Shown here: piece by piece, positions 1-64,000 of the stretch
Position numbering within the stretch: position 1 is the first letter of the stretch
Layout: every line of letters begins with the position of its first letter
Origin: Nitrososphaeria archaeon
GTDB lineage: Archaea > Thermoproteota > Nitrososphaeria > JACIWG01
Direction of reading: 5' to 3'
Assembly (NCBI GenBank): GCA_963752255.1
Contig: CAVVXT010000019.1
Location: 544,635-608,634 of the forward strand
DNA: 64,000 bases
Notes under the pieces: generated by a model
What the model was told of the DNA's origin: nothing
Database searches by the model: none
Seen by the model: the letters and a program-made list of their open reading frames with translations, nothing else
Made by a program: the position numbers and the translations under genes

Positions 1-69
1 AATCCGCTGGCTTGAATGATCTTATCTTACGAACTCAAGTCAATTTAGAAACGATACTTTAGTCCTCCA

Positions 70-1446
70 TTAAACAGGAGGTAAAGAACGGACATCACTG
101 AATTTAATCCAATTGCTCTTCACTAAATCATAGTATTGGTTGTCATACTTTAACATAGCAAGAAAAATCCTAGTCAATATCATCATTAGAGCATAGTGCG
201 CATGAATCAGTTTCTCCCCATTTTCCTTTGAGGGACCAATTACACCACGGTGAGTTATCTGATTGCGAATTTCCACTATCTCCTCAAATGTGATATTTAA
301 ATCATCATACTTAACGTGCCAGAAGTCAAGCAGTTTTTTTGCCTTGTCAACATACTGTTTTCTATTAATGCCATCAAGTGCACTATACAGTGCAGCTCGC
401 GTACTTTTATCAACATTGTTCTCTTTTAGCCATGACCTTGCATCGTCCTTGATACGATTCATGAATTCTTTGAATATTGGATCAGGAAGTAGATATTCAA
501 TACTCTCTTTTGTATGATATTTGTCCATTAAGAGTTCTAGACATGTAGTTGCACTTAGGAACTTAGATTCAATTACACTTGCAATATTCGCCTCTGTATA
601 CCATTCAAGAGCAAGATTGAACCCATATTGTGTGTTTAGTTCATCAGAGTATCCTTTCCATGCAGATCGGATAAATTCCCCTGAATGTACTTTATTAGTA
701 ATACCTAACTTATACGGTATCTTGTTCTTTGGGGATGATATTTTCATAGAAATAAGTTTATTCGAACTAGCACTATAAACTGAGACGGATACCCAATCAT
801 GCCATGCACCTTGTGAAAGAGTTGTTATTTTTAGAAAGCTTTCAACAATTTTAGTTGCCTTGTCAATAATAGTATCCAAAGTTGTTGTCCCGTCAGTGCT
901 GACATTTAGAATTGCTAATGATGTGATTAATTGCATTCGATAGTTCCTCATAACTTCATCCAAATCTATTACATCCTTGAAGTGACGTAATTCAAGCCTT
1001 CCAAGGTCTGTCTCTACAGAAACTCGGAATGTTTGAAAGATGTTAGTAAGTGTGAATTGGATTATAAGCTCATTTGATGGTTGACTTGTCATTGATTCTT
1101 CACTAAGAATGACTAGGCCTATAAAAAATTCACTTTTAAGATTCAACCCTACTTGACCAGATGACATACTGAAGGCAGTCAAAAAACAATTAAGCATCGA
1201 TATACTTAATTTCTGATCATTTAAATCAGCCATTCCATTTAATGAAAATTCATTTACCTTATTTAGAGTCATTAACTTATTGAATTCAGATAAAAAGCTG
1301 GGTGGAAATGCTATTTCACCTAAAGTAATACCGTTTGTCAATAAACTTAGGTGAAATGATGCAGGAGTCTGAGAACCGTTCTTGAACTGTACTGTACCAG
1401 TACCTTTGGTCTCAAAAATAGGCTTGAAAAGATAAAGGCTTTCCAT
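70..1446 (-). CDS. HEPN-domain protein (ApeA-like), putative RNase/defence protein
   Basis: 458 aa ORF; C-terminal helical region with RxxxxH motif (EIRNQITHRG) preceded by a FLSATTCLELL helix; beta-rich N-terminus. Confidence 0.65.
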   Translation of the reverse strand: MESLYLFKPIFETKGTGTVQFKNGSQTPASFHLSLLTNGITLGEIAFPPSFLSEFNKLMTLNKVNEFSLNGMADLNDQKLSISMLNCFLTAFSMSSGQVGLNLKSEFFIGLVILSEESMTSQPSNELIIQFTLTNIFQTFRVSVETDLGRLELRHFKDVIDLDEVMRNYRMQLITSLAILNVSTDGTTTLDTIIDKATKIVESFLKITTLSQGAWHDWVSVSVYSASSNKLISMKISSPKNKIPYKLGITNKVHSGEFIRSAWKGYSDELNTQYGFNLALEWYTEANIASVIESKFLSATTCLELLMDKYHTKESIEYLLPDPIFKEFMNRIKDDARSWLKENNVDKSTRAALYSALDGINRKQYVDKAKKLLDFWHVKYDDLNITFEEIVEIRNQITHRGVIGPSKENGEKLIHAHYALMMILTRIFLAMLKYDNQYYDLVKSNWIKFSDVRSLPPV

Positions 1447-1804
1447 ATTGCGTTATTAGCTTATACAGAATATAAACTTGAACCAAAATGGATTGAAATC
1501 TTAAGATAATGTGGTATTATCTAGTCGTGTTCGCAGAGTTTTAAATAAAAGTTAAAAGGGGATAAGACGAATTTTAGAAAGTCAATATAATCAATACCAT
1601 GTACGTTGTGTACATTCGATGTATTTTCCTGTAGAGGGTATTTTGGGTTAAAATAGTGTGGACATTGGTGGAGTGAACTGGTTGAAGCGAATAAAACCTT
1701 TTTCTTGTTGAAAATTAAATAATACAAAAATATTATTACAATAATGACACTCATACGATGTTTAACTAAAACATCCCTTGAAATGTGTTTAATAAAGAGC
1801 TGGA

Positions 1805-2362
1805 CTAAACATATCCCATGTAATTAAACAGAACATGAATTATTATAGCACACGAAACCAGTACTAAAACAAAGATCATTTTCCTTTTTGACTTCAATGC
1901 CCAAATAATAACTATACTATAGGAAAGGAGAGTCGAAGTTGTCATATGCATGAGCCATGTTGTGAAACCACGAAAAATTATCACTAAGAGACCAGAGTAG
2001 CCAATAGTCTCAAAAAAAGCAAAGCCAAGTCCGACACTTGCACCTACTGTAAGCTCTTTTTTACATAACATTATTTCATACGTTTTTGGTTTAAGTTTAA
2101 GAATCCAAAAAGTTAAGAATATTAAAAGAAATTTTAATGTCTCTTCTATTACAGGAAAGTAAATAATGTTGCCTTGGCTTTCTTTTAAATATATACCAGT
2201 TAAAGTTGGCCAATAGAATTCTAAGGTACCAGCTAAAGGAAAAACAAGTAGACCAAATATGATTCCAATAAATAATAAGCGAAATGGGCTTCGACCAATA
2301 CGATATAAAATAAGTACATATAACATGAGAAGAAGAACTGAGACAACGAGTTCAAGTATCAT
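1805..2362 (-). CDS. PrsW-family intramembrane metalloprotease
   Basis: Multi-TM protein with PVIEETLK, GASVGLGFAFFE and two later His motifs. Confidence 0.75.
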   Translation of the reverse strand: MILELVVSVLLLMLYVLILYRIGRSPFRLLFIGIIFGLLVFPLAGTLEFYWPTLTGIYLKESQGNIIYFPVIEETLKFLLIFLTFWILKLKPKTYEIMLCKKELTVGASVGLGFAFFETIGYSGLLVIIFRGFTTWLMHMTTSTLLSYSIVIIWALKSKRKMIFVLVLVSCAIIIHVLFNYMGYV

Positions 2363-2593
2363 AACAATTATATGTTGTATGACTGTTCTTTTAAATATTC
2401 TTAATACTTTTTAAAAGAATATTAGATTTTCGATCAATTTTCATAGAATATTCATCACACAAGTGAGAAATCCTTTACCTTTATATATCAGCAAAAATAA
2501 AATAGTGTTCCAAGCATTTATATGGATTCCTCTCAGAGTTCAGAGATATCTTAAGAACGTTTAATTTTTAGGGGCTTAAACCCTTTTAGGTAT

Positions 2594-2610
2594 AAGTCCC
2601 ACCGGGCCCG
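2594..2610 (+). repeat. tRNA 3'-end fragment, probable att-site remnant
   Basis: AAGTCCCACCGGGCCCG = end of T loop, 3' T stem and 3' acceptor strand of a GGGCCCG-starting tRNA; isolated GC-rich stretch in AT-rich DNA. Confidence 0.5.
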
Positions 2611-2850
2611 CTTCTTCTATTTCTTTTCGATGGAAAGGCTAAACTATATCATATGACACCGGCTTTTCTTAATGAGTAGTTCATCATTATAATTTTAGAG
2701 AAATTTAATATAGCTAATAGAGAAAACTATCATAAAAAATAATTTATCTTCAGAGAATATTAACGATATTTTATTCGAGCCACCTAACATATAGCTTTTT
2801 TTTAACACTTTTAAATTCTTAAATATTCCAATTCTCACCTTTCTAAACAA

Positions 2851-5589
2851 ATGGAAACTGAGGAAAAAGGTAGTGCAGAATTTATCAGGAAATCAATCTG
2901 GGTACTCTTAGGTCTCATCGCTACTATCGTGATCCTTTCTCTTGCATGGGTAATACTCATGTGGTCAATCAACGAGTATGTGTATTCAATAAAAGCGGGG
3001 GTTGACTGGTTTGGGATTACGTTCTACCACGGCTACATCTTTGTAGCGGCAGCTCTCTTTTCCCTTCTATTAGTCTACCCTAAGGTAGGAGGAAGCGACC
3101 TCCGGCAGCTTGCTGATACAATCATAAGGTACGTTAGGAGATACGAATTTGAGGAGATGGAACTGAAAAGTGAGGGAAGGGTAAATGACTGGATCTGGGC
3201 CCTATGGCAGACGCTTAAGTGGTCAATCGGATTCCTATTATTTGTAACTCTACACGGCTTCCTGATTCAGGGGGAGATAATGAATCCAATAATGATGTTA
3301 GCAAAGGGCTTAGGGAGCTGGGGAAACGTGCCCAGAATATTCATGCTTCCGCTGCTTCCAGCTTCAGGTAAAGAGCTCGTCGAGCTTATGCCTTCTATGC
3401 AAATTCAATACGAAGTGCTGTCCTATGTCCTCGCTTCCTTTCTTCTGGTCTTTATAGTAAGGATGATTCTACGTCTTTTGACCAACCTGAGAACAAAAAG
3501 AAGCAGCGTATGGTTAAGGAACATACTCGCTGTGGTCGCTGCGGTCATCTTCGAAGTAATACTCGGAGCTCCGTACTGGCTAATGAACATCGCCACCCCC
3601 TACGTGTACGGAATAGCTTGGACTGCATTAATTCTTACCATAGTAGGCATCTTCTACGTTTCAAGAAGAAATGTTTTAATGTCAAGGTTGAACATCTTCA
3701 AGTGGGTCGCGATACTGCTCTCCCTAATGCTATTGATTCAGTTAGGGGCTTACACGTATCTCTTCCTTAATTGGAATAATAACTACTTGTCGTATGAATG
3801 GTACCCTCAGACACAGAAGGAAATTGCGGTGACTAGATGGTCCGCGGGTCTGGGCGGCATTCAGGTCAGCAACATTACCGACCTGCCCACAAGCAACCCC
3901 TCTACAATTCTCAATCTAGTTAGACAATGGGACCAACAGGCGGCTGCCGTAACAAATACGAAGGAAATCGGTGCATACAATTGGATGGGGTTAGCGAGCT
4001 CCGAAATAGTATTTTACAATGATACCGAATACTGGGTTTCACCTACGACACCTACCTTTCCCCAGACCAACTGGATAAGCGAGCATCTGATCTATACGCA
4101 CGCGGCCAAAGTTCTTGTAATAAACACCCACAACGGATCAGTCATACCCGCGACCAAGGCCTATAGCATTCCTGCAGAACCTCTGATCTACTACGGTGAA
4201 GGAGCTGGATTCGACCAAAGCGTTTACGTACATGTGCCAGGCTACGATGAGGTTCAGAACGCATCATATCTTGGGGCACCCGATTATGTACTAAACGGGT
4301 GGCAGAAAGCAATGTGGTTTACCTTCTCAGAAGGTCAGCTAGGTTTTGCCTTTTCAGGTCAATCTATAAACATGCTCTGGAACAGAGATATTTTTACGAG
4401 AGTAGGGGATATACTTATTCCCGGCTTAACAATAGATCCTTCAGCCTACATGGTCTCAGATGGTAAGAACCTCTTTTATGCTGTACAAATCTACATAGAC
4501 TACCCCCTTCAGTCAGGTTTCTCCGCGAGCCCATACCTAAGATTCTTCGGTGTGGTACTCGTGAATGTTCAGGATGGGGCGATGCAGGGCTATACGGTTT
4601 CAAACCTTATTGGAATTAACAGCACAGACTTTATCACAAAGTATTATCAAGAATATTATGATAAGTGGACCGACCCACCCTCATGGCTTGTGCCTCAGCT
4701 GAGGTATCCTGAGCAGCTTCTTGGAACTCCAGGCATTGCCGGTCAGCTAGATTACGACTTCGTCTTTCACGTAAATGACCCCTTTGTTTTCAGATCGGGA
4801 ACCCAGTTCTACGAGCGACCGGAGAACAATACTGTGCAGTACATTCCTTTTGCTGTAGAGAACAAGACCTATTTCGTTGGCATACAACTAATCCACTACC
4901 AGAGCGCGATAAGCAAGAACCTTGCCGGTCTTTATGTAGCATATGGAGGGGATCGATTAGGACAGATCTATCTCTACCAAAACCCATCACAGGCCACGGT
5001 TATAATCGGACCTTCTGCTGCTGAGAATGCGCTTACGACTAACAGTGAGGTTAGAACCCAGTTGACTCTCCTCCCCAACTACAGGTTCGGTACCTACCTT
5101 CTTTATTCTGTTGGAGGGCAGCTCACCTATTTCGTGGCCGTATATACTAACCCTGGGACATCAGGGGTTGTTACACAGCTACCTTTTATGACATCAGTGA
5201 ACCCGACCACAGGCGCGGTGGGTATAGGCCCTGATTCTACGACTGCGTTCCAGAATTTAGGCTTAGGCAACCAGTCAGAAGAGAGCGAAGATAGGGGAGC
5301 AGTAATTCACCAGATAGTAAATCTAATTAAATTAGAGGGCTATAATCTAGTGAACGCAACATCTGTCAACCCCACGGTCTGGATCAATGTGGGTACTGTA
5401 TCATTTAACAGTGTAGGAGCGAACCAAACGATCGCTCAGGTCACAGGCCTGCTCAGAAATTATGGGCAAGGAAGCGTTGGGAAAGCTGTCTATGCTTGGG
5501 TTGACAGTTCTGAAAACCTTAACTTTGGCATCCTCAGAATCCCTGCCCAAGGTGTGACTGAGTTATACTATGTTACCATTAAGCCATAA
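2851..5589 (+). CDS. UPF0182-family membrane protein
   Basis: N-terminal multi-TM region then soluble domain with VRQWD, HLIYTH, IYYGE, LRYPEQL motifs. Confidence 0.8.
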   Translation: METEEKGSAEFIRKSIWVLLGLIATIVILSLAWVILMWSINEYVYSIKAGVDWFGITFYHGYIFVAAALFSLLLVYPKVGGSDLRQLADTIIRYVRRYEFEEMELKSEGRVNDWIWALWQTLKWSIGFLLFVTLHGFLIQGEIMNPIMMLAKGLGSWGNVPRIFMLPLLPASGKELVELMPSMQIQYEVLSYVLASFLLVFIVRMILRLLTNLRTKRSSVWLRNILAVVAAVIFEVILGAPYWLMNIATPYVYGIAWTALILTIVGIFYVSRRNVLMSRLNIFKWVAILLSLMLLIQLGAYTYLFLNWNNNYLSYEWYPQTQKEIAVTRWSAGLGGIQVSNITDLPTSNPSTILNLVRQWDQQAAAVTNTKEIGAYNWMGLASSEIVFYNDTEYWVSPTTPTFPQTNWISEHLIYTHAAKVLVINTHNGSVIPATKAYSIPAEPLIYYGEGAGFDQSVYVHVPGYDEVQNASYLGAPDYVLNGWQKAMWFTFSEGQLGFAFSGQSINMLWNRDIFTRVGDILIPGLTIDPSAYMVSDGKNLFYAVQIYIDYPLQSGFSASPYLRFFGVVLVNVQDGAMQGYTVSNLIGINSTDFITKYYQEYYDKWTDPPSWLVPQLRYPEQLLGTPGIAGQLDYDFVFHVNDPFVFRSGTQFYERPENNTVQYIPFAVENKTYFVGIQLIHYQSAISKNLAGLYVAYGGDRLGQIYLYQNPSQATVIIGPSAAENALTTNSEVRTQLTLLPNYRFGTYLLYSVGGQLTYFVAVYTNPGTSGVVTQLPFMTSVNPTTGAVGIGPDSTTAFQNLGLGNQSEESEDRGAVIHQIVNLIKLEGYNLVNATSVNPTVWINVGTVSFNSVGANQTIAQVTGLLRNYGQGSVGKAVYAWVDSSENLNFGILRIPAQGVTELYYVTIKP

Positions 5590-5600
5590 CAGTTCAGAGT

Positions 5601-5888
5601 CTAGTGCCTAGCAAGAATTATAACGATAACGAGAATAACTGCTATCAGGGCCAAGACGACCAAGCGAAGAATCCCATTCCGTTCCCAAATCATTACGCTG
5701 GCATTGATTTGCGCAAAGGGATTCCTGGAGTTAAGCATTCTCACCAGCTGCAATGCCTCTTCGTACACAAACTGTCCTCCATCAACCAAGATTATGTTAT
5801 AACCCTTCATTACGAACGAGTGCCCCTTAACTGCGAGGGGTAGGCGTGATCTACTATTGACCCATTCACGAAACTGATCTTCACTCAT
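5601..5888 (-). CDS. Small hypothetical protein with C-terminal membrane anchor
   Basis: ORF from ATG at 5888 (MSEDQFREW...), hydrophobic C-terminal helix. Confidence 0.6.
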   Translation of the reverse strand: MSEDQFREWVNSRSRLPLAVKGHSFVMKGYNIILVDGGQFVYEEALQLVRMLNSRNPFAQINASVMIWERNGILRLVVLALIAVILVIVIILARH

Positions 5889-6221
5889 TAGGCTTTTACC
5901 GCCATTTATTATGTAAAACGTTATATTTTTCCTTTTCCTTGAGAAGGAAAATAAAGAATGACCACACATGCTGTTTATATTTTGGCTACCCTCCCTTTTT
6001 TGTTCCAATTCGTATTTGCAACCATTGACGTAATCAAAACCCTGGAAATTATGGTATTAAAACGGTCAAAAATGATGTCTTAGAAGAAACTTCTGGAGTC
6101 ATGACCACTCTATTCCAACTCAGCTTAACATTTTGTTTGCTAACAAAAAGTTGTTATAAACAAGTTGGATGTTAGAAAGCAATAAATAACATTTAATTGC
6201 ATAAAAACTTTTCAATTTTAA

Positions 6222-6297
6222 TGGGGTCGGTGGGATTTGAACCCACGTCCGCGCGGTCCCAAGCCGCGCAGCGTAGACCAGACTGGCCCACGACCCC
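6222..6297 (-). tRNA. tRNA-Pro(TGG)
   Basis: Full cloverleaf: GGGGTCG/CGACCCC acceptor, CGCGG-CTTGGGA-CCGCG anticodon arm, TTCAAAT T loop. Confidence 0.95.
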
Positions 6298-6385
6298 TTA
6301 CTCATGTCTTACGGAATATTGTGTATATAATTATTGATTTGTTCTTAAACATTTTTTAGTTGTCTAACCATATCTTGATGGTTGG

Positions 6386-8464
6386 TTGGCTATAATGTCT
6401 GATGACCTCGTCAATTTTGAAAGTGTCTATTCGGCTCTCGGATCAAATGAACGTTTGTCCATTTTAAGGGAGCTGAATAAAAGCGGTTCCCTTTCTTACA
6501 CTGAATTAAAGAATAACTGTGGTTTTGTTAAGAAAAGGGAGTCCGGTAGGTTTGCCTATCATTTGAGACTTCTCTCTGCTGTTAACTTAATTTCCTTGAA
6601 TAAAAATACTCGAAAATATTCTCTGACACCTTTTGGAAGAGTAGTACTTACCGTAACAAATGAGTTGAAGGATGCGGCACTTCAGTCATCAGGTAAAATC
6701 TATGTTAGAACATCTAGACATAAAATAGAGGAATTCGACAGCGACAAGATTTATCAGTCGTTGATAAGGGAAGCCAATATTCCGAGAGAGCTAGCTTCAA
6801 AGATTACAGCAGAAGCGGAGTCAAGAATAAGTAAACTAGAGAATGTCCACTTGACCGCTCCCTTGATCCGTGAACTAGTAAACTCAATACTTGTCGAGAA
6901 GGGCTTAGACGAATATAGAAATAAACTTACTAGATTAGGTCTACCGGTAAAGGATGTAGCAGAAAGAATATATCAGATAGGACTTTCCGAGGGTGATGTC
7001 CTTTCTCTCAGATTAGCGGCTGCAGATGCAGTATTCACCGACTATCTTCTTCTAACGCAGATAGGTTCTGAAGCGCTTGACATGCACCTTTCAGGAGATA
7101 TTGGTATTGTCAACTCTGGATGCTGGGGAATAATGCCAGATAGTGTATTCTTCGATGCGTTATGCTTGATTTCATCAGATGTTAAGTTCGGGGTAAAGAA
7201 TCCTGCAATGTCAAGGGTGAGCAATGGAAAAGACAGCGAACCCGCTTTAATGAAAATAAAACTTATTATTAAAAAAATGCTTGAGGAAACCTCTGACGAA
7301 ATAGTGATCGAAAATTTTGTTGAATTCATTTCCCAGATAAGTGGAAATCAAGATAGACAAATGATAAAAGAAAAGGTCTACGAGCTGATCTCCAATTCAA
7401 TATTAAATATAAATCCTATATCTAAAAACATTTTGAGCTTCCAGATCAACCTGAATGCGGAGACCGACAGGAAGGCTTTGGAATGCATCATAGATGCCTA
7501 CATGCTATATCTAAGAGGAACACTAAGATCTAGAGTAAAGCTGGTCCTAAATGTCTACGATAGAACCTTGTTCAAAGAGGAACTAGGTTCGTTCATAACA
7601 ATCTTAAATAATGGAGGAAACATCATGATCGCTTCACAGCCAACCAGACCCATTTCCTACCTCGGCATAAGGAAGAACTTCGAAGATAACGATATTTTAC
7701 CAGCGGGAACAATAGTCCTGCACTCACTAGCGTTAAATCTACCAAGATTTTTTTTCAGTGGAACAGAAGAATCCTACCTTAAGAGTCTACTCAAGATCAG
7801 ACTCCAGAAGACATATAACATCATGGAAACAAGGAAAAATATCCTAATAGATTTGATGGAGAAAAAACTTTTATATGTTTACGAATACAATAGTGATCTT
7901 TTTCCAAAGAACAGTATAGAAATAGTACTTAATATGGTTGGCTTAGAAGAGCTTGTAAGATATCTTATACCCCAAGACGTGGAAGAACAAAATAAAATGT
8001 GGATCAAGCTGATTGATTTTTCTCAGAAAATACTAGAAGTAGAAAAGACAAAATCAAGAGTCTTCACTTCAGTTTACGTGGATAGCTCAGCAGAAAGATT
8101 CTATGAGCTTGACAGAGAACTTTTTCCAGAAACCGCCCAAAGTAAGACCCTATCAACCACCGGAAGGTATTCACAAATACCGGTTCTTGGGATTAAGGCA
8201 TTAGAAGATGAGAACTTTATTAAAAGGATACAGACTAGGATAGACAAGACAAAGGGAGGATATCATGCGATATTAGATGTTTCAACACTAACTGATGAAC
8301 TTGAGATAGGGGACGTCATAGAGAATACGCTTTCGAGACTTGGTGTTTTTAAAGTAAGGAAGAATCTTATCTCTTGCGGGACATGCGGTGCTAAGAGCCC
8401 ATCAGTTTCTAGATGCCCAAAATGTGGCTCAGCATCAATACTGAATATTCAGACAGATAACTAG
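6386..8464 (+). CDS. Winged-HTH + ATP-cone + degenerate class III ribonucleotide reductase (NrdD-like) protein
   Basis: ArsR-like N-terminus (RLSILREL...FAYHLRLL), ATP cone (VRTSRHKIEEFDSDKI...TAPLIRELVN), HLSGDI, LNLPR, C-terminal CxxC...CPKCG; no glycyl-radical motif. Confidence 0.8.
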   Translation: MAIMSDDLVNFESVYSALGSNERLSILRELNKSGSLSYTELKNNCGFVKKRESGRFAYHLRLLSAVNLISLNKNTRKYSLTPFGRVVLTVTNELKDAALQSSGKIYVRTSRHKIEEFDSDKIYQSLIREANIPRELASKITAEAESRISKLENVHLTAPLIRELVNSILVEKGLDEYRNKLTRLGLPVKDVAERIYQIGLSEGDVLSLRLAAADAVFTDYLLLTQIGSEALDMHLSGDIGIVNSGCWGIMPDSVFFDALCLISSDVKFGVKNPAMSRVSNGKDSEPALMKIKLIIKKMLEETSDEIVIENFVEFISQISGNQDRQMIKEKVYELISNSILNINPISKNILSFQINLNAETDRKALECIIDAYMLYLRGTLRSRVKLVLNVYDRTLFKEELGSFITILNNGGNIMIASQPTRPISYLGIRKNFEDNDILPAGTIVLHSLALNLPRFFFSGTEESYLKSLLKIRLQKTYNIMETRKNILIDLMEKKLLYVYEYNSDLFPKNSIEIVLNMVGLEELVRYLIPQDVEEQNKMWIKLIDFSQKILEVEKTKSRVFTSVYVDSSAERFYELDRELFPETAQSKTLSTTGRYSQIPVLGIKALEDENFIKRIQTRIDKTKGGYHAILDVSTLTDELEIGDVIENTLSRLGVFKVRKNLISCGTCGAKSPSVSRCPKCGSASILNIQTDN

Positions 8465-8482
8465 TATTTTTCAGCATCACAC

Positions 8483-8806
8483 TTATTCGTTGGTAATAAC
8501 ATATAGCTTTCCAAAACGTCCGACGTTAAGACGGATTTCCCCTTTGAAACTGTTGACGTAACCATTTTCTATCTTAGCAGTATCGTTAACATCAACCTTA
8601 TCAATTTGGTCATCCCAAAGAGTAAGCTTTACCTTACCAGTTTCATCAGTGATTGTAAGGTCTGCTACCCGGGCTTTCTGACCAGTTCTTAACATTACCT
8701 CGCGAGGCTCTGGCTTATCAGTTATCCTACCAACAATATCAACCTGTTTCATGCCATCCCTTAGCTGGGAGATGTTCAAATTATTCACACCCAGTCTCCC
8801 CAACAT
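8483..8806 (-). CDS. ssb: Single OB-fold ssDNA-binding protein (crenarchaeal SSB type)
   Basis: DETGKVKLTLWD and IENGYVNSFKGEIRLNVGRFG motifs; real start may be a few codons inside the ORF. Confidence 0.85.
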   Translation of the reverse strand: MLGRLGVNNLNISQLRDGMKQVDIVGRITDKPEPREVMLRTGQKARVADLTITDETGKVKLTLWDDQIDKVDVNDTAKIENGYVNSFKGEIRLNVGRFGKLYVITNE

Positions 8807-8892
8807 CTCTTTAAAAGCTTTATTTATAACAAATTTTCGAAATAGGATTATTTTATCAAGAACTTTAAATCATGCTTTTATGGTAGAGACGA

Positions 8893-9435
8893 GTGGTTAT
8901 GGGGCAGGAAACAAGACTTTCTGGAAAGTTAAAATTAAATCGTATTGTCATTGAAAATTTTGATGATGCCCAAGAACTTTACCAGAGTGGATTTGGAGAA
9001 AAGGAAAGGAAGAGTCTTGTGTTGAACCCCTATGAAGCGCTCTATCTTTGCAGCATTAATAGGGTTGACGTGATTGGAAAGAAGAAGATCATAAACTTTG
9101 AAAATTTAATAGGCATACTCTACAATAAAGATAAGGAAATTCTAACCAGATTTCTAGTCTATAGGGACCTGAGGAGCAGAGGTTTTATTGTCAAAGAAGG
9201 CTTCGGTTTCGGGGTTGACTTTAGGGTCTACGATAAAGGGGAATATGGTAAAAAGACAGCAAAATATGTCGTCTTCGTTTTAAATGAAGGAAATGATGTT
9301 AGATTTGAGAAGATCGTACAGGATGCTATCGATATTAAAAGGATGGGGAAGAAATCTATCATGGCAGTTATAGATAGAAGGGGAGAAGTGATATATTATC
9401 AGATATCTGAGGCGGTCTTTAATGCAGAAAGTTAG
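8893..9435 (+). CDS. endA: tRNA splicing endonuclease subunit (probably structural/beta subunit)
   Basis: EALYL, FLVYRDLRSRGF, FGVDFRVY motifs; the catalytic His expected after the Tyr is not seen. Confidence 0.85.
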   Translation: MVMGQETRLSGKLKLNRIVIENFDDAQELYQSGFGEKERKSLVLNPYEALYLCSINRVDVIGKKKIINFENLIGILYNKDKEILTRFLVYRDLRSRGFIVKEGFGFGVDFRVYDKGEYGKKTAKYVVFVLNEGNDVRFEKIVQDAIDIKRMGKKSIMAVIDRRGEVIYYQISEAVFNAES

Positions 9436-10312
9436 TTTAAACGCGTACCTTAAGATGATCAGGCCTACAAATAGCATTATGGTAGGTGCAGCTGTAATTA
9501 TCGGTGTCATTCTTACTTCTTTGCAGGCGGTTCTCACATGGAAAACTCTTTTTGGATTTTTAACTGGCTTCTTTGTCGCAAGCTTCTCGATGGTAGTCAA
9601 TGATATTTATGATGTAGAGGTTGACCGTGCAAATCTGCTGAATAGACCCCTTGTCAGAGGTGAAATAAAAATTTCGGCAGCTTGGGCTTATTCTATAACA
9701 TTACTTTTTCTTGGCATAGTATTCTCATTATTAACAAGCCTGACAGGATTCATCATCGCTGTAGTATTTGGATTCATATCTTGGTTTTACAATTTCTATC
9801 TAAAGAAACAGGGAATTATTGGGAATCTGACGGTCGCACTCTCAACCTCGATTCCCTATATCTACGGTAGCGTGGTCTCAGCTGCTGTGGTTCCAATTCT
9901 TCAAGGCACATTTTTTCTAGGCTCATCTTACTTGCTTCTCTGGGCTGTTATGGTGTCCTTTTTAGCTGTTACCGGGAGAGAAGTCATAAAAACGATATCT
10001 GACGCAGAAGGAGATAGAATAAGAGGAATCAAATCAATAACTCATTCCATCGGAGAAGAAAATTCTGCTAGAGCTGGTGCAACTTTTTTTATCCTAGCGG
10101 TGTTTTTCACCTTAGGACCTTACCTCTCAAAACAAGCAGGAATATTTTATTTGGCCATGGTGATGGTTCCTGATATACTGTTTGTTTATCTCTCTTACTC
10201 AATACTAAAAGACTATTCGAGCGCAAATGTACATCGTGTAAAAAAATTTGCTTTAATTGGAATGCTGTTTGGTTTCATAGCATTTATTGCCGAAAAAATG
10301 GTGATTCGATAG
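9422..10312 (+). CDS. Digeranylgeranylglyceryl phosphate synthase (UbiA family)
   Basis: NDIYDVEVDRAN...RPL and REVIKTISDAEGD motifs, multi-TM. Confidence 0.85.
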   Translation: MQKVSLNAYLKMIRPTNSIMVGAAVIIGVILTSLQAVLTWKTLFGFLTGFFVASFSMVVNDIYDVEVDRANLLNRPLVRGEIKISAAWAYSITLLFLGIVFSLLTSLTGFIIAVVFGFISWFYNFYLKKQGIIGNLTVALSTSIPYIYGSVVSAAVVPILQGTFFLGSSYLLLWAVMVSFLAVTGREVIKTISDAEGDRIRGIKSITHSIGEENSARAGATFFILAVFFTLGPYLSKQAGIFYLAMVMVPDILFVYLSYSILKDYSSANVHRVKKFALIGMLFGFIAFIAEKMVIR

Positions 10313-10313
10313 C

Positions 10314-11519
10314 ATGGCGGCGCAGATGTGGACAGAAAAATATAGGAACATAAAATTTAACCAGATCATCGGTAATGAGAAAGCAAAAGAGTCCTTCTAC
10401 AACTGGCTAAAGAACTGGAAGAGAGGAGACAAAGCTGTGCTCTTGGTAGGCCAAGCAGGTACCGGAAAAAATACATCAGTATATGCAGCAGCTCGTGAAC
10501 TCAAATATCATATCATAGAACTTAACGCCAGTGACATAAGAACGAAAGAGAATCTCACTAAGAAGCTTGGAAACTCTCTCTACACCTCAGATCTCTTTGA
10601 TGAAAAGAGAATGGTCCTACTTGATGAAGTAGACGGAATATATGGAAGAGAAGACTACGGGGGAACAGAATACGTAAACCAGCTATTGGAAAAACCGCCT
10701 GTTCCGATAGTGTTAACAGCGAACGACATCCTAAATGGGAGTGTTATAAAACTCTCTAAAAAAACCAACATGATATCCTTTCAGAAAGTGCCGTTGAGAA
10801 TGATTGCCATGTACTTAAAACATATTGCTAACCTAGAAAAAATTAGCGTCAGCGACAAATTGCTCAGCAAGGTCGCAACAAAGAGCGGTGGGGATGTTAG
10901 AGCAGCCATAAATCTCCTCCAGAGTGTGATAAAGGTACCAGATACGATAGAACAGATGAAAATATTAAAGGATGCAATTATCTCAAGACAGGATGCAGCA
11001 CTCGCATTATTCCAAGAGAAGACATTTGAGGAAGCGTATAACAAGTTCTCAAAAATAGATGCTGACGCCAGAGAAAAACTACAAATCTTATTCTATTCGA
11101 TCTTGGCGTCTTACCTCGAAAAAGGACAGAGGAAAGCTGGGTTGAAGGCAATAGCAGACATAGACGTGTTTGAGAGAAGATTAGAGAGCACGCAAGAGTG
11201 GCGGATGCTAAGATGGTATGATAGAATTATAGTTGGACGATTTCGTACATTAGATGTTGGACAAGGATTCAGATATTCTGAGCAAGAGCCTATCTGGGAT
11301 CTGAAACTAAAGTATTGGACGGAATTAAGAGTGTTTAAAGGTATGAAGGAGAGAATTAATCAGAAGTATCACATCTCTGAGGGAGAGTTTTCACTGTATT
11401 ATTTACCATGCCTAATCAGTTTAGCTAGAAAAGATAAAGGAACGGTTCTAAGCTATCTAGAGCGCATGGGCTTTGATGACAGTATAATTTCATTTTTCGA
11501 GAAAAAGGTGAAGAGCTGA
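10314..11519 (+). CDS. rfcL: Replication factor C large subunit
   Basis: WTEKYR, Walker A GQAGTGK, IELNASD, LLDEVDG, GDVRAAIN. Confidence 0.9.
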   Translation: MAAQMWTEKYRNIKFNQIIGNEKAKESFYNWLKNWKRGDKAVLLVGQAGTGKNTSVYAAARELKYHIIELNASDIRTKENLTKKLGNSLYTSDLFDEKRMVLLDEVDGIYGREDYGGTEYVNQLLEKPPVPIVLTANDILNGSVIKLSKKTNMISFQKVPLRMIAMYLKHIANLEKISVSDKLLSKVATKSGGDVRAAINLLQSVIKVPDTIEQMKILKDAIISRQDAALALFQEKTFEEAYNKFSKIDADAREKLQILFYSILASYLEKGQRKAGLKAIADIDVFERRLESTQEWRMLRWYDRIIVGRFRTLDVGQGFRYSEQEPIWDLKLKYWTELRVFKGMKERINQKYHISEGEFSLYYLPCLISLARKDKGTVLSYLERMGFDDSIISFFEKKVKS

Positions 11520-11851
11520 TGGAAATACTTGAAGGAGAATGGTTTAAACTTCCATATGTTGGCACGGACGATTTTAAAACATTAATGTCCTTGGGCTTAA
11601 AATATGATAAATCAAAGGGAATGCTGATTGATGATGGAACTAACAAGAAACTCCTTGTAACTTTTTTGACAGAAGTTTTAAAAGAGGATGTCATTATATA
11701 CAAGAAATGTGCCATTTGTTTGAAAGAAGTAGATTGCCGAACTTGTGAATATAATCATAAATGCGATTATTATAACTCATCCACACTATGTCTCTGCAAA
11801 GATTGTTTAAAAAGCGAAGAAAATTATGCTAGCTATATTATAAGCGCTTAA
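11519..11851 (+). CDS. Hypothetical Cys-rich (metal-binding) protein
   Basis: 8 Cys in the C-terminal half; coupled to the rfcL stop. Confidence 0.65.
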   Translation: MEILEGEWFKLPYVGTDDFKTLMSLGLKYDKSKGMLIDDGTNKKLLVTFLTEVLKEDVIIYKKCAICLKEVDCRTCEYNHKCDYYNSSTLCLCKDCLKSEENYASYIISA

Positions 11852-11853
11852 TA

Positions 11854-12768
11854 TCAAGCTGTACAGAATGGTTTCCTTATCATAACTGCTTGAAGAAACG
11901 CATATCTTAATCCATCATAGTCTTTAGAGTCCAGATACTTTTTGGCGTCAATCTGATTATTTGAAAGCATCAAACAAGGTTTGAAAGAGCCATCGTACGT
12001 CACCCTAAGGCGATTGCAATGCGAACAAAACTCAGTGTTTTCAATTGGATGAACCACTTCAACCTTTGCTGAATCAAGTTCAAATATCTTCCTCTTATGC
12101 ATGTCATCTCTAAAATATACAGCCTTTGCCATATTAGCCAATCTTTCCTCTAAAACATTAATCGGCTCATGGTATTTGGAATAAAACTTCGACGATATTC
12201 TCACCGGTTCAAGTTCGATAATCTGCAATAATGTACCAGATTTTACAGAATATGATATCATAGAATCGATTTCATGTTCGTTAATGCCTTTCAGCAGCAC
12301 CATATTTATTTTAATTGGATCAAGACCTACTTTCGAAGCCTCACTTATACCATCAAGAACAGGTTTTAAACTTCCTCCAGTTATTTCTTTATAATTTTTT
12401 TCATTCAAGGTGGGAAGGCTAACGTTAACTCTCTTCAGCCCTGCAGACTTCAGTTTCAAAGCGTACTTTTTTAAAAGCTGACCGTTTGTCACCATCGATA
12501 ACTCTGAAAAGGCTTCAATGTCTCGAAGAGATTTCACAATTTCTATTATATCATTCCTTAAGAGAGGTTCCCCGCCTGTCAACTTTATCGTCTTTACACC
12601 GTATGAAGCGGCCAACCTAGCTATCATAATGACATCGTCGATTGACATTTCTTCATTTTCTTTGTTCATAACCCCTTCGGAATGGCAATAGAAACAATCC
12701 TGATTACATTTTGAGGTAACCGAAATTCTCAGATTATAAACTGGACGGTTGTACAAATCCAACAACAT
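11854..12768 (-). CDS. moaA: GTP 3',8-cyclase MoaA
   Basis: LRISVTSKCNQDCFYC radical SAM motif, FCSHCNRLR second cluster. Confidence 0.95.
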   Translation of the reverse strand: MLLDLYNRPVYNLRISVTSKCNQDCFYCHSEGVMNKENEEMSIDDVIMIARLAASYGVKTIKLTGGEPLLRNDIIEIVKSLRDIEAFSELSMVTNGQLLKKYALKLKSAGLKRVNVSLPTLNEKNYKEITGGSLKPVLDGISEASKVGLDPIKINMVLLKGINEHEIDSMISYSVKSGTLLQIIELEPVRISSKFYSKYHEPINVLEERLANMAKAVYFRDDMHKRKIFELDSAKVEVVHPIENTEFCSHCNRLRVTYDGSFKPCLMLSNNQIDAKKYLDSKDYDGLRYAFLQAVMIRKPFCTA

Positions 12769-12770
12769 AT

Positions 12771-13295
12771 TTATTCACGAGCATGTTTCACTATATGTGG
12801 TAATTCGTCGACCATTATGTCCAGAGCTGTGTCGACTGCATCAGGCGAACCTGGCATACAAAAGACGATAGAAGAGGCGATTATTCCCGCTTTTGCCCTA
12901 GAAATTAGGGCCGCACCCTTAGCCTTTAAGAAAGTTTGCGCTCTAAATATTTCTCCAAATCCGGGAAGCTCCTTATCAAAAAGAGATGACAAAGCTTCAA
13001 CAGTCACATCTGATGATGTTACACCTGTCCCACCAGTTAGAACAACCACGCTACAGCCCTCCTCGTAAATTGACCTCAAGGTCTCCTTTCTAATCATGCC
13101 AATATCGTCTGATACTATCTTCCTAGACGCGACGATATACCCATTTTTCATCAACTTCTCGGCAATTTTCAGACCGGACACATCGTCTAACTTGTGGCCT
13201 TTAGAAGCTTCAATATACCTCGAAGTACTAACAGTCACTACGGAACATCGTATTTTAGAGGGAGCAGAAGCCCTATGAATTTCATAACTCTTCAT
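12771..13295 (-). CDS. moaB: Molybdenum cofactor biosynthesis protein MoaB/MogA
   Basis: TGGTG, DVTVEA, PGFGEIFR, MPGSP. Confidence 0.9.
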   Translation of the reverse strand: MKSYEIHRASAPSKIRCSVVTVSTSRYIEASKGHKLDDVSGLKIAEKLMKNGYIVASRKIVSDDIGMIRKETLRSIYEEGCSVVVLTGGTGVTSSDVTVEALSSLFDKELPGFGEIFRAQTFLKAKGAALISRAKAGIIASSIVFCMPGSPDAVDTALDIMVDELPHIVKHARE

Positions 13296-13726
13296 TAACC
13301 CTTCACTTTACTAACTACGCGAACATCCTTTATGAAGGTGAATGGATAATTTCCAGAGTCATCTTTTTCATACTTTTTGACGACGTCCCAAATGTTCAAA
13401 AGAGCGTTTAAGACACCTGAAAGAGCCTCCATCTCAACACCTGTCTTGGAAGTCGATTTCACCTTAACCCTGACAGTGATAGAGAAATTTTCTACAACAA
13501 AGCTAACCTTAATATCTTCCAGTAAAATAAAATGACAAAAAGGTACGAGTTCGGGAGTTCTTTTGACAGCATTGGTAGCAGAGACCGAGGATATCTGTAG
13601 GGGGTCACCTTTTTCTATCTTCTTCTCTCTGATCAAATTTATTGTTTCAGGCTTTAAAATTATTTTACCTTCAGCGATAGCTTCCCTTTTGACCTCTTTC
13701 TTTTCAGAGATATCGACCATCCCCAA
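13295..13726 (-). CDS. moaC: Cyclic pyranopterin monophosphate synthase MoaC
   Basis: MVDISEK, PFCH, KTGVEMEAL. Confidence 0.95.
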   Translation of the reverse strand: MGMVDISEKKEVKREAIAEGKIILKPETINLIREKKIEKGDPLQISSVSATNAVKRTPELVPFCHFILLEDIKVSFVVENFSITVRVKVKSTSKTGVEMEALSGVLNALLNIWDVVKKYEKDDSGNYPFTFIKDVRVVSKVKG

Positions 13727-13883
13727 GATGTATCACCTATTCATAGAAACCGAAGTGACGGGTATAAAAAGAAAACGTTGTATAGAGACGATTTAGTTAA
13801 ACTGTTTTTTATAGCCCTTACAAACGTTAAACCATATCTATAATCTTCTTACTACTTAAAGAAAGGAAGTGGAAGAGAAGAAT

Positions 13884-13919
13884 AAGCAGGATAGACAGGA
13901 TAAGCAGGAAATACAGGAA
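13884..13919 (+). repeat. Four imperfect 9-bp tandem repeats
   Basis: aagcaggat-agacaggat-aagcaggaa-atacaggaa. Confidence 0.7.
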
Positions 13920-14081
13920 GATAGCGACCCATCAAATTATATAAAGCGTCTCCGATGTTAGGGCGTGTGACTAGTTCTAGATAGCTCGCTCAGAAGAACT
14001 TTAAATTGTGTACACCACTAATTATTATATATAAGTTAATATGATTGGATATGGCTCTATAGTTAATAACGGCGTATCAAG

Positions 14082-14552
14082 ATGAAAAGAATTCCTGAAC
14101 TACAAAAAGTGAAAGTTTTGGAATTAATAACTGTCTTGGCTGCCTTGTCGGGTATAATTCTCACTCTAATTCACGGTAATCTCTACGACTACTTCTTTAA
14201 TCTGTTCTCGATTCCAGGGATAATGAATTTTAGGCTTCTTTATGTTAGTTTGCTTATGTATAGCGCTTTAGCCCTCGTGATTTTCTCTTCTTTATTCTTT
14301 TTTCGTGAAAAGAATTCTATGATAAGACTTTATAGTTATTTTCAGGGGTGGCTTTTTTTAACAATGGCTGCATCCAGCTATGAACTGATTGATGGGATGA
14401 TGAATTGGTATACAAAGACTATTCTTAACCAGCAGTTTTCTGAATTTCCTTATACCTTTTATACAAAAAGTGTAAGCGTTATTTTTTTTGGCGCTTTGTT
14501 TGGTTTCTGGCTACTAGAGAAAGATAAGAAAAGATTGGAACTTGAGGTGTAG
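14082..14552 (+). CDS. Hypothetical membrane protein
   Basis: 156 aa with about 4 hydrophobic segments. Confidence 0.6.
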   Translation: MKRIPELQKVKVLELITVLAALSGIILTLIHGNLYDYFFNLFSIPGIMNFRLLYVSLLMYSALALVIFSSLFFFREKNSMIRLYSYFQGWLFLTMAASSYELIDGMMNWYTKTILNQQFSEFPYTFYTKSVSVIFFGALFGFWLLEKDKKRLELEV

Positions 14553-14629
14553 TGTTTCTTGTTAACCATTGCTGCGCTACTTAACTTCCAGATAATATGT
14601 AACTGAATATGTATCTCTTATAGCAACTA

Positions 14630-15075
14630 CTATACTATTGCCGTTTTGCCTTCCCTCGTTTCCCATTTTATGATTATAATGCCTATGGGCAAAACCGCCA
14701 CAATTCCAAGAAAAATTGGAAGGGAATTAGTGAATATCATCCCAAGGTTTGTCCGTATCTTACTCCAATATAGACCAATCCATACAGCGAGGAAACCGAG
14801 TCCTACGATGAACAAGGGTTTCTTCAGCAAGTCCCGATGTTGCAGCATTTTCTGAGGCAGTATTCTGAGAGGTTTGTCCTTATCCCTGTCCTTTCTATCG
14901 AGTTCGCCAGCCCAATAGACGAAAACAAAGAACAAATATCCAGTTACATATGGAAGGTAGAACTGTAGGTTTTTAAGAACAGAGACATGTGGGAGAAGTT
15001 AGGTGCTACATAAACACGAACAAAAAATAGAAATCCTATGGCAATACCAAATGCCAAATACGTCGTTAATTCCAA
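14630..15075 (-). CDS. Hypothetical membrane protein, apparently frameshifted near 14995
   Basis: ORF 14630-14935 is preceded in another frame by a hydrophobic segment MELTTYLAFGIAIGFLFF from TTG at 15075. Confidence 0.4.
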
Positions 15076-15198
15076 AATCAGTCGAGTTTATTATTCGTAT
15101 GTAATCATATATAAATCTCAAAGAAGAGCTGAAGTAAGTGGGGTTTGAACCAATTTCCGTAAGTCCTCTTTTCCATTAGTTTAATTTCTAAAGGAAAA

Positions 15199-15272
15199 TG
15201 CGGCGTCCGGGATTTGAACCCGGGCTGTCCAGCTTGGGAGGCTGGCATCTTTGGCCACTGGATCAACGCCGC
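15199..15272 (-). tRNA. tRNA-Gly(CCC)
   Basis: GCGGCGT/ACGCCGC acceptor, CCAGC-CTCCCAA-GCTGG anticodon arm, TTCAAAT T loop. Confidence 0.95.
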
Positions 15273-15283
15273 ATGTTATTTTT

Positions 15284-15613
15284 TTACTCAGGTAGCTTAA
15301 ATATCATTCTTTCTTTTTCGAAAGTCATTTCGTAGGTATCGTTCACATTCATCGGAACTTGGAGCTGATCAAATTCATTTTCGGTAAGAAAGAGGATGAC
15401 TTTAGGGTATGTAATCTCCTTTGGCATGGGAGGAAAGATCCCCATAGACTGTATCTGTGATATTATTGATTGAGTAACACGAGTTGTATCATCACCATAT
15501 TGCTGGCCCATAACCGGTTGTCTTTTTACTTCAACTAGCTCTATCTGTTTTCCTTGAGCTCCTGTATCAGGGGCATTGTAGCTAGTTATTCTGAATACTT
15601 TAACTAATACCAT
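15284..15613 (-). CDS. Arcadin-1-like protein
   Basis: Pattern IELVE...PKVILFLTENE...MNVNDTYEMTFE resembles Pyrobaculum arcadin-1 as recalled; similar length. Confidence 0.6.
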   Translation of the reverse strand: MVLVKVFRITSYNAPDTGAQGKQIELVEVKRQPVMGQQYGDDTTRVTQSIISQIQSMGIFPPMPKEITYPKVILFLTENEFDQLQVPMNVNDTYEMTFEKERMIFKLPE

Positions 15614-15686
15614 GCTTTTGCACCATCACCACTATATTTACCCAGAAATAAAAATTAATCTTCTACCATTTAATACCCCCCGTTGA

Positions 15687-16658
15687 TTGAAAATACTAGT
15701 CAAGCCACTATGCGCTGAAAGCCTAGGAGTCAGGTCTACCTCAACATATGTAGAAACACCTGATATCAAAGTTCTAATAGATGCGGGTGCAGCTCTAGGT
15801 CCAAGGAATGGTTTACTCCCCCATACATTAGAATATAAGGCTCTAGGAGAGGCTAAGAAAAAGATAGCTTATTACGCAGCAAAAAGTGATGTGGTAGTCA
15901 TTTCCCATTATCATTATGATCATTTCTCACCGTTTTTCAGCACTTTGGACACTAAGTGGACCTGGTGCGACAAGAAAGTGGCAGAGGAAGTGTATTCAAA
16001 CAAAATAGTATACATCAAGGATTTTAAGTCCTCCATCAATTATAGTCAGAAAGGAAGGGGATGGATCTTCTCTAAATTACTCAAAAATGTTGCCAAAATT
16101 GTTTACATAGCAGATGGCAGGAGTTTTTACTATGGAGGAACTACGATCCAATTCAGTGAACCACTGTATCATGGAGAAGAGGGCAGCAAACTAGGATATG
16201 TTCTAGCAACAATATTCAGAAGTAGAGACTTAACTTTTATACACGCATCAGACGTCCAAGGTCCAATATCGAATAAAACGCTTGACTTTATTTTAAAGGA
16301 GAAACCCGATGTCTTAATTATAGGGGGACCACCAACTTACCTAAGCAACGTAAATGAAGAAAATATTGAGCAGGCGAAAAGAAATCTCAGTAGACTTGTA
16401 GAAGGGACGAAGCTGATGATACTTGACCATCACCTCCTAAGAGACCTTAGAACATTAGACTTTGTAAGAGAATTAAACAGGAAGGCTAAAAAATTTGGAA
16501 ACAGAGTGCAAACCTTTGCGGAATATCAAGATAAGCCAAACCTACTGCTGGAGGCAAAGCGTGAAGAACTTTATCAAAATGAAAGACCAAGCGAAGAATT
16601 TATGAGATGGACTAAACTTCCTTTGGAGGCTCAGAAGGCGACTCTTCCTCCTGTTTAG
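15687..16658 (+). CDS. MBL-fold metallo-hydrolase (UPF0282)
   Basis: ESLGVRS, ISHYHYDH, HASDVQGP, LDHHLLRD. Confidence 0.85.
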   Translation: MKILVKPLCAESLGVRSTSTYVETPDIKVLIDAGAALGPRNGLLPHTLEYKALGEAKKKIAYYAAKSDVVVISHYHYDHFSPFFSTLDTKWTWCDKKVAEEVYSNKIVYIKDFKSSINYSQKGRGWIFSKLLKNVAKIVYIADGRSFYYGGTTIQFSEPLYHGEEGSKLGYVLATIFRSRDLTFIHASDVQGPISNKTLDFILKEKPDVLIIGGPPTYLSNVNEENIEQAKRNLSRLVEGTKLMILDHHLLRDLRTLDFVRELNRKAKKFGNRVQTFAEYQDKPNLLLEAKREELYQNERPSEEFMRWTKLPLEAQKATLPPV

Positions 16659-17031
16659 AGACAATAGTCCTTACCTGATCAACTGATAAAATCCCAGATT
16701 CTACCAAGTTGGCCAAGGAATTCGTGGAAGCCTTACCAATCAGTTTCCCCATCCTTCCCCTTATCTGCCTCCACTTCAACTTAGTATTACCACTTTTTGA
16801 TACGTATATGATTCCTAAAATATCTTTGGCGTCAACGAATGTGATATCTTGAATTTTTGTTAAGGTCACTTTATCAACAGCTTCGATGTATATCGATCCT
16901 GGGCCGTTCTCTTTTTCGGGAAAGACTTCTGGATCTTTAAGATAACTAATAGGCATGAAAGAGCGACATGTGCTATCTATGAGAAAATACCTTACTTTAT
17001 CCAAATGTACAGTCAGATTTATTTCTACCAT
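16612..17031 (-). CDS. Hypothetical protein
   Basis: 139 aa ORF with normal composition; function not recognised. Confidence 0.65.
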   Translation of the reverse strand: MVEINLTVHLDKVRYFLIDSTCRSFMPISYLKDPEVFPEKENGPGSIYIEAVDKVTLTKIQDITFVDAKDILGIIYVSKSGNTKLKWRQIRGRMGKLIGKASTNSLANLVESGILSVDQVRTIVSKQEEESPSEPPKEV

Positions 17032-17095
17032 ATCATCGCCTGTCTGCTTGGTTCCAAGACAAACGTCTATAAATTAGCTATTAAATATATTTTTG

Positions 17096-17157
17096 TAGGG
17101 CGATGAGGAAAAACGGCATCGATCATTCATGAGATAGATCTTGAGTGCTGAGCCCTA
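17096..17157 (+). ncRNA. C/D box guide sRNA (predicted target C34 of tRNA-Leu CAA)
   Basis: Terminal stem TAGGGC/GCCCTA, C box GATGA, D' TCGA, C' TCATGA, D box CTGA; TATAAA about 25 nt upstream. Confidence 0.8.
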
Positions 17158-17192
17158 ACATATGAGAAAACATGGGAAAAGGGTATGGATGA

Positions 17193-19416
17193 TCATTCTT
17201 TGTCGATGAACTCATCCGGTGTAGGTGGCGTTTCGCTTAGACCCTTCCTCTTCCTTATTGATACGATTAACTGCGGCAATAGACTTTGGGGAACTATATT
17301 CCATTCTTTGAAATGAGTATTCCACATAGCTTTCCCTGCCGTAGCTCCCCTCATAGCTTCACTAAGATCGAATGTTTCAGATGCAGGAATTACGCCCTCG
17401 ATTATCGTCAGAATACCCTTTTGTTGGACGTCAAGCATTCTTCCTCTTCTACCTGAAATAACACCTGCGATAGCACCTATAAGATCGCTGCTTCCTTTGA
17501 CTTCGATACCTAATATCGGTTCGAGAAGCGTTGGATTCGCTAGAAGCATTGCACCCAATATTGCACCTCTAGAAGCCGGTAGAAGCTGTGCATATGTTCT
17601 ATGTGCTGAATCCTCGTGAAATTCTGCGTGATGAAGTATAACTTTAATGCCTCTACACGCTTCCTGCGCTAAAGGACCATTCTCCATCACATCCGAAAAG
17701 CCAACCTTTATCGAATCTATTGACTCTTGCATGAATTGCACACCCTTAGTTGCGTCAACGAATAAGTTTCCTTTGTTATCAACTGAAACAACATTCCTCG
17801 CTTCATCTGCGTCCCAGCCGTGCTCTCTTAATATTTTGGCCACCGTCTTTTTATCAAGTTGTTCGTTAATTGTATTATTCCTGATTAATTCAATTATTTC
17901 GGGGGTAAGGGGTTCTACTTTCATGAAGATGCGGTTATGTTTATTAGGTGATTTGGACATGATTGGACCTGCTGAACTTCTGATTGTCTCACGATAGTTA
18001 ATCAAAGGTTCAGTCGTCACAATTTCGAGTCCTGCCTGTTGTATGAGAGTGGTTGCGATTTCAAGATGTAATACACCCATACCGGCCATCAGCATTTCTC
18101 CTGTTTCTTCATTGATCTTGACGACGAGGTTTGGGTCTTCGATAGAGATTCTTCTTAGGGTATCAATCAATTTAGGTAGATCACGCGGAAACTTTGGCTC
18201 AACAGCAATTGTGACAACAGGTTCGGAAACGTATTTTATCACCTCAAATGGTGTTACATCTTTGACTGAGGAAACCGTTTCTCCTGACCTGGCGGCGTCC
18301 AGTCCTAGCAGAGCAGGTATATTACCACAACCCATGAAACCTACGAGTTCTCTAAAAGGACCCATGAACATGTTAACCGATTGTATCCTCGCTTGAGTCT
18401 TAGCGTCGTGCAGGTATACTACATCACCATCATGAACTGTTCCAGAGAACAGCCTTCCAACGGCGACGACTCCGGCTTGAGGGTCAACTACAACGTTTGT
18501 AACCATCATTACGACTGGACCCTTTTCATCACAGTTAACCAACGATTGACCGATTTCAGAATTCGGGTCACCCTTCCATATTTTTGGAATACGATATCGT
18601 TGAGCGACGTGTGGAGGTGGGTGATGTTTAATAACCATTGAAAGAATGGCTTCGTGCAACGGAAAATTTTCCGAGAGAGTTTTCATGTCACCTTCTTCAT
18701 AAGCCTTGTAGATATCGCTGAATTTTACACTTTTCTTCTGAGTGGTCGTAAAGTTGAAGCCCCATCTGTCTTTTGCTGAACCAAAAGCGACGCTGCTATC
18801 TTGTATGCTAACCTTCCACTTATCTTTATATTCGGGCTCAGCATAAATATCAATCAGATTATTAAAATCGTTAACAATGTCCCCAAGCCAAGCCTGCATC
18901 TTTTCAGGTGAAAGCTTAAGTTCCTTGATTAACCGATCAATCTTATTAATATAAAGTACAGGACGAACCCTCTCTTCTAAAGCCTGCCTAGTAACGGTTT
19001 CAGTCTGCGTCATCACACCTTCAACTGCATCTGAAACTACAACAACACCATCGATCGCGCGCAAACTTCTCGTAACTCTACCGGTAAAGTCGATGTGACC
19101 AGGTGTATCAATAAGGTTAATAACATATGGAACGTTGTCTTGCTCATAGTAAAGTGTGACGTTTGCTGCTTTGATGGTCATCTGCCTTTGCTGTTCCAAG
19201 TCCATATAATCCAGAGCTAGCGCTTGCCCAGCGAGGGAAGGATTGAGCATACCGCATGCGGCGAGGAGGCTATCGCTCATCGTCGTTTTACCGTGGTCTA
19301 CGTGAGCAACAACGCCCAGATAATTCGGGCTAGAATTGTTATTTCTAGGCCTTTCGAATCTGGTCTTTGTTGCCTATAATCTTTAATGCTTCCGTTGTAG
19401 ACTTATATCTTGGCAT
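17193..19416 (-). CDS. fusA: Elongation factor EF-2, two exons (19416-19353 and 19321-17193), 730 aa when spliced
   Basis: MPRYKSTTEALKIIGNKDQIR in exon 1; N-LGVVAHVDHGKTT, DTPGH, NKID and the diphthamide loop HEDSAHR in exon 2. Confidence 0.95.
19322..19352 (-). other. 31-nt bulge-helix-bulge intron in EF-2 mRNA
   Basis: CCAGA-TTCG-AA^A-GGC...GCC-CGAA-TT^A-TCTGG; excision gives CGA AAT CTG GGC (R-N-L-G) in frame. Confidence 0.88.
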
Positions 19417-19470
19417 AGTAAATCATACACTAAACCACTAAACAGATACTTTTAAAAGATTTTGGTAAAT

Positions 19471-20073
19471 CTATTCGATGTTGGCATGTCTCCTACGCAT
19501 CTCTGCCTCTTCAACATTAAGTTGCTCCATCAATGATGCTACGACAGAATCCAGAAGCAACATCGCGCTATCCTCAAAGACAGTGCCGAGAGGGGCTAGA
19601 GGTTCATGCAAACCTAATATCTGCCTTGCAAAATAGTCTTTTGTAGACACTTCTATTCGACCTCTAAGAAGTACCGTATGAGTTGATAGTTTAGCAAGTG
19701 ATGAAGAAGGATAAGACGTTAAGGATACAATTCTAGCGCCAACTTGTTGAGCTGCTTGGGCGGCTGCGACAATCAGTTTTGTTGAACCAGAGCCAGATAT
19801 AGCAATAACTAAGTCGTCCTTGTCTATTGAAGGCACGATTGTATCTCCAAGGACGAATGCATTAAAGCCTAGGTGAAGTAAACGCATTGCGAAGGCCCGT
19901 CCGACAAGTCCACTTCTTCCTGCACCCATTATGAGGACTTTGTTACTTTTATGGGATTTAAGAATTTCGATGAACTGTTCAACTTCTTTTTCTTCGAGTT
20001 GGGATAGATTTTCCTTGATGACATCTAAGAGAATAATAGCTTTGTCTTTGACCTTTGTGCTATTATTGCTCAT
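19471..20073 (-). CDS. hxlB: 6-phospho-3-hexuloisomerase
   Basis: GAGRSGLVGRAFAMRL, ISGSGST, APLGTVFE, HANIE. Confidence 0.92.
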   Translation of the reverse strand: MSNNSTKVKDKAIILLDVIKENLSQLEEKEVEQFIEILKSHKSNKVLIMGAGRSGLVGRAFAMRLLHLGFNAFVLGDTIVPSIDKDDLVIAISGSGSTKLIVAAAQAAQQVGARIVSLTSYPSSSLAKLSTHTVLLRGRIEVSTKDYFARQILGLHEPLAPLGTVFEDSAMLLLDSVVASLMEQLNVEEAEMRRRHANIE

Positions 20074-20105
20074 GTTTTTTGGTTGATTTTAAGGGAATAA
20101 AAAGG

Positions 20106-20777
20106 TTATTTGCCTATGTTTTCGAAGTAATTTCTGTATCTTTTCCATGAAGTATCAAGCAATGATCTTATTTCTCTTGCTCTTTTAGGCCCTAAGCCTT
20201 TAATTTTTGCAAGTTTGTCGGTAGAGGCTAGGAAAACTTCCTTGGGGGAACCAAACTGCTCCAGAAGCCTAGTGGCAATCGTTTTTCCCACACTTGGCAG
20301 AGAAGAAATAACGTAAACCTGTTGGTCTATGAAGCTTTCTTTCTTTGCATGTTTTATGGAGTAAGAGGGCTTTCTAGAAAATTGTTTAGCTAATGAAGAC
20401 AGCACAACAGCTGTTTCTCTTTCAGAAGGTACATTGATCAAATTAATCCTATAGATCAGCAGAAGGGACACTAATGCACCGTATACTGACTTCGGATTTT
20501 GAACGTATGCCTCAATTTCGTTGTAGTTCCCTTCAACTATCAGAAAAGGTGAAGAATAATTTGATGAGAGACGGTCTACCTGTTGAAATAGGCGGCCATC
20601 AAATAGAGAGGAAATAAAATCGTGTAGAGTCTTCCTTTCAACAGCTATTTCAGGGTTTATAATGTAATCACCAATTTCCAAAAATTTGAATTCAACTCTG
20701 ATACCCATTTCCTTTAACAGAAATGGCACCGTAGATTTGGACTCTCTGTGATCCACGATGATGTAACTCATACCCAT
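20106..20777 (-). CDS. xpf: Short XPF (ERCC4) structure-specific nuclease
   Basis: VDHRE, GDY, ERKTLHDF, tandem HhH at the C-terminus. Confidence 0.9.
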   Translation of the reverse strand: MGMSYIIVDHRESKSTVPFLLKEMGIRVEFKFLEIGDYIINPEIAVERKTLHDFISSLFDGRLFQQVDRLSSNYSSPFLIVEGNYNEIEAYVQNPKSVYGALVSLLLIYRINLINVPSERETAVVLSSLAKQFSRKPSYSIKHAKKESFIDQQVYVISSLPSVGKTIATRLLEQFGSPKEVFLASTDKLAKIKGLGPKRAREIRSLLDTSWKRYRNYFENIGK

Positions 20778-20780
20778 CTG

Positions 20781-21515
20781 CTATATGTGCAAGAAGTATA
20801 CTAGTATTATAAACTGTATTATGAAAATCAAACATAGAAAAGAAGCCATGTAATCCCTTTTCCTAAGATGCAAAGAATAATATGATGTCTTTTTCTTGGA
20901 GAAACCGTACGCCCTTGACTCCATTGCTTCAGCAAGCTCTTCACTTCTGATTATTGACTGAACTATCAAAGGAACCAGAACAGGAAGATAGTTCCTTATT
21001 CTCTTCGTAATGTTACCTTTTTCTATTTCTAGACCCCTTGATTTTTGGGAATCCAAGATCTGAAGTGCATCAAGCATTATTACAGGGACAAATCGTACCG
21101 CGGTCACAAAAGCAAAAATCAGATCATATGGTAAACGTAATGATTTCATTACAAGCTCAAGTTCGTCGGGAGATGTGGTTAAGAAGAATATAGAAGAAGA
21201 AGAGACCACAGAGACGAATCTTAAGGATACTATTACGGAGAAGAGTATGTTATATCCAACCAATACATTTATTATAAATATCATAACTAAAAAGGAAGCC
21301 GAAAAAACTATTGTCTTAGCCATCCTCTTAATAACCTTAGAGACAAGTCCTATGAGGAGGATTATTGATAGGATTACAATAAATTCTAGTATCGTGTTAC
21401 TTAATAATGATAGTGAAAACAGCATTATTGAGACAAACAATTTGATCCTCGGATCAAGTGAATGGAAAGGGCTTTTCTGACTTCGGTAGATTAAGCCTTG
21501 AGCAAGCCAGAACAA
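20781..21515 (-). CDS. ecfT: ECF transporter transmembrane T component
   Basis: LDPRIKL, SQKSRG, AEAMESRAY. Confidence 0.9.
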   Translation of the reverse strand: MFWLAQGLIYRSQKSPFHSLDPRIKLFVSIMLFSLSLLSNTILEFIVILSIILLIGLVSKVIKRMAKTIVFSASFLVMIFIINVLVGYNILFSVIVSLRFVSVVSSSSIFFLTTSPDELELVMKSLRLPYDLIFAFVTAVRFVPVIMLDALQILDSQKSRGLEIEKGNITKRIRNYLPVLVPLIVQSIIRSEELAEAMESRAYGFSKKKTSYYSLHLRKRDYMASFLCLIFIIQFIILVYFLHI

Positions 21516-21517
21516 TA

Positions 21518-22339
21518 TTACGTACCCTCCTTGAAAAGATTTAAGAGAACGGTTCTTGATTCAAGAACGTCTATCGGAGGACTTGAGATCAAAGGGGAAA
21601 GCTCTTCTTGGAGCTCAACGAACTGAGGATCTATTATTTCGCATCTTTCTAGAGAATCTTTGTCCTTGAAGACGTTAATACATTTATCGTCTTTGACCAC
21701 TTCACCGTTAGACAACAAAACCGATCTCGGTTGCAGAAGCCATACGAATTCGACATCGTGCGATACTATTATAACCGATTTATTCTGTGTAATCAACATC
21801 TTGATAACTTCCCTAAGTTTTTCCTTTTGAAGAAAATCTTGGCCAACTGTAGGCTCGTCTAGAATAACATAATCTGGATTCCAAGCTAGAACGGATGCTA
21901 GACATAACCTCTTCTTTTCGCCACCACTTAGGAGGAGCGGAGAGGTGTCTTTATATTGTGTTAAGTTAAAAAACTCTAGAGCCCATTTAACCCTCTTCTT
22001 TATAACCTCTTCTTCTAAGTTAAAGTTCTTCAGTGCAAAGGCTAATTCATTCCAAACTGTATCAGAAAATATCTGATGTCCAGGATTTTGAAAAACCAGA
22101 CCAACCCTCTTTGAGAGGGAAGCCACTGATTCATTACGGGTATCTTTCCCAAAAACCTTGACTGAACCTTCATTAGGCTTGAGCAAACCATTGAAATGCT
22201 TTATAAGAGTAGTTTTTCCAGAACCATTGCTGCCCATTATAGCAACAGCTTCACCTAAACCAATTTTTAGATTAATGTTCTTTAAGATGTTATCTTTTGC
22301 CATCGGATACTTGAAGTAGAGAGAATCGATTTCTATCAT
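21518..22339 (-). CDS. ECF transporter ATPase
   Basis: GSNGSGKT, FQNP, LSGGEKKR, LDEPT. Confidence 0.9.
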   Translation of the reverse strand: MIEIDSLYFKYPMAKDNILKNINLKIGLGEAVAIMGSNGSGKTTLIKHFNGLLKPNEGSVKVFGKDTRNESVASLSKRVGLVFQNPGHQIFSDTVWNELAFALKNFNLEEEVIKKRVKWALEFFNLTQYKDTSPLLLSGGEKKRLCLASVLAWNPDYVILDEPTVGQDFLQKEKLREVIKMLITQNKSVIIVSHDVEFVWLLQPRSVLLSNGEVVKDDKCINVFKDKDSLERCEIIDPQFVELQEELSPLISSPPIDVLESRTVLLNLFKEGT

Positions 22340-23196
22340 TTACTAGAAACCTCTTCTTTTACCATTTTGGCAAAGTCTTTAACATTCAAACAAAAATTTG
22401 GTAGTTTTATTTGAGATTCAGAAAGACTGTTTTGCAGCGCTATTATCGGAGGAACAGAGACACCGTAAAGATACAAATCTTTCAGCTTTATTATGTCTCT
22501 TAAAGAACCGTCATGCATGATCTTTCCATTATCCATAACGATAATTCTGTCCGCAACATTTGTAAGTAAGTCGATTCTGTGTTCTACAACAATTACTGTT
22601 ATACCAAGTTCTACGTTCAACCTTTTCAGTGTAAGAATAAATTCGTAGGCCGTTCGGGGATCTAAAAGGGAGGTAGGTTCATCGAGTATCAATATCTTCG
22701 GATTCATAACAAGCGTTCCTGCAATCGCAACCCTCTGTTTCTGTCCATCCGATAGCTCGTAAGGAGCTCGATATTTTAATTGCTCTATATTTAATGTCTT
22801 TAGAACCCAAGAAATTCGTCTACTTATTTCTTCCTTATCAACCCCTATGTTCTCTAGGCCAAAGACGATGTCCTTTTCGACACTAAACATAAAAATCTGG
22901 TTTTCAGGGTTCTGAAAGACAAAACCAACCTTCGTCGCTAACTCACTAACACTTTTTTCAGACACAATTTCCCCGTCTACGATGACCTTACCCTGATATA
23001 CTCCATTGTATAAATGAGGGATAAGACCATTAACACATCTCAATAGAGTTGACTTTCCACAACCGCTTGGGCCTACTAATAGGACAAACTCACCTTCATT
23101 AATTTCCAAATTGATATTCTTCAGAATAGGGGTGGATGATCCTAGATAGGAAAAGCTGAAGTCGACAAACTGTATTGAGGGGGCCAACGTTTCCAC
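22336..23196 (-). CDS. ECF transporter ATPase
   Basis: GPSGCGKST, FQNPENQ, LSDGQKQR, LDEPT. Confidence 0.9.
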   Translation of the reverse strand: METLAPSIQFVDFSFSYLGSSTPILKNINLEINEGEFVLLVGPSGCGKSTLLRCVNGLIPHLYNGVYQGKVIVDGEIVSEKSVSELATKVGFVFQNPENQIFMFSVEKDIVFGLENIGVDKEEISRRISWVLKTLNIEQLKYRAPYELSDGQKQRVAIAGTLVMNPKILILDEPTSLLDPRTAYEFILTLKRLNVELGITVIVVEHRIDLLTNVADRIIVMDNGKIMHDGSLRDIIKLKDLYLYGVSVPPIIALQNSLSESQIKLPNFCLNVKDFAKMVKEEVSSK

Positions 23197-23230
23197 ATAG
23201 CAGACAAAAATACAATATAAAAGGATATTA

Positions 23231-24244
23231 CTATTTTAATGGTAGTTTACTTATTTTTTTCGATAACATGTTCTCAATTAAATTAAGAGTTGTCGAAATA
23301 AACTCGTTTTCATCGGATTGAATATTAAAGGAAGAGGCTAGCCTGTGACCTCCCCCAACACCATTAAATTTCTTCCCAAGAGTTTCGGCTAGAACGTTTA
23401 GTGTGACCAGTTCGTTCCTACCTACTTCGATAGAGCATCTGATACTTCCTTTAAGAAGACTGTCCTCTTTCCCATAAGCTATTACAATATCACAGCCTGC
23501 GCCAACGAGAAAATTTGCGACTGATACATGGAATGATCCGACCTTGACAATAGCTACTATTATTTCGCCGGCTTCATATAGACTGAGTCTTGATAGTGAT
23601 TTCAGTTTAGCGATAACCTCCGAGCGATCATGTTTATGTGTGAGAAGACTTTGACCCCAATCTAATCTAGCCCCCGATTCTATTAAAAATGAAACGTTTT
23701 TTATAGTCTCTTCATGCGCCACCAGAAGATGCCTCGTATCGAAAAGGACCCCTAATAAAAGGAGGTTTGACATATCAGATGGAAGAGTGACAGAATACTT
23801 CCTAAATAATGTGAGAACCATTTCAGAAGAAGAGGTAGTCTCTTGATTAACATAAAGGTAATTGTAAAAGAACTTACTTTCTTCCTGTATTGGATGATGG
23901 TCTATTAATAGCTTTTGAGCCACAGTATCTTTTAGAATTTCAAAGTACTCGTCTAGTAGTTTAGGAGAACCAGTGTCAACCACGATTATAAAGTCAGATT
24001 TGTCGAAGACCTTTGTTTCTGACGATTCTACTAAGAAGTACTTCCTAAGATCTTCAGCTTTAGAGTCTAAACCGCAGGGAAATATGAAACCAATTTGTAT
24101 CGATGGCTTCTTTTTCTTTAAAAGAAAATTTAAGGCATATGTTGCGCAGAAAGCGTCCACATCGCCAAGCCTATGTGTAACAATGAAAACCCTCTTAACT
24201 GTCAGTAATTCAAGACGATCTATATTCGAAAAAAGAGATTCCAT
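23231..24244 (-). CDS. DHH/DHHA1 family phosphoesterase
   Basis: HRLGDVDA, IDHH, GGGH. Confidence 0.85.
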   Translation of the reverse strand: MESLFSNIDRLELLTVKRVFIVTHRLGDVDAFCATYALNFLLKKKKPSIQIGFIFPCGLDSKAEDLRKYFLVESSETKVFDKSDFIIVVDTGSPKLLDEYFEILKDTVAQKLLIDHHPIQEESKFFYNYLYVNQETTSSSEMVLTLFRKYSVTLPSDMSNLLLLGVLFDTRHLLVAHEETIKNVSFLIESGARLDWGQSLLTHKHDRSEVIAKLKSLSRLSLYEAGEIIVAIVKVGSFHVSVANFLVGAGCDIVIAYGKEDSLLKGSIRCSIEVGRNELVTLNVLAETLGKKFNGVGGGHRLASSFNIQSDENEFISTTLNLIENMLSKKISKLPLK

Positions 24245-24246
24245 GC

Positions 24247-24618
24247 TTAGCTTTCTTTCAAACCCTGATCAGGCTGATTTGAAAGTGCACCACTTATTTT
24301 GCTTTGAATTTCAGCAAGACTTTGTTTAAGCTTCTCTTCTTGCCTAGTCAAGATTGTTGTTCTTGTCTTGTCTAGCTCCAATTTTTCTTCTAGCTCCTTA
24401 AGAAGATCATCTTTGTTAACCTTAATCAATACCTGACCTGAAAATCTGTACGTGAGATCTTCAGCTGCCGTCTTCTTTAGTTCATTTAGAGCGTGTTCGA
24501 CATCGTTGATTTCTAGTTCGACCTGCCTCTTCTGTATCTGAACCGATTGAAGGTTTCTCTGTGTTTCTTCAAATCTTGCAAGCCTTTCTTTTAACCATGG
24601 AGGGATTTCTTCACTCAT
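24247..24618 (-). CDS. pfdB: Prefoldin beta subunit
   Basis: Coiled coil with central YRFSGQVLIK hairpin; position in the exosome superoperon. Confidence 0.9.
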   Translation of the reverse strand: MSEEIPPWLKERLARFEETQRNLQSVQIQKRQVELEINDVEHALNELKKTAAEDLTYRFSGQVLIKVNKDDLLKELEEKLELDKTRTTILTRQEEKLKQSLAEIQSKISGALSNQPDQGLKES

Positions 24619-24634
24619 GCCATATCACCAAATT

Positions 24635-24847
24635 CTATAGTTCGTAAGCTCCACCTGCAACGACGTAACCACATTTTTTACACGCCCATATACCAGTATT
24701 AGTTCTCTTAAATCTTTCAGAACCACATGATGGGCACTGCCTAACTTGCCTGAGAACAGTTATAACCTTAGAAGTGCGTTTTCTGACAGTAGAACCGTAG
24801 CGTGGACCTAGTCCTTTAGTGCTTCTTGGTGTTTTTGCTTTAGGCAG
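24635..24847 (-). CDS. rpl37ae: 50S ribosomal protein L37Ae (eL43), apparent CTG start; absent from ORF track
   Basis: Manual translation PKAKTPRSTKGLGPRYGSTVRKR...CPSCG...TGIWACKKCGYVVAGGAYEL*. Confidence 0.92.
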   Translation of the reverse strand: MPKAKTPRSTKGLGPRYGSTVRKRTSKVITVLRQVRQCPSCGSERFKRTNTGIWACKKCGYVVAGGAYEL

Positions 24848-25655
24848 TCTCCATCACTTTCTTAATCATCAACAGTATTTCTTCTGCTTTAGCCTTGGAA
24901 ATGCTAACTATTTTAAATAACTGTTCCACAGAAAGACCATTAGATCCGCCTTTTTGCCCTGCGCATATATGTCCTTGTTCATCGAAGGTTATTGTCATCC
25001 TAGAATCAAGTACAGAATCTTCTTCTGCAGTTGGGTCAAGTATTATGTTATCGCCGATTGTTATTGATGTAACAGACACTGGGATCGTACGCAATGGCAA
25101 CGATACCTTCTGGGTTTCTTCTGTTCCATCCTCCTTCACTATCTTCTTATCAAATTTCGCGGTAGCAATCGACAAAGCGGCTGCTATGAAAGCTACATCA
25201 AAGAGGTTTCCATCCATGTTCAATATATCTACATCAACGAATACACAGTTGACTAATTTCCCTGTTTCTATCACTAAAGCTTTCAGGTCCATCATTTGGG
25301 ATTCCCTTATTCCACGATCCACTACCCTTGAAACTTCTATTGAATCTTCGTCGGGTGGACCAGGTTCGATCAACGGGGAAGATAATGGAAGAAATTCTGC
25401 GTTGACCACTAAGAGACCCTGATCTGGTGTATCAGGGAAAGGTGTCCCAGTTTCTATTTTGACTCCCGCAATTACCTTTGTATTACCTATAGATACTTCT
25501 GCTGAGCCATTAGCCTTCTGTATTGGATTCAGCTTTACCGTAATTGGACGATATTCATTAAACGCTCTTCCATCAACTCTTTTCTGCTTTGACATTAGAT
25601 CAAGCATTTGTGTCTTTCTTAGGTTCTCTACTATTGGAGATTTTTTAAGAGACAT
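24840..25655 (-). CDS. rrp42: Exosome subunit Rrp42
   Basis: RVDGR, GTPFPDTP, RVVDRGIRES. Confidence 0.95.
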   Translation of the reverse strand: MSLKKSPIVENLRKTQMLDLMSKQKRVDGRAFNEYRPITVKLNPIQKANGSAEVSIGNTKVIAGVKIETGTPFPDTPDQGLLVVNAEFLPLSSPLIEPGPPDEDSIEVSRVVDRGIRESQMMDLKALVIETGKLVNCVFVDVDILNMDGNLFDVAFIAAALSIATAKFDKKIVKEDGTEETQKVSLPLRTIPVSVTSITIGDNIILDPTAEEDSVLDSRMTITFDEQGHICAGQKGGSNGLSVEQLFKIVSISKAKAEEILLMIKKVMETA

Positions 25656-26375
25656 TTATTTTTCCTCTCCTAATTTAAAGTACTTTTCTGTTAACGCGTT
25701 CCTTAAGATTTCATAGACTTTCTTGTTTCCTATAATCGCTAGTTCGATAGCCTTCTTGAACTCCTCTTCAGTGAATATTCCATCAAATTGGAGTAGGGTA
25801 ATCCTATCTAGATTTGGCATATATGCAACAGGAATATCACCCTGACCTTCCTTGTCTTCCTTATCGCTTAAGTCCAAGATTATTTGATCATCTGCCTTTC
25901 CTACGGCACAACCAACTACTAGATCTTTCATAGCTATACCACTATCTGCTAAAGCAGCAGATACCGCTGTAATACTAGCACATCGGGAACCACCATCAGA
26001 CTGAAGAACTTCAACATAGACGTCAATTATTGACCTCGGATACTCTTCTAGGAAGACAGTGCATTCCATGGCTCTGCGTAAAACTAGCGAAATTTCAATT
26101 TCTCTTCTTGTTGGTTGTGGCGGCTTCCTTTCTTCCGTGGAAAACGGTGACATATGATATCTGCATCTAATGAACGCCTTATCTGGAAGAGAAAGGTGTT
26201 TTGGATGCGCTTCTCGAGGTCCATAAACTGCAGCGATAATCTTATTATGGCCGAATTCTATGCTCGCTGAACCATCCGCATTCTTTATTACTCCTACCTC
26301 AATCTTTACAGGTCTTAGTTCGTCTAACTTACGCCCATCAAGGCGTATACCTTTTTCGTCGATCAATTCTCCCAT
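25656..26375 (-). CDS. rrp41: Exosome subunit Rrp41
   Basis: RLDGR, YGPRE, RREIEIS, DGGSRCA. Confidence 0.95.
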   Translation of the reverse strand: MGELIDEKGIRLDGRKLDELRPVKIEVGVIKNADGSASIEFGHNKIIAAVYGPREAHPKHLSLPDKAFIRCRYHMSPFSTEERKPPQPTRREIEISLVLRRAMECTVFLEEYPRSIIDVYVEVLQSDGGSRCASITAVSAALADSGIAMKDLVVGCAVGKADDQIILDLSDKEDKEGQGDIPVAYMPNLDRITLLQFDGIFTEEEFKKAIELAIIGNKKVYEILRNALTEKYFKLGEEK

Positions 26376-26376
26376 G

Positions 26377-27054
26377 TTAAACATCCTCTTTTGACAATAA
26401 TTCATTAATCATATTTGTAAGGGAAGCGACGTGCGACTTTTCTTCTATCAATCGAATAGCTTTAATTGCTAAGACTATTCCGTCAGGAGGACCTTGAACA
26501 ATTATAATACCATTCTGTCCGATGAATAGCTTTGTCTTTGTCTTTGATTCGATGATTTTAGCCATCGAACCCTTTTTGCCGATTAGCCGTGGAATCTTCG
26601 AAGAAGAAAGCTTGACAGGCTCACCTTTTACTACTTTACCGAGTCCAGGTTCGCGGATCGTCAACAACGGATCCCTTGTCCTATCATATGTTACAATCTT
26701 TGCGATCATCATGTCACCGACTCTAAACTGTTCAGTTAAAGAATTTGATACAGATGAGAAATTTCTTCCAAAGACATCTTGTGCTGGAAGATGAGCCATA
26801 TACAAGGAGTTGATGTCGACATCCCAGGTAAAAGCATTAAGATCGACTACAGTCCCGATAACGAAATCATCTATCCGTGGAATATAGGTCCCTGAGAGAG
26901 GAATGAACTTTACTTCTTTATCTTCAACTTCCGCTAGTCCGACCTTTAATGAGTAGAGTTTGTTTCCAATCCTATAAGTGTTAAAGGGTAGAGGCCCTGG
27001 AGGTACGTCTCCAATGAGATCACCAGGTAGAACTTTTGACCGAACAACCGTCAT
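26377..27054 (-). CDS. rrp4: Exosome RNA-binding subunit Rrp4
   Basis: S1 + KH domains (YIPRIDDFVIG, PRLIGKKGSM, GQNG). Confidence 0.95.
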   Translation of the reverse strand: MTVVRSKVLPGDLIGDVPPGPLPFNTYRIGNKLYSLKVGLAEVEDKEVKFIPLSGTYIPRIDDFVIGTVVDLNAFTWDVDINSLYMAHLPAQDVFGRNFSSVSNSLTEQFRVGDMMIAKIVTYDRTRDPLLTIREPGLGKVVKGEPVKLSSSKIPRLIGKKGSMAKIIESKTKTKLFIGQNGIIIVQGPPDGIVLAIKAIRLIEEKSHVASLTNMINELLSKEDV

Positions 27055-27061
27055 TTTAGAA

Positions 27062-27757
27062 TCACTTCCTCGCCACCACGTTAACTTCGGTTTCACCTTT
27101 TGTTAGTGAACCAAGCTTCTCGATAAGGGCAGGATGTAAACCGGCTGGAATTTCTAGTTCAACCGTATATGAGCCGTCAGGAAGCCAATGTTCTTTAGAG
27201 AGTTTTCCAAAAGACTTGAGGAGACCAATGGACTTGGATGAATACTGAGCAGGAACCTTTATTTGAAGAATTACATTCTGTGATTTTAATGGCATTATTG
27301 GACGCAGCGCGTCCACAACATTCTGAAGTTGTTCTTCTGCAGGGCGGAATGGATCTATTGACAAATGAACCTGTTCTAGAGCCTGTTCAAATCTGGTTGG
27401 TGGATGAGGAGAATTCGTTCTTGGATCAACGAAATTTTTCGACAGTATTGCAATTATTGCCTTCTTCTTTTCTTCTATAAGCTTCCTTCTTTGCTCTAAA
27501 GTTAGTTGAAGCTCGCCCTTTTTAAGGATGGTTTCTGCAATAGTATAGAAATCAGTGGTATGAAAAACCTTTTTTAGTTTATCTTCAGAAATACGCAGCC
27601 CCTTAGCTGAATCTGAGAATACCTCTTCTATACCTATTATTTGGGAGAGCTCTAAGGGTTTACCTGTTTTATAGTTAAGAGCTGGATCGGGACGGACAAG
27701 GAGCTCAAAACGTTCCCCATCCACTGTCAAGCGGACACTTGTAAATTTACTACTCAT
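27062..27757 (-). CDS. Ribosome maturation factor SBDS/Sdo1
   Basis: GERFELLV, KGELQLT, DPRTNSPHPPTR. Confidence 0.95.
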   Translation of the reverse strand: MSSKFTSVRLTVDGERFELLVRPDPALNYKTGKPLELSQIIGIEEVFSDSAKGLRISEDKLKKVFHTTDFYTIAETILKKGELQLTLEQRRKLIEEKKKAIIAILSKNFVDPRTNSPHPPTRFEQALEQVHLSIDPFRPAEEQLQNVVDALRPIMPLKSQNVILQIKVPAQYSSKSIGLLKSFGKLSKEHWLPDGSYTVELEIPAGLHPALIEKLGSLTKGETEVNVVARK

Positions 27758-27769
27758 TCCTTTTACACC

Positions 27770-28501
27770 TTATGGAGGGTTGAATTTTTCCTTGGCCATT
27801 GCTGCAAACTTCATAGCTTCTTCCTCCGTATATCTCCTAAGTTTCTTAGTTTTATTATCTATAGAAGCTATCCTTATGTGACTGACGCTTGCCTTATCCT
27901 CGCTCACTAAATAAATCGATTTAACAGACAGAACAGCCAATTCTTCAATGGACATCGAGGTATTAAAGTTGGTTTCGAGAAATTGGGTTACTTGGTCAGA
28001 GCCAGCTCCTATGGATACAGCTTCGTATTGTAGATAGCTTCCACTGGGGTCAACTAGAAAAACAGAGGAGCCTCTTCTATCAACTCCAGCTATTATTAGC
28101 GAAACACCAAAGGGGCGAACACCCGCGTATTGCGTGAATTCCTGTGTTAAGTCACCTAGATACTTAGCTACTGATTCAACGTCAACAGATTCGTCGTAAA
28201 GAAGATGATTAGATTGAGAGAAGACTCGTGCTTTATCCACTAAAACCCTTGCGTCTGGTACGTATCCGGCTGCGGCAACTCCCACATGATCGTCTACTTG
28301 AAAAATCTTTTGTGAAAGAGTTGGAGTTTGAAGTTTGCGTGTTCTTTCTTCCACAGCTAATATTACTCCATCAACTCCACGCAAGCCAAGAGCTATTGTA
28401 CCTCTCCTAACCGTCTCTAAAGCATATTCCACTTGATATAGGCGTCCATCAGGCGAAAATATTGTTAACGCCCGATCGTAGCCTGCCGAAGGTCCGAAAA
28501 T
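27770..28501 (-). CDS. psmA: Proteasome alpha subunit, apparent ATT start
   Basis: Frame extends upstream of the ORF call with FGPSAGYDRALTIFSPDGRLYQVEY; GVRPFGVSL. Confidence 0.93.
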   Translation of the reverse strand: MFGPSAGYDRALTIFSPDGRLYQVEYALETVRRGTIALGLRGVDGVILAVEERTRKLQTPTLSQKIFQVDDHVGVAAAGYVPDARVLVDKARVFSQSNHLLYDESVDVESVAKYLGDLTQEFTQYAGVRPFGVSLIIAGVDRRGSSVFLVDPSGSYLQYEAVSIGAGSDQVTQFLETNFNTSMSIEELAVLSVKSIYLVSEDKASVSHIRIASIDNKTKKLRRYTEEEAMKFAAMAKEKFNPP

Positions 28502-28595
28502 ATTCCTACACCTCTTTTTTTCTAAACAGTAGTCTTCTAAAACGTATGTTTAAACCTTTTTATTTTAACCATCCAATCAAAATGAAGAAAATATT

Positions 28596-28666
28596 TTGGT
28601 CAGTGTAGTTGTTAATTCTTCAATGCCTTCAAGGCTCAGTCTGGGACGGCTTGCACTTCATCCCAA
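28596..28666 (-). ncRNA. C/D box guide sRNA candidate
   Basis: TTGG-GATGA...CTGA-(GCCT-TGA-AGGC hairpin)-TGAAGA...CTGA-CCAA; TTTAAA about 24 nt upstream. Confidence 0.75.
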
Positions 28667-28690
28667 GTCTTTAATAGTCATGATAACAAT

Positions 28691-29152
28691 TTAAAGGTTT
28701 CCCTCTGCATCATCAGAGTCTAAAATTAATTTCTTGTAAAAATCAGACGCCTCTGTTAAATATCTCACCCTAGGTTTAAATTTGAAATGGAAGGTGTTAG
28801 ACCCATTAATTCTAAATCGATCCTCAAAGAGACTTGATTTGTCCAACCTCACGTACAGAGACTTTGTTGAATCAATATTCTGAGAGATATCTTCTAACAA
28901 CTTTTTTTTATCGTTAGAGGACAACTTTTTAAAAATTATATTAAAAATGTTCTGCGCCAAGGCATCTGTTATTGTAGCATTATATTTGGAAATAGGATTA
29001 CCGTGATATCCTTCAAAAACTGTTTTAAAAAAGGCAGATTCTTCAATACCAAAATTATTTTTCAGAATACCTAAAAGTTTCTTCTCATCTTCTGTAGCGT
29101 GAACACTAAACGACATTTCCAAAACCACCATATTTTTGTGCTTCTGTCCCAT
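28691..29152 (-). CDS. Exosome-operon associated RNA-binding protein (DUF54-like)
   Basis: VHATEDEKK, GYHGNPI, LYVRLDK. Confidence 0.85.
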   Translation of the reverse strand: MGQKHKNMVVLEMSFSVHATEDEKKLLGILKNNFGIEESAFFKTVFEGYHGNPISKYNATITDALAQNIFNIIFKKLSSNDKKKLLEDISQNIDSTKSLYVRLDKSSLFEDRFRINGSNTFHFKFKPRVRYLTEASDFYKKLILDSDDAEGNL

Positions 29153-29211
29153 CTTTAATTCGCTGATTACTATAAACATAAATAAATAAATTTTTAACCC
29201 AAAATGAACAA

Positions 29212-30207
29212 ATGGAAAAAGAACAAATCTGTCTTGGTATAGAGTCTACGGCCCACACCTTTTCAGTGGCAATAATATCGAATGACAGAATAATTTCGAA
29301 TGAAAAGGATACCTATGTACCCCCCATAGGCGAAGGAATTCATCCATATGAGGCAGCACAACACCATGTTAGGGTAGCTAGAAGAGTCTTACAGAATGCA
29401 CTTGAAAAGAGTGGAAAACGTGTAGAAGATGTAGACGTCATAGCATATTCAGCAGGGCCAGGCTTAGGCCCATGTCTAAGAGTAGGAGCGGTCGTGGCGA
29501 GAAGCCTTGCCGCCTACTATGATAAACCTTTGACAGCTGTCAATCACGCGATAGGGCACATCGAATTGGCGAACTTCTTTGCGAAATCAAGAGATCCTGT
29601 AATAGTCTTGGTTTCAGGAGGACACACGCTAGTTTCAACGTACCTAGTAAAAAGATGGAGGATATTTGGAGAAACGTTAGATATCACTTTAGGGCAGCTA
29701 TTTGATCAACTCGGACGCGAGCTTGGTTATAATTCCCCGGCAGGAAAGCGTATTGAAGTTTTAGCGAGCCAAAGTAAGAACTACTTAGAAATGCCATATA
29801 CGGTTAAGGGCAACGATGTTTCTTATTCCGGTCTATTAACATACGCAAAAAATTTGATCAAGAAAGGAAGCCGGATAGAAGATGTTTGCTTCTCAGTTCA
29901 AGAAACAGCTTTTGCAATGCTAACAGAGGTAACCGAAAGGCTACTTGCGTTCTCAGAAAAAAATGAAATAATATTAACCGGTGGGGTCGCTGCAAACAGA
30001 AGACTCCAAGATATGATAAAAGGTTTGAGTGAAGTACACAGCTCAAGTTTCTCTGCAATACCAAAGGAATTTAGCGGTGATTGTGGAGCCCAAATTTCGT
30101 TAGTAGGGCTACTGCAATATCGATCTAACAATTTGATAAGTATTGACAGGAGCCAAGTAAGACAGTCATGGAGGATAGATGAGGTTGATGTAACTTGGAG
30201 AGACTAG
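29212..30207 (+). CDS. kae1: KEOPS Kae1 (t6A synthesis)
   Basis: LGIESTAHT, GPGLGPCL, HAIGH, VSGGHT, GETLD. Confidence 0.95.
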   Translation: MEKEQICLGIESTAHTFSVAIISNDRIISNEKDTYVPPIGEGIHPYEAAQHHVRVARRVLQNALEKSGKRVEDVDVIAYSAGPGLGPCLRVGAVVARSLAAYYDKPLTAVNHAIGHIELANFFAKSRDPVIVLVSGGHTLVSTYLVKRWRIFGETLDITLGQLFDQLGRELGYNSPAGKRIEVLASQSKNYLEMPYTVKGNDVSYSGLLTYAKNLIKKGSRIEDVCFSVQETAFAMLTEVTERLLAFSEKNEIILTGGVAANRRLQDMIKGLSEVHSSSFSAIPKEFSGDCGAQISLVGLLQYRSNNLISIDRSQVRQSWRIDEVDVTWRD

Positions 30208-30821
30208 TTAGGATGGGTGCTGAAGCTAACATATACCTTGACCACTGGGGTGGATCAGAAGTAATTAGAAAGGTGAGAAGACCTAAACCTTATTGGAGAG
30301 AGGAATTAGACAAGAAGCTAAGAAGGGTTAGAACAATAAGGGAAGCGGAGTTCATCTCCACCGTTAAGAAGTACGGCGTTCTAACGCCCACTATTTATTT
30401 TGTAGACCCTTTTAAGGGAGAGATAATTATGGAATACATAAATGGTGAAAGGGTTAAAGACTTGCTAAAGAAGGACACTCAAAAAGGGTACAGCATGCTC
30501 TACGAGGCAGGCAAAGACCTTGCGTGTATGCATGCCCATAATGTCATACACGGTGATCCAACAACTTCAAACTTTATTGTTAGGGAAGATAAACTCTATT
30601 TCATAGACTTTGGACTTGCTTTTCATTCCCTAAGGCTTGAAGACAAGGCGGTTGACCTTCATCTGTTAAAACAGGTCATGAAAAGCGCACATTCAGAATT
30701 TTATGAAACTGGATACCAAAAAATTTTAACGGGATATGGCAGCGTGTTCACGTCGCTTAAAGAAATTCTAGAGAACGTTAAAGAAATCGAGATGAGAGGA
30801 CGATATGCGGCCCCTGATTAA
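30195..30821 (+). CDS. bud32: KEOPS kinase Bud32
   Basis: GAEA, HGDPTTSN, IDFGL, EDKAVDL. Confidence 0.95.
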   Translation: MERLVRMGAEANIYLDHWGGSEVIRKVRRPKPYWREELDKKLRRVRTIREAEFISTVKKYGVLTPTIYFVDPFKGEIIMEYINGERVKDLLKKDTQKGYSMLYEAGKDLACMHAHNVIHGDPTTSNFIVREDKLYFIDFGLAFHSLRLEDKAVDLHLLKQVMKSAHSEFYETGYQKILTGYGSVFTSLKEILENVKEIEMRGRYAAPD

Positions 30822-31374
30822 AATATTTTTTGCAACAAAAAACAAAAATAAAATTTATGAGGCAAGACAGATACTTTCAAAATTTGGGATAAAAGTAGAA
30901 CCGGTGTACACTGAAAAAGTAGAATTGCAGGCTGAAAAACTTGAAGAAATAGTCGTCTATGCGCTGAAGCAAATCAAAAAACAGAATAGAATTGTTGTCA
31001 TCGAAGATTCAGGCCTGTTTATTGACAAGTTAAATGGTTTTCCAGGACCCTACTCTTCTTTTGTCTTCAAAAAAATCGGATGTGATGGAATTTTGAGGCT
31101 AATTGCAAACGAACAGGTCAGAAAAGCGGAATTTATTTCGGTAGTAGGCTACAAATATGGAGGAAGAAAAATGCTCTTTAAAGAAGAAACAGCTGGGACA
31201 ATATCAAACATTAAAGTTGGGAAATCAGGATTCGGGTTCGATCCAATATTTATTCCGGAAGGAAATGTGAAGACTTTCGCTCAAATGAGTTTATTTGAGA
31301 AGAACCAACTCTCACACCGAGGAAAAGCATTCAGGGCGCTAGGAGAATGGTTACAAAAGACAAAATATATTTAA
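30805..31374 (+). CDS. Non-canonical purine NTP pyrophosphatase (RdgB/HAM1)
   Basis: EDSGL, GFPGPYS, GFGFDPIF, SHRGKA. Confidence 0.95.
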   Translation: MRPLIKIFFATKNKNKIYEARQILSKFGIKVEPVYTEKVELQAEKLEEIVVYALKQIKKQNRIVVIEDSGLFIDKLNGFPGPYSSFVFKKIGCDGILRLIANEQVRKAEFISVVGYKYGGRKMLFKEETAGTISNIKVGKSGFGFDPIFIPEGNVKTFAQMSLFEKNQLSHRGKAFRALGEWLQKTKYI

Positions 31375-31402
31375 AGCATAAAAGTAGAGAGTGTGTTCGC
31401 AC

Positions 31403-31852
31403 ATGACAAGACAATATTCCCATAAAAAGGGAAAATCACATTCTACTAGACCAGTTTACAAACTTAGCCCCCAATGGGTCACATACACGCCCGAAGAAGT
31501 AGCTTCTTTGATAATTAAAATGGCTACCGATGAGATAGTACCTAGTAGGATAGGGATCAAGTTAAGGGATGAATATGGTATACCTCTCCAGAAACAAATA
31601 ACAGGAAAGACTATAACAGAGATTTTAAAAGAAAATAATATTATACCTAAAACGCCCCCTGATCTAGAAAATCTAATCAGGAAAGCTATGAAATTACAGG
31701 AGCATCTTAAAACGCACAAAAAGGATGGAAAGAATGTTAGGTCAATGGAACTTGCAGAAGCTAGAATACACAGACTTTCAAAATACTATAAAGAAAAAGG
31801 ATTACTAGATAAAAGTTGGAGATATAAAACTATAATAGCTCAACTCGAATAA
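31403..31852 (+). CDS. rps15: 30S ribosomal protein S15 (uS15)
   Basis: KGKSHSTRP, IGIKLRDEYGIP, EARIHRLSKYY. Confidence 0.95.
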   Translation: MTRQYSHKKGKSHSTRPVYKLSPQWVTYTPEEVASLIIKMATDEIVPSRIGIKLRDEYGIPLQKQITGKTITEILKENNIIPKTPPDLENLIRKAMKLQEHLKTHKKDGKNVRSMELAEARIHRLSKYYKEKGLLDKSWRYKTIIAQLE

Positions 31853-31862
31853 GGCCAAATAT

Positions 31863-33269
31863 ATGGGGCTTAAAGAATTCAGAGAAAAAGCAGAAGGTAT
31901 TTCTGAATTCATCGAAGGAGTTATCGACGCAAGAAAACAGATAATTGTTATATGCCATCTTGATGCAGATGGTTTGACGGCAGGAAGCATTATTGGAAAA
32001 AGTATATTCAAAGAAGATGGGAAAGCCATCATAAGAGCTGTCAACGATCTCAGCCCAAATGTTATCTTTAATCTAAAAAAGGAAGAATATGACTTTTATA
32101 TTTTCACAGATATCGGAATGGGACAAGTCAGCATTTTAGATAAAGAACTTGATGATAGGTGGATGATCCTTGATCACCATCAAAGTTCTAAGGATGAGAT
32201 AGAGCATGCTAGAGTTCTAAACCCCCATGAATTTGAAATAGATGGGGGAACTGAAATCTCCGGCTCAGGGGTCGCTTATGTCGTAGCCAAGAAAATGAAC
32301 AGTTCTAACAGAGAGCTTTCAGCGATATCAGTTGTAGGAGCACTTGGAGATAGACAAGATCAGGGACCATCAAAAAGCCTTATAGGAATAAATCAAAAAG
32401 TTCCCTTAAAGGACGCTAAGGATATAGGGTTAATAAAAGAAGAAAAGGATCTCATATTCTATGGACGGGAAACGAAACCCATCCATGAAGCAATAGCGTC
32501 TACCAATATGCCGTTTATACCCTTATTAACAGGAAATTATGATGCATGCTTAGCAGCTCTTATTTCTGCCAACTTCAAAGTAAAAGAGGGCGAAAGATGG
32601 AGAACGCTCTCTGAGCTCTCTTATGAAGAAAAGATGAAGCTAATAGAGATATTCATCCCTTACATAACTAAAGGAGGGGCTAAAAGCGATGTCGTCGAGG
32701 AACTTTTCGGTAATGTTTATACAATGCTTAAGGAGGAGGAGAGGTCAAATCTAAGAGATGCGAGAGAGTTTAGTTCACTTCTCAATGCGTGTGGCCGAAG
32801 CGGTAAAGCTGGCTCAGGAATTCTAATATGCTTAGGAGACAGAAATGAAGCGTATTCTGGAGGAGAGAAGATACTCCAAGATTACAGGAGAATGCTGACA
32901 CAGTACCTCCAAGTCATAAACACAGATCCTAAACGAATGCAAAGTGGAAAGAGAATCGTACAGGTAATCGGCGACGATCTAGTGGACGAAAAGATGCTCG
33001 GAGCGGTCTCCTCAATTCTTTCAAGCTCACTTGCATTTAAGGAGAAAATAATAATCTTGCGCACAAAGACAAAAGAGAACGACCTAAAGATTTCAGCTCG
33101 AAGAGGAGAAGCGAACAAAGATCTTAACCTAGGTCTAGTTATAAGGGAAGTTGTCAAAGAGATAGGGGGAACAGGAGGAGGACATGCAGCAGCCGCAGGA
33201 GCAAAAATACCGTTGGAGCAATATGAAAAGTTTATTGCAGAAATTGCTAAAAAGGTAGGCGATGAATAG
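31863..33269 (+). CDS. RecJ-like DHH phosphoesterase
   Basis: HLDADG, LDHH, GALGD, LLNACGR, GGGHAAAAGA. Confidence 0.9.
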   Translation: MGLKEFREKAEGISEFIEGVIDARKQIIVICHLDADGLTAGSIIGKSIFKEDGKAIIRAVNDLSPNVIFNLKKEEYDFYIFTDIGMGQVSILDKELDDRWMILDHHQSSKDEIEHARVLNPHEFEIDGGTEISGSGVAYVVAKKMNSSNRELSAISVVGALGDRQDQGPSKSLIGINQKVPLKDAKDIGLIKEEKDLIFYGRETKPIHEAIASTNMPFIPLLTGNYDACLAALISANFKVKEGERWRTLSELSYEEKMKLIEIFIPYITKGGAKSDVVEELFGNVYTMLKEEERSNLRDAREFSSLLNACGRSGKAGSGILICLGDRNEAYSGGEKILQDYRRMLTQYLQVINTDPKRMQSGKRIVQVIGDDLVDEKMLGAVSSILSSSLAFKEKIIILRTKTKENDLKISARRGEANKDLNLGLVIREVVKEIGGTGGGHAAAAGAKIPLEQYEKFIAEIAKKVGDE

Positions 33270-33528
33270 AATAACCTTAAACTTAACATTTGAGTCAGAA
33301 AATAAGAAGATTGTCTCAGCCGTCTTTAATGCTTTAAAACCGGATAATGTGAACGTTCCAAAGGAAATGTCTTTCAAGTTTGATTTTATAGGAAACAAGA
33401 TAGTGTTAATAGTGTCCTCTGAAGAAGGTTACGGAACATTAATATCCACTGTTCGTGAGGTTCTCGATAGCATAGGTTTATGTGTACAAGCATTAATGGT
33501 GGGCAACGATGGTAAAAATAAGAATTAA
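33262..33528 (+). CDS. pcc1: KEOPS subunit Pcc1
   Basis: ALKPDN motif, small size, conserved position after the RecJ-like gene. Confidence 0.75.
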   Translation: MNRITLNLTFESENKKIVSAVFNALKPDNVNVPKEMSFKFDFIGNKIVLIVSSEEGYGTLISTVREVLDSIGLCVQALMVGNDGKNKN

Positions 33529-35032
33529 CGTCGAGGGATATTTTATCCTTAGCAAAGCACAGAAGGATATTAACAAAGTTATAGAAGAAAGTGTAGAAGA
33601 AGCTAAGTTAGCTTTGCTTAAGGGATCAGAAAGAGATCCTGATAACGCATGCTATTTGAACGATTGGAATGTTAATGGAAATATTTTGAATGTTAATCTT
33701 ACATCAGGAAACCTTGTAAGAGCACATGTAGGCATGCTTAGGCTTAAAAAGGTCTTCGCCAAGAATCTTGGAGAAAAACTTAGAATAGGGATTAGGGATG
33801 TAGGGACAAAGAAATTTGAAATCATTCTTGACCAGAAAATGGACGATGTATCAATAAACAAAATAAAATCCATCCCCAAAGTTTCAGCTGCGCTTCCAGA
33901 TAAAGAGAAAACGATAATTGAACTGCAACCACTAGAAGAAACAGATCTCAGAGAAAATCTTGTAGATCGCCTGATAACCTTAGTGGAAGAAGTAACTAGA
34001 GAAAAACATGTCTCATACGAACAGACGCAGCCTATAGTTAAAACGTCAGAGAAAAAGGAAATGAAATTTTCTGGCGACCCTCTTATTTCAGGACTAGAGT
34101 TAGGTTGGATTGTGAACTTTCCCGGTAGAGGCCAGTTTATTTACACAAGCAAGTATGGCGCACTCTTTGAGACAATCAAGTCAATTTTGATTAAAGATAT
34201 TGAAAAGAAGCTTAAATTCAAACCTTTTCTTCTGCCAAAATTGATTCCATTTGAGGTTATGAAGAAAATGCCCGGATATTTTGACAGCATACCAGAAGGA
34301 ATGTTCTATGTTTCACCGCCTCCTAGGGAGCCAGAAGCGTTTGATAACTTTAAGCAAGAGTATAAAATCACAAAAGAAATTCCGATAGAAGAACTGAAGA
34401 AGGTCTTAAGAGATCCGGCTTATGTGTTAGCTCCGGCACAATGCGAACCTTTCTGGCAATATTACAGCGTCGCGAGGCACAATTCTTCTTCCTATCCGTT
34501 AAAGTACTATGACGCTTCAGGATATACATACAGATGGGAAGGCGGAGGTGTAGAAGGTCTAGTCCGTGTTACAGAATTTCAGCGAATAGAGCTGACCTAT
34601 GTTGGCCTACCAGAACAAATAGTTGAGATAAGAGATAAAATAGTGGAAAGAGGGATATATGTTGCTGATAAAGTATTAGATTTAGAATGGAGGATAACAG
34701 CAGCAGCCCCATTCTATGTCAAGGAATCTTCAGCTAAATTTAATCCCAATAACAGTATAGAAGTCCCGGCATATGACATAGAGATATACCTGCCATATAG
34801 GGGGCCAAGGGGGAAGTCTGAATGGCTCGAGGTGGCAGGCTGCTTTGTTCACAAAAAGAAATTCATTGAATCCTTTAAAATAAAAAGTGAAGATAACGTT
34901 GAAATATGGACTGGATGCACTGGCTTGGGTTTATCCAGATGGGTCGCTGCATTCCTTGCAGAAAAAGGTTTTAAAGAGGAAGATTGGCCAGCTTCGGTAA
35001 GAGAAAAATATCAAGAGGTCTTAGGTGAATAA
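33509..35032 (+). CDS. serS: Seryl-tRNA synthetase, methanogen-type (atypical)
   Basis: N-terminal RAHVGMLRLKK...LRIGIR domain; APAQCEPFW, YRWEGGG, RVTEFQRIE, GCTGLGLSRW (Cys/Glu/Cys Zn ligands). Confidence 0.9.
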   Translation: MVKIRINVEGYFILSKAQKDINKVIEESVEEAKLALLKGSERDPDNACYLNDWNVNGNILNVNLTSGNLVRAHVGMLRLKKVFAKNLGEKLRIGIRDVGTKKFEIILDQKMDDVSINKIKSIPKVSAALPDKEKTIIELQPLEETDLRENLVDRLITLVEEVTREKHVSYEQTQPIVKTSEKKEMKFSGDPLISGLELGWIVNFPGRGQFIYTSKYGALFETIKSILIKDIEKKLKFKPFLLPKLIPFEVMKKMPGYFDSIPEGMFYVSPPPREPEAFDNFKQEYKITKEIPIEELKKVLRDPAYVLAPAQCEPFWQYYSVARHNSSSYPLKYYDASGYTYRWEGGGVEGLVRVTEFQRIELTYVGLPEQIVEIRDKIVERGIYVADKVLDLEWRITAAAPFYVKESSAKFNPNNSIEVPAYDIEIYLPYRGPRGKSEWLEVAGCFVHKKKFIESFKIKSEDNVEIWTGCTGLGLSRWVAAFLAEKGFKEEDWPASVREKYQEVLGE

Positions 35033-35033
35033 A

Positions 35034-35654
35034 ATGCCAAGAAAAGCGATTAAAGTAAAGGATAAGTGGAAGGAGAAGACATGGCTTCAAGTTGAAGCTC
35101 CAGCAATATTTGGGAACAAAGTGGTAGCACAGATCCCGATTATGGATACAGAGCTTGCTGCTGGAAGAATAGTAGAGACAACATTATATGACTTGGTAGG
35201 CGAGGAAGAAGAACAACATGCAATGAAGCTGAAGTTTCAAGTTAAAGAGGTACAGGGAAACTCAGCAAAAACAAACTTCAAGCAGTTTGAACTTGCAAGA
35301 GAAACCCTTAAGAGTTTAATTAGAAAGGGAACATCGATAGTTGATTTCTATAAAAATATTGAAACAAAAGATGGAGCGAAACTCAGAGTCTTTGGAATTA
35401 TTTATACTTCAACTAAGATAAACGCTTCTAGGAAGAAAGCCATAAGGAAGATAGCTGATGATATTGTGCAAGAGAAGGCAAAGAAGCTTACTTTCGGACC
35501 ATTCGTGCTGGAATCAGTTTTAGGAAAGATGGCTTCTGAAATATTTGATGGTTCAAAGAAGATAGTTAAGATACGATATACGAGCATAAGAAAGCTCAAG
35601 GTGTTAAGTTATCAAACGAACGAAGAGAAAGAATTAGCCCCTAGCCCTAGCTGA
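35034..35654 (+). CDS. rps3ae: 30S ribosomal protein S3Ae (eS1)
   Basis: KDKWKEKTW, GRIVETTLYDL, TKDG. Confidence 0.95.
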   Translation: MPRKAIKVKDKWKEKTWLQVEAPAIFGNKVVAQIPIMDTELAAGRIVETTLYDLVGEEEEQHAMKLKFQVKEVQGNSAKTNFKQFELARETLKSLIRKGTSIVDFYKNIETKDGAKLRVFGIIYTSTKINASRKKAIRKIADDIVQEKAKKLTFGPFVLESVLGKMASEIFDGSKKIVKIRYTSIRKLKVLSYQTNEEKELAPSPS

Positions 35655-36837
35655 AACAATTTTTATGACGTCACAATCGAGGAGCTCATGATCAGCGCCG
35701 ACCCTTAATCCCTTTCTTGCATCTATTGCGTAAAGGAAGCCTTCCCCCAAATCCGTGTGTATTTTATAAGCGAGATCCTTTGCCGTAGAACCTTTCTTGA
35801 TTAAATGCGCTTCTGGTAAGACGTTGCCTTTCTTATCTGATAAAGTACGCTCATCTTCAACCGGATATACCGTGATTAGCCCGAGAAGCTCTTTAAATGT
35901 GAAGTTAATTGTTTCCTGAACGCCAGTTGAACCCCATTTATCCATCACTTTTTCTTTTATCAGCTCCAAAGCTTTCTTTTGTGGATCACCGAGCTGGGAT
36001 ACAACCTTAAAGTAACCGTCGCCAGGAAGATATTCTATAAGCTTTTTATCAGCTGCACGTCTTAAAACGAGCTCAGCTTCAGCGGAACAAGGTATACACG
36101 ATCTTCCAGTCGACTTTATCTTCTCAAAGTTTAATGGAGCAGGAGAAAGATCTATTTTGTTTGCTGCAATAGTCGTTGGCTTTGCGATCCTACGAATATG
36201 CTTCACTAATTCAAGGAGATTCTGTTCAGTCCAAGTTGAAAGTTTCTTATTCATTAGACCTGTGGCTTCAATGGCAGTCAAAATGTCAGCTTTGAGTATA
36301 GACAGCCCAGACAGCTTCTGATGAATTTGGATCACGCCAGAATCAAAGTTGGATTCACTAGATTTGGAGATTTTTGACCAGTCATTCTTAAGAATATTTA
36401 ACAACCATAAATCAAGCTCATTTTCAACGAAGCGTATGTCTTCTAAAGGATCATGTAAACCTGGTGTTATCGGCCTACCTTCGATGTCTTGTTGAACCAG
36501 AAGCATCAACAACGTGAATTAGGGCGTCAGCCTGCCGTAGATCATCGAGAAACTTGTTTCCCAGACCTCTACCCGATGAGGCTCCTGGGACAAGACCAGC
36601 AACATCCATAAGCCTAACAGGAACGAGTCTAATACCGTTTACGCATACTGAATTTGTAGGGTGGTCTTGAACGCCTAGTTCTTTACATACACATTTGGTC
36701 TTAAAGTACGCAACCCCAACATTAGGGTTTATTGTTGTAAAAGGATAGTTTCCTATGGGTACGTTCAACATAGTTGCGGCGTTAAAGAAGGTGCTCTTAC
36801 CAACATTTGTTTTACCTACAACACCTACTAGCATCAT
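35634..36837 (-). CDS. ychF: YchF/Obg-family ATPase with TGS domain; +1 frameshift near 36490
   Basis: [24 protein letters not shown]; DASGST and DIEGRP join if one A is removed. Confidence 0.88.
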
Positions 36838-36878
36838 TGTATCTTGCAAACATAAAATACAAAAAGATTTAATTTAAA

Positions 36879-37130
36879 ATGTTGCAAACCGCAAATGTGG
36901 AAAAAATTGTCGTCGTAGGTGGCGGTGTAGCAAGAACCAATGCAGCGGTTGTGGCCAGAGATGAAAGCAAGAACGTCAAGATCACACTGATAGACCAGGA
37001 AGACTACGTACAGTATTCGAGGTGCGGACTACCCTATCTAATTTCAGAAGAAATAAGGGACTGGAAGGAGCTTATCAGATACGACAAAAATACACTAAGA
37101 AATATAAACAAGATAGATATCAAAATTTGA
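36879..37130 (+). pseudogene. N-terminal fragment of an FAD-dependent NADH oxidase/CoA-disulfide reductase
   Basis: KIVVVGGG and YSRCGLPY but only 83 aa, with no room for the rest before the convergent rpl10e. Confidence 0.7.
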
Positions 37131-37226
37131 TACTCATTCTTCATCAGTAGAGAATTTTTGGACCGGAATTACAATCGCTGCGCGTAATTTAATAAAAATG
37201 AAGGAAGGAAAGAAAATATAAAACAC

Positions 37227-37736
37227 TTATGCGGGAGCTATCTTCTTTAATTCAACTATGTTTACCTTAGTCGTCATGGGCAACTTAGAAGAAGCTACCT
37301 TAAGCGCTTCTCTTGCTCTTTCCTTGTTGACGTCACCAATTCTTACGATCATTATTACCCCCCCTATACCGACTCTAGCAGCCAAGCCGATAGGCTTACC
37401 AAAAGCTCTTCTCATGCCTTCCTGAAGACGATCTGCACCAGCTGTAGCAATCATCTTATTTTCTCTCAAAATAACATGAGGATAAGTTTTTAAAAGTAAA
37501 TAATAGTTTGTCTCGCCCAAGTCTGTAAGCTTCTTGTTCGCAGCAACACGAGCTGCTTCTAAAGCATTATGTCTAATTTGAATATTAGTCAATGATACGA
37601 GCTGAAACTCTAAATCATAGTCACCGCTGGCCTTTCCTTGGGAGAACTTCGCAATTTTAGACTGAGGGCACCCACCGATATATTTCTTCCTAGTGTAGGG
37701 CATTCCTGCTGAATGTCTATAATTCTTTCCCTGCAT
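37227..37736 (-). CDS. rpl10e: 50S ribosomal protein L10e (uL16)
   Basis: QIRHNALEAARV, LRENKM, GADRLQEGMRRAFGKP. Confidence 0.95.
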   Translation of the reverse strand: MQGKNYRHSAGMPYTRKKYIGGCPQSKIAKFSQGKASGDYDLEFQLVSLTNIQIRHNALEAARVAANKKLTDLGETNYYLLLKTYPHVILRENKMIATAGADRLQEGMRRAFGKPIGLAARVGIGGVIMIVRIGDVNKERAREALKVASSKLPMTTKVNIVELKKIAPA

Positions 37737-37804
37737 ATCGTTCACTTCCCCGGTTCTACACTAATATTTAAATCGTTTTGATAAATCTAGGATAAAAGGT
37801 TGGA

Positions 37805-38524
37805 GTGAGCGCGGATATGGCAGAAATCATTGTTGTAATGATAGAACCAGAAAATCAAGGCAATATAGGAGCGGTAGCAAGAAGCATGAAGAACTTTGAG
37901 TTAAGGCAGCTCTATTTAATTAACCCGAAAGATGAGATAGGAGACAACGCGAGAAAAATGGCTTCTCACGCGCAAGATGTACTTGGAAACGCAAAAATTC
38001 TAAAGAACCTTAAAGAGTTAAAGAAAGAATGTAGCCTACTATATGGTACAACAGCAATACCTGCTAAGAGACCTTCCAATTTAACCAGAAACGCTTTGAC
38101 ACCTTCAGAATTTGCATCCCTTATCCCCTCGACAGACGGAAAGATCGCAATATTATTTGGAAGAGAAAGCAGAGGATTATCAAATAGAGAACTAGACTAT
38201 TGTGACGCTGTTATTACAATTCCCGCTAATATTCTATATTCTACGTTAAACGTTTCTACTGCGGCAGCTATAATATTCTATGAGATCTATAAGAAGATAG
38301 GACGGATAACATTATCTTCTACAATCGACTTGAATACTAAAGAGAACCTTTTAAAAAGGTTTAAAGGCATAATTTCCAAAACAAACCTTCCTGACTACAA
38401 GAAAAGCATGATAGAACAAGCTTTTAAGAACACAATTGGTAAGAGTTCAATATCTAGGAAGGAGGCTGGGTTACTTCTGACAGCATTAAACAGAATAGAT
38501 ATCGAACTTACTAAGGGGAAATGA
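37805..38524 (+). CDS. TrmJ-family SPOUT RNA methyltransferase
   Basis: NIGAVARSMKNF, LFGRESRGLSN, LNVSTA. Confidence 0.9.
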   Translation: MSADMAEIIVVMIEPENQGNIGAVARSMKNFELRQLYLINPKDEIGDNARKMASHAQDVLGNAKILKNLKELKKECSLLYGTTAIPAKRPSNLTRNALTPSEFASLIPSTDGKIAILFGRESRGLSNRELDYCDAVITIPANILYSTLNVSTAAAIIFYEIYKKIGRITLSSTIDLNTKENLLKRFKGIISKTNLPDYKKSMIEQAFKNTIGKSSISRKEAGLLLTALNRIDIELTKGK

Positions 38525-38530
38525 TAGATA

Positions 38531-39623
38531 ATGTCAACTAACCTCCCTGCAAGAGCAAAGGCGCTTTGGGCAAAAGCGATGGTGTCAAAAGATCCAAAGG
38601 AGAAGCTTGAACTCCTCAGACAGTTCTACAGCTCATTTCCAAAACATAAAGCTACAGAAAGGCTTGAAATGCAGCTTAAAAGGCAGATGAAAGGACTTGA
38701 AGAGGAAATTGAAAGAAAAAAGAAGAAGCACGGAAAGGTCGTAAACATTTGGTACATAAAGAAAGGAGAGGAGCTACAGCTAGCTGTCATAGGGAGACTT
38801 AAAGAATCAATTGAATACTTTAGCAAACTTACAGGGAAGATGGTTGACCTATTTGATACGTATACCAAGCCGACCATTAGGGCAATAAAAATGGATTCAG
38901 TGCTTCTGCAAGGAATTCTGTGCCCTTTCGATAAAGAATTAAGTGAAGAAAGACAGAGGAAAATAGGTAACCTTCTAAATAATATTGACCTATTAATAAT
39001 TGTCCTCCCAGAAAGCAAGCATATACAATATTGCTCCGATGTGATTAATTGGCTTACTCAATACAACATAATTCTCTGCCTTGAAAAAGAAGGAAGTGGA
39101 GATTGAGCGGACAGGAACCGGTGGAATAAGAATAGTTGGCAAGTCAAAGTTCTGCACAGAAGATCAGATAAGACAGTTCTTGCAAGATTATAAGATAGTC
39201 AATGGAATCATAAAGGTATCAGAGGAAACCAAACTGGATGATATAGAAGCCGTGCTGTTTGGACAGATCAGTAAGCCAGCTCTTGTCCTGTGCAGAAATT
39301 CCAGACAAGAAACAGAAATAAAAGCCAATTTCAAGAACGTACCATTTATTACCTCCACATACAATAACCATTATTTTCTAGGACAAGTTCTCGAAATACT
39401 AGGTCTGATACGAATTTACACCAAAGGACATGGCTCAGAAGTCGCAGAGCGGCCAATACTCGTTGGGAAGGAGTCTAATATCTTGGAAGTAGCTAAAACA
39501 ATACATAAAGAACTTGCAGAGAATTTTATTTACGCTAAGCTATGGCGTGCTGGTGAAGAGATAAGGGTTGGACGAAATTTTATATTAAACGACAAGGATG
39601 TAGTAGAAATTAGATCAAGATGA
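38531..39623 (+). CDS. DRG/Rbg-like TGS-domain protein with degenerate G motifs; frameshift near 39085
   Basis: MSTNLP...PKHKATE N-terminus and LIRIYTK...IHKELAENF...DKDVVEI TGS domain, split over two ORFs. Confidence 0.75.
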
Positions 39624-40142
39624 TCTTCTGCAACGGAATAGATATATATCTTCAAACATAAAATGTTCTTTCATTATGATTTCGCAATCGAAATCTTTTT
39701 CTTTGATGGAATCTTTGATTTCAAGTACATCGGCCAAAGATGAAGATATGAAAAATATCGACCCGTCTGGTTTCAGAAGCTTAAATGAAGATTCAAGGAA
39801 TTTAAGGAGTACTTCGTTACCATGTCTCCCTCCATCTATCGTCTGATCAACTATTCCTTCGGAAGGAAGATAAGGTGGATTAAATATTATTGTATCAAAA
39901 TGATAATCGATAAAACAATCAGCTGAATCACAGCAAACTAGGTCAGTTCTTGGCAGTTCCTTGTGCGCTATTTGGTTTAAGGTGCTTAAGTCTATATCAC
40001 ATCCGATGTACACATTAGTTTTTTGACCTAAAATTTCAGCAGCCTTTCCAGAACCAACCCCTATCTCAAGAACTGTTCCTAAGGGTACAATCTTTTCGAT
40101 CCCCCTTATCATGAGAAAGGTGTCTTCTGAAGGGCTATACAT
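39615..40142 (-). CDS. HemK2/Mtq2-like methyltransferase
   Basis: YSPSEDTFL, LEIGVGSG, FNPPYLP, DGG. Confidence 0.88.
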   Translation of the reverse strand: MYSPSEDTFLMIRGIEKIVPLGTVLEIGVGSGKAAEILGQKTNVYIGCDIDLSTLNQIAHKELPRTDLVCCDSADCFIDYHFDTIIFNPPYLPSEGIVDQTIDGGRHGNEVLLKFLESSFKLLKPDGSIFFISSSLADVLEIKDSIKEKDFDCEIIMKEHFMFEDIYLFRCRRSS

Positions 40143-40145
40143 GTG

Positions 40146-40907
40146 CTAGTCCGCCTTAACAGACGACAATAAGAAGTTTCCTAAGGTTAGAAGACTTTTA
40201 GGTGGAAGATGCTCTATTCTTTCATCTCTGATCAAATCCACTTCCCTTGGAATAGCACATGGTTTCTGCGGAAGACGCTTGAGAACGGAATTCACCTTCT
40301 TTCCTCTGAAAGTGAAGAGCAGATTTATCTGTTTCCTTAACTTTACATTGATAACCTGAGGGTTCACAGGTTCGAACTTCACGATGCGAGAGTAAACCTT
40401 TGGAATCGGATTAAAGGCTTCCGGCGGGACTTCATCAAATACAGAAATCTTAAAGGAAAGTTGTGCGATAACGGATAACGCTCGAAAATTCTTCGCTTTC
40501 GGCTGTGCGAGAAGTTTTTCTACAAAATCTTTTTGCAATATAACAGTGGCCGACATAATATCCTTCTCCATAAGCCAATAGATAAAATCCTTAGAAATTG
40601 CATATGGAAGATTAGAAACAATCTTATTGAAAAAGTAATCACATTTTAAGCCGTTTCCGTTGACTAAAACCAGATTTGTACAGGAGGAGAGCCTTTCCTT
40701 TGCTAGATAAAAAAGTCTCCGGTCAATTTCGTAAGATATGACCTTATCTGGAATTTTACACAGACGCTCAGTTAAATCACCATATCCGGTGCCTATTTCT
40801 AGAACAGTATCGCCACAGTTTAATTCAGCAACCGATAAAATCCTATCTAGATAATAGGGATCGGCTATAAAATTTTGACCAAGTCGTTGGCCATGCTTCA
40901 CCTGCAT
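40146..40907 (-). CDS. ksgA: 16S rRNA adenine dimethyltransferase KsgA/Dim1
   Basis: LGQNF, LEIGTGYG, SNLPY, FNPIPKVYS. Confidence 0.92.
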   Translation of the reverse strand: MQVKHGQRLGQNFIADPYYLDRILSVAELNCGDTVLEIGTGYGDLTERLCKIPDKVISYEIDRRLFYLAKERLSSCTNLVLVNGNGLKCDYFFNKIVSNLPYAISKDFIYWLMEKDIMSATVILQKDFVEKLLAQPKAKNFRALSVIAQLSFKISVFDEVPPEAFNPIPKVYSRIVKFEPVNPQVINVKLRKQINLLFTFRGKKVNSVLKRLPQKPCAIPREVDLIRDERIEHLPPKSLLTLGNFLLSSVKAD

Positions 40908-41135
40908 CCCTCTGTATTTAGTGCGCCGCGTGGTGACGCATACATAATGCTCTCATAAAATATTGCTGGACCTACTTCCTTCCCTCTGTCAAAGGTATCT
41001 AGATCCTTTTTTAGCATTAAATCATCCCCAAAAAATGCGCAGTTGATACATTTTAAGTTTTAAAATAATCAACAGTTTGCAGATGAAAAAGCTAAATATT
41101 AAATAAGTAAGGGCTTTAATGCCCAGTGACTAGGT

Positions 41136-41594
41136 ATGACAACGGCTTATGAAGTTCCCGCGGATTTACTGATAGACAAGTTAGTGGAACATATTAAGAA
41201 TAATGTTGCACAGGTTACTCCGCCGGAATGGGCATTTTACGTAAAGACAGGGTCCCATGCAGAAAGACCGCCTCAGGACAAGAATTGGTGGTACAAGAGA
41301 GCAGCTTCTCTCATAAGGAAGATTTACTTATACGGACCGATAGGGATAGGGGACCTAAGAGGCATGTACGGTGGAGCAAAGACTACAGGATACGCCTTCA
41401 AACACCATAGGGATTCTGGGGGAGCAGCAGTAAGAAAGGTCATCCAACAGTTAGAAAGTGCGGGACTGGTAACTAAATTAGATAAAAAAGGAAGAATTCT
41501 AACTGGCAAAGGGAGAAGCGTTGTCGACAGAACGAGTAAAGAAATACTAGTGGAAATTGTTAAGAATCAACCCGAGTTAAAGAAGTATTTGTAG
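41136..41594 (+). CDS. rps19e: 30S ribosomal protein S19e
   Basis: PEWAFYVKTG, WWYKRAAS, QQLESAGLV. Confidence 0.95.
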   Translation: MTTAYEVPADLLIDKLVEHIKNNVAQVTPPEWAFYVKTGSHAERPPQDKNWWYKRAASLIRKIYLYGPIGIGDLRGMYGGAKTTGYAFKHHRDSGGAAVRKVIQQLESAGLVTKLDKKGRILTGKGRSVVDRTSKEILVEIVKNQPELKKYL

Positions 41595-41603
41595 TGATGA
41601 AAA

Positions 41604-41882
41604 ATGAGCGAGTACGAAGCTGCGCAGCCATCAAAGGGAGAAGATGACAAGAAAAAGCTCAGAGAACAAGTAATGAGACTTTTCCTGACCTCTGAGGCAA
41701 GGCAGCGTCTGAACAACGTTCGAATGGTGAAACCTGAAATAGCCGATTTTGTTGAAGAGCAGATAATTCAACTTGTTAATTCTGGAAAATTAAAGAGACA
41801 ATTGAATGAAGAGGAAGTTAAAGAAATATTAAGCAACATAGCAGGAAGGGAGAGGAGGGAATTCAAAATAAGGTGGGTATGA
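41604..41882 (+). CDS. PDCD5-like DNA-binding protein
   Basis: LTSEARQRLNNVRMVKPE. Confidence 0.9.
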   Translation: MSEYEAAQPSKGEDDKKKLREQVMRLFLTSEARQRLNNVRMVKPEIADFVEEQIIQLVNSGKLKRQLNEEEVKEILSNIAGRERREFKIRWV

Positions 41883-41884
41883 TC

Positions 41885-42040
41885 ATGGGATCAATAAAGA
41901 GTAAAGGTCTGAAAAGAAGACTCTTGATCGAAAATAAAATCTCTCAAAAGGTCCCTACTTGGGTTATGCTAAGGACAAAAATGAGGGTTAGAACAAATCC
42001 AAAGAGAAGGCACTGGAGAAGGAACAAGCTTAAACTTTAA
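41885..42040 (+). CDS. rpl39e: 50S ribosomal protein L39e (below ORF-track size cut-off)
   Basis: Manual translation MGSIKSKGLKRRL...VPTWVMLRT...NPKRRHWRRNKLKL*. Confidence 0.93.
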   Translation: MGSIKSKGLKRRLLIENKISQKVPTWVMLRTKMRVRTNPKRRHWRRNKLKL

Positions 42041-42051
42041 GGTGAAAAATT

Positions 42052-42312
42052 TTGTCCGAAAAGGAGTTCGAAGAAAGGACGATTGTCATCCCCCTTTGGA
42101 AGGCTCACAAAACAGGCAGCTACCTAAGGTCAAAGAAAGCTCTTTCCGTTTTAAGGGAAGAGGTTTCCAAGGTAGTCAAGGATGGAAATTTTGTTATAGA
42201 CAACAAACTCAATGAACAGATTTGGGCACAGGGCATCAGGAGGCCTCCAAGAAGAATCAAGGTTAAAGTAAAAAAGGATGAAGACGGAAAGATCATTGTT
42301 TCGTTGCCTTAA
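42052..42312 (+). CDS. rpl31e: 50S ribosomal protein L31e
   Basis: LNEQIWAQGIRRPPRRIKV. Confidence 0.92.
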   Translation: MSEKEFEERTIVIPLWKAHKTGSYLRSKKALSVLREEVSKVVKDGNFVIDNKLNEQIWAQGIRRPPRRIKVKVKKDEDGKIIVSLP

Positions 42313-42617
42313 TCTAAAAATTTTTTATAGACATTACCGCACTTCAGACAGTAAACTCTGATGTGCAATTTTGGTGAATTGACTATCCTTATCTTTGAGT
42401 CTATACCTATGAGAATGGGAGACTTACACTTCCTGCAGTAGAATAGCCTTTCAGGGTATGGCATACGTATATTAAACTTGAGAAGAATCCGTCGAGCGAC
42501 CTCTAACTGCTTTCTACTTATTTCTGGGTCGATAGATGCATAGTGCATTACGTTAGAGAAGATAATCTGTACACGCTCTACACCTATTCTCTTTTGCAGT
42601 CTCCTGTTCTTTTCCAC
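42309..42617 (-). CDS. rnp4: RNase P protein component 4 (Rpp21)
   Basis: ERVQII, YCRKC...CLKCG zinc ribbon. Confidence 0.85.
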   Translation of the reverse strand: MEKNRRLQKRIGVERVQIIFSNVMHYASIDPEISRKQLEVARRILLKFNIRMPYPERLFYCRKCKSPILIGIDSKIRIVNSPKLHIRVYCLKCGNVYKKFLD

Positions 42618-42676
42618 ATAAATCCGTCAATAACGTTAAATAAAAACGTAACATAAAAAGAGCAGGTGATCCGAAC

Positions 42677-43360
42677 ATGACTAGGATAACGCTGATCATA
42701 GCTGAATCTTCGCTTGAGATAATACCTGAAGAAGTAAGGAACGAAAAAATCATAAAAATGTTCTGTAAGAGGAAAGCTAAGCCCCCAGAACAGACACTCT
42801 TGGACCAGAGTTATCACCATAAAGCGATATTGAAACTTAATCAGCCTGAAAAGCGTGGCAGACCGGATATAGTGCATTTCAGCCTTCTTGAAGCAACTTC
42901 AATACCGTTATATTTCAGGGATCAATTAGACGTTTACCTTCATACAATAGATGACAAGGTAATCTGGATAGGAAAGGACGTAAGGCTGCCAAAGGTTTAT
43001 GAGAGATTTATCGGACTAATCGAGCAACTTTACGTTAAAAAGAGTATCAGCTATCAGGGCAAGGAACTTTTAAGACTCTCAAAGAGCTCATTGGAGGGAC
43101 TATTAAATGAAGTAAAGCCTTCAACGGTGATTGGGCTCTCTAGGATAGGGAAACACAGCGGCTTTGAAGCAGTTTCTGAGTATGCTCTAAAATATGAGAG
43201 ACCGGTCTTTGTAGTTGGAGGATTTGCAAGGGGACACTTTAGTGAAAGAAATCTTGAATTAATGAACAATGTTTTCTCGGTCAGCGAATACGGTCTTAAA
43301 GCACATGTCGTTGTTTCAAGGATCTTGTATGAAACAGAAAAACTTCTCAATATTTCTTGA
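42677..43360 (+). CDS. nep1: Nep1/Emg1 rRNA pseudouridine methyltransferase
   Basis: LLDQSYH, KRGRPDIVH, RLPKVYERF, GGFARG. Confidence 0.93.
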   Translation: MTRITLIIAESSLEIIPEEVRNEKIIKMFCKRKAKPPEQTLLDQSYHHKAILKLNQPEKRGRPDIVHFSLLEATSIPLYFRDQLDVYLHTIDDKVIWIGKDVRLPKVYERFIGLIEQLYVKKSISYQGKELLRLSKSSLEGLLNEVKPSTVIGLSRIGKHSGFEAVSEYALKYERPVFVVGGFARGHFSERNLELMNNVFSVSEYGLKAHVVVSRILYETEKLLNIS

Positions 43361-43538
43361 GCCTACCATCAATGTTTTAATATGGCTTTGGTTTACTTCT
43401 TTTTCTGTTCTCCGTTGATAATTATCTGATCCAGTTCATTAATCGTTTAATTATTGAACCATTTCTTGAATTTCTATAACCTTTGGTTTCATAATCAATG
43501 TATAGGTCTGAAAAGAGAAGACTTGGAGGTAAACTGTA

Positions 43539-44156
43539 TCAATTTAAATTAAAATGATCCATTTTTGGCAGAATCATCAATATCTCTTCTTTATCGCCAA
43601 TGGCTATATGTTTTTTCTTCAAGTAAAATTTTCCAACTAGAGCGCACGTAACCGCATCCAATTCATCTCCTGTTATCAAATCATTCAATTTTCCGACTCC
43701 AAACTTTTCTAATCCAGCCTTCAACTTCGATAGTCCATGCTGCTTTCTAGGAATCTTCATGATGTCCTGAGCAGCACCGGGATATGTTTCAATAACCTCC
43801 AACCCCTTCTTTTCTAAAATTTTCTTTAATCTAATCCCCCTTTCAGTCAACTTCCTCATAGGCCCAAGGGTTATTGGAAAGAATTTTATCTTCATCCTTA
43901 ACAATTCCCTGTCACATTCCCTCAAATGGATATTACTTTTAATTTTTAAGCTCCTCCTTCCCTTTGGCAGAGCCAACGGAGCATCTATAGCTACAACTTT
44001 AGGTCTTGTTTTGAGAGTTTCTTTTACGATCTCGTCATCTGTGTAGAGCAGAGAAGTCTTCACATTCATGTTTTGATTCATTACACAGAATCCGGTCGGC
44101 CTCGATTCAACTCCAGCTAAGTCAATTCCCACTATCATGAACTCTTCACACGACAC
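43539..44156 (-). CDS. DUF429 predicted RNase H-fold nuclease
   Basis: GIDLA, AIDAPL, RECDREL, IETYP, DELDA. Confidence 0.85.
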   Translation of the reverse strand: MSCEEFMIVGIDLAGVESRPTGFCVMNQNMNVKTSLLYTDDEIVKETLKTRPKVVAIDAPLALPKGRRSLKIKSNIHLRECDRELLRMKIKFFPITLGPMRKLTERGIRLKKILEKKGLEVIETYPGAAQDIMKIPRKQHGLSKLKAGLEKFGVGKLNDLITGDELDAVTCALVGKFYLKKKHIAIGDKEEILMILPKMDHFNLN

Positions 44157-44477
44157 TCAGAAGGTACGTTGAAACAAGATTTAATTATTATATATCAATA
44201 TGATGACATTCGTATATCAGTGAAGCCCCTAATTCTGCTTTGTCAAATATTTCTCAAAGCCAATACCAATTCGAAGAAAAATACTGAGTACAAAGGGCAC
44301 GGGACCGAAAAGTACGAGTAATTCACCAAGCTTATCAAGTAGTTTATGGTGATAATCATTACCTTAACCGTCAATCTCTGATTCTTTAACGTTAGATTCA
44401 TAAACAGATTTTTTACTGGCAAAAGATCAACTGATAATTTTATATATTAAGAGACTTTATCCATAAATGATTTTTTC

Positions 44478-45671
44478 ATGGATAGGATGAAGGCACCAGA
44501 TTTTGTTAAGGGCATCGCGATCATTGGAATTATCATGCAGCATTCATATGAAGGCATCTATGCCACTTCTCCTAGTCACGACCTTTTCTCATTTTTGAAG
44601 GAGGGGGTCTTCACCACTTACTTCAGATTCGACCTTAGCTCACTATCGTCCATTTCAAAGGGTATTTTGAAATTAACTGAAATGGGTTACCAAGGTGTTC
44701 ATGTCTTCGTCATAATCGCTGGTTTCCTTGCAATATATTCAACCAATAAGGTCGTATTTGAACCTTACCGATACTACGGGAGAAGGTTTTCACGAGTATA
44801 TCCCCTATACTGGATAGCCCTATCTGGGGTAATAGCGTTTGATGTGCTTGTGTACGGAAGGGCCTTGGGAGTGTATTTGGGAGGGGCAACAAATATGCAG
44901 ATTTTGGGGATGTATTTAGGCTTCTATGATAATAGTTCGAATGCTTGGGTTCTTAATCCAGCCCTGTGGTTCATAACCATGGTAATACAGCTTTTCATGT
45001 TCTTTCCACTCTTGCGTGGCCTTCTGATTCGTGTCAAGGATGTAACGTTTTTGGTTCTTATGGGAGCGTTATCGACGATTTTTCTATACATATTTATGAA
45101 TTCAAGTCCGCTTGCAGGTGACTTCGCAGGATGTTGGCTTTTCGAGTTCGCATTTGGTATGGTGTTAGCTAATCGATTTACAAAATTCGAGAAAATATTG
45201 TCCAGTTTCAAGTTCTTGATATTTCTTGTTCCAGTCTATTTTATAGGTTTCTACTTGGCGAACTTTGCTGTGGTTTGGCCTGTAGCAAGACAACTGTATG
45301 GTGTTTCTCTAACGTTATTCCTTTGGACTCTATACAATTTACTTGTCAAGGTGAAGTTTCTCAAGATTATTACTAGTGTTTTCGTTTTTGTCGGGGTCAA
45401 TTCCTATGCACTTTTTCTGATCAATCTGCCTTTCATACACAAATATTTTGATTTAGTAAGTAATCATACCGTTTCCTTTAATCTTCCAATATTTGGAAGT
45501 ACGTTTAATTTCATGCATCTCCCGATTCAGTCTTACCTAATAATTCTGTTAAGTTACATAGTGGTTATGTTATTTATAGCGTTTGTACTAACAAAAACTG
45601 ACAACTTCTTACATCGAAAACTATACTCTTGGGGCTCTAAACAGTCTGGCATGAAATACTCTGACAAGTAA
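44478..45671 (+). CDS. Acyltransferase-3 family membrane protein
   Basis: DFVKGIAI...H, GVHVFVIIAGF, RRFSRVYPLY, LWFI, SYALFL. Confidence 0.85.
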   Translation: MDRMKAPDFVKGIAIIGIIMQHSYEGIYATSPSHDLFSFLKEGVFTTYFRFDLSSLSSISKGILKLTEMGYQGVHVFVIIAGFLAIYSTNKVVFEPYRYYGRRFSRVYPLYWIALSGVIAFDVLVYGRALGVYLGGATNMQILGMYLGFYDNSSNAWVLNPALWFITMVIQLFMFFPLLRGLLIRVKDVTFLVLMGALSTIFLYIFMNSSPLAGDFAGCWLFEFAFGMVLANRFTKFEKILSSFKFLIFLVPVYFIGFYLANFAVVWPVARQLYGVSLTLFLWTLYNLLVKVKFLKIITSVFVFVGVNSYALFLINLPFIHKYFDLVSNHTVSFNLPIFGSTFNFMHLPIQSYLIILLSYIVVMLFIAFVLTKTDNFLHRKLYSWGSKQSGMKYSDK

Positions 45672-46001
45672 TTGGGTTTGAAACTTGAAATCAAAATATT
45701 CACGTAGCAGCAGTTCCAATAAGTCTATTCGTTTTGCTACCTTCGATGTAGATTCAGAAATTGATAGAGAAACTATTTATTTTATATTAAAGAATATATT
45801 TGAATAAAGGACTTGAAGTTCATTAATCTCGGATGGTTTCTGTTTGACTTCTTTGAAGAGGAAATCATGTACTAATGTATACTCGTGCCTAGATCAATTC
45901 CGGAAGACTAATCCACAAAATTTCGTAGAAAAATATTTAAAGTGAGTCGTCCGCCAACACTGTTACCGCCGTAGAAGGAAAGGACAGGACTACGGACAGA
46001 T

Positions 46002-46076
46002 GCGATCGTCGTCCAGCCTGGTCTAGGACATCAGCCCTCCAAGCTGGTAACCCGGGTTCAAATCCCGGCGGTCGCA
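46002..46076 (+). tRNA. tRNA-Gly(TCC) with C at position 33
   Basis: GCGATCG/CGGTCGC acceptor, TCAGC-CCTCCAA-GCTGG anticodon arm, TTCAAAT. Confidence 0.88.
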
Positions 46077-46153
46077 TTTCTAAGATTTATCAGGCCATAA
46101 ATGTGGACGAACACAAATATTTTTATGTGCTAATTTGGTTGGAATAAGTGCAT

Positions 46154-46231
46154 GGGCCGGTCGTCTAGTCTGGTTAGGACGACGCTCTGACACGGCGTAG
46201 GTCCCAGGTTCAAATCCTGGCCGGCCCACCA
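46154..46231 (+). tRNA. tRNA-Val(GAC), CCA encoded
   Basis: GGGCCGG/CCGGCCC acceptor, ACGCT-CTGACAC-GGCGT anticodon arm, TTCAAAT. Confidence 0.95.
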
Positions 46232-46367
46232 TCTACAGAGTATGAATATCTTTGTTGCTTCAGCATATCTCTCTAGGCTTAATTATATCTGGCAAGGACG
46301 TTCCTTTCTAATAGCATTCTTAACCCATTCGTCTTCAAAACATAAAACAGACCGGGTGGGGTCCAAG

Positions 46368-47005
46368 GCGTTTTCGGTGCTGGATTTGGTTCCGAAATTG
46401 TTGGTTCGAGACGGCCAGTATGCAACTAAATAATTAAGTGCATCCTTATTTGTCGAAATTTATTCGTGCTTTCTGGAATAGGAATCTAAATCACCAAACT
46501 CTTAAAATAATAAGGAGGCTAAATATAAAACTCTTGTTATTAGTTCCTTTGATAAAGAGAGCTTCTCTAGAGATAAGAGAACTGCTAGCCGACAATTGTA
46601 AAGTAAATGCATATCAGAGCAGCTATTACAGAATTGTATAGTAACCATGAAATATCATAAAAGGGTGCATCAACATTTTTTCTTAACATATAACTAATAA
46701 AAGCTATCATCGCCAATATCCACCCTATTCCTACATAATATTGCATGGGCCACCAAAGCGTGTTCCATCTTGGTAGGAGAACCATACTTATACTTACTAC
46801 ATTTGCCACTATCGAAGGTCTGGCTGTAAAATATTTTTCAGCCTTCAAAGAAGTTATGATTATAAATATAGGTAAGAAGTCGTACCACATTTGCATCCTA
46901 TTTAAAAATAGATACACGATTATTTATTATTTCTTTAATGCGCCTGTTTTTTCTAACAGGAAGGCTAATGCGTTTTCGGTGCTAAATTTGGTTCTGTTAT
47001 GTTGG
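46368..47005. repeat. Pair of imperfect ~36-bp direct repeats (46368-46404 and 46970-47005)
   Basis: gcgttttcggtgctggatttggttcc...tgttgg versus gcgttttcggtgctaaatttggttct...tgttgg. Confidence 0.8.
46585..46917 (-). CDS. Small hypothetical membrane protein between the repeats
   Basis: Hydrophobic 110 aa ORF in very AT-rich DNA. Confidence 0.4.
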   Translation of the reverse strand: MYLFLNRMQMWYDFLPIFIIITSLKAEKYFTARPSIVANVVSISMVLLPRWNTLWWPMQYYVGIGWILAMIAFISYMLRKNVDAPFYDISWLLYNSVIAALICIYFTIVG

Positions 47006-47172
47006 GTCAGTGGGTGAATGAGGTTGACCGAGTTGATTTGAAGTAGAGATAGAATTTACAAATTTTCTAGTAGTTTCTCCTTTTAATATGGTGTCAATAT
47101 TGTGAATTCAAACAACCTTTTGTTTTTTTATTTTATCTAAAACACTATTACCATCAATATTAATATTTTTTT

Positions 47173-47277
47173 TCATTCTTTATCCTCATTATGCTTAATC
47201 CAGAATTCCTTCAAGTCATCATAACTCTTCATCTTCTTTTTATTCCCCATCTCATCAACGATAACTATTTTTGTCAT
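47173..47277 (-). CDS. Very small hypothetical ORF (34 aa)
   Basis: MTKIVIVDEMGNKKKMKSYDDLKEFWIKHNEDKE* preceded by a GGTGA Shine-Dalgarno. Confidence 0.35.
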   Translation of the reverse strand: MTKIVIVDEMGNKKKMKSYDDLKEFWIKHNEDKE

Positions 47278-47421
47278 CAATTCACCTTCCTTAAAACTAT
47301 AATCATACTGGTGTCGATTGAGAATGGAAGTCCATGAACTGTCTTTACAACAAACTTGGAAAATCCATGCTTATTGAATACCTTTACATAATCGTCAGCA
47401 GTATAATAATTTTCCTTGACT

Positions 47422-47565
47422 TCATATTTCTTGAACAACTTCGCTAATCAGAGTAGTCTTGCCGATGCCGTGTTCGCCGAAAACAAAGGTATTGATGAGA
47501 TTTTTGGCATAAGACAATAGTTCAGTCCTCTCTCTATTCCTGTGCTCGATGAAGGTGTCTACCAT
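47422..47565 (-). pseudogene. Truncated AAA+/Cdc6-like ATPase N-terminus
   Basis: MVDTFIEHRNRERTELL...NTFVFGEHGIGKTTL...* has Walker A, then stops at 47 aa. Confidence 0.6.
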
Positions 47566-47607
47566 ACCTTAGAAATGTAGATAATCCAAAAAGAACCTTA
47601 CGAGTGT

Positions 47608-48195
47608 GTGAAGATTCCGTTTATTCCGTTACAGAATGCCTTCTTCAGTGGTCTTGAAATAACCCTTAAATCTCAAGTTTCTATAATTGATAATATGTTT
47701 AAGCTATCAGCAATAAAAAATTTTTTTATTGATAGAATTGTTTTGATTATCATTATGAGTTATACACTAATATTTACTATCTTAATGCTCCCTGTGTTTG
47801 TTATTTTCAATTTAAGCTTTGAATTGTCTTTTCTTATAGCTTTATTCTCGTTCTCTATTAATAGACTAATTGATTACAAATCTACATTAAAGGTAATAAA
47901 AGAAATTGATAAAGACTTTACGGAATATAAGTTTGAAAAGTACTACAGAGAATTGTCTCCAACACTCTCAAGCCACCCTAGTGAAAAGGAAGTTAAATCT
48001 TTAAGGACATTACTTTTAAATATACTTCTTTTTGGTATCCTTTTTGGATTGCCTTTAATTATATATCATACGTATCAATATGGAACTGATTTATGCCTCT
48101 CGTTTTTATTGGCAGCTCCTATTATATATCTAAACAATTCTCTTATGACTAGAAATATACAAATTACTAAGATGATTGTTAAAGATAAGAGATAA
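47608..48195 (+). CDS. Hypothetical membrane protein
   Basis: About 4 TM segments; start uncertain. Confidence 0.55.
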   Translation: MKIPFIPLQNAFFSGLEITLKSQVSIIDNMFKLSAIKNFFIDRIVLIIIMSYTLIFTILMLPVFVIFNLSFELSFLIALFSFSINRLIDYKSTLKVIKEIDKDFTEYKFEKYYRELSPTLSSHPSEKEVKSLRTLLLNILLFGILFGLPLIIYHTYQYGTDLCLSFLLAAPIIYLNNSLMTRNIQITKMIVKDKR

Positions 48196-48352
48196 CCCTT
48201 AAATTCTGATTTTTCTATAAATTTAGTATGATATCCTTAACTTTCTACTGCGGTGTTGGAGAAATTGATGGAAACAAGAGCCTTTTAGAAGATTCGGAAT
48301 TAAAAATAAATTAGTTAAATACAGGAAGGAATATAAAATATGAGGCATTGGA

Positions 48353-51163
48353 ATGAATACAAAAGAGTCTTTCATAGATTCCGAGATTTACAGGTTTCTA
48401 AAGAACATTATAGATAAGGGGTTTGAACATAAAAACGTAATATACAAAGACGTAAAGTTTCATTTTCCTGCTGATGGTGGTGAAGCCGATATTGTTGTAT
48501 TTGGAGAAAAAGACGGCAAACCTGTAAAACTTATTATAGAGACAAAGAAGAAAGCTGTCAAATACTCTGAAAAAATAGACCCATATAGTGTTACAGTATA
48601 TGGTCAAGCTTCTGGATATGCAGCAGCTTTGGATGCTCAATTCCTTGCCACTACAAATGGAGATATTCTTGTTCTTTTTGATTCCTATAAAAAAGGAACA
48701 ATTTTGGAAAGGCAGATAGGGGATGCTTACAAGATTAAATATAGCGATGATTTTTTCAAGCAGTTTCTAAGGGGTATATCAGATTATCTGTCAGGTGATT
48801 TGAAATCCTTACCTTTAGGGGATGCATTTGTTGGAAGGCTAAAGTATTTCCATGAACTTCTAATAAGTTCGTCGGTTGATGCACTAAAGGGTAAACTTGA
48901 TAGAAATGCAAAGTTTCGTGAAGAGTATAAAAACTGGATAGAGGAACAGGGACTTAGATATAACAACAAGACACATGAAAACATATCAAAGCAATTCGCA
49001 TACCTTTTGATGAATAGGGTTTTATTTTACAAGACCTTAGAAGTAAGGAGAAAAGACCTAAAGTTAACACCAATTAAATATGAAGAAGATTTTAATCCAG
49101 AAAGCTTTATTAGGTCACTAAGGAGATGCTTTGAAGAAATTGTTACAAACGTTGATTATGAGGCTGTTTTCAAGTATGCAGTGATATTGGATGACATTCC
49201 AATTCTACCAGCTCTATCGGAATATTTAAATGATTTCGTTAAAGATATAGAACAGTATAATCTATCAGGAATAAAGAGAGATGTTATAGGTCATGTATAC
49301 GAGAAGTTGATTCCACCAGACGAAAGAAAGAAACTTGGTCAGTTTTATACTCCTCCGATAATATGTGACCTTATAGCCAAATTCTGCATAGATTCTCCTG
49401 ATGCAAAGGTTTTAGATCCTTCTTGTGGTTCAGGCGGCTTCTTATTGAGTGCATATTCAAGGTTGCTTGACTTGATGAATAAAGAGGAATCAGACGATAA
49501 GATACATAATAAAATATTAGGCAATATTTATGGCGTAGACATAAATCAATTTGCCGCTCACCTATCTGTCATAAACTTATCAATAAAGAATCTGGATGCT
49601 CATACCGATTTAGTAAATGTTATAGCAAGCGACTTCTTTAAAGTACCAGCAAGACAGGCTACACTCACACCGCATAAGAGGCTCTCTATAAGAGGTTCAG
49701 AAGGAGTTTACATAGCTTTACCAAGTTTTGATTCTATAATTGCGAATCCTCCTTATACAAGGCAAGACGACATAGGAAACAAGAAATACATAGACTTTAT
49801 ACAGGGCGTTTCGCTTACTTTCAATGGCAAAAAATTAGACTTTAGTACAGAAGCAGGAATATACTCTTACTTTTTTACACATTCAACTCATTTCCTTAAG
49901 GAAAATGGAATGATGGGCTTTATTGTTTCTAACTCATGGATGGATGTTAACTTTGGTAAAGATTTGCAAAGGTTTTTCTTAGAAAATTTTAAAATCAAAT
50001 GCATAATAGACTTTGATAAGAGGTCATTTGCCGAAGCAGCAGTTAATACAGTAATTATAATTCTACAAAAAATAACAGGAAAGGAGAACAAAAAAGAAAG
50101 AGACGAAAATAAAGTTAAGTTTGTAAGAGTTAAGAAACGTCTAGCTATAGATAAAATAATAGATATTATTAATATCACAAAGGAATCTTATGAAGATGAA
50201 ATAGCAAGATTTGTTCTAATTGACCAAAGAAGTCTTTATGAAAATAATAAATGGGGAGTTTATCTAAAAGCTCCTGAACTATACTTCAAGATTATTAAAA
50301 ATAAAAAAATTACAAAGTTAAAGGAAATCGCTAAGGTTGGTGTTGGCATTGTAACTTTAGCAAACGATTTTTTCATTATACCAAAAGATAAAGCTAAACA
50401 GTTGGGAATAGAAGCAAAATTTCTTAGACCATCTATAGAACCTAGAGGAATAAAATTCTTGGATATTCAAAAAACTGACACAACTAATTATATGTTATTG
50501 GTGAATGAAAAGAAAAATGAACTTGAAGGAACAAACGTATTAAAATATATAAATTACGGCGAACTCAAAGACATAGAAATTACTAGAGGTTCAACTAAAG
50601 GTAAGGTTGTGAAAGGATACCAGAACCTTCCCGCTCTAAGCACAAGAAAGATATGGTACGCTCTTGGCGAGTTAAAACCGGGAGAAATAATTTTACCTAG
50701 AATAATATGGCAGAGATGGTATGCTGCTTGGAATAAAGATTCAGTATATTCGCCACATACTTTATACTGGTGTTATCCAAACAACAAAGAAGACACGCTG
50801 TCATTGTTAGGTATTTTAAACTCTAGCCTAATTGCATTATTTATAGAAATTACAGGGCAGACAATGTTAGGTGAAGGCGCTTTAGGATTAATGAAGCATG
50901 ACTTTGATGAAGTGCCTATTCTAAATCCTGACATGCTTTCTAAAGCAGAAAAAGAAAAAATAGAAAACTTGTTTTTAGAAATATGCAAAGCTAAAAGGAA
51001 TAATGATGAAAAATCTGAAGAAAGAATAAGATATGAACTTGATGATTATATATTTAACATATTGAAGTTGTTAGATAAAGAGAAAAAGCAGGTCCTATAT
51101 AGTCTTAATGAACTAAGAGAATTGAGAAAGAGTAAAAAAGAAACAAAGGTCTTAATTGACTAA
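48353..51163 (+). CDS. Fused restriction endonuclease / N6-adenine methyltransferase (Type IIG-like)
   Basis: N-terminal EADIVVF...IIETK nuclease and ATTNG; LGQFYTP, LDPSCGSGGF, NPPY; C-terminal target-recognition-like region (LGILNS). Confidence 0.9.
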   Translation: MNTKESFIDSEIYRFLKNIIDKGFEHKNVIYKDVKFHFPADGGEADIVVFGEKDGKPVKLIIETKKKAVKYSEKIDPYSVTVYGQASGYAAALDAQFLATTNGDILVLFDSYKKGTILERQIGDAYKIKYSDDFFKQFLRGISDYLSGDLKSLPLGDAFVGRLKYFHELLISSSVDALKGKLDRNAKFREEYKNWIEEQGLRYNNKTHENISKQFAYLLMNRVLFYKTLEVRRKDLKLTPIKYEEDFNPESFIRSLRRCFEEIVTNVDYEAVFKYAVILDDIPILPALSEYLNDFVKDIEQYNLSGIKRDVIGHVYEKLIPPDERKKLGQFYTPPIICDLIAKFCIDSPDAKVLDPSCGSGGFLLSAYSRLLDLMNKEESDDKIHNKILGNIYGVDINQFAAHLSVINLSIKNLDAHTDLVNVIASDFFKVPARQATLTPHKRLSIRGSEGVYIALPSFDSIIANPPYTRQDDIGNKKYIDFIQGVSLTFNGKKLDFSTEAGIYSYFFTHSTHFLKENGMMGFIVSNSWMDVNFGKDLQRFFLENFKIKCIIDFDKRSFAEAAVNTVIIILQKITGKENKKERDENKVKFVRVKKRLAIDKIIDIINITKESYEDEIARFVLIDQRSLYENNKWGVYLKAPELYFKIIKNKKITKLKEIAKVGVGIVTLANDFFIIPKDKAKQLGIEAKFLRPSIEPRGIKFLDIQKTDTTNYMLLVNEKKNELEGTNVLKYINYGELKDIEITRGSTKGKVVKGYQNLPALSTRKIWYALGELKPGEIILPRIIWQRWYAAWNKDSVYSPHTLYWCYPNNKEDTLSLLGILNSSLIALFIEITGQTMLGEGALGLMKHDFDEVPILNPDMLSKAEKEKIENLFLEICKAKRNNDEKSEERIRYELDDYIFNILKLLDKEKKQVLYSLNELRELRKSKKETKVLID

Positions 51164-51461
51164 GGTAAATAGTATGACAGATATAATAGTTGAAGAATGC
51201 CCATATTGTAAACAAAAAACAATAAATGTTATGCATAAAGAAGGCAGTTTTAGTGCCGAAAGAACAAGATGTAGAGCTGGTAGAAGTACGAAATATGTTA
51301 AGCATCCTGATAAATTTAAAATTCTAATAGAAAAATGTCCTAACTGTGGCAAATCCAAGAAAGAGATAGAGCAAGCAATGAAACATGGTAAAGAGCTTTC
51401 TAATGATGAGGTTCTTACTAGACTTAGAGAAGCTGGTTTAGATCCAGCAAAGTTAAAATGA
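51156..51461 (+). CDS. Small zinc-ribbon protein
   Basis: CPYC...CPNCG; overlaps the R-M gene stop. Confidence 0.7.
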   Translation: MTKVNSMTDIIVEECPYCKQKTINVMHKEGSFSAERTRCRAGRSTKYVKHPDKFKILIEKCPNCGKSKKEIEQAMKHGKELSNDEVLTRLREAGLDPAKLK

Positions 51462-51576
51462 TTACCCTTAAAACCTCGAATTTCTGCATAGTTTAGATTA
51501 TCGGCAGAACATGATTTCTCATCCGTAATCAAGATAGTCCGTCCTTGCACTATCATTTATTACGTTTAGTGATTGA

Positions 51577-51741
51577 ATGGAGTTCAGATTCATTTCCGCT
51601 GACTGTGGTCATGCAATTACCATGCAGAACCTAGGTGGAAAATGTTCAAGGTGCAACAGACTGTGTTGCAGAGACTGTTTGACGCTGCTCAATGATCAGA
51701 TGCTTTGTCCGACCTGTTTTATTCAAAAATTGAAGGAGTAA
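51577..51741 (+). CDS. Small Cys-rich zinc-finger protein (54 aa, not in ORF track)
   Basis: MEFRFISADCGHAITMQNLGGKCSRCNRLCCRDCLTLLNDQMLCPTCFIQKLKE*. Confidence 0.65.
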   Translation: MEFRFISADCGHAITMQNLGGKCSRCNRLCCRDCLTLLNDQMLCPTCFIQKLKE

Positions 51742-51742
51742 T

Positions 51743-51955
51743 TTGATGGATCTGCTGTGCGAGTCGTGTGGGTCAATTGTTAGAAGGGAGGAGATTAGAG
51801 GAAATTGCAGAGTGTGCGGAAAGAAGACGTGTGTTGTTTGCATGAGGATATGTGATCAATGTCTTGGAACCGTCTGCCAGAACTGCATTTCAACCAGAGA
51901 GGTTTGGAGGAACAGTTATCATTATTTTAGAAAGGTTTGTCGGGGCTGTAGGTGA
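51743..51955 (+). CDS. Small Cys-rich zinc-finger protein
   Basis: Six CxxC pairs in 70 aa. Confidence 0.65.
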   Translation: MMDLLCESCGSIVRREEIRGNCRVCGKKTCVVCMRICDQCLGTVCQNCISTREVWRNSYHYFRKVCRGCR

Positions 51956-53281
51956 TTTTATCCGATATGTTGCTTGCTTTAACTGCGGAAGAATCTCACC
52001 GGAAAGGGAATTTTGTATCTTCTGTCATATGCCTCTGATGATACAGTCACCGGAAACGCCTGAAGGAGTTCACCTTGGCTGCATGGAAGATGGGAAAGCT
52101 TTCCGGCTGCCATTAGAATGTTTTGGCTTTCATTTTGCGTTTTACGGTGTTACCGGAACGGGAAAAACTAGAGCTGCAATGAATCTTGCGATAAAGGCAG
52201 AGAACGAGGGCCTGCATCTGAGGGTGATTGATGTTGAGGGAGAATGGAGGAACATCATCCCACAACTGAAAAAAGAGACTGTCTGCTATGATGTTGAAAA
52301 GAACTTTAGAATAAATCCTTTCGACCTCGAAGACATAGGTTTGATAAAACTTATTCTCAGAGAGACTATCTTCAAGGGAATAGAACAAGAATATCGAGAC
52401 CTAAGTCCTCAGATGGATTTTCTGCTTGACAAGTGCATTCTGATCAGCAAAAGTATTCCACAGCTCATAGAGAATATTATCTTACATAAACCTGAAACAC
52501 ATTTCCCTCTCAGGAATATTGATCTGACAAGAACAGCACTTCTTACAAGACTGAATCCATACAAAGACAATCCAATCCTTCGAACGATATTCTACGTGGA
52601 AAAATCGAGCATAGCTATGAAATCCATCAAGAACAAGAATCTCATCATAGACCTTCACAGCTTGGACATGAAAGTTGCTTACAAAAAAGAGCTGAGACTA
52701 ATCTACAACACTCTAACAACAGCATACCTGAGAGAGGCACTGAACAACGGGGAGATAAATTCGGGAAGAATCTTTTCATAGCCGACGAAGCACAGCTACT
52801 TGTTCAGAAAATCCTGCACAAGGCAGTTTCAACCGACACCTGGGCGACAACCGATTTTGCCACAAGACTGAGAAAAAGAGGTGAATCTTTGGTCATCATA
52901 TCACAGAGCCCAGCGAACATCGAGGATGATATCCGCAAGAATTCCCTGAACCTTTTCGTTTTCAGGTTACAGGATCCTTGGGACATAAAAGTCATAGCAG
53001 GGATGTTTGGTTACGTCCATGTTGATGAAGTCAATTACCTCTCCAGCCTTCTATCTTCGTTGGACGAGAGAAATGCCATTGTGAAAACTCCCTTGATGCC
53101 GTCACCCTTTCTGATAAGGACACTTGACTTGAATTTTGAAAGTATTTCCCAAGAAGAAATGTCAAGATACTATCCAGCAGCAGAGGAACCGACTCAGCAT
53201 GATTTCAGCGAGGACGAAAGTGAATTTCTGAAAAGGAAAAGCCAAAGCTTTAATCTTTTTTTGCCAAGGATGTGGCTTTAA
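51852..53281 (+). CDS. HerA/VirB4-like ATPase (DUF87), frameshifted near 52765; possibly truncated
   Basis: HFAFYGVTGTGKT, IDVEGEW, INPF; shifted frame continues LFIADEAQ...LRKRG...ISQSP. Confidence 0.8.
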
Positions 53282-53400
53282 GAATTTCCTTGCTTGATAT
53301 ACGTGCATGTTTTTTTATATATTGATAAAATAACTGATATACTTGGTCATTTGAAAAACAATAAAAACTTACTAAGAGGTTTTATTTTACTTAGTTAGAA

Positions 53401-53460
53401 TTTAACTTTTACTTGTAGTGTAATAATTAATTAGTCTTTTACCTGTACGGTAATAATTAA
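53401..53460 (+). repeat. Two imperfect 30-bp tandem repeats
   Basis: cttttacttgtagtgtaataattaa / cttttacctgtacggtaataattaa. Confidence 0.7.
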
Positions 53461-53993
53461 GTTCAAATGTTCAAACGTCTGTTCACCAAACAGCAAAAAA
53501 GTTTTTTGCTATATATAGAGGAACCTGCCTGTTTTCCTAAGGAATACTGGGGTTTATTGGGGGATCCGCTATAATAGGGACGGACGTTTTTCCTGTTTGG
53601 AGATCGGACTAAGGATTCTAAACAGGCTCAGATAATTAATTTATACGCTGAATGTAAAAGTTTTTAGAAAGAAGATCACAAAGAACTCTAAGTTAGCGAA
53701 TCCCTTTACAATCAAGGTTAGAGACGACAAGACAGCGGAGGAATACACGATCGAGACATAGATAGGTGGCTCAACCGCATATAGGGCGAAATTTTACTAA
53801 ACCTATTTAGCATAAATTGGAGCCTCCTTCAGTTAATATCATCATCAGTGATGTGCCAACATAAAGATTTGGTAAAGGTTATGCTTCAAATGGAAAGGAA
53901 GAACGCTTAAAATTCGAGCAGATTTGGGATTTTGGGCACAAGTTAACATCAAGTTTTTGGGGGTTTGTGCTCATGCCCAGAAACCGCTCAAAA

Positions 53994-56420
53994 CTATAGG
54001 TTAACTTGTCTGAGCTCTTCGATTATCTTTTTCACGCCTTTGTTTTTTGCCGCGGCTTCCTTTAACCGTTTCTCGTTTAGATCTTCCTTTTCTTTAACAT
54101 CAACGAATGATTTCATAGTTTCCTGTTCTGCGATAATCTTCTCTCTTTCACCTGCCTGCGCCACTTCAACCTTTTCCTCGATCAGAGAGAAGACGCTTTC
54201 CATTTCATCAGGTAGCACAACGGTAGGGACTTCAACTGCGCGGTTATAATTCTTCACAGGAAACAGACTATTAAGTTCGTTCAACAAGTACTCAGCGAGC
54301 TTCTTAGCGCCCCCTTTCATTCGCAGCAGGCTATCTATTTCGACACGCTTCTCCGCTAAGTATTCGAGACTAATTCCGTGTGCTGAGAAATAGACCTCCC
54401 ATTCATTGTTCATTCGATTAGTTATGCTTTTTATGGTTCTACCGACATCCGCCCGCGTTTTTTGTGAAAGTGCCTCTTCAACATCGCTAAGATTGAAGCC
54501 AAACTTCTCCACCATCTTTGGGTCAACTCCAATCCGCTGGACAGCTTGTGTAACCTCCTTAGCCTTCATCGAAATCAGGATACCCGGCGCATCGTAATCG
54601 GTCAGTATGGCGATACCTGCACCGCTTTCTGAAGCCCCCGAAGCCACACTGTTGGAGTACTCCTGCAGGAATCCCCTTGAATTGATGATGCCGATGCCGT
54701 ATATTTCCAAAAAGGGTGAGATAGCCTCGGCTACTCCTTCCTTTTCAATGATCAGGATGATCACACCCTTCTTGATCAGGCTATCGATCTGCTTGAAGGA
54801 GATGGGGTAGTGGACCCCAAGAAAGAAGAACTGTGACCTTTCAGAGGCGATGATTCCGAGCTCATCGCGCGAAACATCCAACTTTAAACATTCGTCAGAT
54901 ATCATACTTGTTATGTACTTTCTATCCGCTTCAACGCCGTTCTCCCGGAATACGGGCTGAAGATCGTACCAGACTGAACTCTGCGTTTTGCGATCAGTCT
55001 CCAGAAGTGTAGGATCCCTTTCGACCGCCTGCTCTCTTTCATACAAGTAGTTTCGCAGGATGCCGATTTGCGAAACAGATGAGTTCGTCCCCTTAAGGCG
55101 CGCTATCTTGCCCTTAAACCCCTTGAAATACTTCACCATGAAAACTTCCAAAGCGCCAACATACTTCTGGGCATCAAACTTGTTCTTACCCACCCCCTGC
55201 CAAGCGGGTAGAGGTGTTATCACATGAACCACCAGCACACCTTGTTCAACATGGTATTCGTCGAGAGGGCCGTAAATTCCATGCCAATCAACGCCATCTT
55301 TGTTGGGGTGTACATGTCTAAAAGTGCATTCCGCAAATGGGTTATCGAGTGTAGGGGTACCGTTTACTCCAGTTATTATTTCCGTGTCCCCGTTTCGCTT
55401 AATGCCGAAAGCGAATTCCAACACATTGGGGATTATCCTCCCTTCGGTTGATATGGAATACGTCCCAATCGCGTATCTGAATGTATTCGGGTAAATGTCG
55501 AAAAGGTCTATCAACCCAATTTTTAATGCCTTCTTTCCAATCGCCCCAAGTGAGGACGGCGTAGTCGGTGGGCTTACAGAACGAAAAAATTTAAAGATTT
55601 CTTTGATCTTGTTCTCATCGTTGACAGTAAGTTGGCCATCTAGCGGCAGTCCGAACAGCTCTCCAAACTTCTCGAAGGACATCCCCTCGCCTGCGGCAGT
55701 GACCTCTAAATCTCGGAAGGCATTATAATCGTACCAAGACGCGTTTGTAGGACCACTGTACAACCGGGTGCAACCCCCCCTTGGCGCAATTACTTCCTTC
55801 CCATTGAACCAGAATTCCACGTTTGGATTAAAAAGGGCGATTTTTCTAACCATTTTCAGAAGCTTGTCTTTTTCCTCCTCCGAAAGTAGAGGCAAGTTGG
55901 AAGTAACCGTCGTGCGGCGCTTAACGCCCTCCCCAACCTTTACAACCTCCGGCGTGATCGAATTTTGTGAAACGCCTCTCCAGTAGATTTCAAACTTGCC
56001 CTTTCCGGTTTCAATTGTAAGAGACTTAAAATCCGTTGGCTCCAACTTCTCGAATGCCAAAGCGTAAGGGATACCTACGACGTACTTCAGCCCACCGCCA
56101 AGTGCGCCTCGTTTCGGCAAAAACACCCACTTATTTGTGCTTGATATTAGCTCTGGGTTTATGGCACGCTTTATTTCTTCAATATTGAACCTGTGGCTAT
56201 GAGGCGATGTGGGGTTAGAGACGGAAATGAATGTGCGCCCGCCTTCAACCTTAATTTCAATCAAAACTTTTCCCTTTGCTTCGTCGAGAGCATTGTCCAG
56301 AAGCTCCTTCGCTACAATCGCTGGCAGGTCATCATGGGTTACACTTAGATGGTTAAGAATCGAATTCAGCCTTGCAAACTCAATGGTACGCGGCACCGAA
56401 AACATCGGGCTACTCATCAC
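53994..56420 (-). CDS. Type IIB topoisomerase with fused B and A modules (topoisomerase VIII-like)
   Basis: GHKL motifs KELLDNALD, RGALGGGLK, ALFNP; candidate catalytic Tyr in SSVWY; TOPRIM IEKEG and TDYDAPG; KRVEID. Confidence 0.8.
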   Translation of the reverse strand: MMSSPMFSVPRTIEFARLNSILNHLSVTHDDLPAIVAKELLDNALDEAKGKVLIEIKVEGGRTFISVSNPTSPHSHRFNIEEIKRAINPELISSTNKWVFLPKRGALGGGLKYVVGIPYALAFEKLEPTDFKSLTIETGKGKFEIYWRGVSQNSITPEVVKVGEGVKRRTTVTSNLPLLSEEEKDKLLKMVRKIALFNPNVEFWFNGKEVIAPRGGCTRLYSGPTNASWYDYNAFRDLEVTAAGEGMSFEKFGELFGLPLDGQLTVNDENKIKEIFKFFRSVSPPTTPSSLGAIGKKALKIGLIDLFDIYPNTFRYAIGTYSISTEGRIIPNVLEFAFGIKRNGDTEIITGVNGTPTLDNPFAECTFRHVHPNKDGVDWHGIYGPLDEYHVEQGVLVVHVITPLPAWQGVGKNKFDAQKYVGALEVFMVKYFKGFKGKIARLKGTNSSVSQIGILRNYLYEREQAVERDPTLLETDRKTQSSVWYDLQPVFRENGVEADRKYITSMISDECLKLDVSRDELGIIASERSQFFFLGVHYPISFKQIDSLIKKGVIILIIEKEGVAEAISPFLEIYGIGIINSRGFLQEYSNSVASGASESGAGIAILTDYDAPGILISMKAKEVTQAVQRIGVDPKMVEKFGFNLSDVEEALSQKTRADVGRTIKSITNRMNNEWEVYFSAHGISLEYLAEKRVEIDSLLRMKGGAKKLAEYLLNELNSLFPVKNYNRAVEVPTVVLPDEMESVFSLIEEKVEVAQAGEREKIIAEQETMKSFVDVKEKEDLNEKRLKEAAAKNKGVKKIIEELRQVNL

Positions 56421-56584
56421 TTATCCCTTCCTTCTCAATTCTGAGCTTGTTTGCATCTTCTTCTAGAAGGACGATTACTATTAGTTCACAACCTAATAGT
56501 TGGCTGTCAATATATGGTGTCATCGTGCGTCACTAGGAATATTTCAGTTTTCCACTTTTCAACCTTTGTCATCGTTTATTTCAT

Positions 56585-57697
56585 TTGGGCTATGTAGACT
56601 TATATTACAGAAATCTTTCCATTTCCTTGAGCGTATTGGAAAAAAATCGTCAGTATGAAAGTGGAGGGGGAGCACAAACACCAGAAAAAATTTACAAATA
56701 TGAAAGTGCCGAGAGAAAACGCGAAAAGGTTATTCTAGATATTCTAAGAAAAGAAGGGCCTAAGTCAGTAGGAGACCTTGCAAGTAATGAATTAATAAAA
56801 GGGCAAGCAAGTCAGCGAGCAAAGGAAGTACCGGATACTTGGAGGAAGGATATTTATAATTCTCTCAGGTATCTAGAATTTCTAGGGGTCGTGGATGAGA
56901 AGGGTGGATTATGGTGGTATATTGAGTATGAGGCTGCCTACAGGAGAAAAGATTATGTCCCGCTTATGAAGCATGCTTCAATTATTCTGCCCGGTCTTAT
57001 TGAGATATCGAACCAATACGGGGGATCACTGCACTCAGAGAAGGTCTTAATAGCTGAGATCCCTTTAGGCTATAAAAAAGGAGGAAATCATGACTTAAGG
57101 TCTCATTTTGACAAAGAATTCGCTATCAAGTATGCCAAACAACACCTTAAGACTGGCCACCATAAAATAGTGTACGTTGATGCTGCTTTAAACGTGAAAG
57201 AAGCTTTAGGAAAACTGGAAAAAAATATCGAAGAAGAATTAAAGAATGAGTTTAGAAAGGCAGAGATCCTTGTGTCCGATACCATAATAAGACATATGAC
57301 AGAACTTGTGATCCACGATTTAACTCATAGAGAAAAGAAGTTGAGACAAGACTTCGAATACGTCGGTAAAGGAGTTATTTGGGCAGGGTTTTTTATCGCA
57401 GAAAAAAGGGAAGGAAAAGAAGAGGGAAAAGAAAAGGAGATTAGAAACATTACACTGACAATTTTTAAGAAATATGAAAGTGGAGGAGATTACAACGGAA
57501 TCAAAAACATGCTTGAGAACACTGAAACTGGGACCACCTCATCGACTGTTCCAATTAATGAGCATGAATTCGAAGATTTGTTCAATAAAATTCGGCAAGA
57601 AGCAGATAGAGAACTCTTCCCAATAATATTCACCATATTAGGTGGGAGTCCCTTCCAAGGTAAGTGTGACCGCTGTCCAAGAATTTATTGGCGTTAG
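56585..57697 (+). CDS. Hypothetical protein with N-terminal winged-HTH-like region and C-terminal CxxC
   Basis: ILDILRKEGPKSVGDL...LRYLEFLGVV; GKCDRCP. Confidence 0.6.
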   Translation: MGYVDLYYRNLSISLSVLEKNRQYESGGGAQTPEKIYKYESAERKREKVILDILRKEGPKSVGDLASNELIKGQASQRAKEVPDTWRKDIYNSLRYLEFLGVVDEKGGLWWYIEYEAAYRRKDYVPLMKHASIILPGLIEISNQYGGSLHSEKVLIAEIPLGYKKGGNHDLRSHFDKEFAIKYAKQHLKTGHHKIVYVDAALNVKEALGKLEKNIEEELKNEFRKAEILVSDTIIRHMTELVIHDLTHREKKLRQDFEYVGKGVIWAGFFIAEKREGKEEGKEKEIRNITLTIFKKYESGGDYNGIKNMLENTETGTTSSTVPINEHEFEDLFNKIRQEADRELFPIIFTILGGSPFQGKCDRCPRIYWR

Positions 57698-58126
57698 CAT
57701 TGAAATGTAATTTTTAAAGACAGCAGGCAACTTACGCGCGGTGATTAATTCAAACAAGTAATTATTTATTAATCTTTTCAACAATTCTATATTTAATCAT
57801 CGATGTAATTCCTTCGTAAAATAAAGGGGAGATGCATTTGGAGGAGAACACAAGTTAAACGAACCCCTGAGACACATCCACCCATAATTAATAGGATATC
57901 TTAAATTTGATAAATGGTTTAAGGTTAATGGGAATTTGTGTCCTATTCATCATTCGAAGTTGGACCTGATTGAAAAATGGTTCGATAGCCCTCCTCCTCA
58001 CGCCATTTATTTGCCGGTGTAGTCCCTTGAAATCTTAATATTTTAAATCAAGACATGGAGGGATATCAAGTCTATGCCTCCTTAACACATTAATAGTACT
58101 TCGACAAATCAACTGCAGGCACTGAA

Positions 58127-58618
58127 ATGAACAAGCTTGCAATGGTCGATTTTGTTTTAGGCTTGGTATTTTTGATATTTGGAGCCCTCGGATTCCTGTT
58201 TCGCGTGAGCGGATTCACGCCAACCGGAATAGTTTTTGTTGCTTTGGGTCTAGTACTCATACTTATAGTTGTGATTAGTAGGAGACAAGGATATCTTGGG
58301 CTGTCCCGAACTACCTTGTTTGCTGCGGCGGAGATCGGGCAAGAAGAGAAACATCTGCTAGAAGTCGCTGTTAGAATCGGCTACAACTTCAGTGACCTAG
58401 TTAGTATCCTTGTGGATGGTAAGGAAGTGCTTTCCTCAGGTTGGGCTCTTGGTCGGAGAAGGGAGTATGACCTATTGGTTGGAGAGAAAGAGAAGCATCA
58501 ACTGAAGGTGAAACTAATTAGGGGTCGGGCGGGGCCGAAGTACGAGTTTTCTGTTGATGGTACCGTTTTAGGAGAAGGTAAACTGCGGTCTGAGCGCCAA
58601 GGGATGCCTACTGCCTGA
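58127..58618 (+). CDS. Hypothetical membrane protein
   Basis: Two N-terminal TM helices plus a beta-rich domain. Confidence 0.65.
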   Translation: MNKLAMVDFVLGLVFLIFGALGFLFRVSGFTPTGIVFVALGLVLILIVVISRRQGYLGLSRTTLFAAAEIGQEEKHLLEVAVRIGYNFSDLVSILVDGKEVLSSGWALGRRREYDLLVGEKEKHQLKVKLIRGRAGPKYEFSVDGTVLGEGKLRSERQGMPTA

Positions 58619-59027
58619 TTCTCTGCCCGATCTCATCCCTACGACTGCCAGTTGCCAGTGAGATACCCCAGCACAGTAAGACCAATTGTAACCTTAAGTA
58701 AAATCTCAACCAGTGGAAGCAGTGCCAATACTAAAACCATCAGCAACATGCGTGACACGCTTAACTCACGGCCTGATCCTCTTGGCACTTTTACTTGAAA
58801 TTATTCTGGTTTAGGTTTGTAAGGTTGCAAAGAAGCCTTTCCAACAGACGTAGATTATGAAACGATGTTTGATGTGACAAAGTAAGCTGCACAACATATA
58901 GATCTTTAGACGGTATTGCAGTGGCTGAGACTTCGATTTCTACCTTGGATTTAATCTAAAAGGCCTGACGGTGGTTCTGATAAAGTTTTGATAACGGTTT
59001 TTATCAAGAAAGTTCAAATTTGTTCAA

Positions 59028-59912
59028 ATGCATTTAAGAGGCATGGAAATCGACTGGCCAGCGCTACACAAAATTATTGGAGATACTACACGGCGGAGCA
59101 TACTAGAGCTATTAGCTAGAAAAGGCGTCTTATCATATACGGACATCATGACCCTTCTGAATATTATGAATACGGGGAGACTGAACTATCACCTGAAAAT
59201 TTTGGGAGAGCTGATAGAAAAAGATGTTGAGGGGAGATATCGTTTGACTGAAAAAGGTAGACTCGCCGCAGAACTTCTTCAGACCTTTCCCGAAAGGATA
59301 ACTAATGAAAAGAATCATTCTTTAGCAAAGATGGTGGTAGCAGCGATCCTCATCATTGTAGGCATCCTGATACTGTCAGCCGCCGTTTCCTTCGTTACAA
59401 GTTCACCTACCGCCATCGTTTCAAGCTTTAGCTCAGCCCAAGATGAAAACAACATCGTCCTTAGCACGAACATCACGCAGTTCGTGGGAAGAACACAAGA
59501 CTTTAATGGAACACTTGTGCTTTATTGGACCGCCACCGGACCAGTCAGCGTTTACGTTCTAAACGGGACACAGTACGACGAACTGCTTCTAAAGGGAAGC
59601 CTAACTTCAACCCCAAACCAATGCTGCCTAAATAATTTCACAGGCCAGCCTCCAAGTTGGTCATATCGATTCCAAGGCCAGAACGCGAACATCTCACTTC
59701 CCGTCCACCTGAACCCCTACTACATCTACGTCTCATCCCCTGTAGACGCTGTCGTAACAGATTTCAAGATCTCATCTTTCTCGCAGCCAGTTCAGTCTCC
59801 CACACAGTCCACTTCACCGATTTTTTACATCATACCTTTAGCATTCGCGGCATTAGCTCTATCGCTGATATCACTGGGAGTCCTGATACTCGTAAGGAGA
59901 ATTTGGACATGA
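59028..59912 (+). CDS. Membrane-anchored ArsR-type winged-HTH regulator with extracytoplasmic domain
   Basis: DTTRRSILELL...TGRLNYHLKILG...YRLTEKG, then TM, Ser/Thr/Asn-rich domain, TM. Confidence 0.75.
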   Translation: MHLRGMEIDWPALHKIIGDTTRRSILELLARKGVLSYTDIMTLLNIMNTGRLNYHLKILGELIEKDVEGRYRLTEKGRLAAELLQTFPERITNEKNHSLAKMVVAAILIIVGILILSAAVSFVTSSPTAIVSSFSSAQDENNIVLSTNITQFVGRTQDFNGTLVLYWTATGPVSVYVLNGTQYDELLLKGSLTSTPNQCCLNNFTGQPPSWSYRFQGQNANISLPVHLNPYYIYVSSPVDAVVTDFKISSFSQPVQSPTQSTSPIFYIIPLAFAALALSLISLGVLILVRRIWT

Positions 59913-60180
59913 TAGAGACTTAACCTTCTTAATCTATACATAGGCGTCAATCTCGAGAGAGTTTTTCATATACAAATAAAGTAAGTGTATTAAAATTAAA
60001 CAGATTCCCCATTGTTATATAATTGGACACAGACAATAAAAGACCTATTTTTGTACTATATTATAGTATACATATTTAATTAGCCGCTCTCGCGAGAAAT
60101 CCATTCTCCTGGAAAGTTGTGTGCAGAGAGGTATGGATGTAAGCAACAGGACTTAAAATAGTCTTTATGGATGTTGGAAA

Positions 60181-60824
60181 TCATTCTATTTCGAATTGTT
60201 CAACCGGTCTGAGAAGTATAACTTTGATTTTCGATTTTGCCTCGACTTCTTTTTTGATTTTCTCAAGGTCGGTCCGCCCACTGTGAATAGGGATTACATG
60301 TTGTGGATTGATCGCTAATGTGGCCTCTACTACCTCAGGGCCGTCCATCGTAAATGTTCCGTCGCATGGAAGCAATGCAAGATAGATATTCTTTAAATTC
60401 TTCATCTCTGGAATAAAGTCTGTATCACCCGCGTGATAGATGGTTTTGCCCCCTATTGTCAGTAGATATCCGACTCCGAGTCCCTTAGGGTGGAATGGTG
60501 TGCCAGGAGACCTGAACCTCTTGTAGTTGTAGGCTTCTACAGCCTGCACAGTAATATTGCCAACTGAAATTTTTTCTCCTGGTTTTAGTGACTTTACACT
60601 TCTTCCTATCTTCGAGGCGCAGTCGGCTGGGCAATGATCAGTGTACCATCTTTCAGGATTCCATTAATCTTCGATGGGTCGCAATGATCCATGTGAGAAT
60701 GGGAAACCAGTATCAAGTCTGCTTTGTCGTGATATTCTCCCTGATAAGGATCGACATAGATGATTTTGCCATCCGCTTTTATCTCGAAACTTGCATGACC
60801 AAATGATTTCACAAAAATACTCAT
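60181..60824 (-). CDS. MBL-fold metal-dependent hydrolase; frameshift near 60630
   Basis: GHASF, VDPY, SHSHMDH in the first ORF; YHAGDT, IPIH in the second; joined by one extra C. Confidence 0.8.
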
Positions 60825-61185
60825 TTATAAATCAACCTTCACAAATGTTTTAAGTAATTAAACATTATTATTTAGTTTTGTTTCTAATTCTTTGGCTCTT
60901 CTTTCAATTTCGTAATATTCTTTTACCTCCTCCCATAATCTTTCAGGTAAATAGTTTGTACTCGATTGTCTAATAGAATAACTAAATAGGTTATGACCTT
61001 TATTTAAAGAAAAAATCAAGATAGGGCCAATTGAAATCAATAGTAATAAGTTAGCATATGAATAAAACAACCGCTTGTAGTCATATTTTAATTAATGTAG
61101 GCTAACGTTTAGAATTCGATGTCTCATATACTACACAGTATTGTTTATATCTCTCCTTAAAAACTCTTAGTATTAGGCGTTACTG

Positions 61186-61959
61186 ATGGTCATTATTGGA
61201 ATAGTTGGAAGCCCTAGAAAGAATATGAGGACTGATATATTGGTCGACGCTGCATTGGATGGAGCTAAATCAAGGGACGTTAAAACAGAGAAGATATACC
61301 TCGTAGACTACAAGATAAAAACATTCACCGGCCAAGGAGATTCAGAAGAGGCTTTCAAGTACTCTCCAGAGGATTTGAATAAGCTCTGCGAGGAGGCAGA
61401 TGCGATAATCCTTGGCGCCCCAGTCTACTGGGGAGACATAAACGGTTTGACGAAAGATTTCATGGACACGGTCAGAATTAGAATTCCCAACGCAAACGGG
61501 AAACCTGCTCTAGGAATCTCTATCGCCGGAGGAACCGGTAAAGGCCTACTCTCCGGAATTCAGTCGATATACCACTTCTTCTTCCACAAGCAGATGCGGG
61601 GAATCGACCCGACGCCCGTCTCACGATTCAACCTACAAGAGGCGCTGAAGGAATTAAGGAAGAGCGGAGCCAGACTAGCTGACCTCTCAAAGGAGAAGAA
61701 GCCCTTCACAGGAGATACAGTTGATGACCGCTGGCCTGAAGTCTTAGCCTACTATTCTTCTCTGCCGTATCTTAACTGCGACCCTCTCGACGAATTCATC
61801 ATGCTTGCTGGGCAGCTTATCAAAATTTCTAAGGCAAACGCAGTTGAGAAAGCGAAGGCGGAGTTTGAAAAGGCAACCGCCTTGATAGCTGAGGGCAAGA
61901 GGGCTGAAGCAGCAAGACATGCAGTGAAATCATATCAAATCCTTTACTTCCCTACCTAA
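61186..61959 (+). CDS. Flavodoxin / NADPH-dependent FMN reductase family protein
   Basis: GSPRKNMRT, ADAIILGAPVYWG. Confidence 0.85.
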   Translation: MVIIGIVGSPRKNMRTDILVDAALDGAKSRDVKTEKIYLVDYKIKTFTGQGDSEEAFKYSPEDLNKLCEEADAIILGAPVYWGDINGLTKDFMDTVRIRIPNANGKPALGISIAGGTGKGLLSGIQSIYHFFFHKQMRGIDPTPVSRFNLQEALKELRKSGARLADLSKEKKPFTGDTVDDRWPEVLAYYSSLPYLNCDPLDEFIMLAGQLIKISKANAVEKAKAEFEKATALIAEGKRAEAARHAVKSYQILYFPT

Positions 61960-62381
61960 CAGAGACTAATACTGCATCGCTCTATATCATAGAACCGGTC
62001 AATATTATGCAGAATCCGAACTAGACAGACAGGAAACGTCTATAGCTGTTATGATATCTTGGTCTAATGCATCTTCTACGCTTATTATCGTTAGTTTTCT
62101 CCATAAAATCGCATGATACTCTCTAAGCGATAATTTTTACTTAAGAAAAAAATAACAACTTCCTCGAATACACATTCTTGTCATTGTATATAGTTATTCC
62201 AATCTAGTTTAGAATAAGAATGTGCTCTTCATGAATTTATGCTTTAATATAGCCAAAATATTCCCAAAAAATTATACCGTCATACAAGACGATTAATCGC
62301 CCTTTCACATATGTTGGCATGCAATCAGATGTTCACTACAAACATAAGCCTACTAGATTTATTCTTCACTTACTCTATCTC

Positions 62382-62636
62382 TTAAATTGGCGAGACAACT
62401 CCTAATAATATTAAGACCAGCCCAAAAGCTAAGAAGATAAACCAAACTGGCCCTGAGAATCTGCCGTATTGCGTATCCATAGACCCATGCGATTTAACTC
62501 CCGCAAAGAATAGAAACAGCCCTATGATGAACGCTATAACTCCGACAGCAACAAACACAGACCCAATAGAACCCGTTCTAAATCTCCTCTTACTAGAGGA
62601 AACTCCTCTGTTATTTTTAGTTTTTATTCTCTTCAC
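62382..62636 (-). CDS. Small hypothetical membrane protein
   Basis: Two TM helices. Confidence 0.5.
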   Translation of the reverse strand: MKRIKTKNNRGVSSSKRRFRTGSIGSVFVAVGVIAFIIGLFLFFAGVKSHGSMDTQYGRFSGPVWFIFLAFGLVLILLGVVSPI

Positions 62637-62914
62637 TAACCATATAAACTAAAGTTACAACTTTGACAATCTACATGCAATTATTATTATGATGCCTTTG
62701 GTCACAGGATGCCCGAAAGGTTATTTTGTGAAAAAGCAGCAAGCTTCTGTAAACCCTTAGTTTTCATTGAGTTTTCTAGTGCGAAATATAAATCATTATT
62801 CATTTTCATCGTCAAACCTCGTTAACGGCCATTGGCTGGATTAATTAAAGCTGATCCTATTTTCAATTTTCTATTGCAGAAAGGTTTTTATTTTATTTCG
62901 GATGTATTCACGTC

Positions 62915-63697
62915 ATGAGACTGAAAAATAGGGTTTGCTTGGTTACCGGGGCCTCGCGTGGCATCGGACGGGCAATCGCATTAACATTTGCAAAAGAGGG
63001 CGCTGATTTGATTGTCAACTACTCTAAGAATGAAGAAAAAGCCAAAGAGGTCGTTAAAGAAATCGTCAAATTAGGAAGAAAGGCCCTTTTAGTTAAAGCC
63101 GATGTTTCAAATAAAGACGAAGTCAAAGCCATGGTCGATAAGGCCATAAAGGAGTTTGGAAGGATAGACATCCTAGTCAACAACGCAGGAATTAATTGGA
63201 AGCCAACCAAGTTATTGGAAGGAACTACTGAAGAATGGGAGAGAGTGCTAGGAGTTAATCTAATTGGAACCTACTATTGTGTGCAGGCAGTCGCGCCTTA
63301 TATGATCAAGAACAAGTATGGAAAGATAATCAGCATAACCTCTCTTGCGAGTATCGCTACAACGTTTTCGGATCAGGTGGCGTATGCGCCTTCGAAGGCA
63401 GCGGTCAACGTATTAACGAAAAGGCTTGCATACGAATTAGGGCCCCATAATATAAATGTAAACGCTATCGCACCAGGACTTATTAAAACGGATATGCTCA
63501 GCGTAGGAAAGACCCAGAAGGATGTAGACAAGTTACTGAATGAAATCGCAAACGTAGCCGATCTCAGGAGAAATGGTGAGCCACAGGACATCGCGAACGC
63601 AGCCCTATTCCTGGCGTCGGATGAATCGAACTTTATGACGGGGCAGTTAATGGTCGTAGACGGTGGGAGGTTTAACTTCCTGTCTCATAGTGTATGA
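62915..63697 (+). CDS. Short-chain dehydrogenase/reductase (FabG-like)
   Basis: TGASRGIG, NNAG, YAPSK, PG, VDGG. Confidence 0.92.
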   Translation: MRLKNRVCLVTGASRGIGRAIALTFAKEGADLIVNYSKNEEKAKEVVKEIVKLGRKALLVKADVSNKDEVKAMVDKAIKEFGRIDILVNNAGINWKPTKLLEGTTEEWERVLGVNLIGTYYCVQAVAPYMIKNKYGKIISITSLASIATTFSDQVAYAPSKAAVNVLTKRLAYELGPHNINVNAIAPGLIKTDMLSVGKTQKDVDKLLNEIANVADLRRNGEPQDIANAALFLASDESNFMTGQLMVVDGGRFNFLSHSV

Positions 63698-63807
63698 TAA
63701 GGAAACTTTTATCCGTCACAGCTGACGTAGAGGTATTCTGCCTCATAGAAAGCAACGCCAAGGGAAATATTAAATTTAATATACTATAGTCCTCTCCTTT
63801 CTGGCGT

Positions 63808-63897
63808 GGCCTCCGTGGTGTAGTGGTAGCATAATGGCCTGTGGAGCCGTGGGCTCGGGTTCGACAAATTAAACGTTCGAAAATCCCGACGGAGGCC
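63808..63897 (+). tRNA. tRNA-His(GTG) with encoded G-1 and an 18-nt intron at 59/60 (63866-63883)
   Basis: GCCTCCG/CGGAGGC acceptor, ATGGC-CTGTGGA-GCCGT anticodon arm; T arm TCGGG-TTCG-AC^A-AAT...GTT-CGAA-AA^T-CCCGA is a canonical BHB. Confidence 0.93.
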
Positions 63898-64000
63898 CCT
63901 TCCAAATCTAAGCTAAGTTATCCACTTTGATGAGCCGTCGACATAGTTTTCCTTTTTGAAGATGGGCGGTTCTTGCTTATACCTCTCCACTGCTTCCTGT

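What the first reader, a model, noticed from the sequence alone, without database searches (positions are those of the whole stretch)
19316..19363. EF-2 intron sits in a T-arm mimic at the same position as the tRNA-His intron
Seen: the ligated EF-2 exons read CCAGA-TTCGAAA-TCTGG, a 5-bp stem with a 7-nt TTCGANN loop like a tRNA T arm, with the junction between loop nucleotides 6 and 7 (equivalent to 59/60). tRNA-His at 63808-63897 has its intron at 59/60 with the same TTCG/CGAA central helix. The two intron interiors differ in length (31 vs 18 nt) and sequence. Inference: T-loop tRNA introns may spread into mRNA hairpins that resemble a T arm, giving a targeting rule for mRNA intron gain.
Basis: inference. 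Interest (0 to 1): 0.8.

Follow-up and report, generated by a model that had tools for sequence, protein, structure and literature searches.

The report
Splicing-type intron inside archaeal EF-2 gene
The gene for translation factor EF-2 of this soil archaeon is interrupted by a 31-base intron of the tRNA-splicing type at a spot whose sequence looks like a tRNA T arm, but much of that likeness follows from how such introns are cut.

Summary
aEF-2 on the minus strand is split after 64 nt by a 31-nt insert (19322-19352) that forms a textbook bulge-helix-bulge (BHB) motif. Removing it restores the IRN-(L)G-AHVDHGKT frame. tRNA-His (63808-63897) has an 18-nt intron at 59/60 with the same central helix.

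The intron is old: it is in 9 of 9 family genomes that hold the EF-2 5' end, and in 3 of 3 genomes of a second family. It was not found in 138 other genomes of the class.

- "Same position as 59/60" carries no weight. Any BHB excision leaves a stem, a 7-nt loop and the junction at 6|7; the cbf5 mRNA intron does the same.
- The sequence likeness is real. The 5' exon end equals the tRNA-Gln T-arm 5' half plus one base, which only 8 of 66,237 chance BHB candidates match.
- T-loop introns recur in this lineage (His, CAT, and Gln in one genome).

Against descent from a tRNA intron or a general rule:
- No intron-interior similarity (797 of 2000 shuffles do as well).
- The cbf5 site is not T-arm-like (0 of 11).
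- The 3' stem half arose through a Phe-to-Leu change.
- The closing pair is A-U.

No RNA data exist.

The parts
19353..19416 (-). EF-2 exon 1: ATG plus 21 codons and the first base of the Asn codon (MPRYKSTTEALKIIGNKDQIR-N)
   Evidence: The peptide is collinear with the N-termini of intron-less orthologues. Profile positions 1-21 of TIGR00490 are missing from exon 2.
19322..19352 (-). 31-nt BHB intron. It is not a multiple of 3, and a TAG lies in the exon-1 frame 3 codons in.
   Evidence: Covariance model R1 scores it 71.3 bits.
17193..19321 (-). EF-2 exon 2, through the stop codon. Exon 1 plus exon 2 gives 730 codons.
   Evidence: The first in-frame ATG/GTG/TTG of exon 2 lies after the P-loop (my reading), so exon 2 cannot start on its own.
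19359..19363 (-). Outer (exon) helix, 5' strand, CCAGA
19316..19320 (-). Outer (exon) helix, 3' strand, UCUGG. It overlaps the Leu codon that replaces Phe.
19355..19358 (-). Central 4-bp helix, exon strand UUCG
   Evidence: centroid structure
19324..19327 (-). Central 4-bp helix, intron strand CGAA
   Evidence: centroid structure
19328..19351 (-). Inner hairpin of the intron (2 bp, 1-nt bulge, 6 bp, 7-nt loop)
   Evidence: The helix is kept with different sequences and registers in relatives.
19367..19374 (-). Extended exon helix, 5' strand (8 nt)
   Evidence: It is invariant in the 7 aligned family sequences and absent from intron-less orthologues (my reading).
19305..19312 (-). Extended exon helix, 3' strand (8 nt)
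19450..19457 (-). TATA-like box about 37 nt upstream of the ATG, conserved in the family
   Evidence: My reading; not tested.
63808..63897 (+). tRNA-His(GUG) with G-1. An 18-nt intron at 63866-63883 sits in the T loop (59/60).
   Evidence: The intron is conserved in the 8 family genomes where the gene matched, of 10 searched.
9142..9396 (+). Catalytic-domain match of one of two splicing-endonuclease (EndA) genes of the genome
   Evidence: PF01974, 80.5 bits. The other copy is on contig C12.

Best explanation
**What it is.** A genuine archaeal bulge-helix-bulge (BHB) intron lies inside the coding region of aEF-2. The pre-mRNA folds so that exon bases and intron bases build helix / 3-nt bulge / 4-bp helix / 3-nt bulge / helix.

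**How it works (inferred from the family's known biochemistry).** The tRNA-splicing endonuclease cuts in both bulges. Two EndA genes are present, which fits a broad-specificity two-subunit enzyme. RtcB then joins the exons and restores the Asn codon and the frame just before the P-loop.

**The T-arm look has three layers.**
1. Stem plus 7-nt loop plus junction 6|7 is a necessary by-product of BHB cleavage. This is shown.
2. UUCGAA is simply the Ile-Arg-Asn codons AUU-CGA-AAU. This is shown.
3. The match to the tRNA-Gln T arm is real and unlikely by chance. I attribute it to a shared target preference rather than to demonstrated descent. UUCGAA is a palindrome, so an insert that repeats the last exon bases (CGAA) pairs with UUCG at once and makes the central helix. 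The same property marks the G57-type T loops, which are the recurrent non-canonical intron site in this lineage. This layer is inferred.

**After the gain (inferred from comparison).** The exons were tuned to the motif by a Phe-to-Leu change and an 8-bp flanking helix.

**Confidence.** About 0.9 that it is a spliced BHB intron. The overall figure of 0.55 covers the whole account, including layer 3.
For: **Intron is real**
- Canonical BHB; fold z = -4.66.
- The frame and the conserved N-terminus are restored.
- Present in 9 of 10 family (= order) genomes; the tenth lacks the EF-2 gene in its 76%-complete assembly.
- Present in 3 of 3 genomes of family f11 at the same codon.
- Intron lengths are 26-42 nt. 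Three lengths are multiples of 3. I read an in-frame stop in two of them and from the sequence in the third.
- 94.6% of helix cells pair; two pairs carry double changes.
- Every one of the 12 sequences folds into the motif.
- EndA x2 and RtcB are present.
- Contigs of 4 runs from 4 studies carry the intron with no gaps. One of them may be the source sample.

**Geometry**
- The cbf5 introns in 11 of 12 loci give the same stem / 7-nt loop / 6|7 junction with a C-rich loop.

**Real likeness**
- 279 of 66,239 candidates have a loop equal to a T loop of this genome. Ten sites also share 4 stem bases. Two of those are the true EF-2 and tRNA-His introns.
- The tRNA-Gln T arm is conserved in family f1 (15 of 19 Gln genes), and the stem-loop core is the same in the f11 tRNA-Gln(UUG).

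**Shared target class**
- The three tRNA species with T-loop introns all have G57 loops. That class holds 10 of 49 tRNAs here.
- Direct repeats of 4-6 exon bases sit at the intron 3' end in EF-2, His and Gln (my reading).

**Exon tuning**
- Leu in 9 of 9 f1 sequences against Phe in 22 of 22 others.
Against: - There is no RNA evidence. No RNA run holds the locus, so splicing is inferred.
- Covariation is thin. Most helix pairs never vary, and 37 of 500 column shuffles reach the observed covariation score.
- The palindrome / target-duplication idea is my own post-hoc reading of a handful of sites. The tRNA-His intron of G014 and the cbf5 introns use G.U-containing, non-repeated central helices.
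- The same 11-mer occurs 4 times in the genome, and only the EF-2 copy is known to carry an intron; I did not look at the other three.
- The chance estimate was defined after seeing the match: one-base register slack, and choice of T arm rather than other arms.
Confidence: 0.55

Rival explanations
1. One reading: the EF-2 intron descends from a T-loop (59/60) tRNA intron that moved into an mRNA hairpin mimicking a T arm. It would have moved by reverse splicing plus reverse transcription, or by DNA-level conversion guided by the exon match.
For: - The 5' exon end equals the tRNA-Gln T-arm half plus one base, and this is rare among chance BHBs.
- T-loop introns are family-wide in tRNA-His and tRNA-CAT and also occur in a distant family, so donors existed.
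- The EF-2 intron model ranks the G004 tRNA-Gln T-loop intron as its best hit that is a real intron rather than a chance match (22.9 bits, E 0.007 per genome). Other T-loop introns score 8-15 bits.
Against: - No interior similarity to any tRNA intron of G000 (797 of 2000 shuffles).
- The model score owes much to the exon parts that any tRNA-Gln T-loop intron would share.
- The only tRNA-Gln T-loop intron is confined to one genome, so it is younger than the EF-2 intron.
- The 3' half of the mimic is secondary.
- cbf5 shows no such context.
Confidence: 0.25
2. Coincidence: the intron arose at this site for unrelated reasons, and the T-arm likeness is an accident of the DQIRN codons.
For: - CAGAUUCG(A/U)AA also occurs in 3 of 19 intron-less orthologues read, so codon drift alone makes the 5' half.
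- The geometry is forced.
- G53-C61 and Y60 are not matched.
- This is a single case judged post hoc.
Against: - Only about 1 in 8,000 chance BHB candidates is as T-arm-like.
- The lineage has an unusual concentration of T-loop introns.
Confidence: 0.15
3. Reverse direction: the old EF-2 intron seeded the young T-loop intron of tRNA-Gln(UUG) in G004, the tRNA being the mimic of the mRNA site.
For: - The EF-2 intron is ancestral to the family, while the Gln intron is in 1 of 10 genomes.
- The stem core and the UUCGAA|A junction are identical.
- Both introns start with A-G, carry a hairpin abutting the bulge, and end with the same few bases before CGAA.
Against: - The interiors differ in length (23 vs 30 nt), and the shared bases are few and structurally constrained.
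- No second copy of the Gln intron exists in G004 within 3 mismatches.
Confidence: 0.1
4. Not an intron: a pseudogene, an assembly error, a programmed frameshift or a ribosomal bypass.
For: Splicing has not been observed.
Against: - The same interruption is in 12 genomes of two families and in independent metagenome contigs.
- Exon 1 is conserved at the protein level.
- A stop follows 3 codons into the insert.
- The insert length varies from 26 to 42 nt while the BHB is kept.
- No second full-length EF-2 was found in the genome; the second hit has E = 3.9e-6.
Confidence: 0.03

Closest known systems
cbf5 pre-mRNA BHB intron of Crenarchaeota (Watanabe 2002; Yokobori 2009, PMC2738675, passages read)
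   Same: - A BHB intron inside a coding region.
- Short, and removal restores the frame.
- The exons supply half of the motif.
- The ligated site is a stem with a 7-nt loop and a 6|7 junction.
   Different: - A different gene. cbf5 is uninterrupted here.
- The cbf5 site (GTL|DP motif) has a C-rich loop and a G.U-containing central helix, and is not T-loop-like in 0 of 11.
- The EF-2 intron lies in another class of the phylum.
Non-canonical tRNA introns in the T loop (59/60), here in tRNA-His, tRNA-CAT and tRNA-Gln
   Same: - The same central helix UUCG/CGAA (CGAG in tRNA-CAT of G000).
- The same junction context UUCGA(N)|A.
- The first intron base is A.
- The same enzyme is presumed.
- The covariance model of the EF-2 intron finds them at 8-23 bits.
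   Different: - The host RNA is an mRNA.
- The closing pair is A-U instead of G53-C61.
- Loop nt 7 is A.
- The interiors are unrelated.
- An extra 8-bp exon helix flanks the motif.
BHB intron in the 5' UTR of HVO_1309 of Haloferax (Schwarz 2020, PMC7714728, passages read)
   Same: An mRNA that is a substrate of the splicing endonuclease.
   Different: It lies in the untranslated leader and does not interrupt codons. That paper states that cbf5 was the only other mRNA example reported up to then.
tRNA intron transposition in Thermoproteales (Fujishima 2010; seen only as cited in PMC4090602 and in a 2026 preprint)
   Same: The idea that the BHB requirement specifies where an intron can land.
   Different: That case rests on near-identical intron sequences at different sites. 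No such similarity is seen here.

Membership tests
Archaeal BHB intron | Two 3-nt bulges on opposite strands separated by a 4-bp helix | tested here: met
   - My reading; centroid fold; strict scan.
- All 9 f1 sequences meet it.
- The 3 f11 sequences have a 4-nt 3' bulge or a G.U register, i.e. a relaxed motif.
Archaeal BHB intron | Flanking exon helix and inner intron helix (hBHBh') | tested here: met
   - In G000 the outer helix is 5 bp and the inner is 2+6 bp.
- Across the family the outer helix is 3-5 contiguous bp.
Archaeal BHB intron | Cleavage after the second bulge base on each strand yields a functional product | tested here: met
   The predicted junction restores IRN-LGVVAHVDHGKTT, collinear with intron-less orthologues.
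Archaeal BHB intron | Splicing endonuclease and RtcB ligase encoded | tested here: met
   - PF01974 twice, at 100.5 and 80.5 bits.
- PF01139 at 563.9 bits.
Archaeal BHB intron | Spliced RNA or circular intron observed | not testable with these tools
   No RNA run holds the locus. Only DNA contigs were laid.
tRNA T arm (mimic claim) | UUCRA at loop positions 1-5 (54-58) | tested here: met
   UUCGA. The T loops of this genome are listed.
tRNA T arm (mimic claim) | 5-bp stem with a 7-nt loop | tested here: inconclusive
   It can be drawn that way, and BHB geometry forces it. The minimum-energy fold of the ligated exons is a 7-bp stem with a 3-nt loop in 6 of 9 f1 sequences; the other three f1 sequences have the same hairpin with one bulged base, and f11 has an 8-nt loop.
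tRNA T arm (mimic claim) | G53-C61 closing pair and a pyrimidine at 60 | tested here: not met
   - The closing pair is A-U and loop nt 7 is A.
- 45 of the 46 ARAGORN tRNAs have G at the last 5'-stem position listed, and 1 of 46 has A at loop nt 7.
tRNA T arm (mimic claim) | Part of a cloverleaf | tested here: not met
   No tRNA match at the site by ARAGORN, or by Rfam at gathering score or at E up to 1.
Transposed intron family (Thermoproteales type) | Intron interiors of similar sequence at different sites | tested here: not met
   - Best local score 14 against 10 tRNA introns of G000, reached by 797 of 2000 shuffles.
- No second copy of the G004 Gln intron.
cbf5-type pre-mRNA intron | Located in cbf5 at the GTL|DP motif | tested here: not met
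   cbf5 of G000 matches profile positions 5-322 without a stop.

The most novel reading that the evidence does not exclude
BHB introns in this lineage cross the tRNA/mRNA boundary by exon-guided insertion. A T-loop-type intron entered EF-2 at a site that copies the tRNA-Gln T arm. In G004 an intron moved again, between the EF-2-like site and tRNA-Gln. This would be the first targeting rule for intron gain in archaeal protein genes: a palindromic UUCGAA flanked by an inverted repeat. As a by-product, EF-2 synthesis would depend on the tRNA-splicing machinery.
Probability: 0.25. Interest if true: 0.85.

Novelty: new member of a known kind. Interest (0 to 1): 0.6.

Why it matters
**Rarity.** Coding-region BHB introns are known for one gene only. 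Passages of PMC2738675 and PMC7714728 name cbf5 as the sole case. My searches listed no paper on an EF-2 intron. Supplements were closed, and subscription journals are not covered.

**A second case in an essential gene.**
- It is conserved across two families.
- It shows that the tRNA-splicing enzymes can be indispensable for making an mRNA.
- Gene callers that ignore BHB motifs will report truncated or frameshifted EF-2, a common phylogenetic marker.

**Exons bending to the motif.** The site gives a concrete, testable example. An otherwise invariant Phe became Leu, and both base changes improve the helix.

**Origin.** The T-arm likeness, together with recurrent T-loop introns, offers a lead on how such introns are gained. 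It is one case, not a rule.

Tried and rejected
**Expression data.** No RNA holder is listed for the locus. Only DNA contigs could be laid, so expression and splicing were not tested.

**A second mRNA intron in G000**
- The strict BHB scan gave 66,239 candidates.
- Joining open frames across them gave 3,614 loose and 354 better candidates. I judged these to be noise without homology data and did not follow them.
- Of the 22 with a UUCRA site, only EF-2 was convincing. Absence of other mRNA introns is therefore not shown.

**Model R1 false leads**
- Two copies in G003 looked like a BHB in a coding region, but the unspliced frame reads through.
- Hits in G002/G008 and in G006/G009 lie in what read as continuous open frames; the first pair looks like a histidine-kinase ATPase motif by eye (my reading).

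**Brute-force intron removal** at four other weak tRNA-like places found nothing.

**Single or double gain**
- The EF-2 tree of 28 rows left out the intein-bearing and partial genes, and families f2, f3, f8-f10 and f12.
- It does not place f1 and f11 as sisters (support 88/85).
- The AU test does not reject them as one clade (p 0.2), so one gain versus two stays open.

**Pattern search** for a donor of the G004 Gln intron found only itself.

**Rejected reading:** ribosomal bypass or frameshift (see rivals).
Full report
**1. What is there**

The window is G000:C19:544635-608634 of a 2.1-Mb, 41% G+C archaeal assembly of 19 contigs.

On the minus strand a 726-codon open frame (17193-19373) carries aEF-2. 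From the Leu codon at 19319 onward it matches TIGR00490 at 841 bits, but only over profile positions 22-718.

The missing 21 positions lie 31 nt upstream in another frame. ATG 19416-19414 opens a short frame, MPRYKSTTEALKIIGNKDQIRKA-stop. Its first 21 residues are collinear with the N-termini of intron-less orthologues.

The first in-frame start codon of the long frame lies after the P-loop (my reading). The long frame therefore cannot make a working GTPase alone.

**2. The motif**

- CCAGA/UCUGG is the outer helix.
- UUCG/CGAA is a 4-bp central helix.
- Two 3-nt bulges sit on opposite strands.
- An inner hairpin closes the intron (my reading; centroid).

The 81-nt region folds at -27.6 kcal/mol, z = -4.66, with 0 of 200 shuffles as good. 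RNAfold adds an 8-bp helix between 19367-19374 and 19305-19312.

Cutting after the second base of each bulge removes 19352-19322 (31 nt) and gives ...IRN-LGVVAHVDHGKTT. The genome encodes two EndA-domain proteins of about 185 codons, one of them in the window at 9142-9396, and RtcB.

Splicing itself is inferred. No RNA run holds the locus.

**3. Conservation**

- In a first sample of 41 genomes, only family f1 showed short open frames (713-726 codons). All others had 731 or more.
- Reading 26 of the 30 loci, 7 f1 genomes carry an insert at the same codon. The 19 others are continuous and all have Phe after IRN. The 4 loci not read were 3 intein-bearing genes and 1 partial gene.
- A covariance model of the site (R1) finds it in 9 of the 10 genomes of the family, which is also the whole order. 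The tenth, G005, is 76% complete and lacks the EF-2 gene.
- In 151 genomes of the class, R1 hits f1 (8 of 9 besides G000) and f11 (3 of 3; 42-44 bits, E about 1e-9). It hits none of the 138 other genomes. Stricter filters applied, so the correct wording is "not found in those searched".
- The f11 hits are EF-2 at the same codon, with 37-42-nt introns whose first three and last seven or so bases match those of f1.
- Intron lengths over the 12 genomes are 26-42 nt, and each sequence folds into the motif.
- On the 7-sequence alignment 94.6% of cells pair, but most pairs never vary. Two pairs carry double changes, and 37 of 500 shuffles reach the covariation score. Covariation support is therefore modest.
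- Contigs from 4 runs of 4 studies carry the intron without gap or joint. One may be the source sample.
- The EF-2 tree does not make f1 and f11 sisters (88/85), but the AU test does not reject one clade (p 0.2).

**4. The T-arm claim: what is forced**

In a BHB the exon keeps the 4 nt of the central helix and 2 nt of the 5' bulge, and then 1 nt of the 3' bulge. Every excision therefore leaves the outer helix closed by a 7-nt loop with the junction between loop nt 6 and 7. That is why 37/38 and 59/60 are intron sites.

I tested this on the other coding-region intron on record.
- In a phylum sample, cbf5 is split or read through stops in many genomes outside this class.
- In 11 of 12 fetched loci I located the intron inside the GTL|DP motif, again as stem / 7-nt loop / 6|7 junction.
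- The loops are CCCUAG|A and the like, and 0 of 11 are UUCRA.

The positional equivalence with tRNA-His therefore adds nothing. The one other case also gives no support for a general T-arm rule.

**5. The T-arm claim: what is not forced**

*tRNA census of G000.* The genome has 46 ARAGORN tRNAs plus three that need non-canonical introns removed.
- tRNA-His has an 18-nt intron at 59/60.
- A tRNA-CAT on C14 has a 13-nt T-loop intron and a second intron near its 5' end.
- tRNA-Leu(UAA) has a D-arm intron.

*Match to tRNA-Gln.* The T arms are listed. Both tRNA-Gln genes have the stem core CCAG/CUGG with loop UUCGAAU. The last 11 bases of EF-2 exon 1 equal that stem core plus loop nt 1-6 with one inserted base.

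*Chance estimate.*
- Among 66,239 chance BHB candidates of this genome, 279 have loop nt 1-6 identical to a T loop of the genome.
- Ten distinct sites also share four stem bases in the same or the shifted register.
- Two of the ten are the true EF-2 and tRNA-His introns.
- About 1 in 8,000 chance sites does as well. The criterion was set after seeing the match, and the 11-mer itself occurs 4 times in the genome.

*T-loop introns elsewhere in the lineage.*
- tRNA-His and tRNA-CAT each matched in 8 of the 10 family genomes searched, and all 8 carry the T-loop intron.
- Among 19 tRNA-Gln genes in the 10 genomes, only tRNA-Gln(UUG) of G004 has one. Its UUCGAA|A junction is the same, and it has a hairpin abutting the bulge.
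- That intron is the highest-scoring real intron outside EF-2 for model R1 (22.9 bits). The few rows at or above its score are reverse-strand or chance matches.
- tRNA-His of G014 (family f6) also has a 59/60 intron. tRNA-His of G133 (f11) does not.

**6. What speaks against descent from a tRNA intron**

- No tRNA intron of G000 resembles the EF-2 intron. The best local score against 10 introns is 14, reached by 797 of 2000 shuffles.
- The G004 Gln intron has no second copy within 3 mismatches. Being confined to one genome, it is younger than the EF-2 intron.
- The 3' half of the "T stem" is derived.
  - f11 keeps the Phe codon, and its motif needs a 4-nt bulge or a G.U register.
  - f1 has Leu in 9 of 9, against Phe in 22 of 22 others.
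  - Both base changes of UUU to CUG turn a G.U pair or a mismatch into a Watson-Crick pair (my reading). This is strong evidence for selection on the RNA motif, not for an inherited T stem.
None has UCUGG. A few can draw a weaker stem with G.U pairs and an 8-nt loop (my reading).
- T-arm hallmarks fail. The closing pair is A-U, loop nt 7 is A, and the ligated exons fold best as a 7-bp stem with a 3-nt loop.

**7. Best account**

The intron is real, and the geometry is trivial. The sequence likeness is best read as a shared target class.

- UUCGAA is a palindrome. In EF-2, tRNA-His and tRNA-Gln the intron's 3' end repeats the last 4-6 exon bases directly (my reading). Because of the palindrome, that repeat is also the complement that builds the central helix.
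- The three tRNA species with T-loop introns all have the minority G57 loop: 10 of 49 tRNAs. By hand, the chance for three of three is about 0.007, post hoc.

This is inference from few sites. It predicts an excess of new BHB introns at palindromic exon sites. Descent from, or donation to, a T-loop intron stays possible (rivals).

**8. Literature**

| Source | What I saw | What it says |
|---|---|---|
| PMC2738675 | passages | No archaeal pre-mRNA splicing confirmed for genes other than cbf5 |
| PMC7714728 | passages | Same in 2020, besides a 5'-UTR intron |
| PMC4090602 | passages | Transposition idea for Thermoproteales |
| 2026 preprint | passages | Transposition idea for Thermoproteales |
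| PMC6143161 | term search | The one paper on archaeal EF-2 evolution; mentions no intron or intein in its text |

Searches listed no report of an EF-2 intron. Supplements were closed.

**9. Verdict**

There is a real and unusual sequence likeness, and a lineage rich in T-loop introns. The positional argument is void, no homology of interiors is seen, and the only other mRNA intron does not fit.
- The underlying object, a conserved BHB intron in the aEF-2 coding region, is a new member of a known kind and is worth an experiment.

Noticed in passing
L007 and L031 (G008:C2, about 49361-51274); also G010, G035, G036: EF-2 of G008 carries both the BHB intron and, about 10 codons downstream in the P-loop, an intein with a LAGLIDADG endonuclease (PF14528 81.8 bits, PF14890 35.9 bits). 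Three other genomes have EF-2 open frames of 1324-1372 codons, with the match starting at residue 11.
   Followed up: partly
window 19305-19312 and 19367-19374, minus strand: An 8-bp helix formed by the Gly-Asn-Lys and Val-Val-Ala codons flanks the BHB. It is invariant in the 7 aligned family sequences and absent from intron-less orthologues.
   Followed up: partly
window 19317-19319 (Leu codon), minus strand: Leu replaces an otherwise invariant Phe after IRN in 9 of 9 f1 genomes, against Phe in 22 of 22 others. Both base changes improve pairing with exon 1, so protein sequence has yielded to RNA structure.
   Followed up: yes
G000:C14 about 53709-53830 (L061, L095): A tRNA with anticodon CAU, missed by ARAGORN, carries two non-canonical introns: a 13-nt one in the T loop and one after the acceptor 5' strand. 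Both are conserved in the 8 family genomes where the gene matched, of 10 searched. G003 has a third insert.
   Followed up: partly
G000:C7 about 15739-15811 (L062): tRNA-Leu(UAA) is found only after removing about 22-24 nt in the D-arm region. The exact boundaries were not fixed.
   Followed up: partly
window 9142-9396, plus strand: One of the two splicing-endonuclease genes of the genome lies about 10 kb from the EF-2 gene.
   Followed up: no
L118-L129 (other classes of the phylum): The cbf5 intron sits in the GTL|DP catalytic motif in 11 of 12 loci. Lengths are 16-38 nt, with a C-rich central helix closed by G.U. In several loci the outer helix is only 0-1 bp by my count.
   Followed up: partly
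L078, L079, L080 (G008, G007, G002) and L112-L114 (f11): tRNA-Gln(UUG) has an anticodon-loop intron in three genomes of genus g2, together with a different T stem. In f11 it appears to carry an insert near its 5' end.
   Followed up: no
window 19317 and 19363: Population variants in metagenome contigs fall in the outer helix. One breaks a C-G pair and one turns it into U.G. None falls inside the intron in the 4 spanning contigs.
   Followed up: no

Follow-up and report, generated by a model that had tools for sequence, protein, structure and literature searches.

A pre-mRNA intron in cbf5 of Desulfurococcales and Sulfolobales is described in Yokobori 2009 (PMC2738675), and Watanabe 2002 and Yoshinari 2006 are cited in this connection. 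Among archaeal coding-region introns, splicing is confirmed only for cbf5 and introns have been predicted in other genes, according to the relevant sections of PMC2738675. A bulge-helix-bulge (BHB) intron in the 5' UTR of the Haloferax volcanii gene HVO_1309 is described in parts of Schwarz 2020 (PMC7714728), and excerpts of two further papers report non-canonical T-loop introns in archaeal tRNAs (PMC6379350, PMC3082918), the second of which deals with tRNA and rRNA introns. The BHB itself is defined, in the passages of PMC6379350 and PMC2738675 devoted to it, by two 3-nt bulges, each of which is cut after its second base. In the literature that we searched, with subscription journals outside its scope, we found neither a BHB intron in EF-2 of archaea nor splicing of a protein-coding intron in Bathyarchaeia. 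The main texts of two Nitrosocaldus genome papers (PMC5797428, PMC5817080) do not contain the terms intron, splicing, EF-2, elongation factor, frameshift or pseudogene, and a paper on EF-2 evolution (PMC6143161) mentions an intron solely in a reference.

Here, we analysed a stretch of 64,000 nucleotides (the window) from a Nitrososphaeria archaeon of JACIWG01, which is the deepest-branching order of Nitrososphaeria according to a section of PMC10833072. The EF-2 gene in the window is interrupted by a short insert, and sequence comparison indicates that this insert is very probably a protein-spliced archaeal mRNA intron, which EndA would cut and RtcB would join, with the spliced message then being translated.

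The interrupted EF-2 gene and its BHB motif

The EF-2 gene lies on the minus strand at 19416-17193 (Table 1). The initial annotation had noticed that the ORF track starts EF-2 past the P-loop, and had placed the true start codon at ATG 19416 in a frame that ends at TAG 19347-19345; all of its coordinates and strings hold. The start chosen by the ORF caller, at 19280, yields a protein of 695 aa without the P-loop. By translation we reproduced both the 23-aa peptide expected from the unspliced message and the single open frame of 730 aa that results from removing the 31 nt at 19352-19322. This insert follows codon 21, and exon 1 measures 64 nt, so that the cut separates the first base of codon Asn22 from the other two. 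When a 31-nt deletion was tried in 25 registers, the Arg-Asn-Leu-Gly junction arose only with 19352-19322 and 19351-19321, two registers that differ by a one-base slide and give an identical product.

Table 1. Coordinates of the EF-2 locus and of splicing-related genes within the window
Feature	Position	Strand	Basis or remark
EF-2 exon 1, 21 codons and first base of Asn22	19353..19416	-	matches N-terminus of intronless EF-2 from other families
Exon-exon helix, 19363-19359 with 19320-19316	19316..19363	-	pair probabilities 0.93-1.0
Exon strand of the central helix (codons Ile20/Arg21), paired to 19327-19324	19355..19358	-	
5' bulge; predicted cut between 19353 and 19352	19352..19354	-	BHB definition
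Predicted 31-nt BHB intron, site A	19322..19352	-	frame restoration, folding, comparison
Intron hairpin, variable among relatives, contains in-frame TAG 19347-19345	19328..19351	-	
Central helix, intron strand	19324..19327	-	
3' bulge; predicted cut between 19322 and 19321	19321..19323	-	
EF-2 exon 2, Asn22 via P-loop to stop codon	17193..19321	-	TIGR00490 match
Splicing endonuclease, probable structural subunit, without His or Lys motif	8893..9435	+	PF01974
tRNA-His(GUG) with 18-nt T-loop intron at 63866-63883	63808..63897	+	missed by ARAGORN

Exon 2 matches the aEF-2 model TIGR00490 over profile positions 22-718 of 720 with 841.9 bits (cut-off 738.45), and the gene, scoring above this cut-off and present in single copy, has the properties of a canonical archaeal EF-2. 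A second intact EF-2 elsewhere in the genome, named in the initial annotation as part of a refuting condition, was not found by tblastn. Five other intron-bearing genomes, including one closed into a single contig, were tested and likewise have no second EF-2 gene (5/5). The genome holds no further copy of the intron sequence, the best other match being 12 nt long, and a promoter scan with bacterial models, run on this archaeal host, returned nothing relevant.

The elements of the BHB described in the initial annotation were recovered at the break, namely the 5-bp exon-exon helix, the bulges, the hairpin and a 4-bp central helix between the exon end and the intron end, in which 4/4 pairs form in this genome. 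For the surrounding 71 nt the folding energy is -27.2 kcal/mol (z -4.71), a value equalled by 0/200 shuffles. The BHB is, however, not the minimum-energy structure: at -14.2 vs -14.6 it lies 0.4 kcal/mol higher than the minimum-energy fold, and it is present in the centroid but absent from the MFE structure, with central-helix pair probabilities of 0.27-0.57 at 37 C. Taken by itself, the motif is no more frequent than its mirror image, with 55 strict BHB motifs in the genome vs 51 mirror-geometry controls (raw counts 7936 vs 8006). A BHB of such quality is not above chance by itself, and structure alone proves nothing. Chance is exceeded in two respects: conserved EF-2 sequence is restored by the predicted cuts, and relatives share the insert. 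Once spliced, the EF-2 junction is predicted to form a 5-bp stem with a 7-nt loop, resembling a tRNA T-arm.

We also scanned the other broken genes of this genome for BHB motifs, as the initial annotation had suggested. A relaxed scan found 20 motifs at broken frames vs 19 mirror controls, and in the strict and relaxed scans, which are blind to in-frame introns without a stop, a conserved motif was restored only at EF-2, as judged by eye with seven candidates translated. The genes cbf5, glyA, RNase HII and rtcB are uninterrupted in this genome. Two candidates, C19:142507 (+) in a presumably radical SAM-like gene and C14:190787 (+) in what we take to be a dehydrogenase-like gene, were rejected as introns, both being single-base frame breaks. 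A 43-nt hairpin with BHB-like ends at C12:6918-6960 (+) (L232) coincides with a frame break in an unknown gene and is either an intron or a single-base error; 0/5 kin matched it, and neither of its two database matches was informative.

Distribution and shared features of the insert in relatives

The alignment of EF-2 from relatives for presence, absence and compensatory changes, likewise put forward in the initial annotation, revealed 44 carriers, intact kin and compensatory pairs. The position of the insert, site A, is interrupted in 44 genomes from 13 families, 25 of them Nitrososphaeria and 19 outside the class. An EF-2 match was obtained for 9/10 genomes of the window's order, and all nine, which were found through a protein search and not through the motif, have an insert of 26-32 nt at the identical base; the tenth genome (76% complete) gave no EF-2 match. 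Site-A inserts of 26-34 nt are also present in 11 metagenome contigs, the ends of which match by construction because the contigs were found by pattern. Where motif-bearing records have names, they are Nitrososphaeria MAGs, and one bears the accession prefix JACIWG01. Across 16 distinct order-level sequences, pairing holds in 95.3% of cells, and covariation is seen at the third intron pair, which is U-A in 9 and C-G in 7.

Within the class, a search with an intact EF-2 N-terminus matched 389/401 genomes; the best 150 of these matches were considered, and 35 low-scoring genomes were examined further. The site-A pattern occurs once each in 22/401 genomes, vs 1 for a reversed control, and three more class carriers, with inserts too long for the pattern, were recovered among the low-scoring genomes. 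The resulting 25 carriers fall into families f1 (9), f11 (10/10), f14 (4/4), f19 (1) and f20 (1), and the pattern was absent from the two largest families of the class (0/224 and 0/78 genomes). Genomes of f11 and f14 possess amoA, and their EF-2 frames are deposited as Ca. Nitrosocaldus, Nitrosocaldaceae and Ca. Nitrosomirales; Nitrosocaldaceae, which includes cultivated ammonia oxidisers, has the site-A insert in 10/10 sampled genomes. As a separate observation, the PolD large-subunit N-terminal family was not found in 4/4 of the f11/f14 genomes tested (G115, G165, G245, G173) but was found in an f12 control.

Outside the class, 19/341 genomes from eight families, three of which are named Bathyarchaeia, have a site-A insert. 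The pattern without a pairing requirement matched 60 of 401 phylum genomes, mostly intact genes by chance, and the phylum count is a lower bound, as the pattern misses inserts >42 nt and divergent exons. Confinement of the intron to the window's order was overturned by the carriers in other families and outside the class. Most relatives lack the intron.

This distribution bears on the simplest alternative, that the insert is an assembly error or the mark of a dead gene. Single-base frame breaks do occur elsewhere in this genome, but the initial annotation had already argued that a 31-nt insert is unlike an indel error, and 44 genomes and 11 metagenome contigs, as independent assemblies, have the same site with different insert sequences, on which grounds an assembly artefact is excluded; a dead gene is contradicted by the lack of a second EF-2. 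We regard the probability of this alternative as negligible.

The 44 site-A inserts are 16-63 nt long and comprise 42 distinct sequences, as expected of introns with a variable interior and no ribozyme core. Insert length modulo three is 0, 1 and 2 in 11, 24 and 9 genomes, respectively, and the unspliced frame meets a stop within 2-6 codons in 44/44, including 11/11 inserts with a length that is a multiple of three; in 37/44 this stop lies two codons past the cut. The predicted BHB cuts restore the frame and conserved residues in 44/44. The central helix is paired in 24/24 Nitrososphaeria genes parsed by translation alone, a parse that left out G391 (parsed later), G027, G045 and G118, and pairing in 44/44 is partly by construction, since the 19 outside-class cuts were chosen by requiring a paired central helix. 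Its second pair is U-A in 33 and C-G in 11 genes; at the second intron pair, 38 genes have G-C and 6 have A-U. Family f28 contains both forms, and a compensatory central-helix change is seen in 11/44. The first two intron pairs and the first exon-exon pair are kept in 44/44, and the 3' bulge ends in A in all 44. The exon-exon helix comprises 5 bp in this genome and some kin; many relatives have 1-3 contiguous pairs, with the second pair unpaired in 19/44, so that their endonuclease would have to accept relaxed motifs. The carriers are related, not independent, and these counts are descriptive and not probabilities.

The flanking exons carry a signal of their own. In the first 300 codons of 22 intron-bearing genes, 146 residues are invariant and degenerate, and only three of them, at codons 20, 21 and 22, are always encoded by one and the same codon. 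Arg21 is encoded by CGA in 43/44 intron-bearing vs 2/32 intact genes, and CGA makes up 7.4% of Arg codons in this genome. Judging from this codon usage, the exon sequence at the junction is under RNA-level selection. A requirement of the exon helix for Leu after Asn22 was rejected, since Phe or Ile stands there in other families with the intron and Leu in the intact genes of f13.

Translational recoding, in which the ribosome would shift frame or hop over the hairpin without RNA splicing, would draw on the fact that the hairpin and the stop codon follow a rare CGA codon and that, in this genome, shifting by +1 would suffice to enter the frame of the P-loop. Yet the inserts fall into all three frame classes and every in-frame insert has a stop, so that no single shift works; the offsets vary where a programmed frameshift would have one constant offset, and the take-off and landing codons that a bypass would use mismatch. 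Furthermore, the conserved features are those read by the endonuclease, with compensatory pairing between exon and insert, and recoding is thus very improbable.

Deposited forms of EF-2 have 695 aa (beginning after the P-loop), 705 aa (with a non-standard start just before the P-loop) or a start inside the insert, and among 154 related database proteins 103 begin past the P-loop and others within the intron. Such records could be taken to reflect translation from a downstream start, producing an EF-2 without its first 25-35 residues and leaving exon 1 as a remnant or leader peptide. We consider this extremely improbable: in 36/44 genes the exon-2 frame offers no ATG, GTG or TTG ahead of the P-loop, a 695-aa protein would be without the GTP-binding loop, and exon 1 has kept the conservation of EF-2 protein sequence. 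Exactly the junction predicted by splicing is present in three natural proteins of 730 aa (P0030, P0031, P0196), which have 97-98% identity to intron-bearing clades, are nested within them, and may be cDNA products or precise intron losses, originating from intronless DNA.

A second position in EF-2, site B, is interrupted in five genomes by an insert of 28-32 nt that splits the codon of the P-loop lysine behind its first base. These carriers belong to f15 (2/2), f16 (2/4) and f13 (1/11) (L149-L153: G374, G284, G318, G332, G393), and the f13 insert differs in sequence from the other site-B inserts. BHB cuts would yield 730 aa in 5/5; three of the five have a fully paired central helix and two have a single mismatch in it, and the exon helix is weak. 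The site-B pattern was found in 0/401 phylum genomes, a sample that includes none of the five known carriers and so no positive control. Separately, an intein is located directly after the P-loop lysine of EF-2 in L004/L047 (G008), L101, L102, L109-L111, P0183 and P0184, and G008, a genome of the window's order, has the site-A intron and the EF-2 intein together.

Splicing enzymes and the proposed dependence of EF-2 on them

The genome encodes two PF01974 splicing endonuclease genes, one of which, on contig C12, has the Tyr, His and Lys motifs; the other is the probable structural subunit listed in Table 1. This gene pair fits an (alpha-beta)2-type endonuclease. A full-length RtcB (1-426 of 426) is encoded elsewhere on C19. 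As an aside, the gene for the probable structural subunit is situated ~8 kb from the EF-2 gene.

The tRNA-His gene in the window has an intron in its T-loop, at a position that we take to be named 59/60, and its central helix is the same as that of the EF-2 intron. A tRNA-His T-loop intron is present in 7/8 genomes of the order in which the gene was found (the eighth was not parsed), measuring 17-22 nt in the relatives. A tRNA gene with a CAU anticodon and a T-loop intron was seen on C14 at about 53700-53810 (+). In addition, many isolated tRNA 3' ends occur on C1, C3, C4, C5, C6, C7, C10 and C19, some of them adjoining a common short sequence, as left by integrating elements. An (alpha-beta)2 endonuclease is described as able to cut relaxed motifs in a passage of PMC6379350.

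Folding and covariation show that the EF-2 pre-mRNA forms a BHB at its 5' end. We propose that the two-subunit endonuclease would cut after the second base of each bulge, following the established rule. RtcB would ligate the exons, so that the Asn22 codon is made whole again and the frame runs on into the P-loop, and the spliced message would then be translated to EF-2. Since the unspliced message stops after 23 codons and there is a single EF-2 gene, the cell's only EF-2 would depend on the tRNA-splicing enzymes. Cells of this archaeon and of its intron-bearing relatives most likely must splice EF-2 mRNA to make the protein, from which it follows that translation capacity would be tied to tRNA-splicing activity, as a dependency. 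That EndA and ligase splicing is needed for EF-2 had been claimed in the initial annotation, and is strongly supported by site conservation, length classes, compensatory changes, junction codons, single copy and the enzymes.

Splicing could in addition be regulatory, the intron having been selected to tie EF-2 output to endonuclease and ligase capacity. The 5'-terminal position in a gene essential for translation, the early stop common to all 44 genes and the invasion of a second EF-2 site in five genomes are in keeping with this addition, but the motif was found in neither of the class's two largest families, intact genes are nested within intron-bearing ones, and the early stop may be inherited along with the helix; on balance we find such a role doubtful. 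The proposed intron would be kept mainly because only precise deletion can remove an insert from an essential gene.

Origin of the proposed intron and comparison with known systems

In a quick tree of 91 rows, which left out rows <450 aa, rows with inteins or ambiguous residues, and G332, site A needs six changes, three of them forced by well-supported branches, and site B needs three. The site-A intron would be old and common to Nitrososphaeria and Bathyarchaeia lineages, with several losses or gains. One old origin with losses is favoured, because the inserts share a G-G/G-A start, a C-C/U-C end and the early stop beyond what the pairing rule imposes. It is conceivable, if unlikely, that the T-arm-like hairpin of codons 19-23 led the endonuclease and ligase to reverse-splice a T-loop intron into EF-2, with repeated gain or transfer and retention as a checkpoint on translocase supply. 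If true, EF-2 mRNA would be a recurrent landing site for tRNA-type introns, and the supply of the ribosomal translocase would depend on tRNA-splicing capacity. No donor intron was identified, because the tRNA-His interior (17-22 nt, A/U-rich) is unlike the G-G...C-C stem of the EF-2 intron.

An EF-2 intron located at one site in two classes, and at another in three further families, would mean that many archaea cannot translate without pre-mRNA splicing and that such splicing has a greater age and a broader range than supposed. It would correct the annotation of EF-2, a standard phylogenetic marker affected by truncated database entries, and provide a dataset for how archaeal mRNA introns arise and disappear. 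The carriers include cultivated ammonia oxidisers, making the proposal directly testable.

Among known systems, the T-loop tRNA introns resemble the EF-2 intron in that its central helix is that of tRNA-His here and in six relatives, and in its T-arm-like spliced junction. HVO_1309, as portrayed in the sections of PMC7714728 concerned, is likewise an mRNA substrate of the splicing endonuclease, a role predicted for EF-2; unlike in EF-2, its intron is in an untranslated region and the reading frame is unbroken. The cbf5 intron, as far as the relevant sections of PMC2738675 describe it, is also a short coding-region intron (16-44 nt in cbf5, 16-63 nt in EF-2) in phase 1, with BHB ends, a variable interior and an often relaxed motif, and shares with it a two-subunit endonuclease, lineage-specific absence and a history of being overlooked by gene callers. 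In contrast to cbf5, EF-2 is a universal single-copy translation GTPase, and its introns are found in other lineages, at two sites and with unrelated sequence; splicing has been shown for cbf5, as those sections state, and for EF-2 it is deduced from sequence comparison. The cbf5 intron family is marked by insertion in the catalytic Asp codon of cbf5, and here the host gene is EF-2; cbf5 itself is uninterrupted in 10/10 genomes of the window's order, which lack the cbf5 intron. Taken together, these comparisons suggest that the EF-2 intron is a further case of what is known from cbf5, with a wider range.
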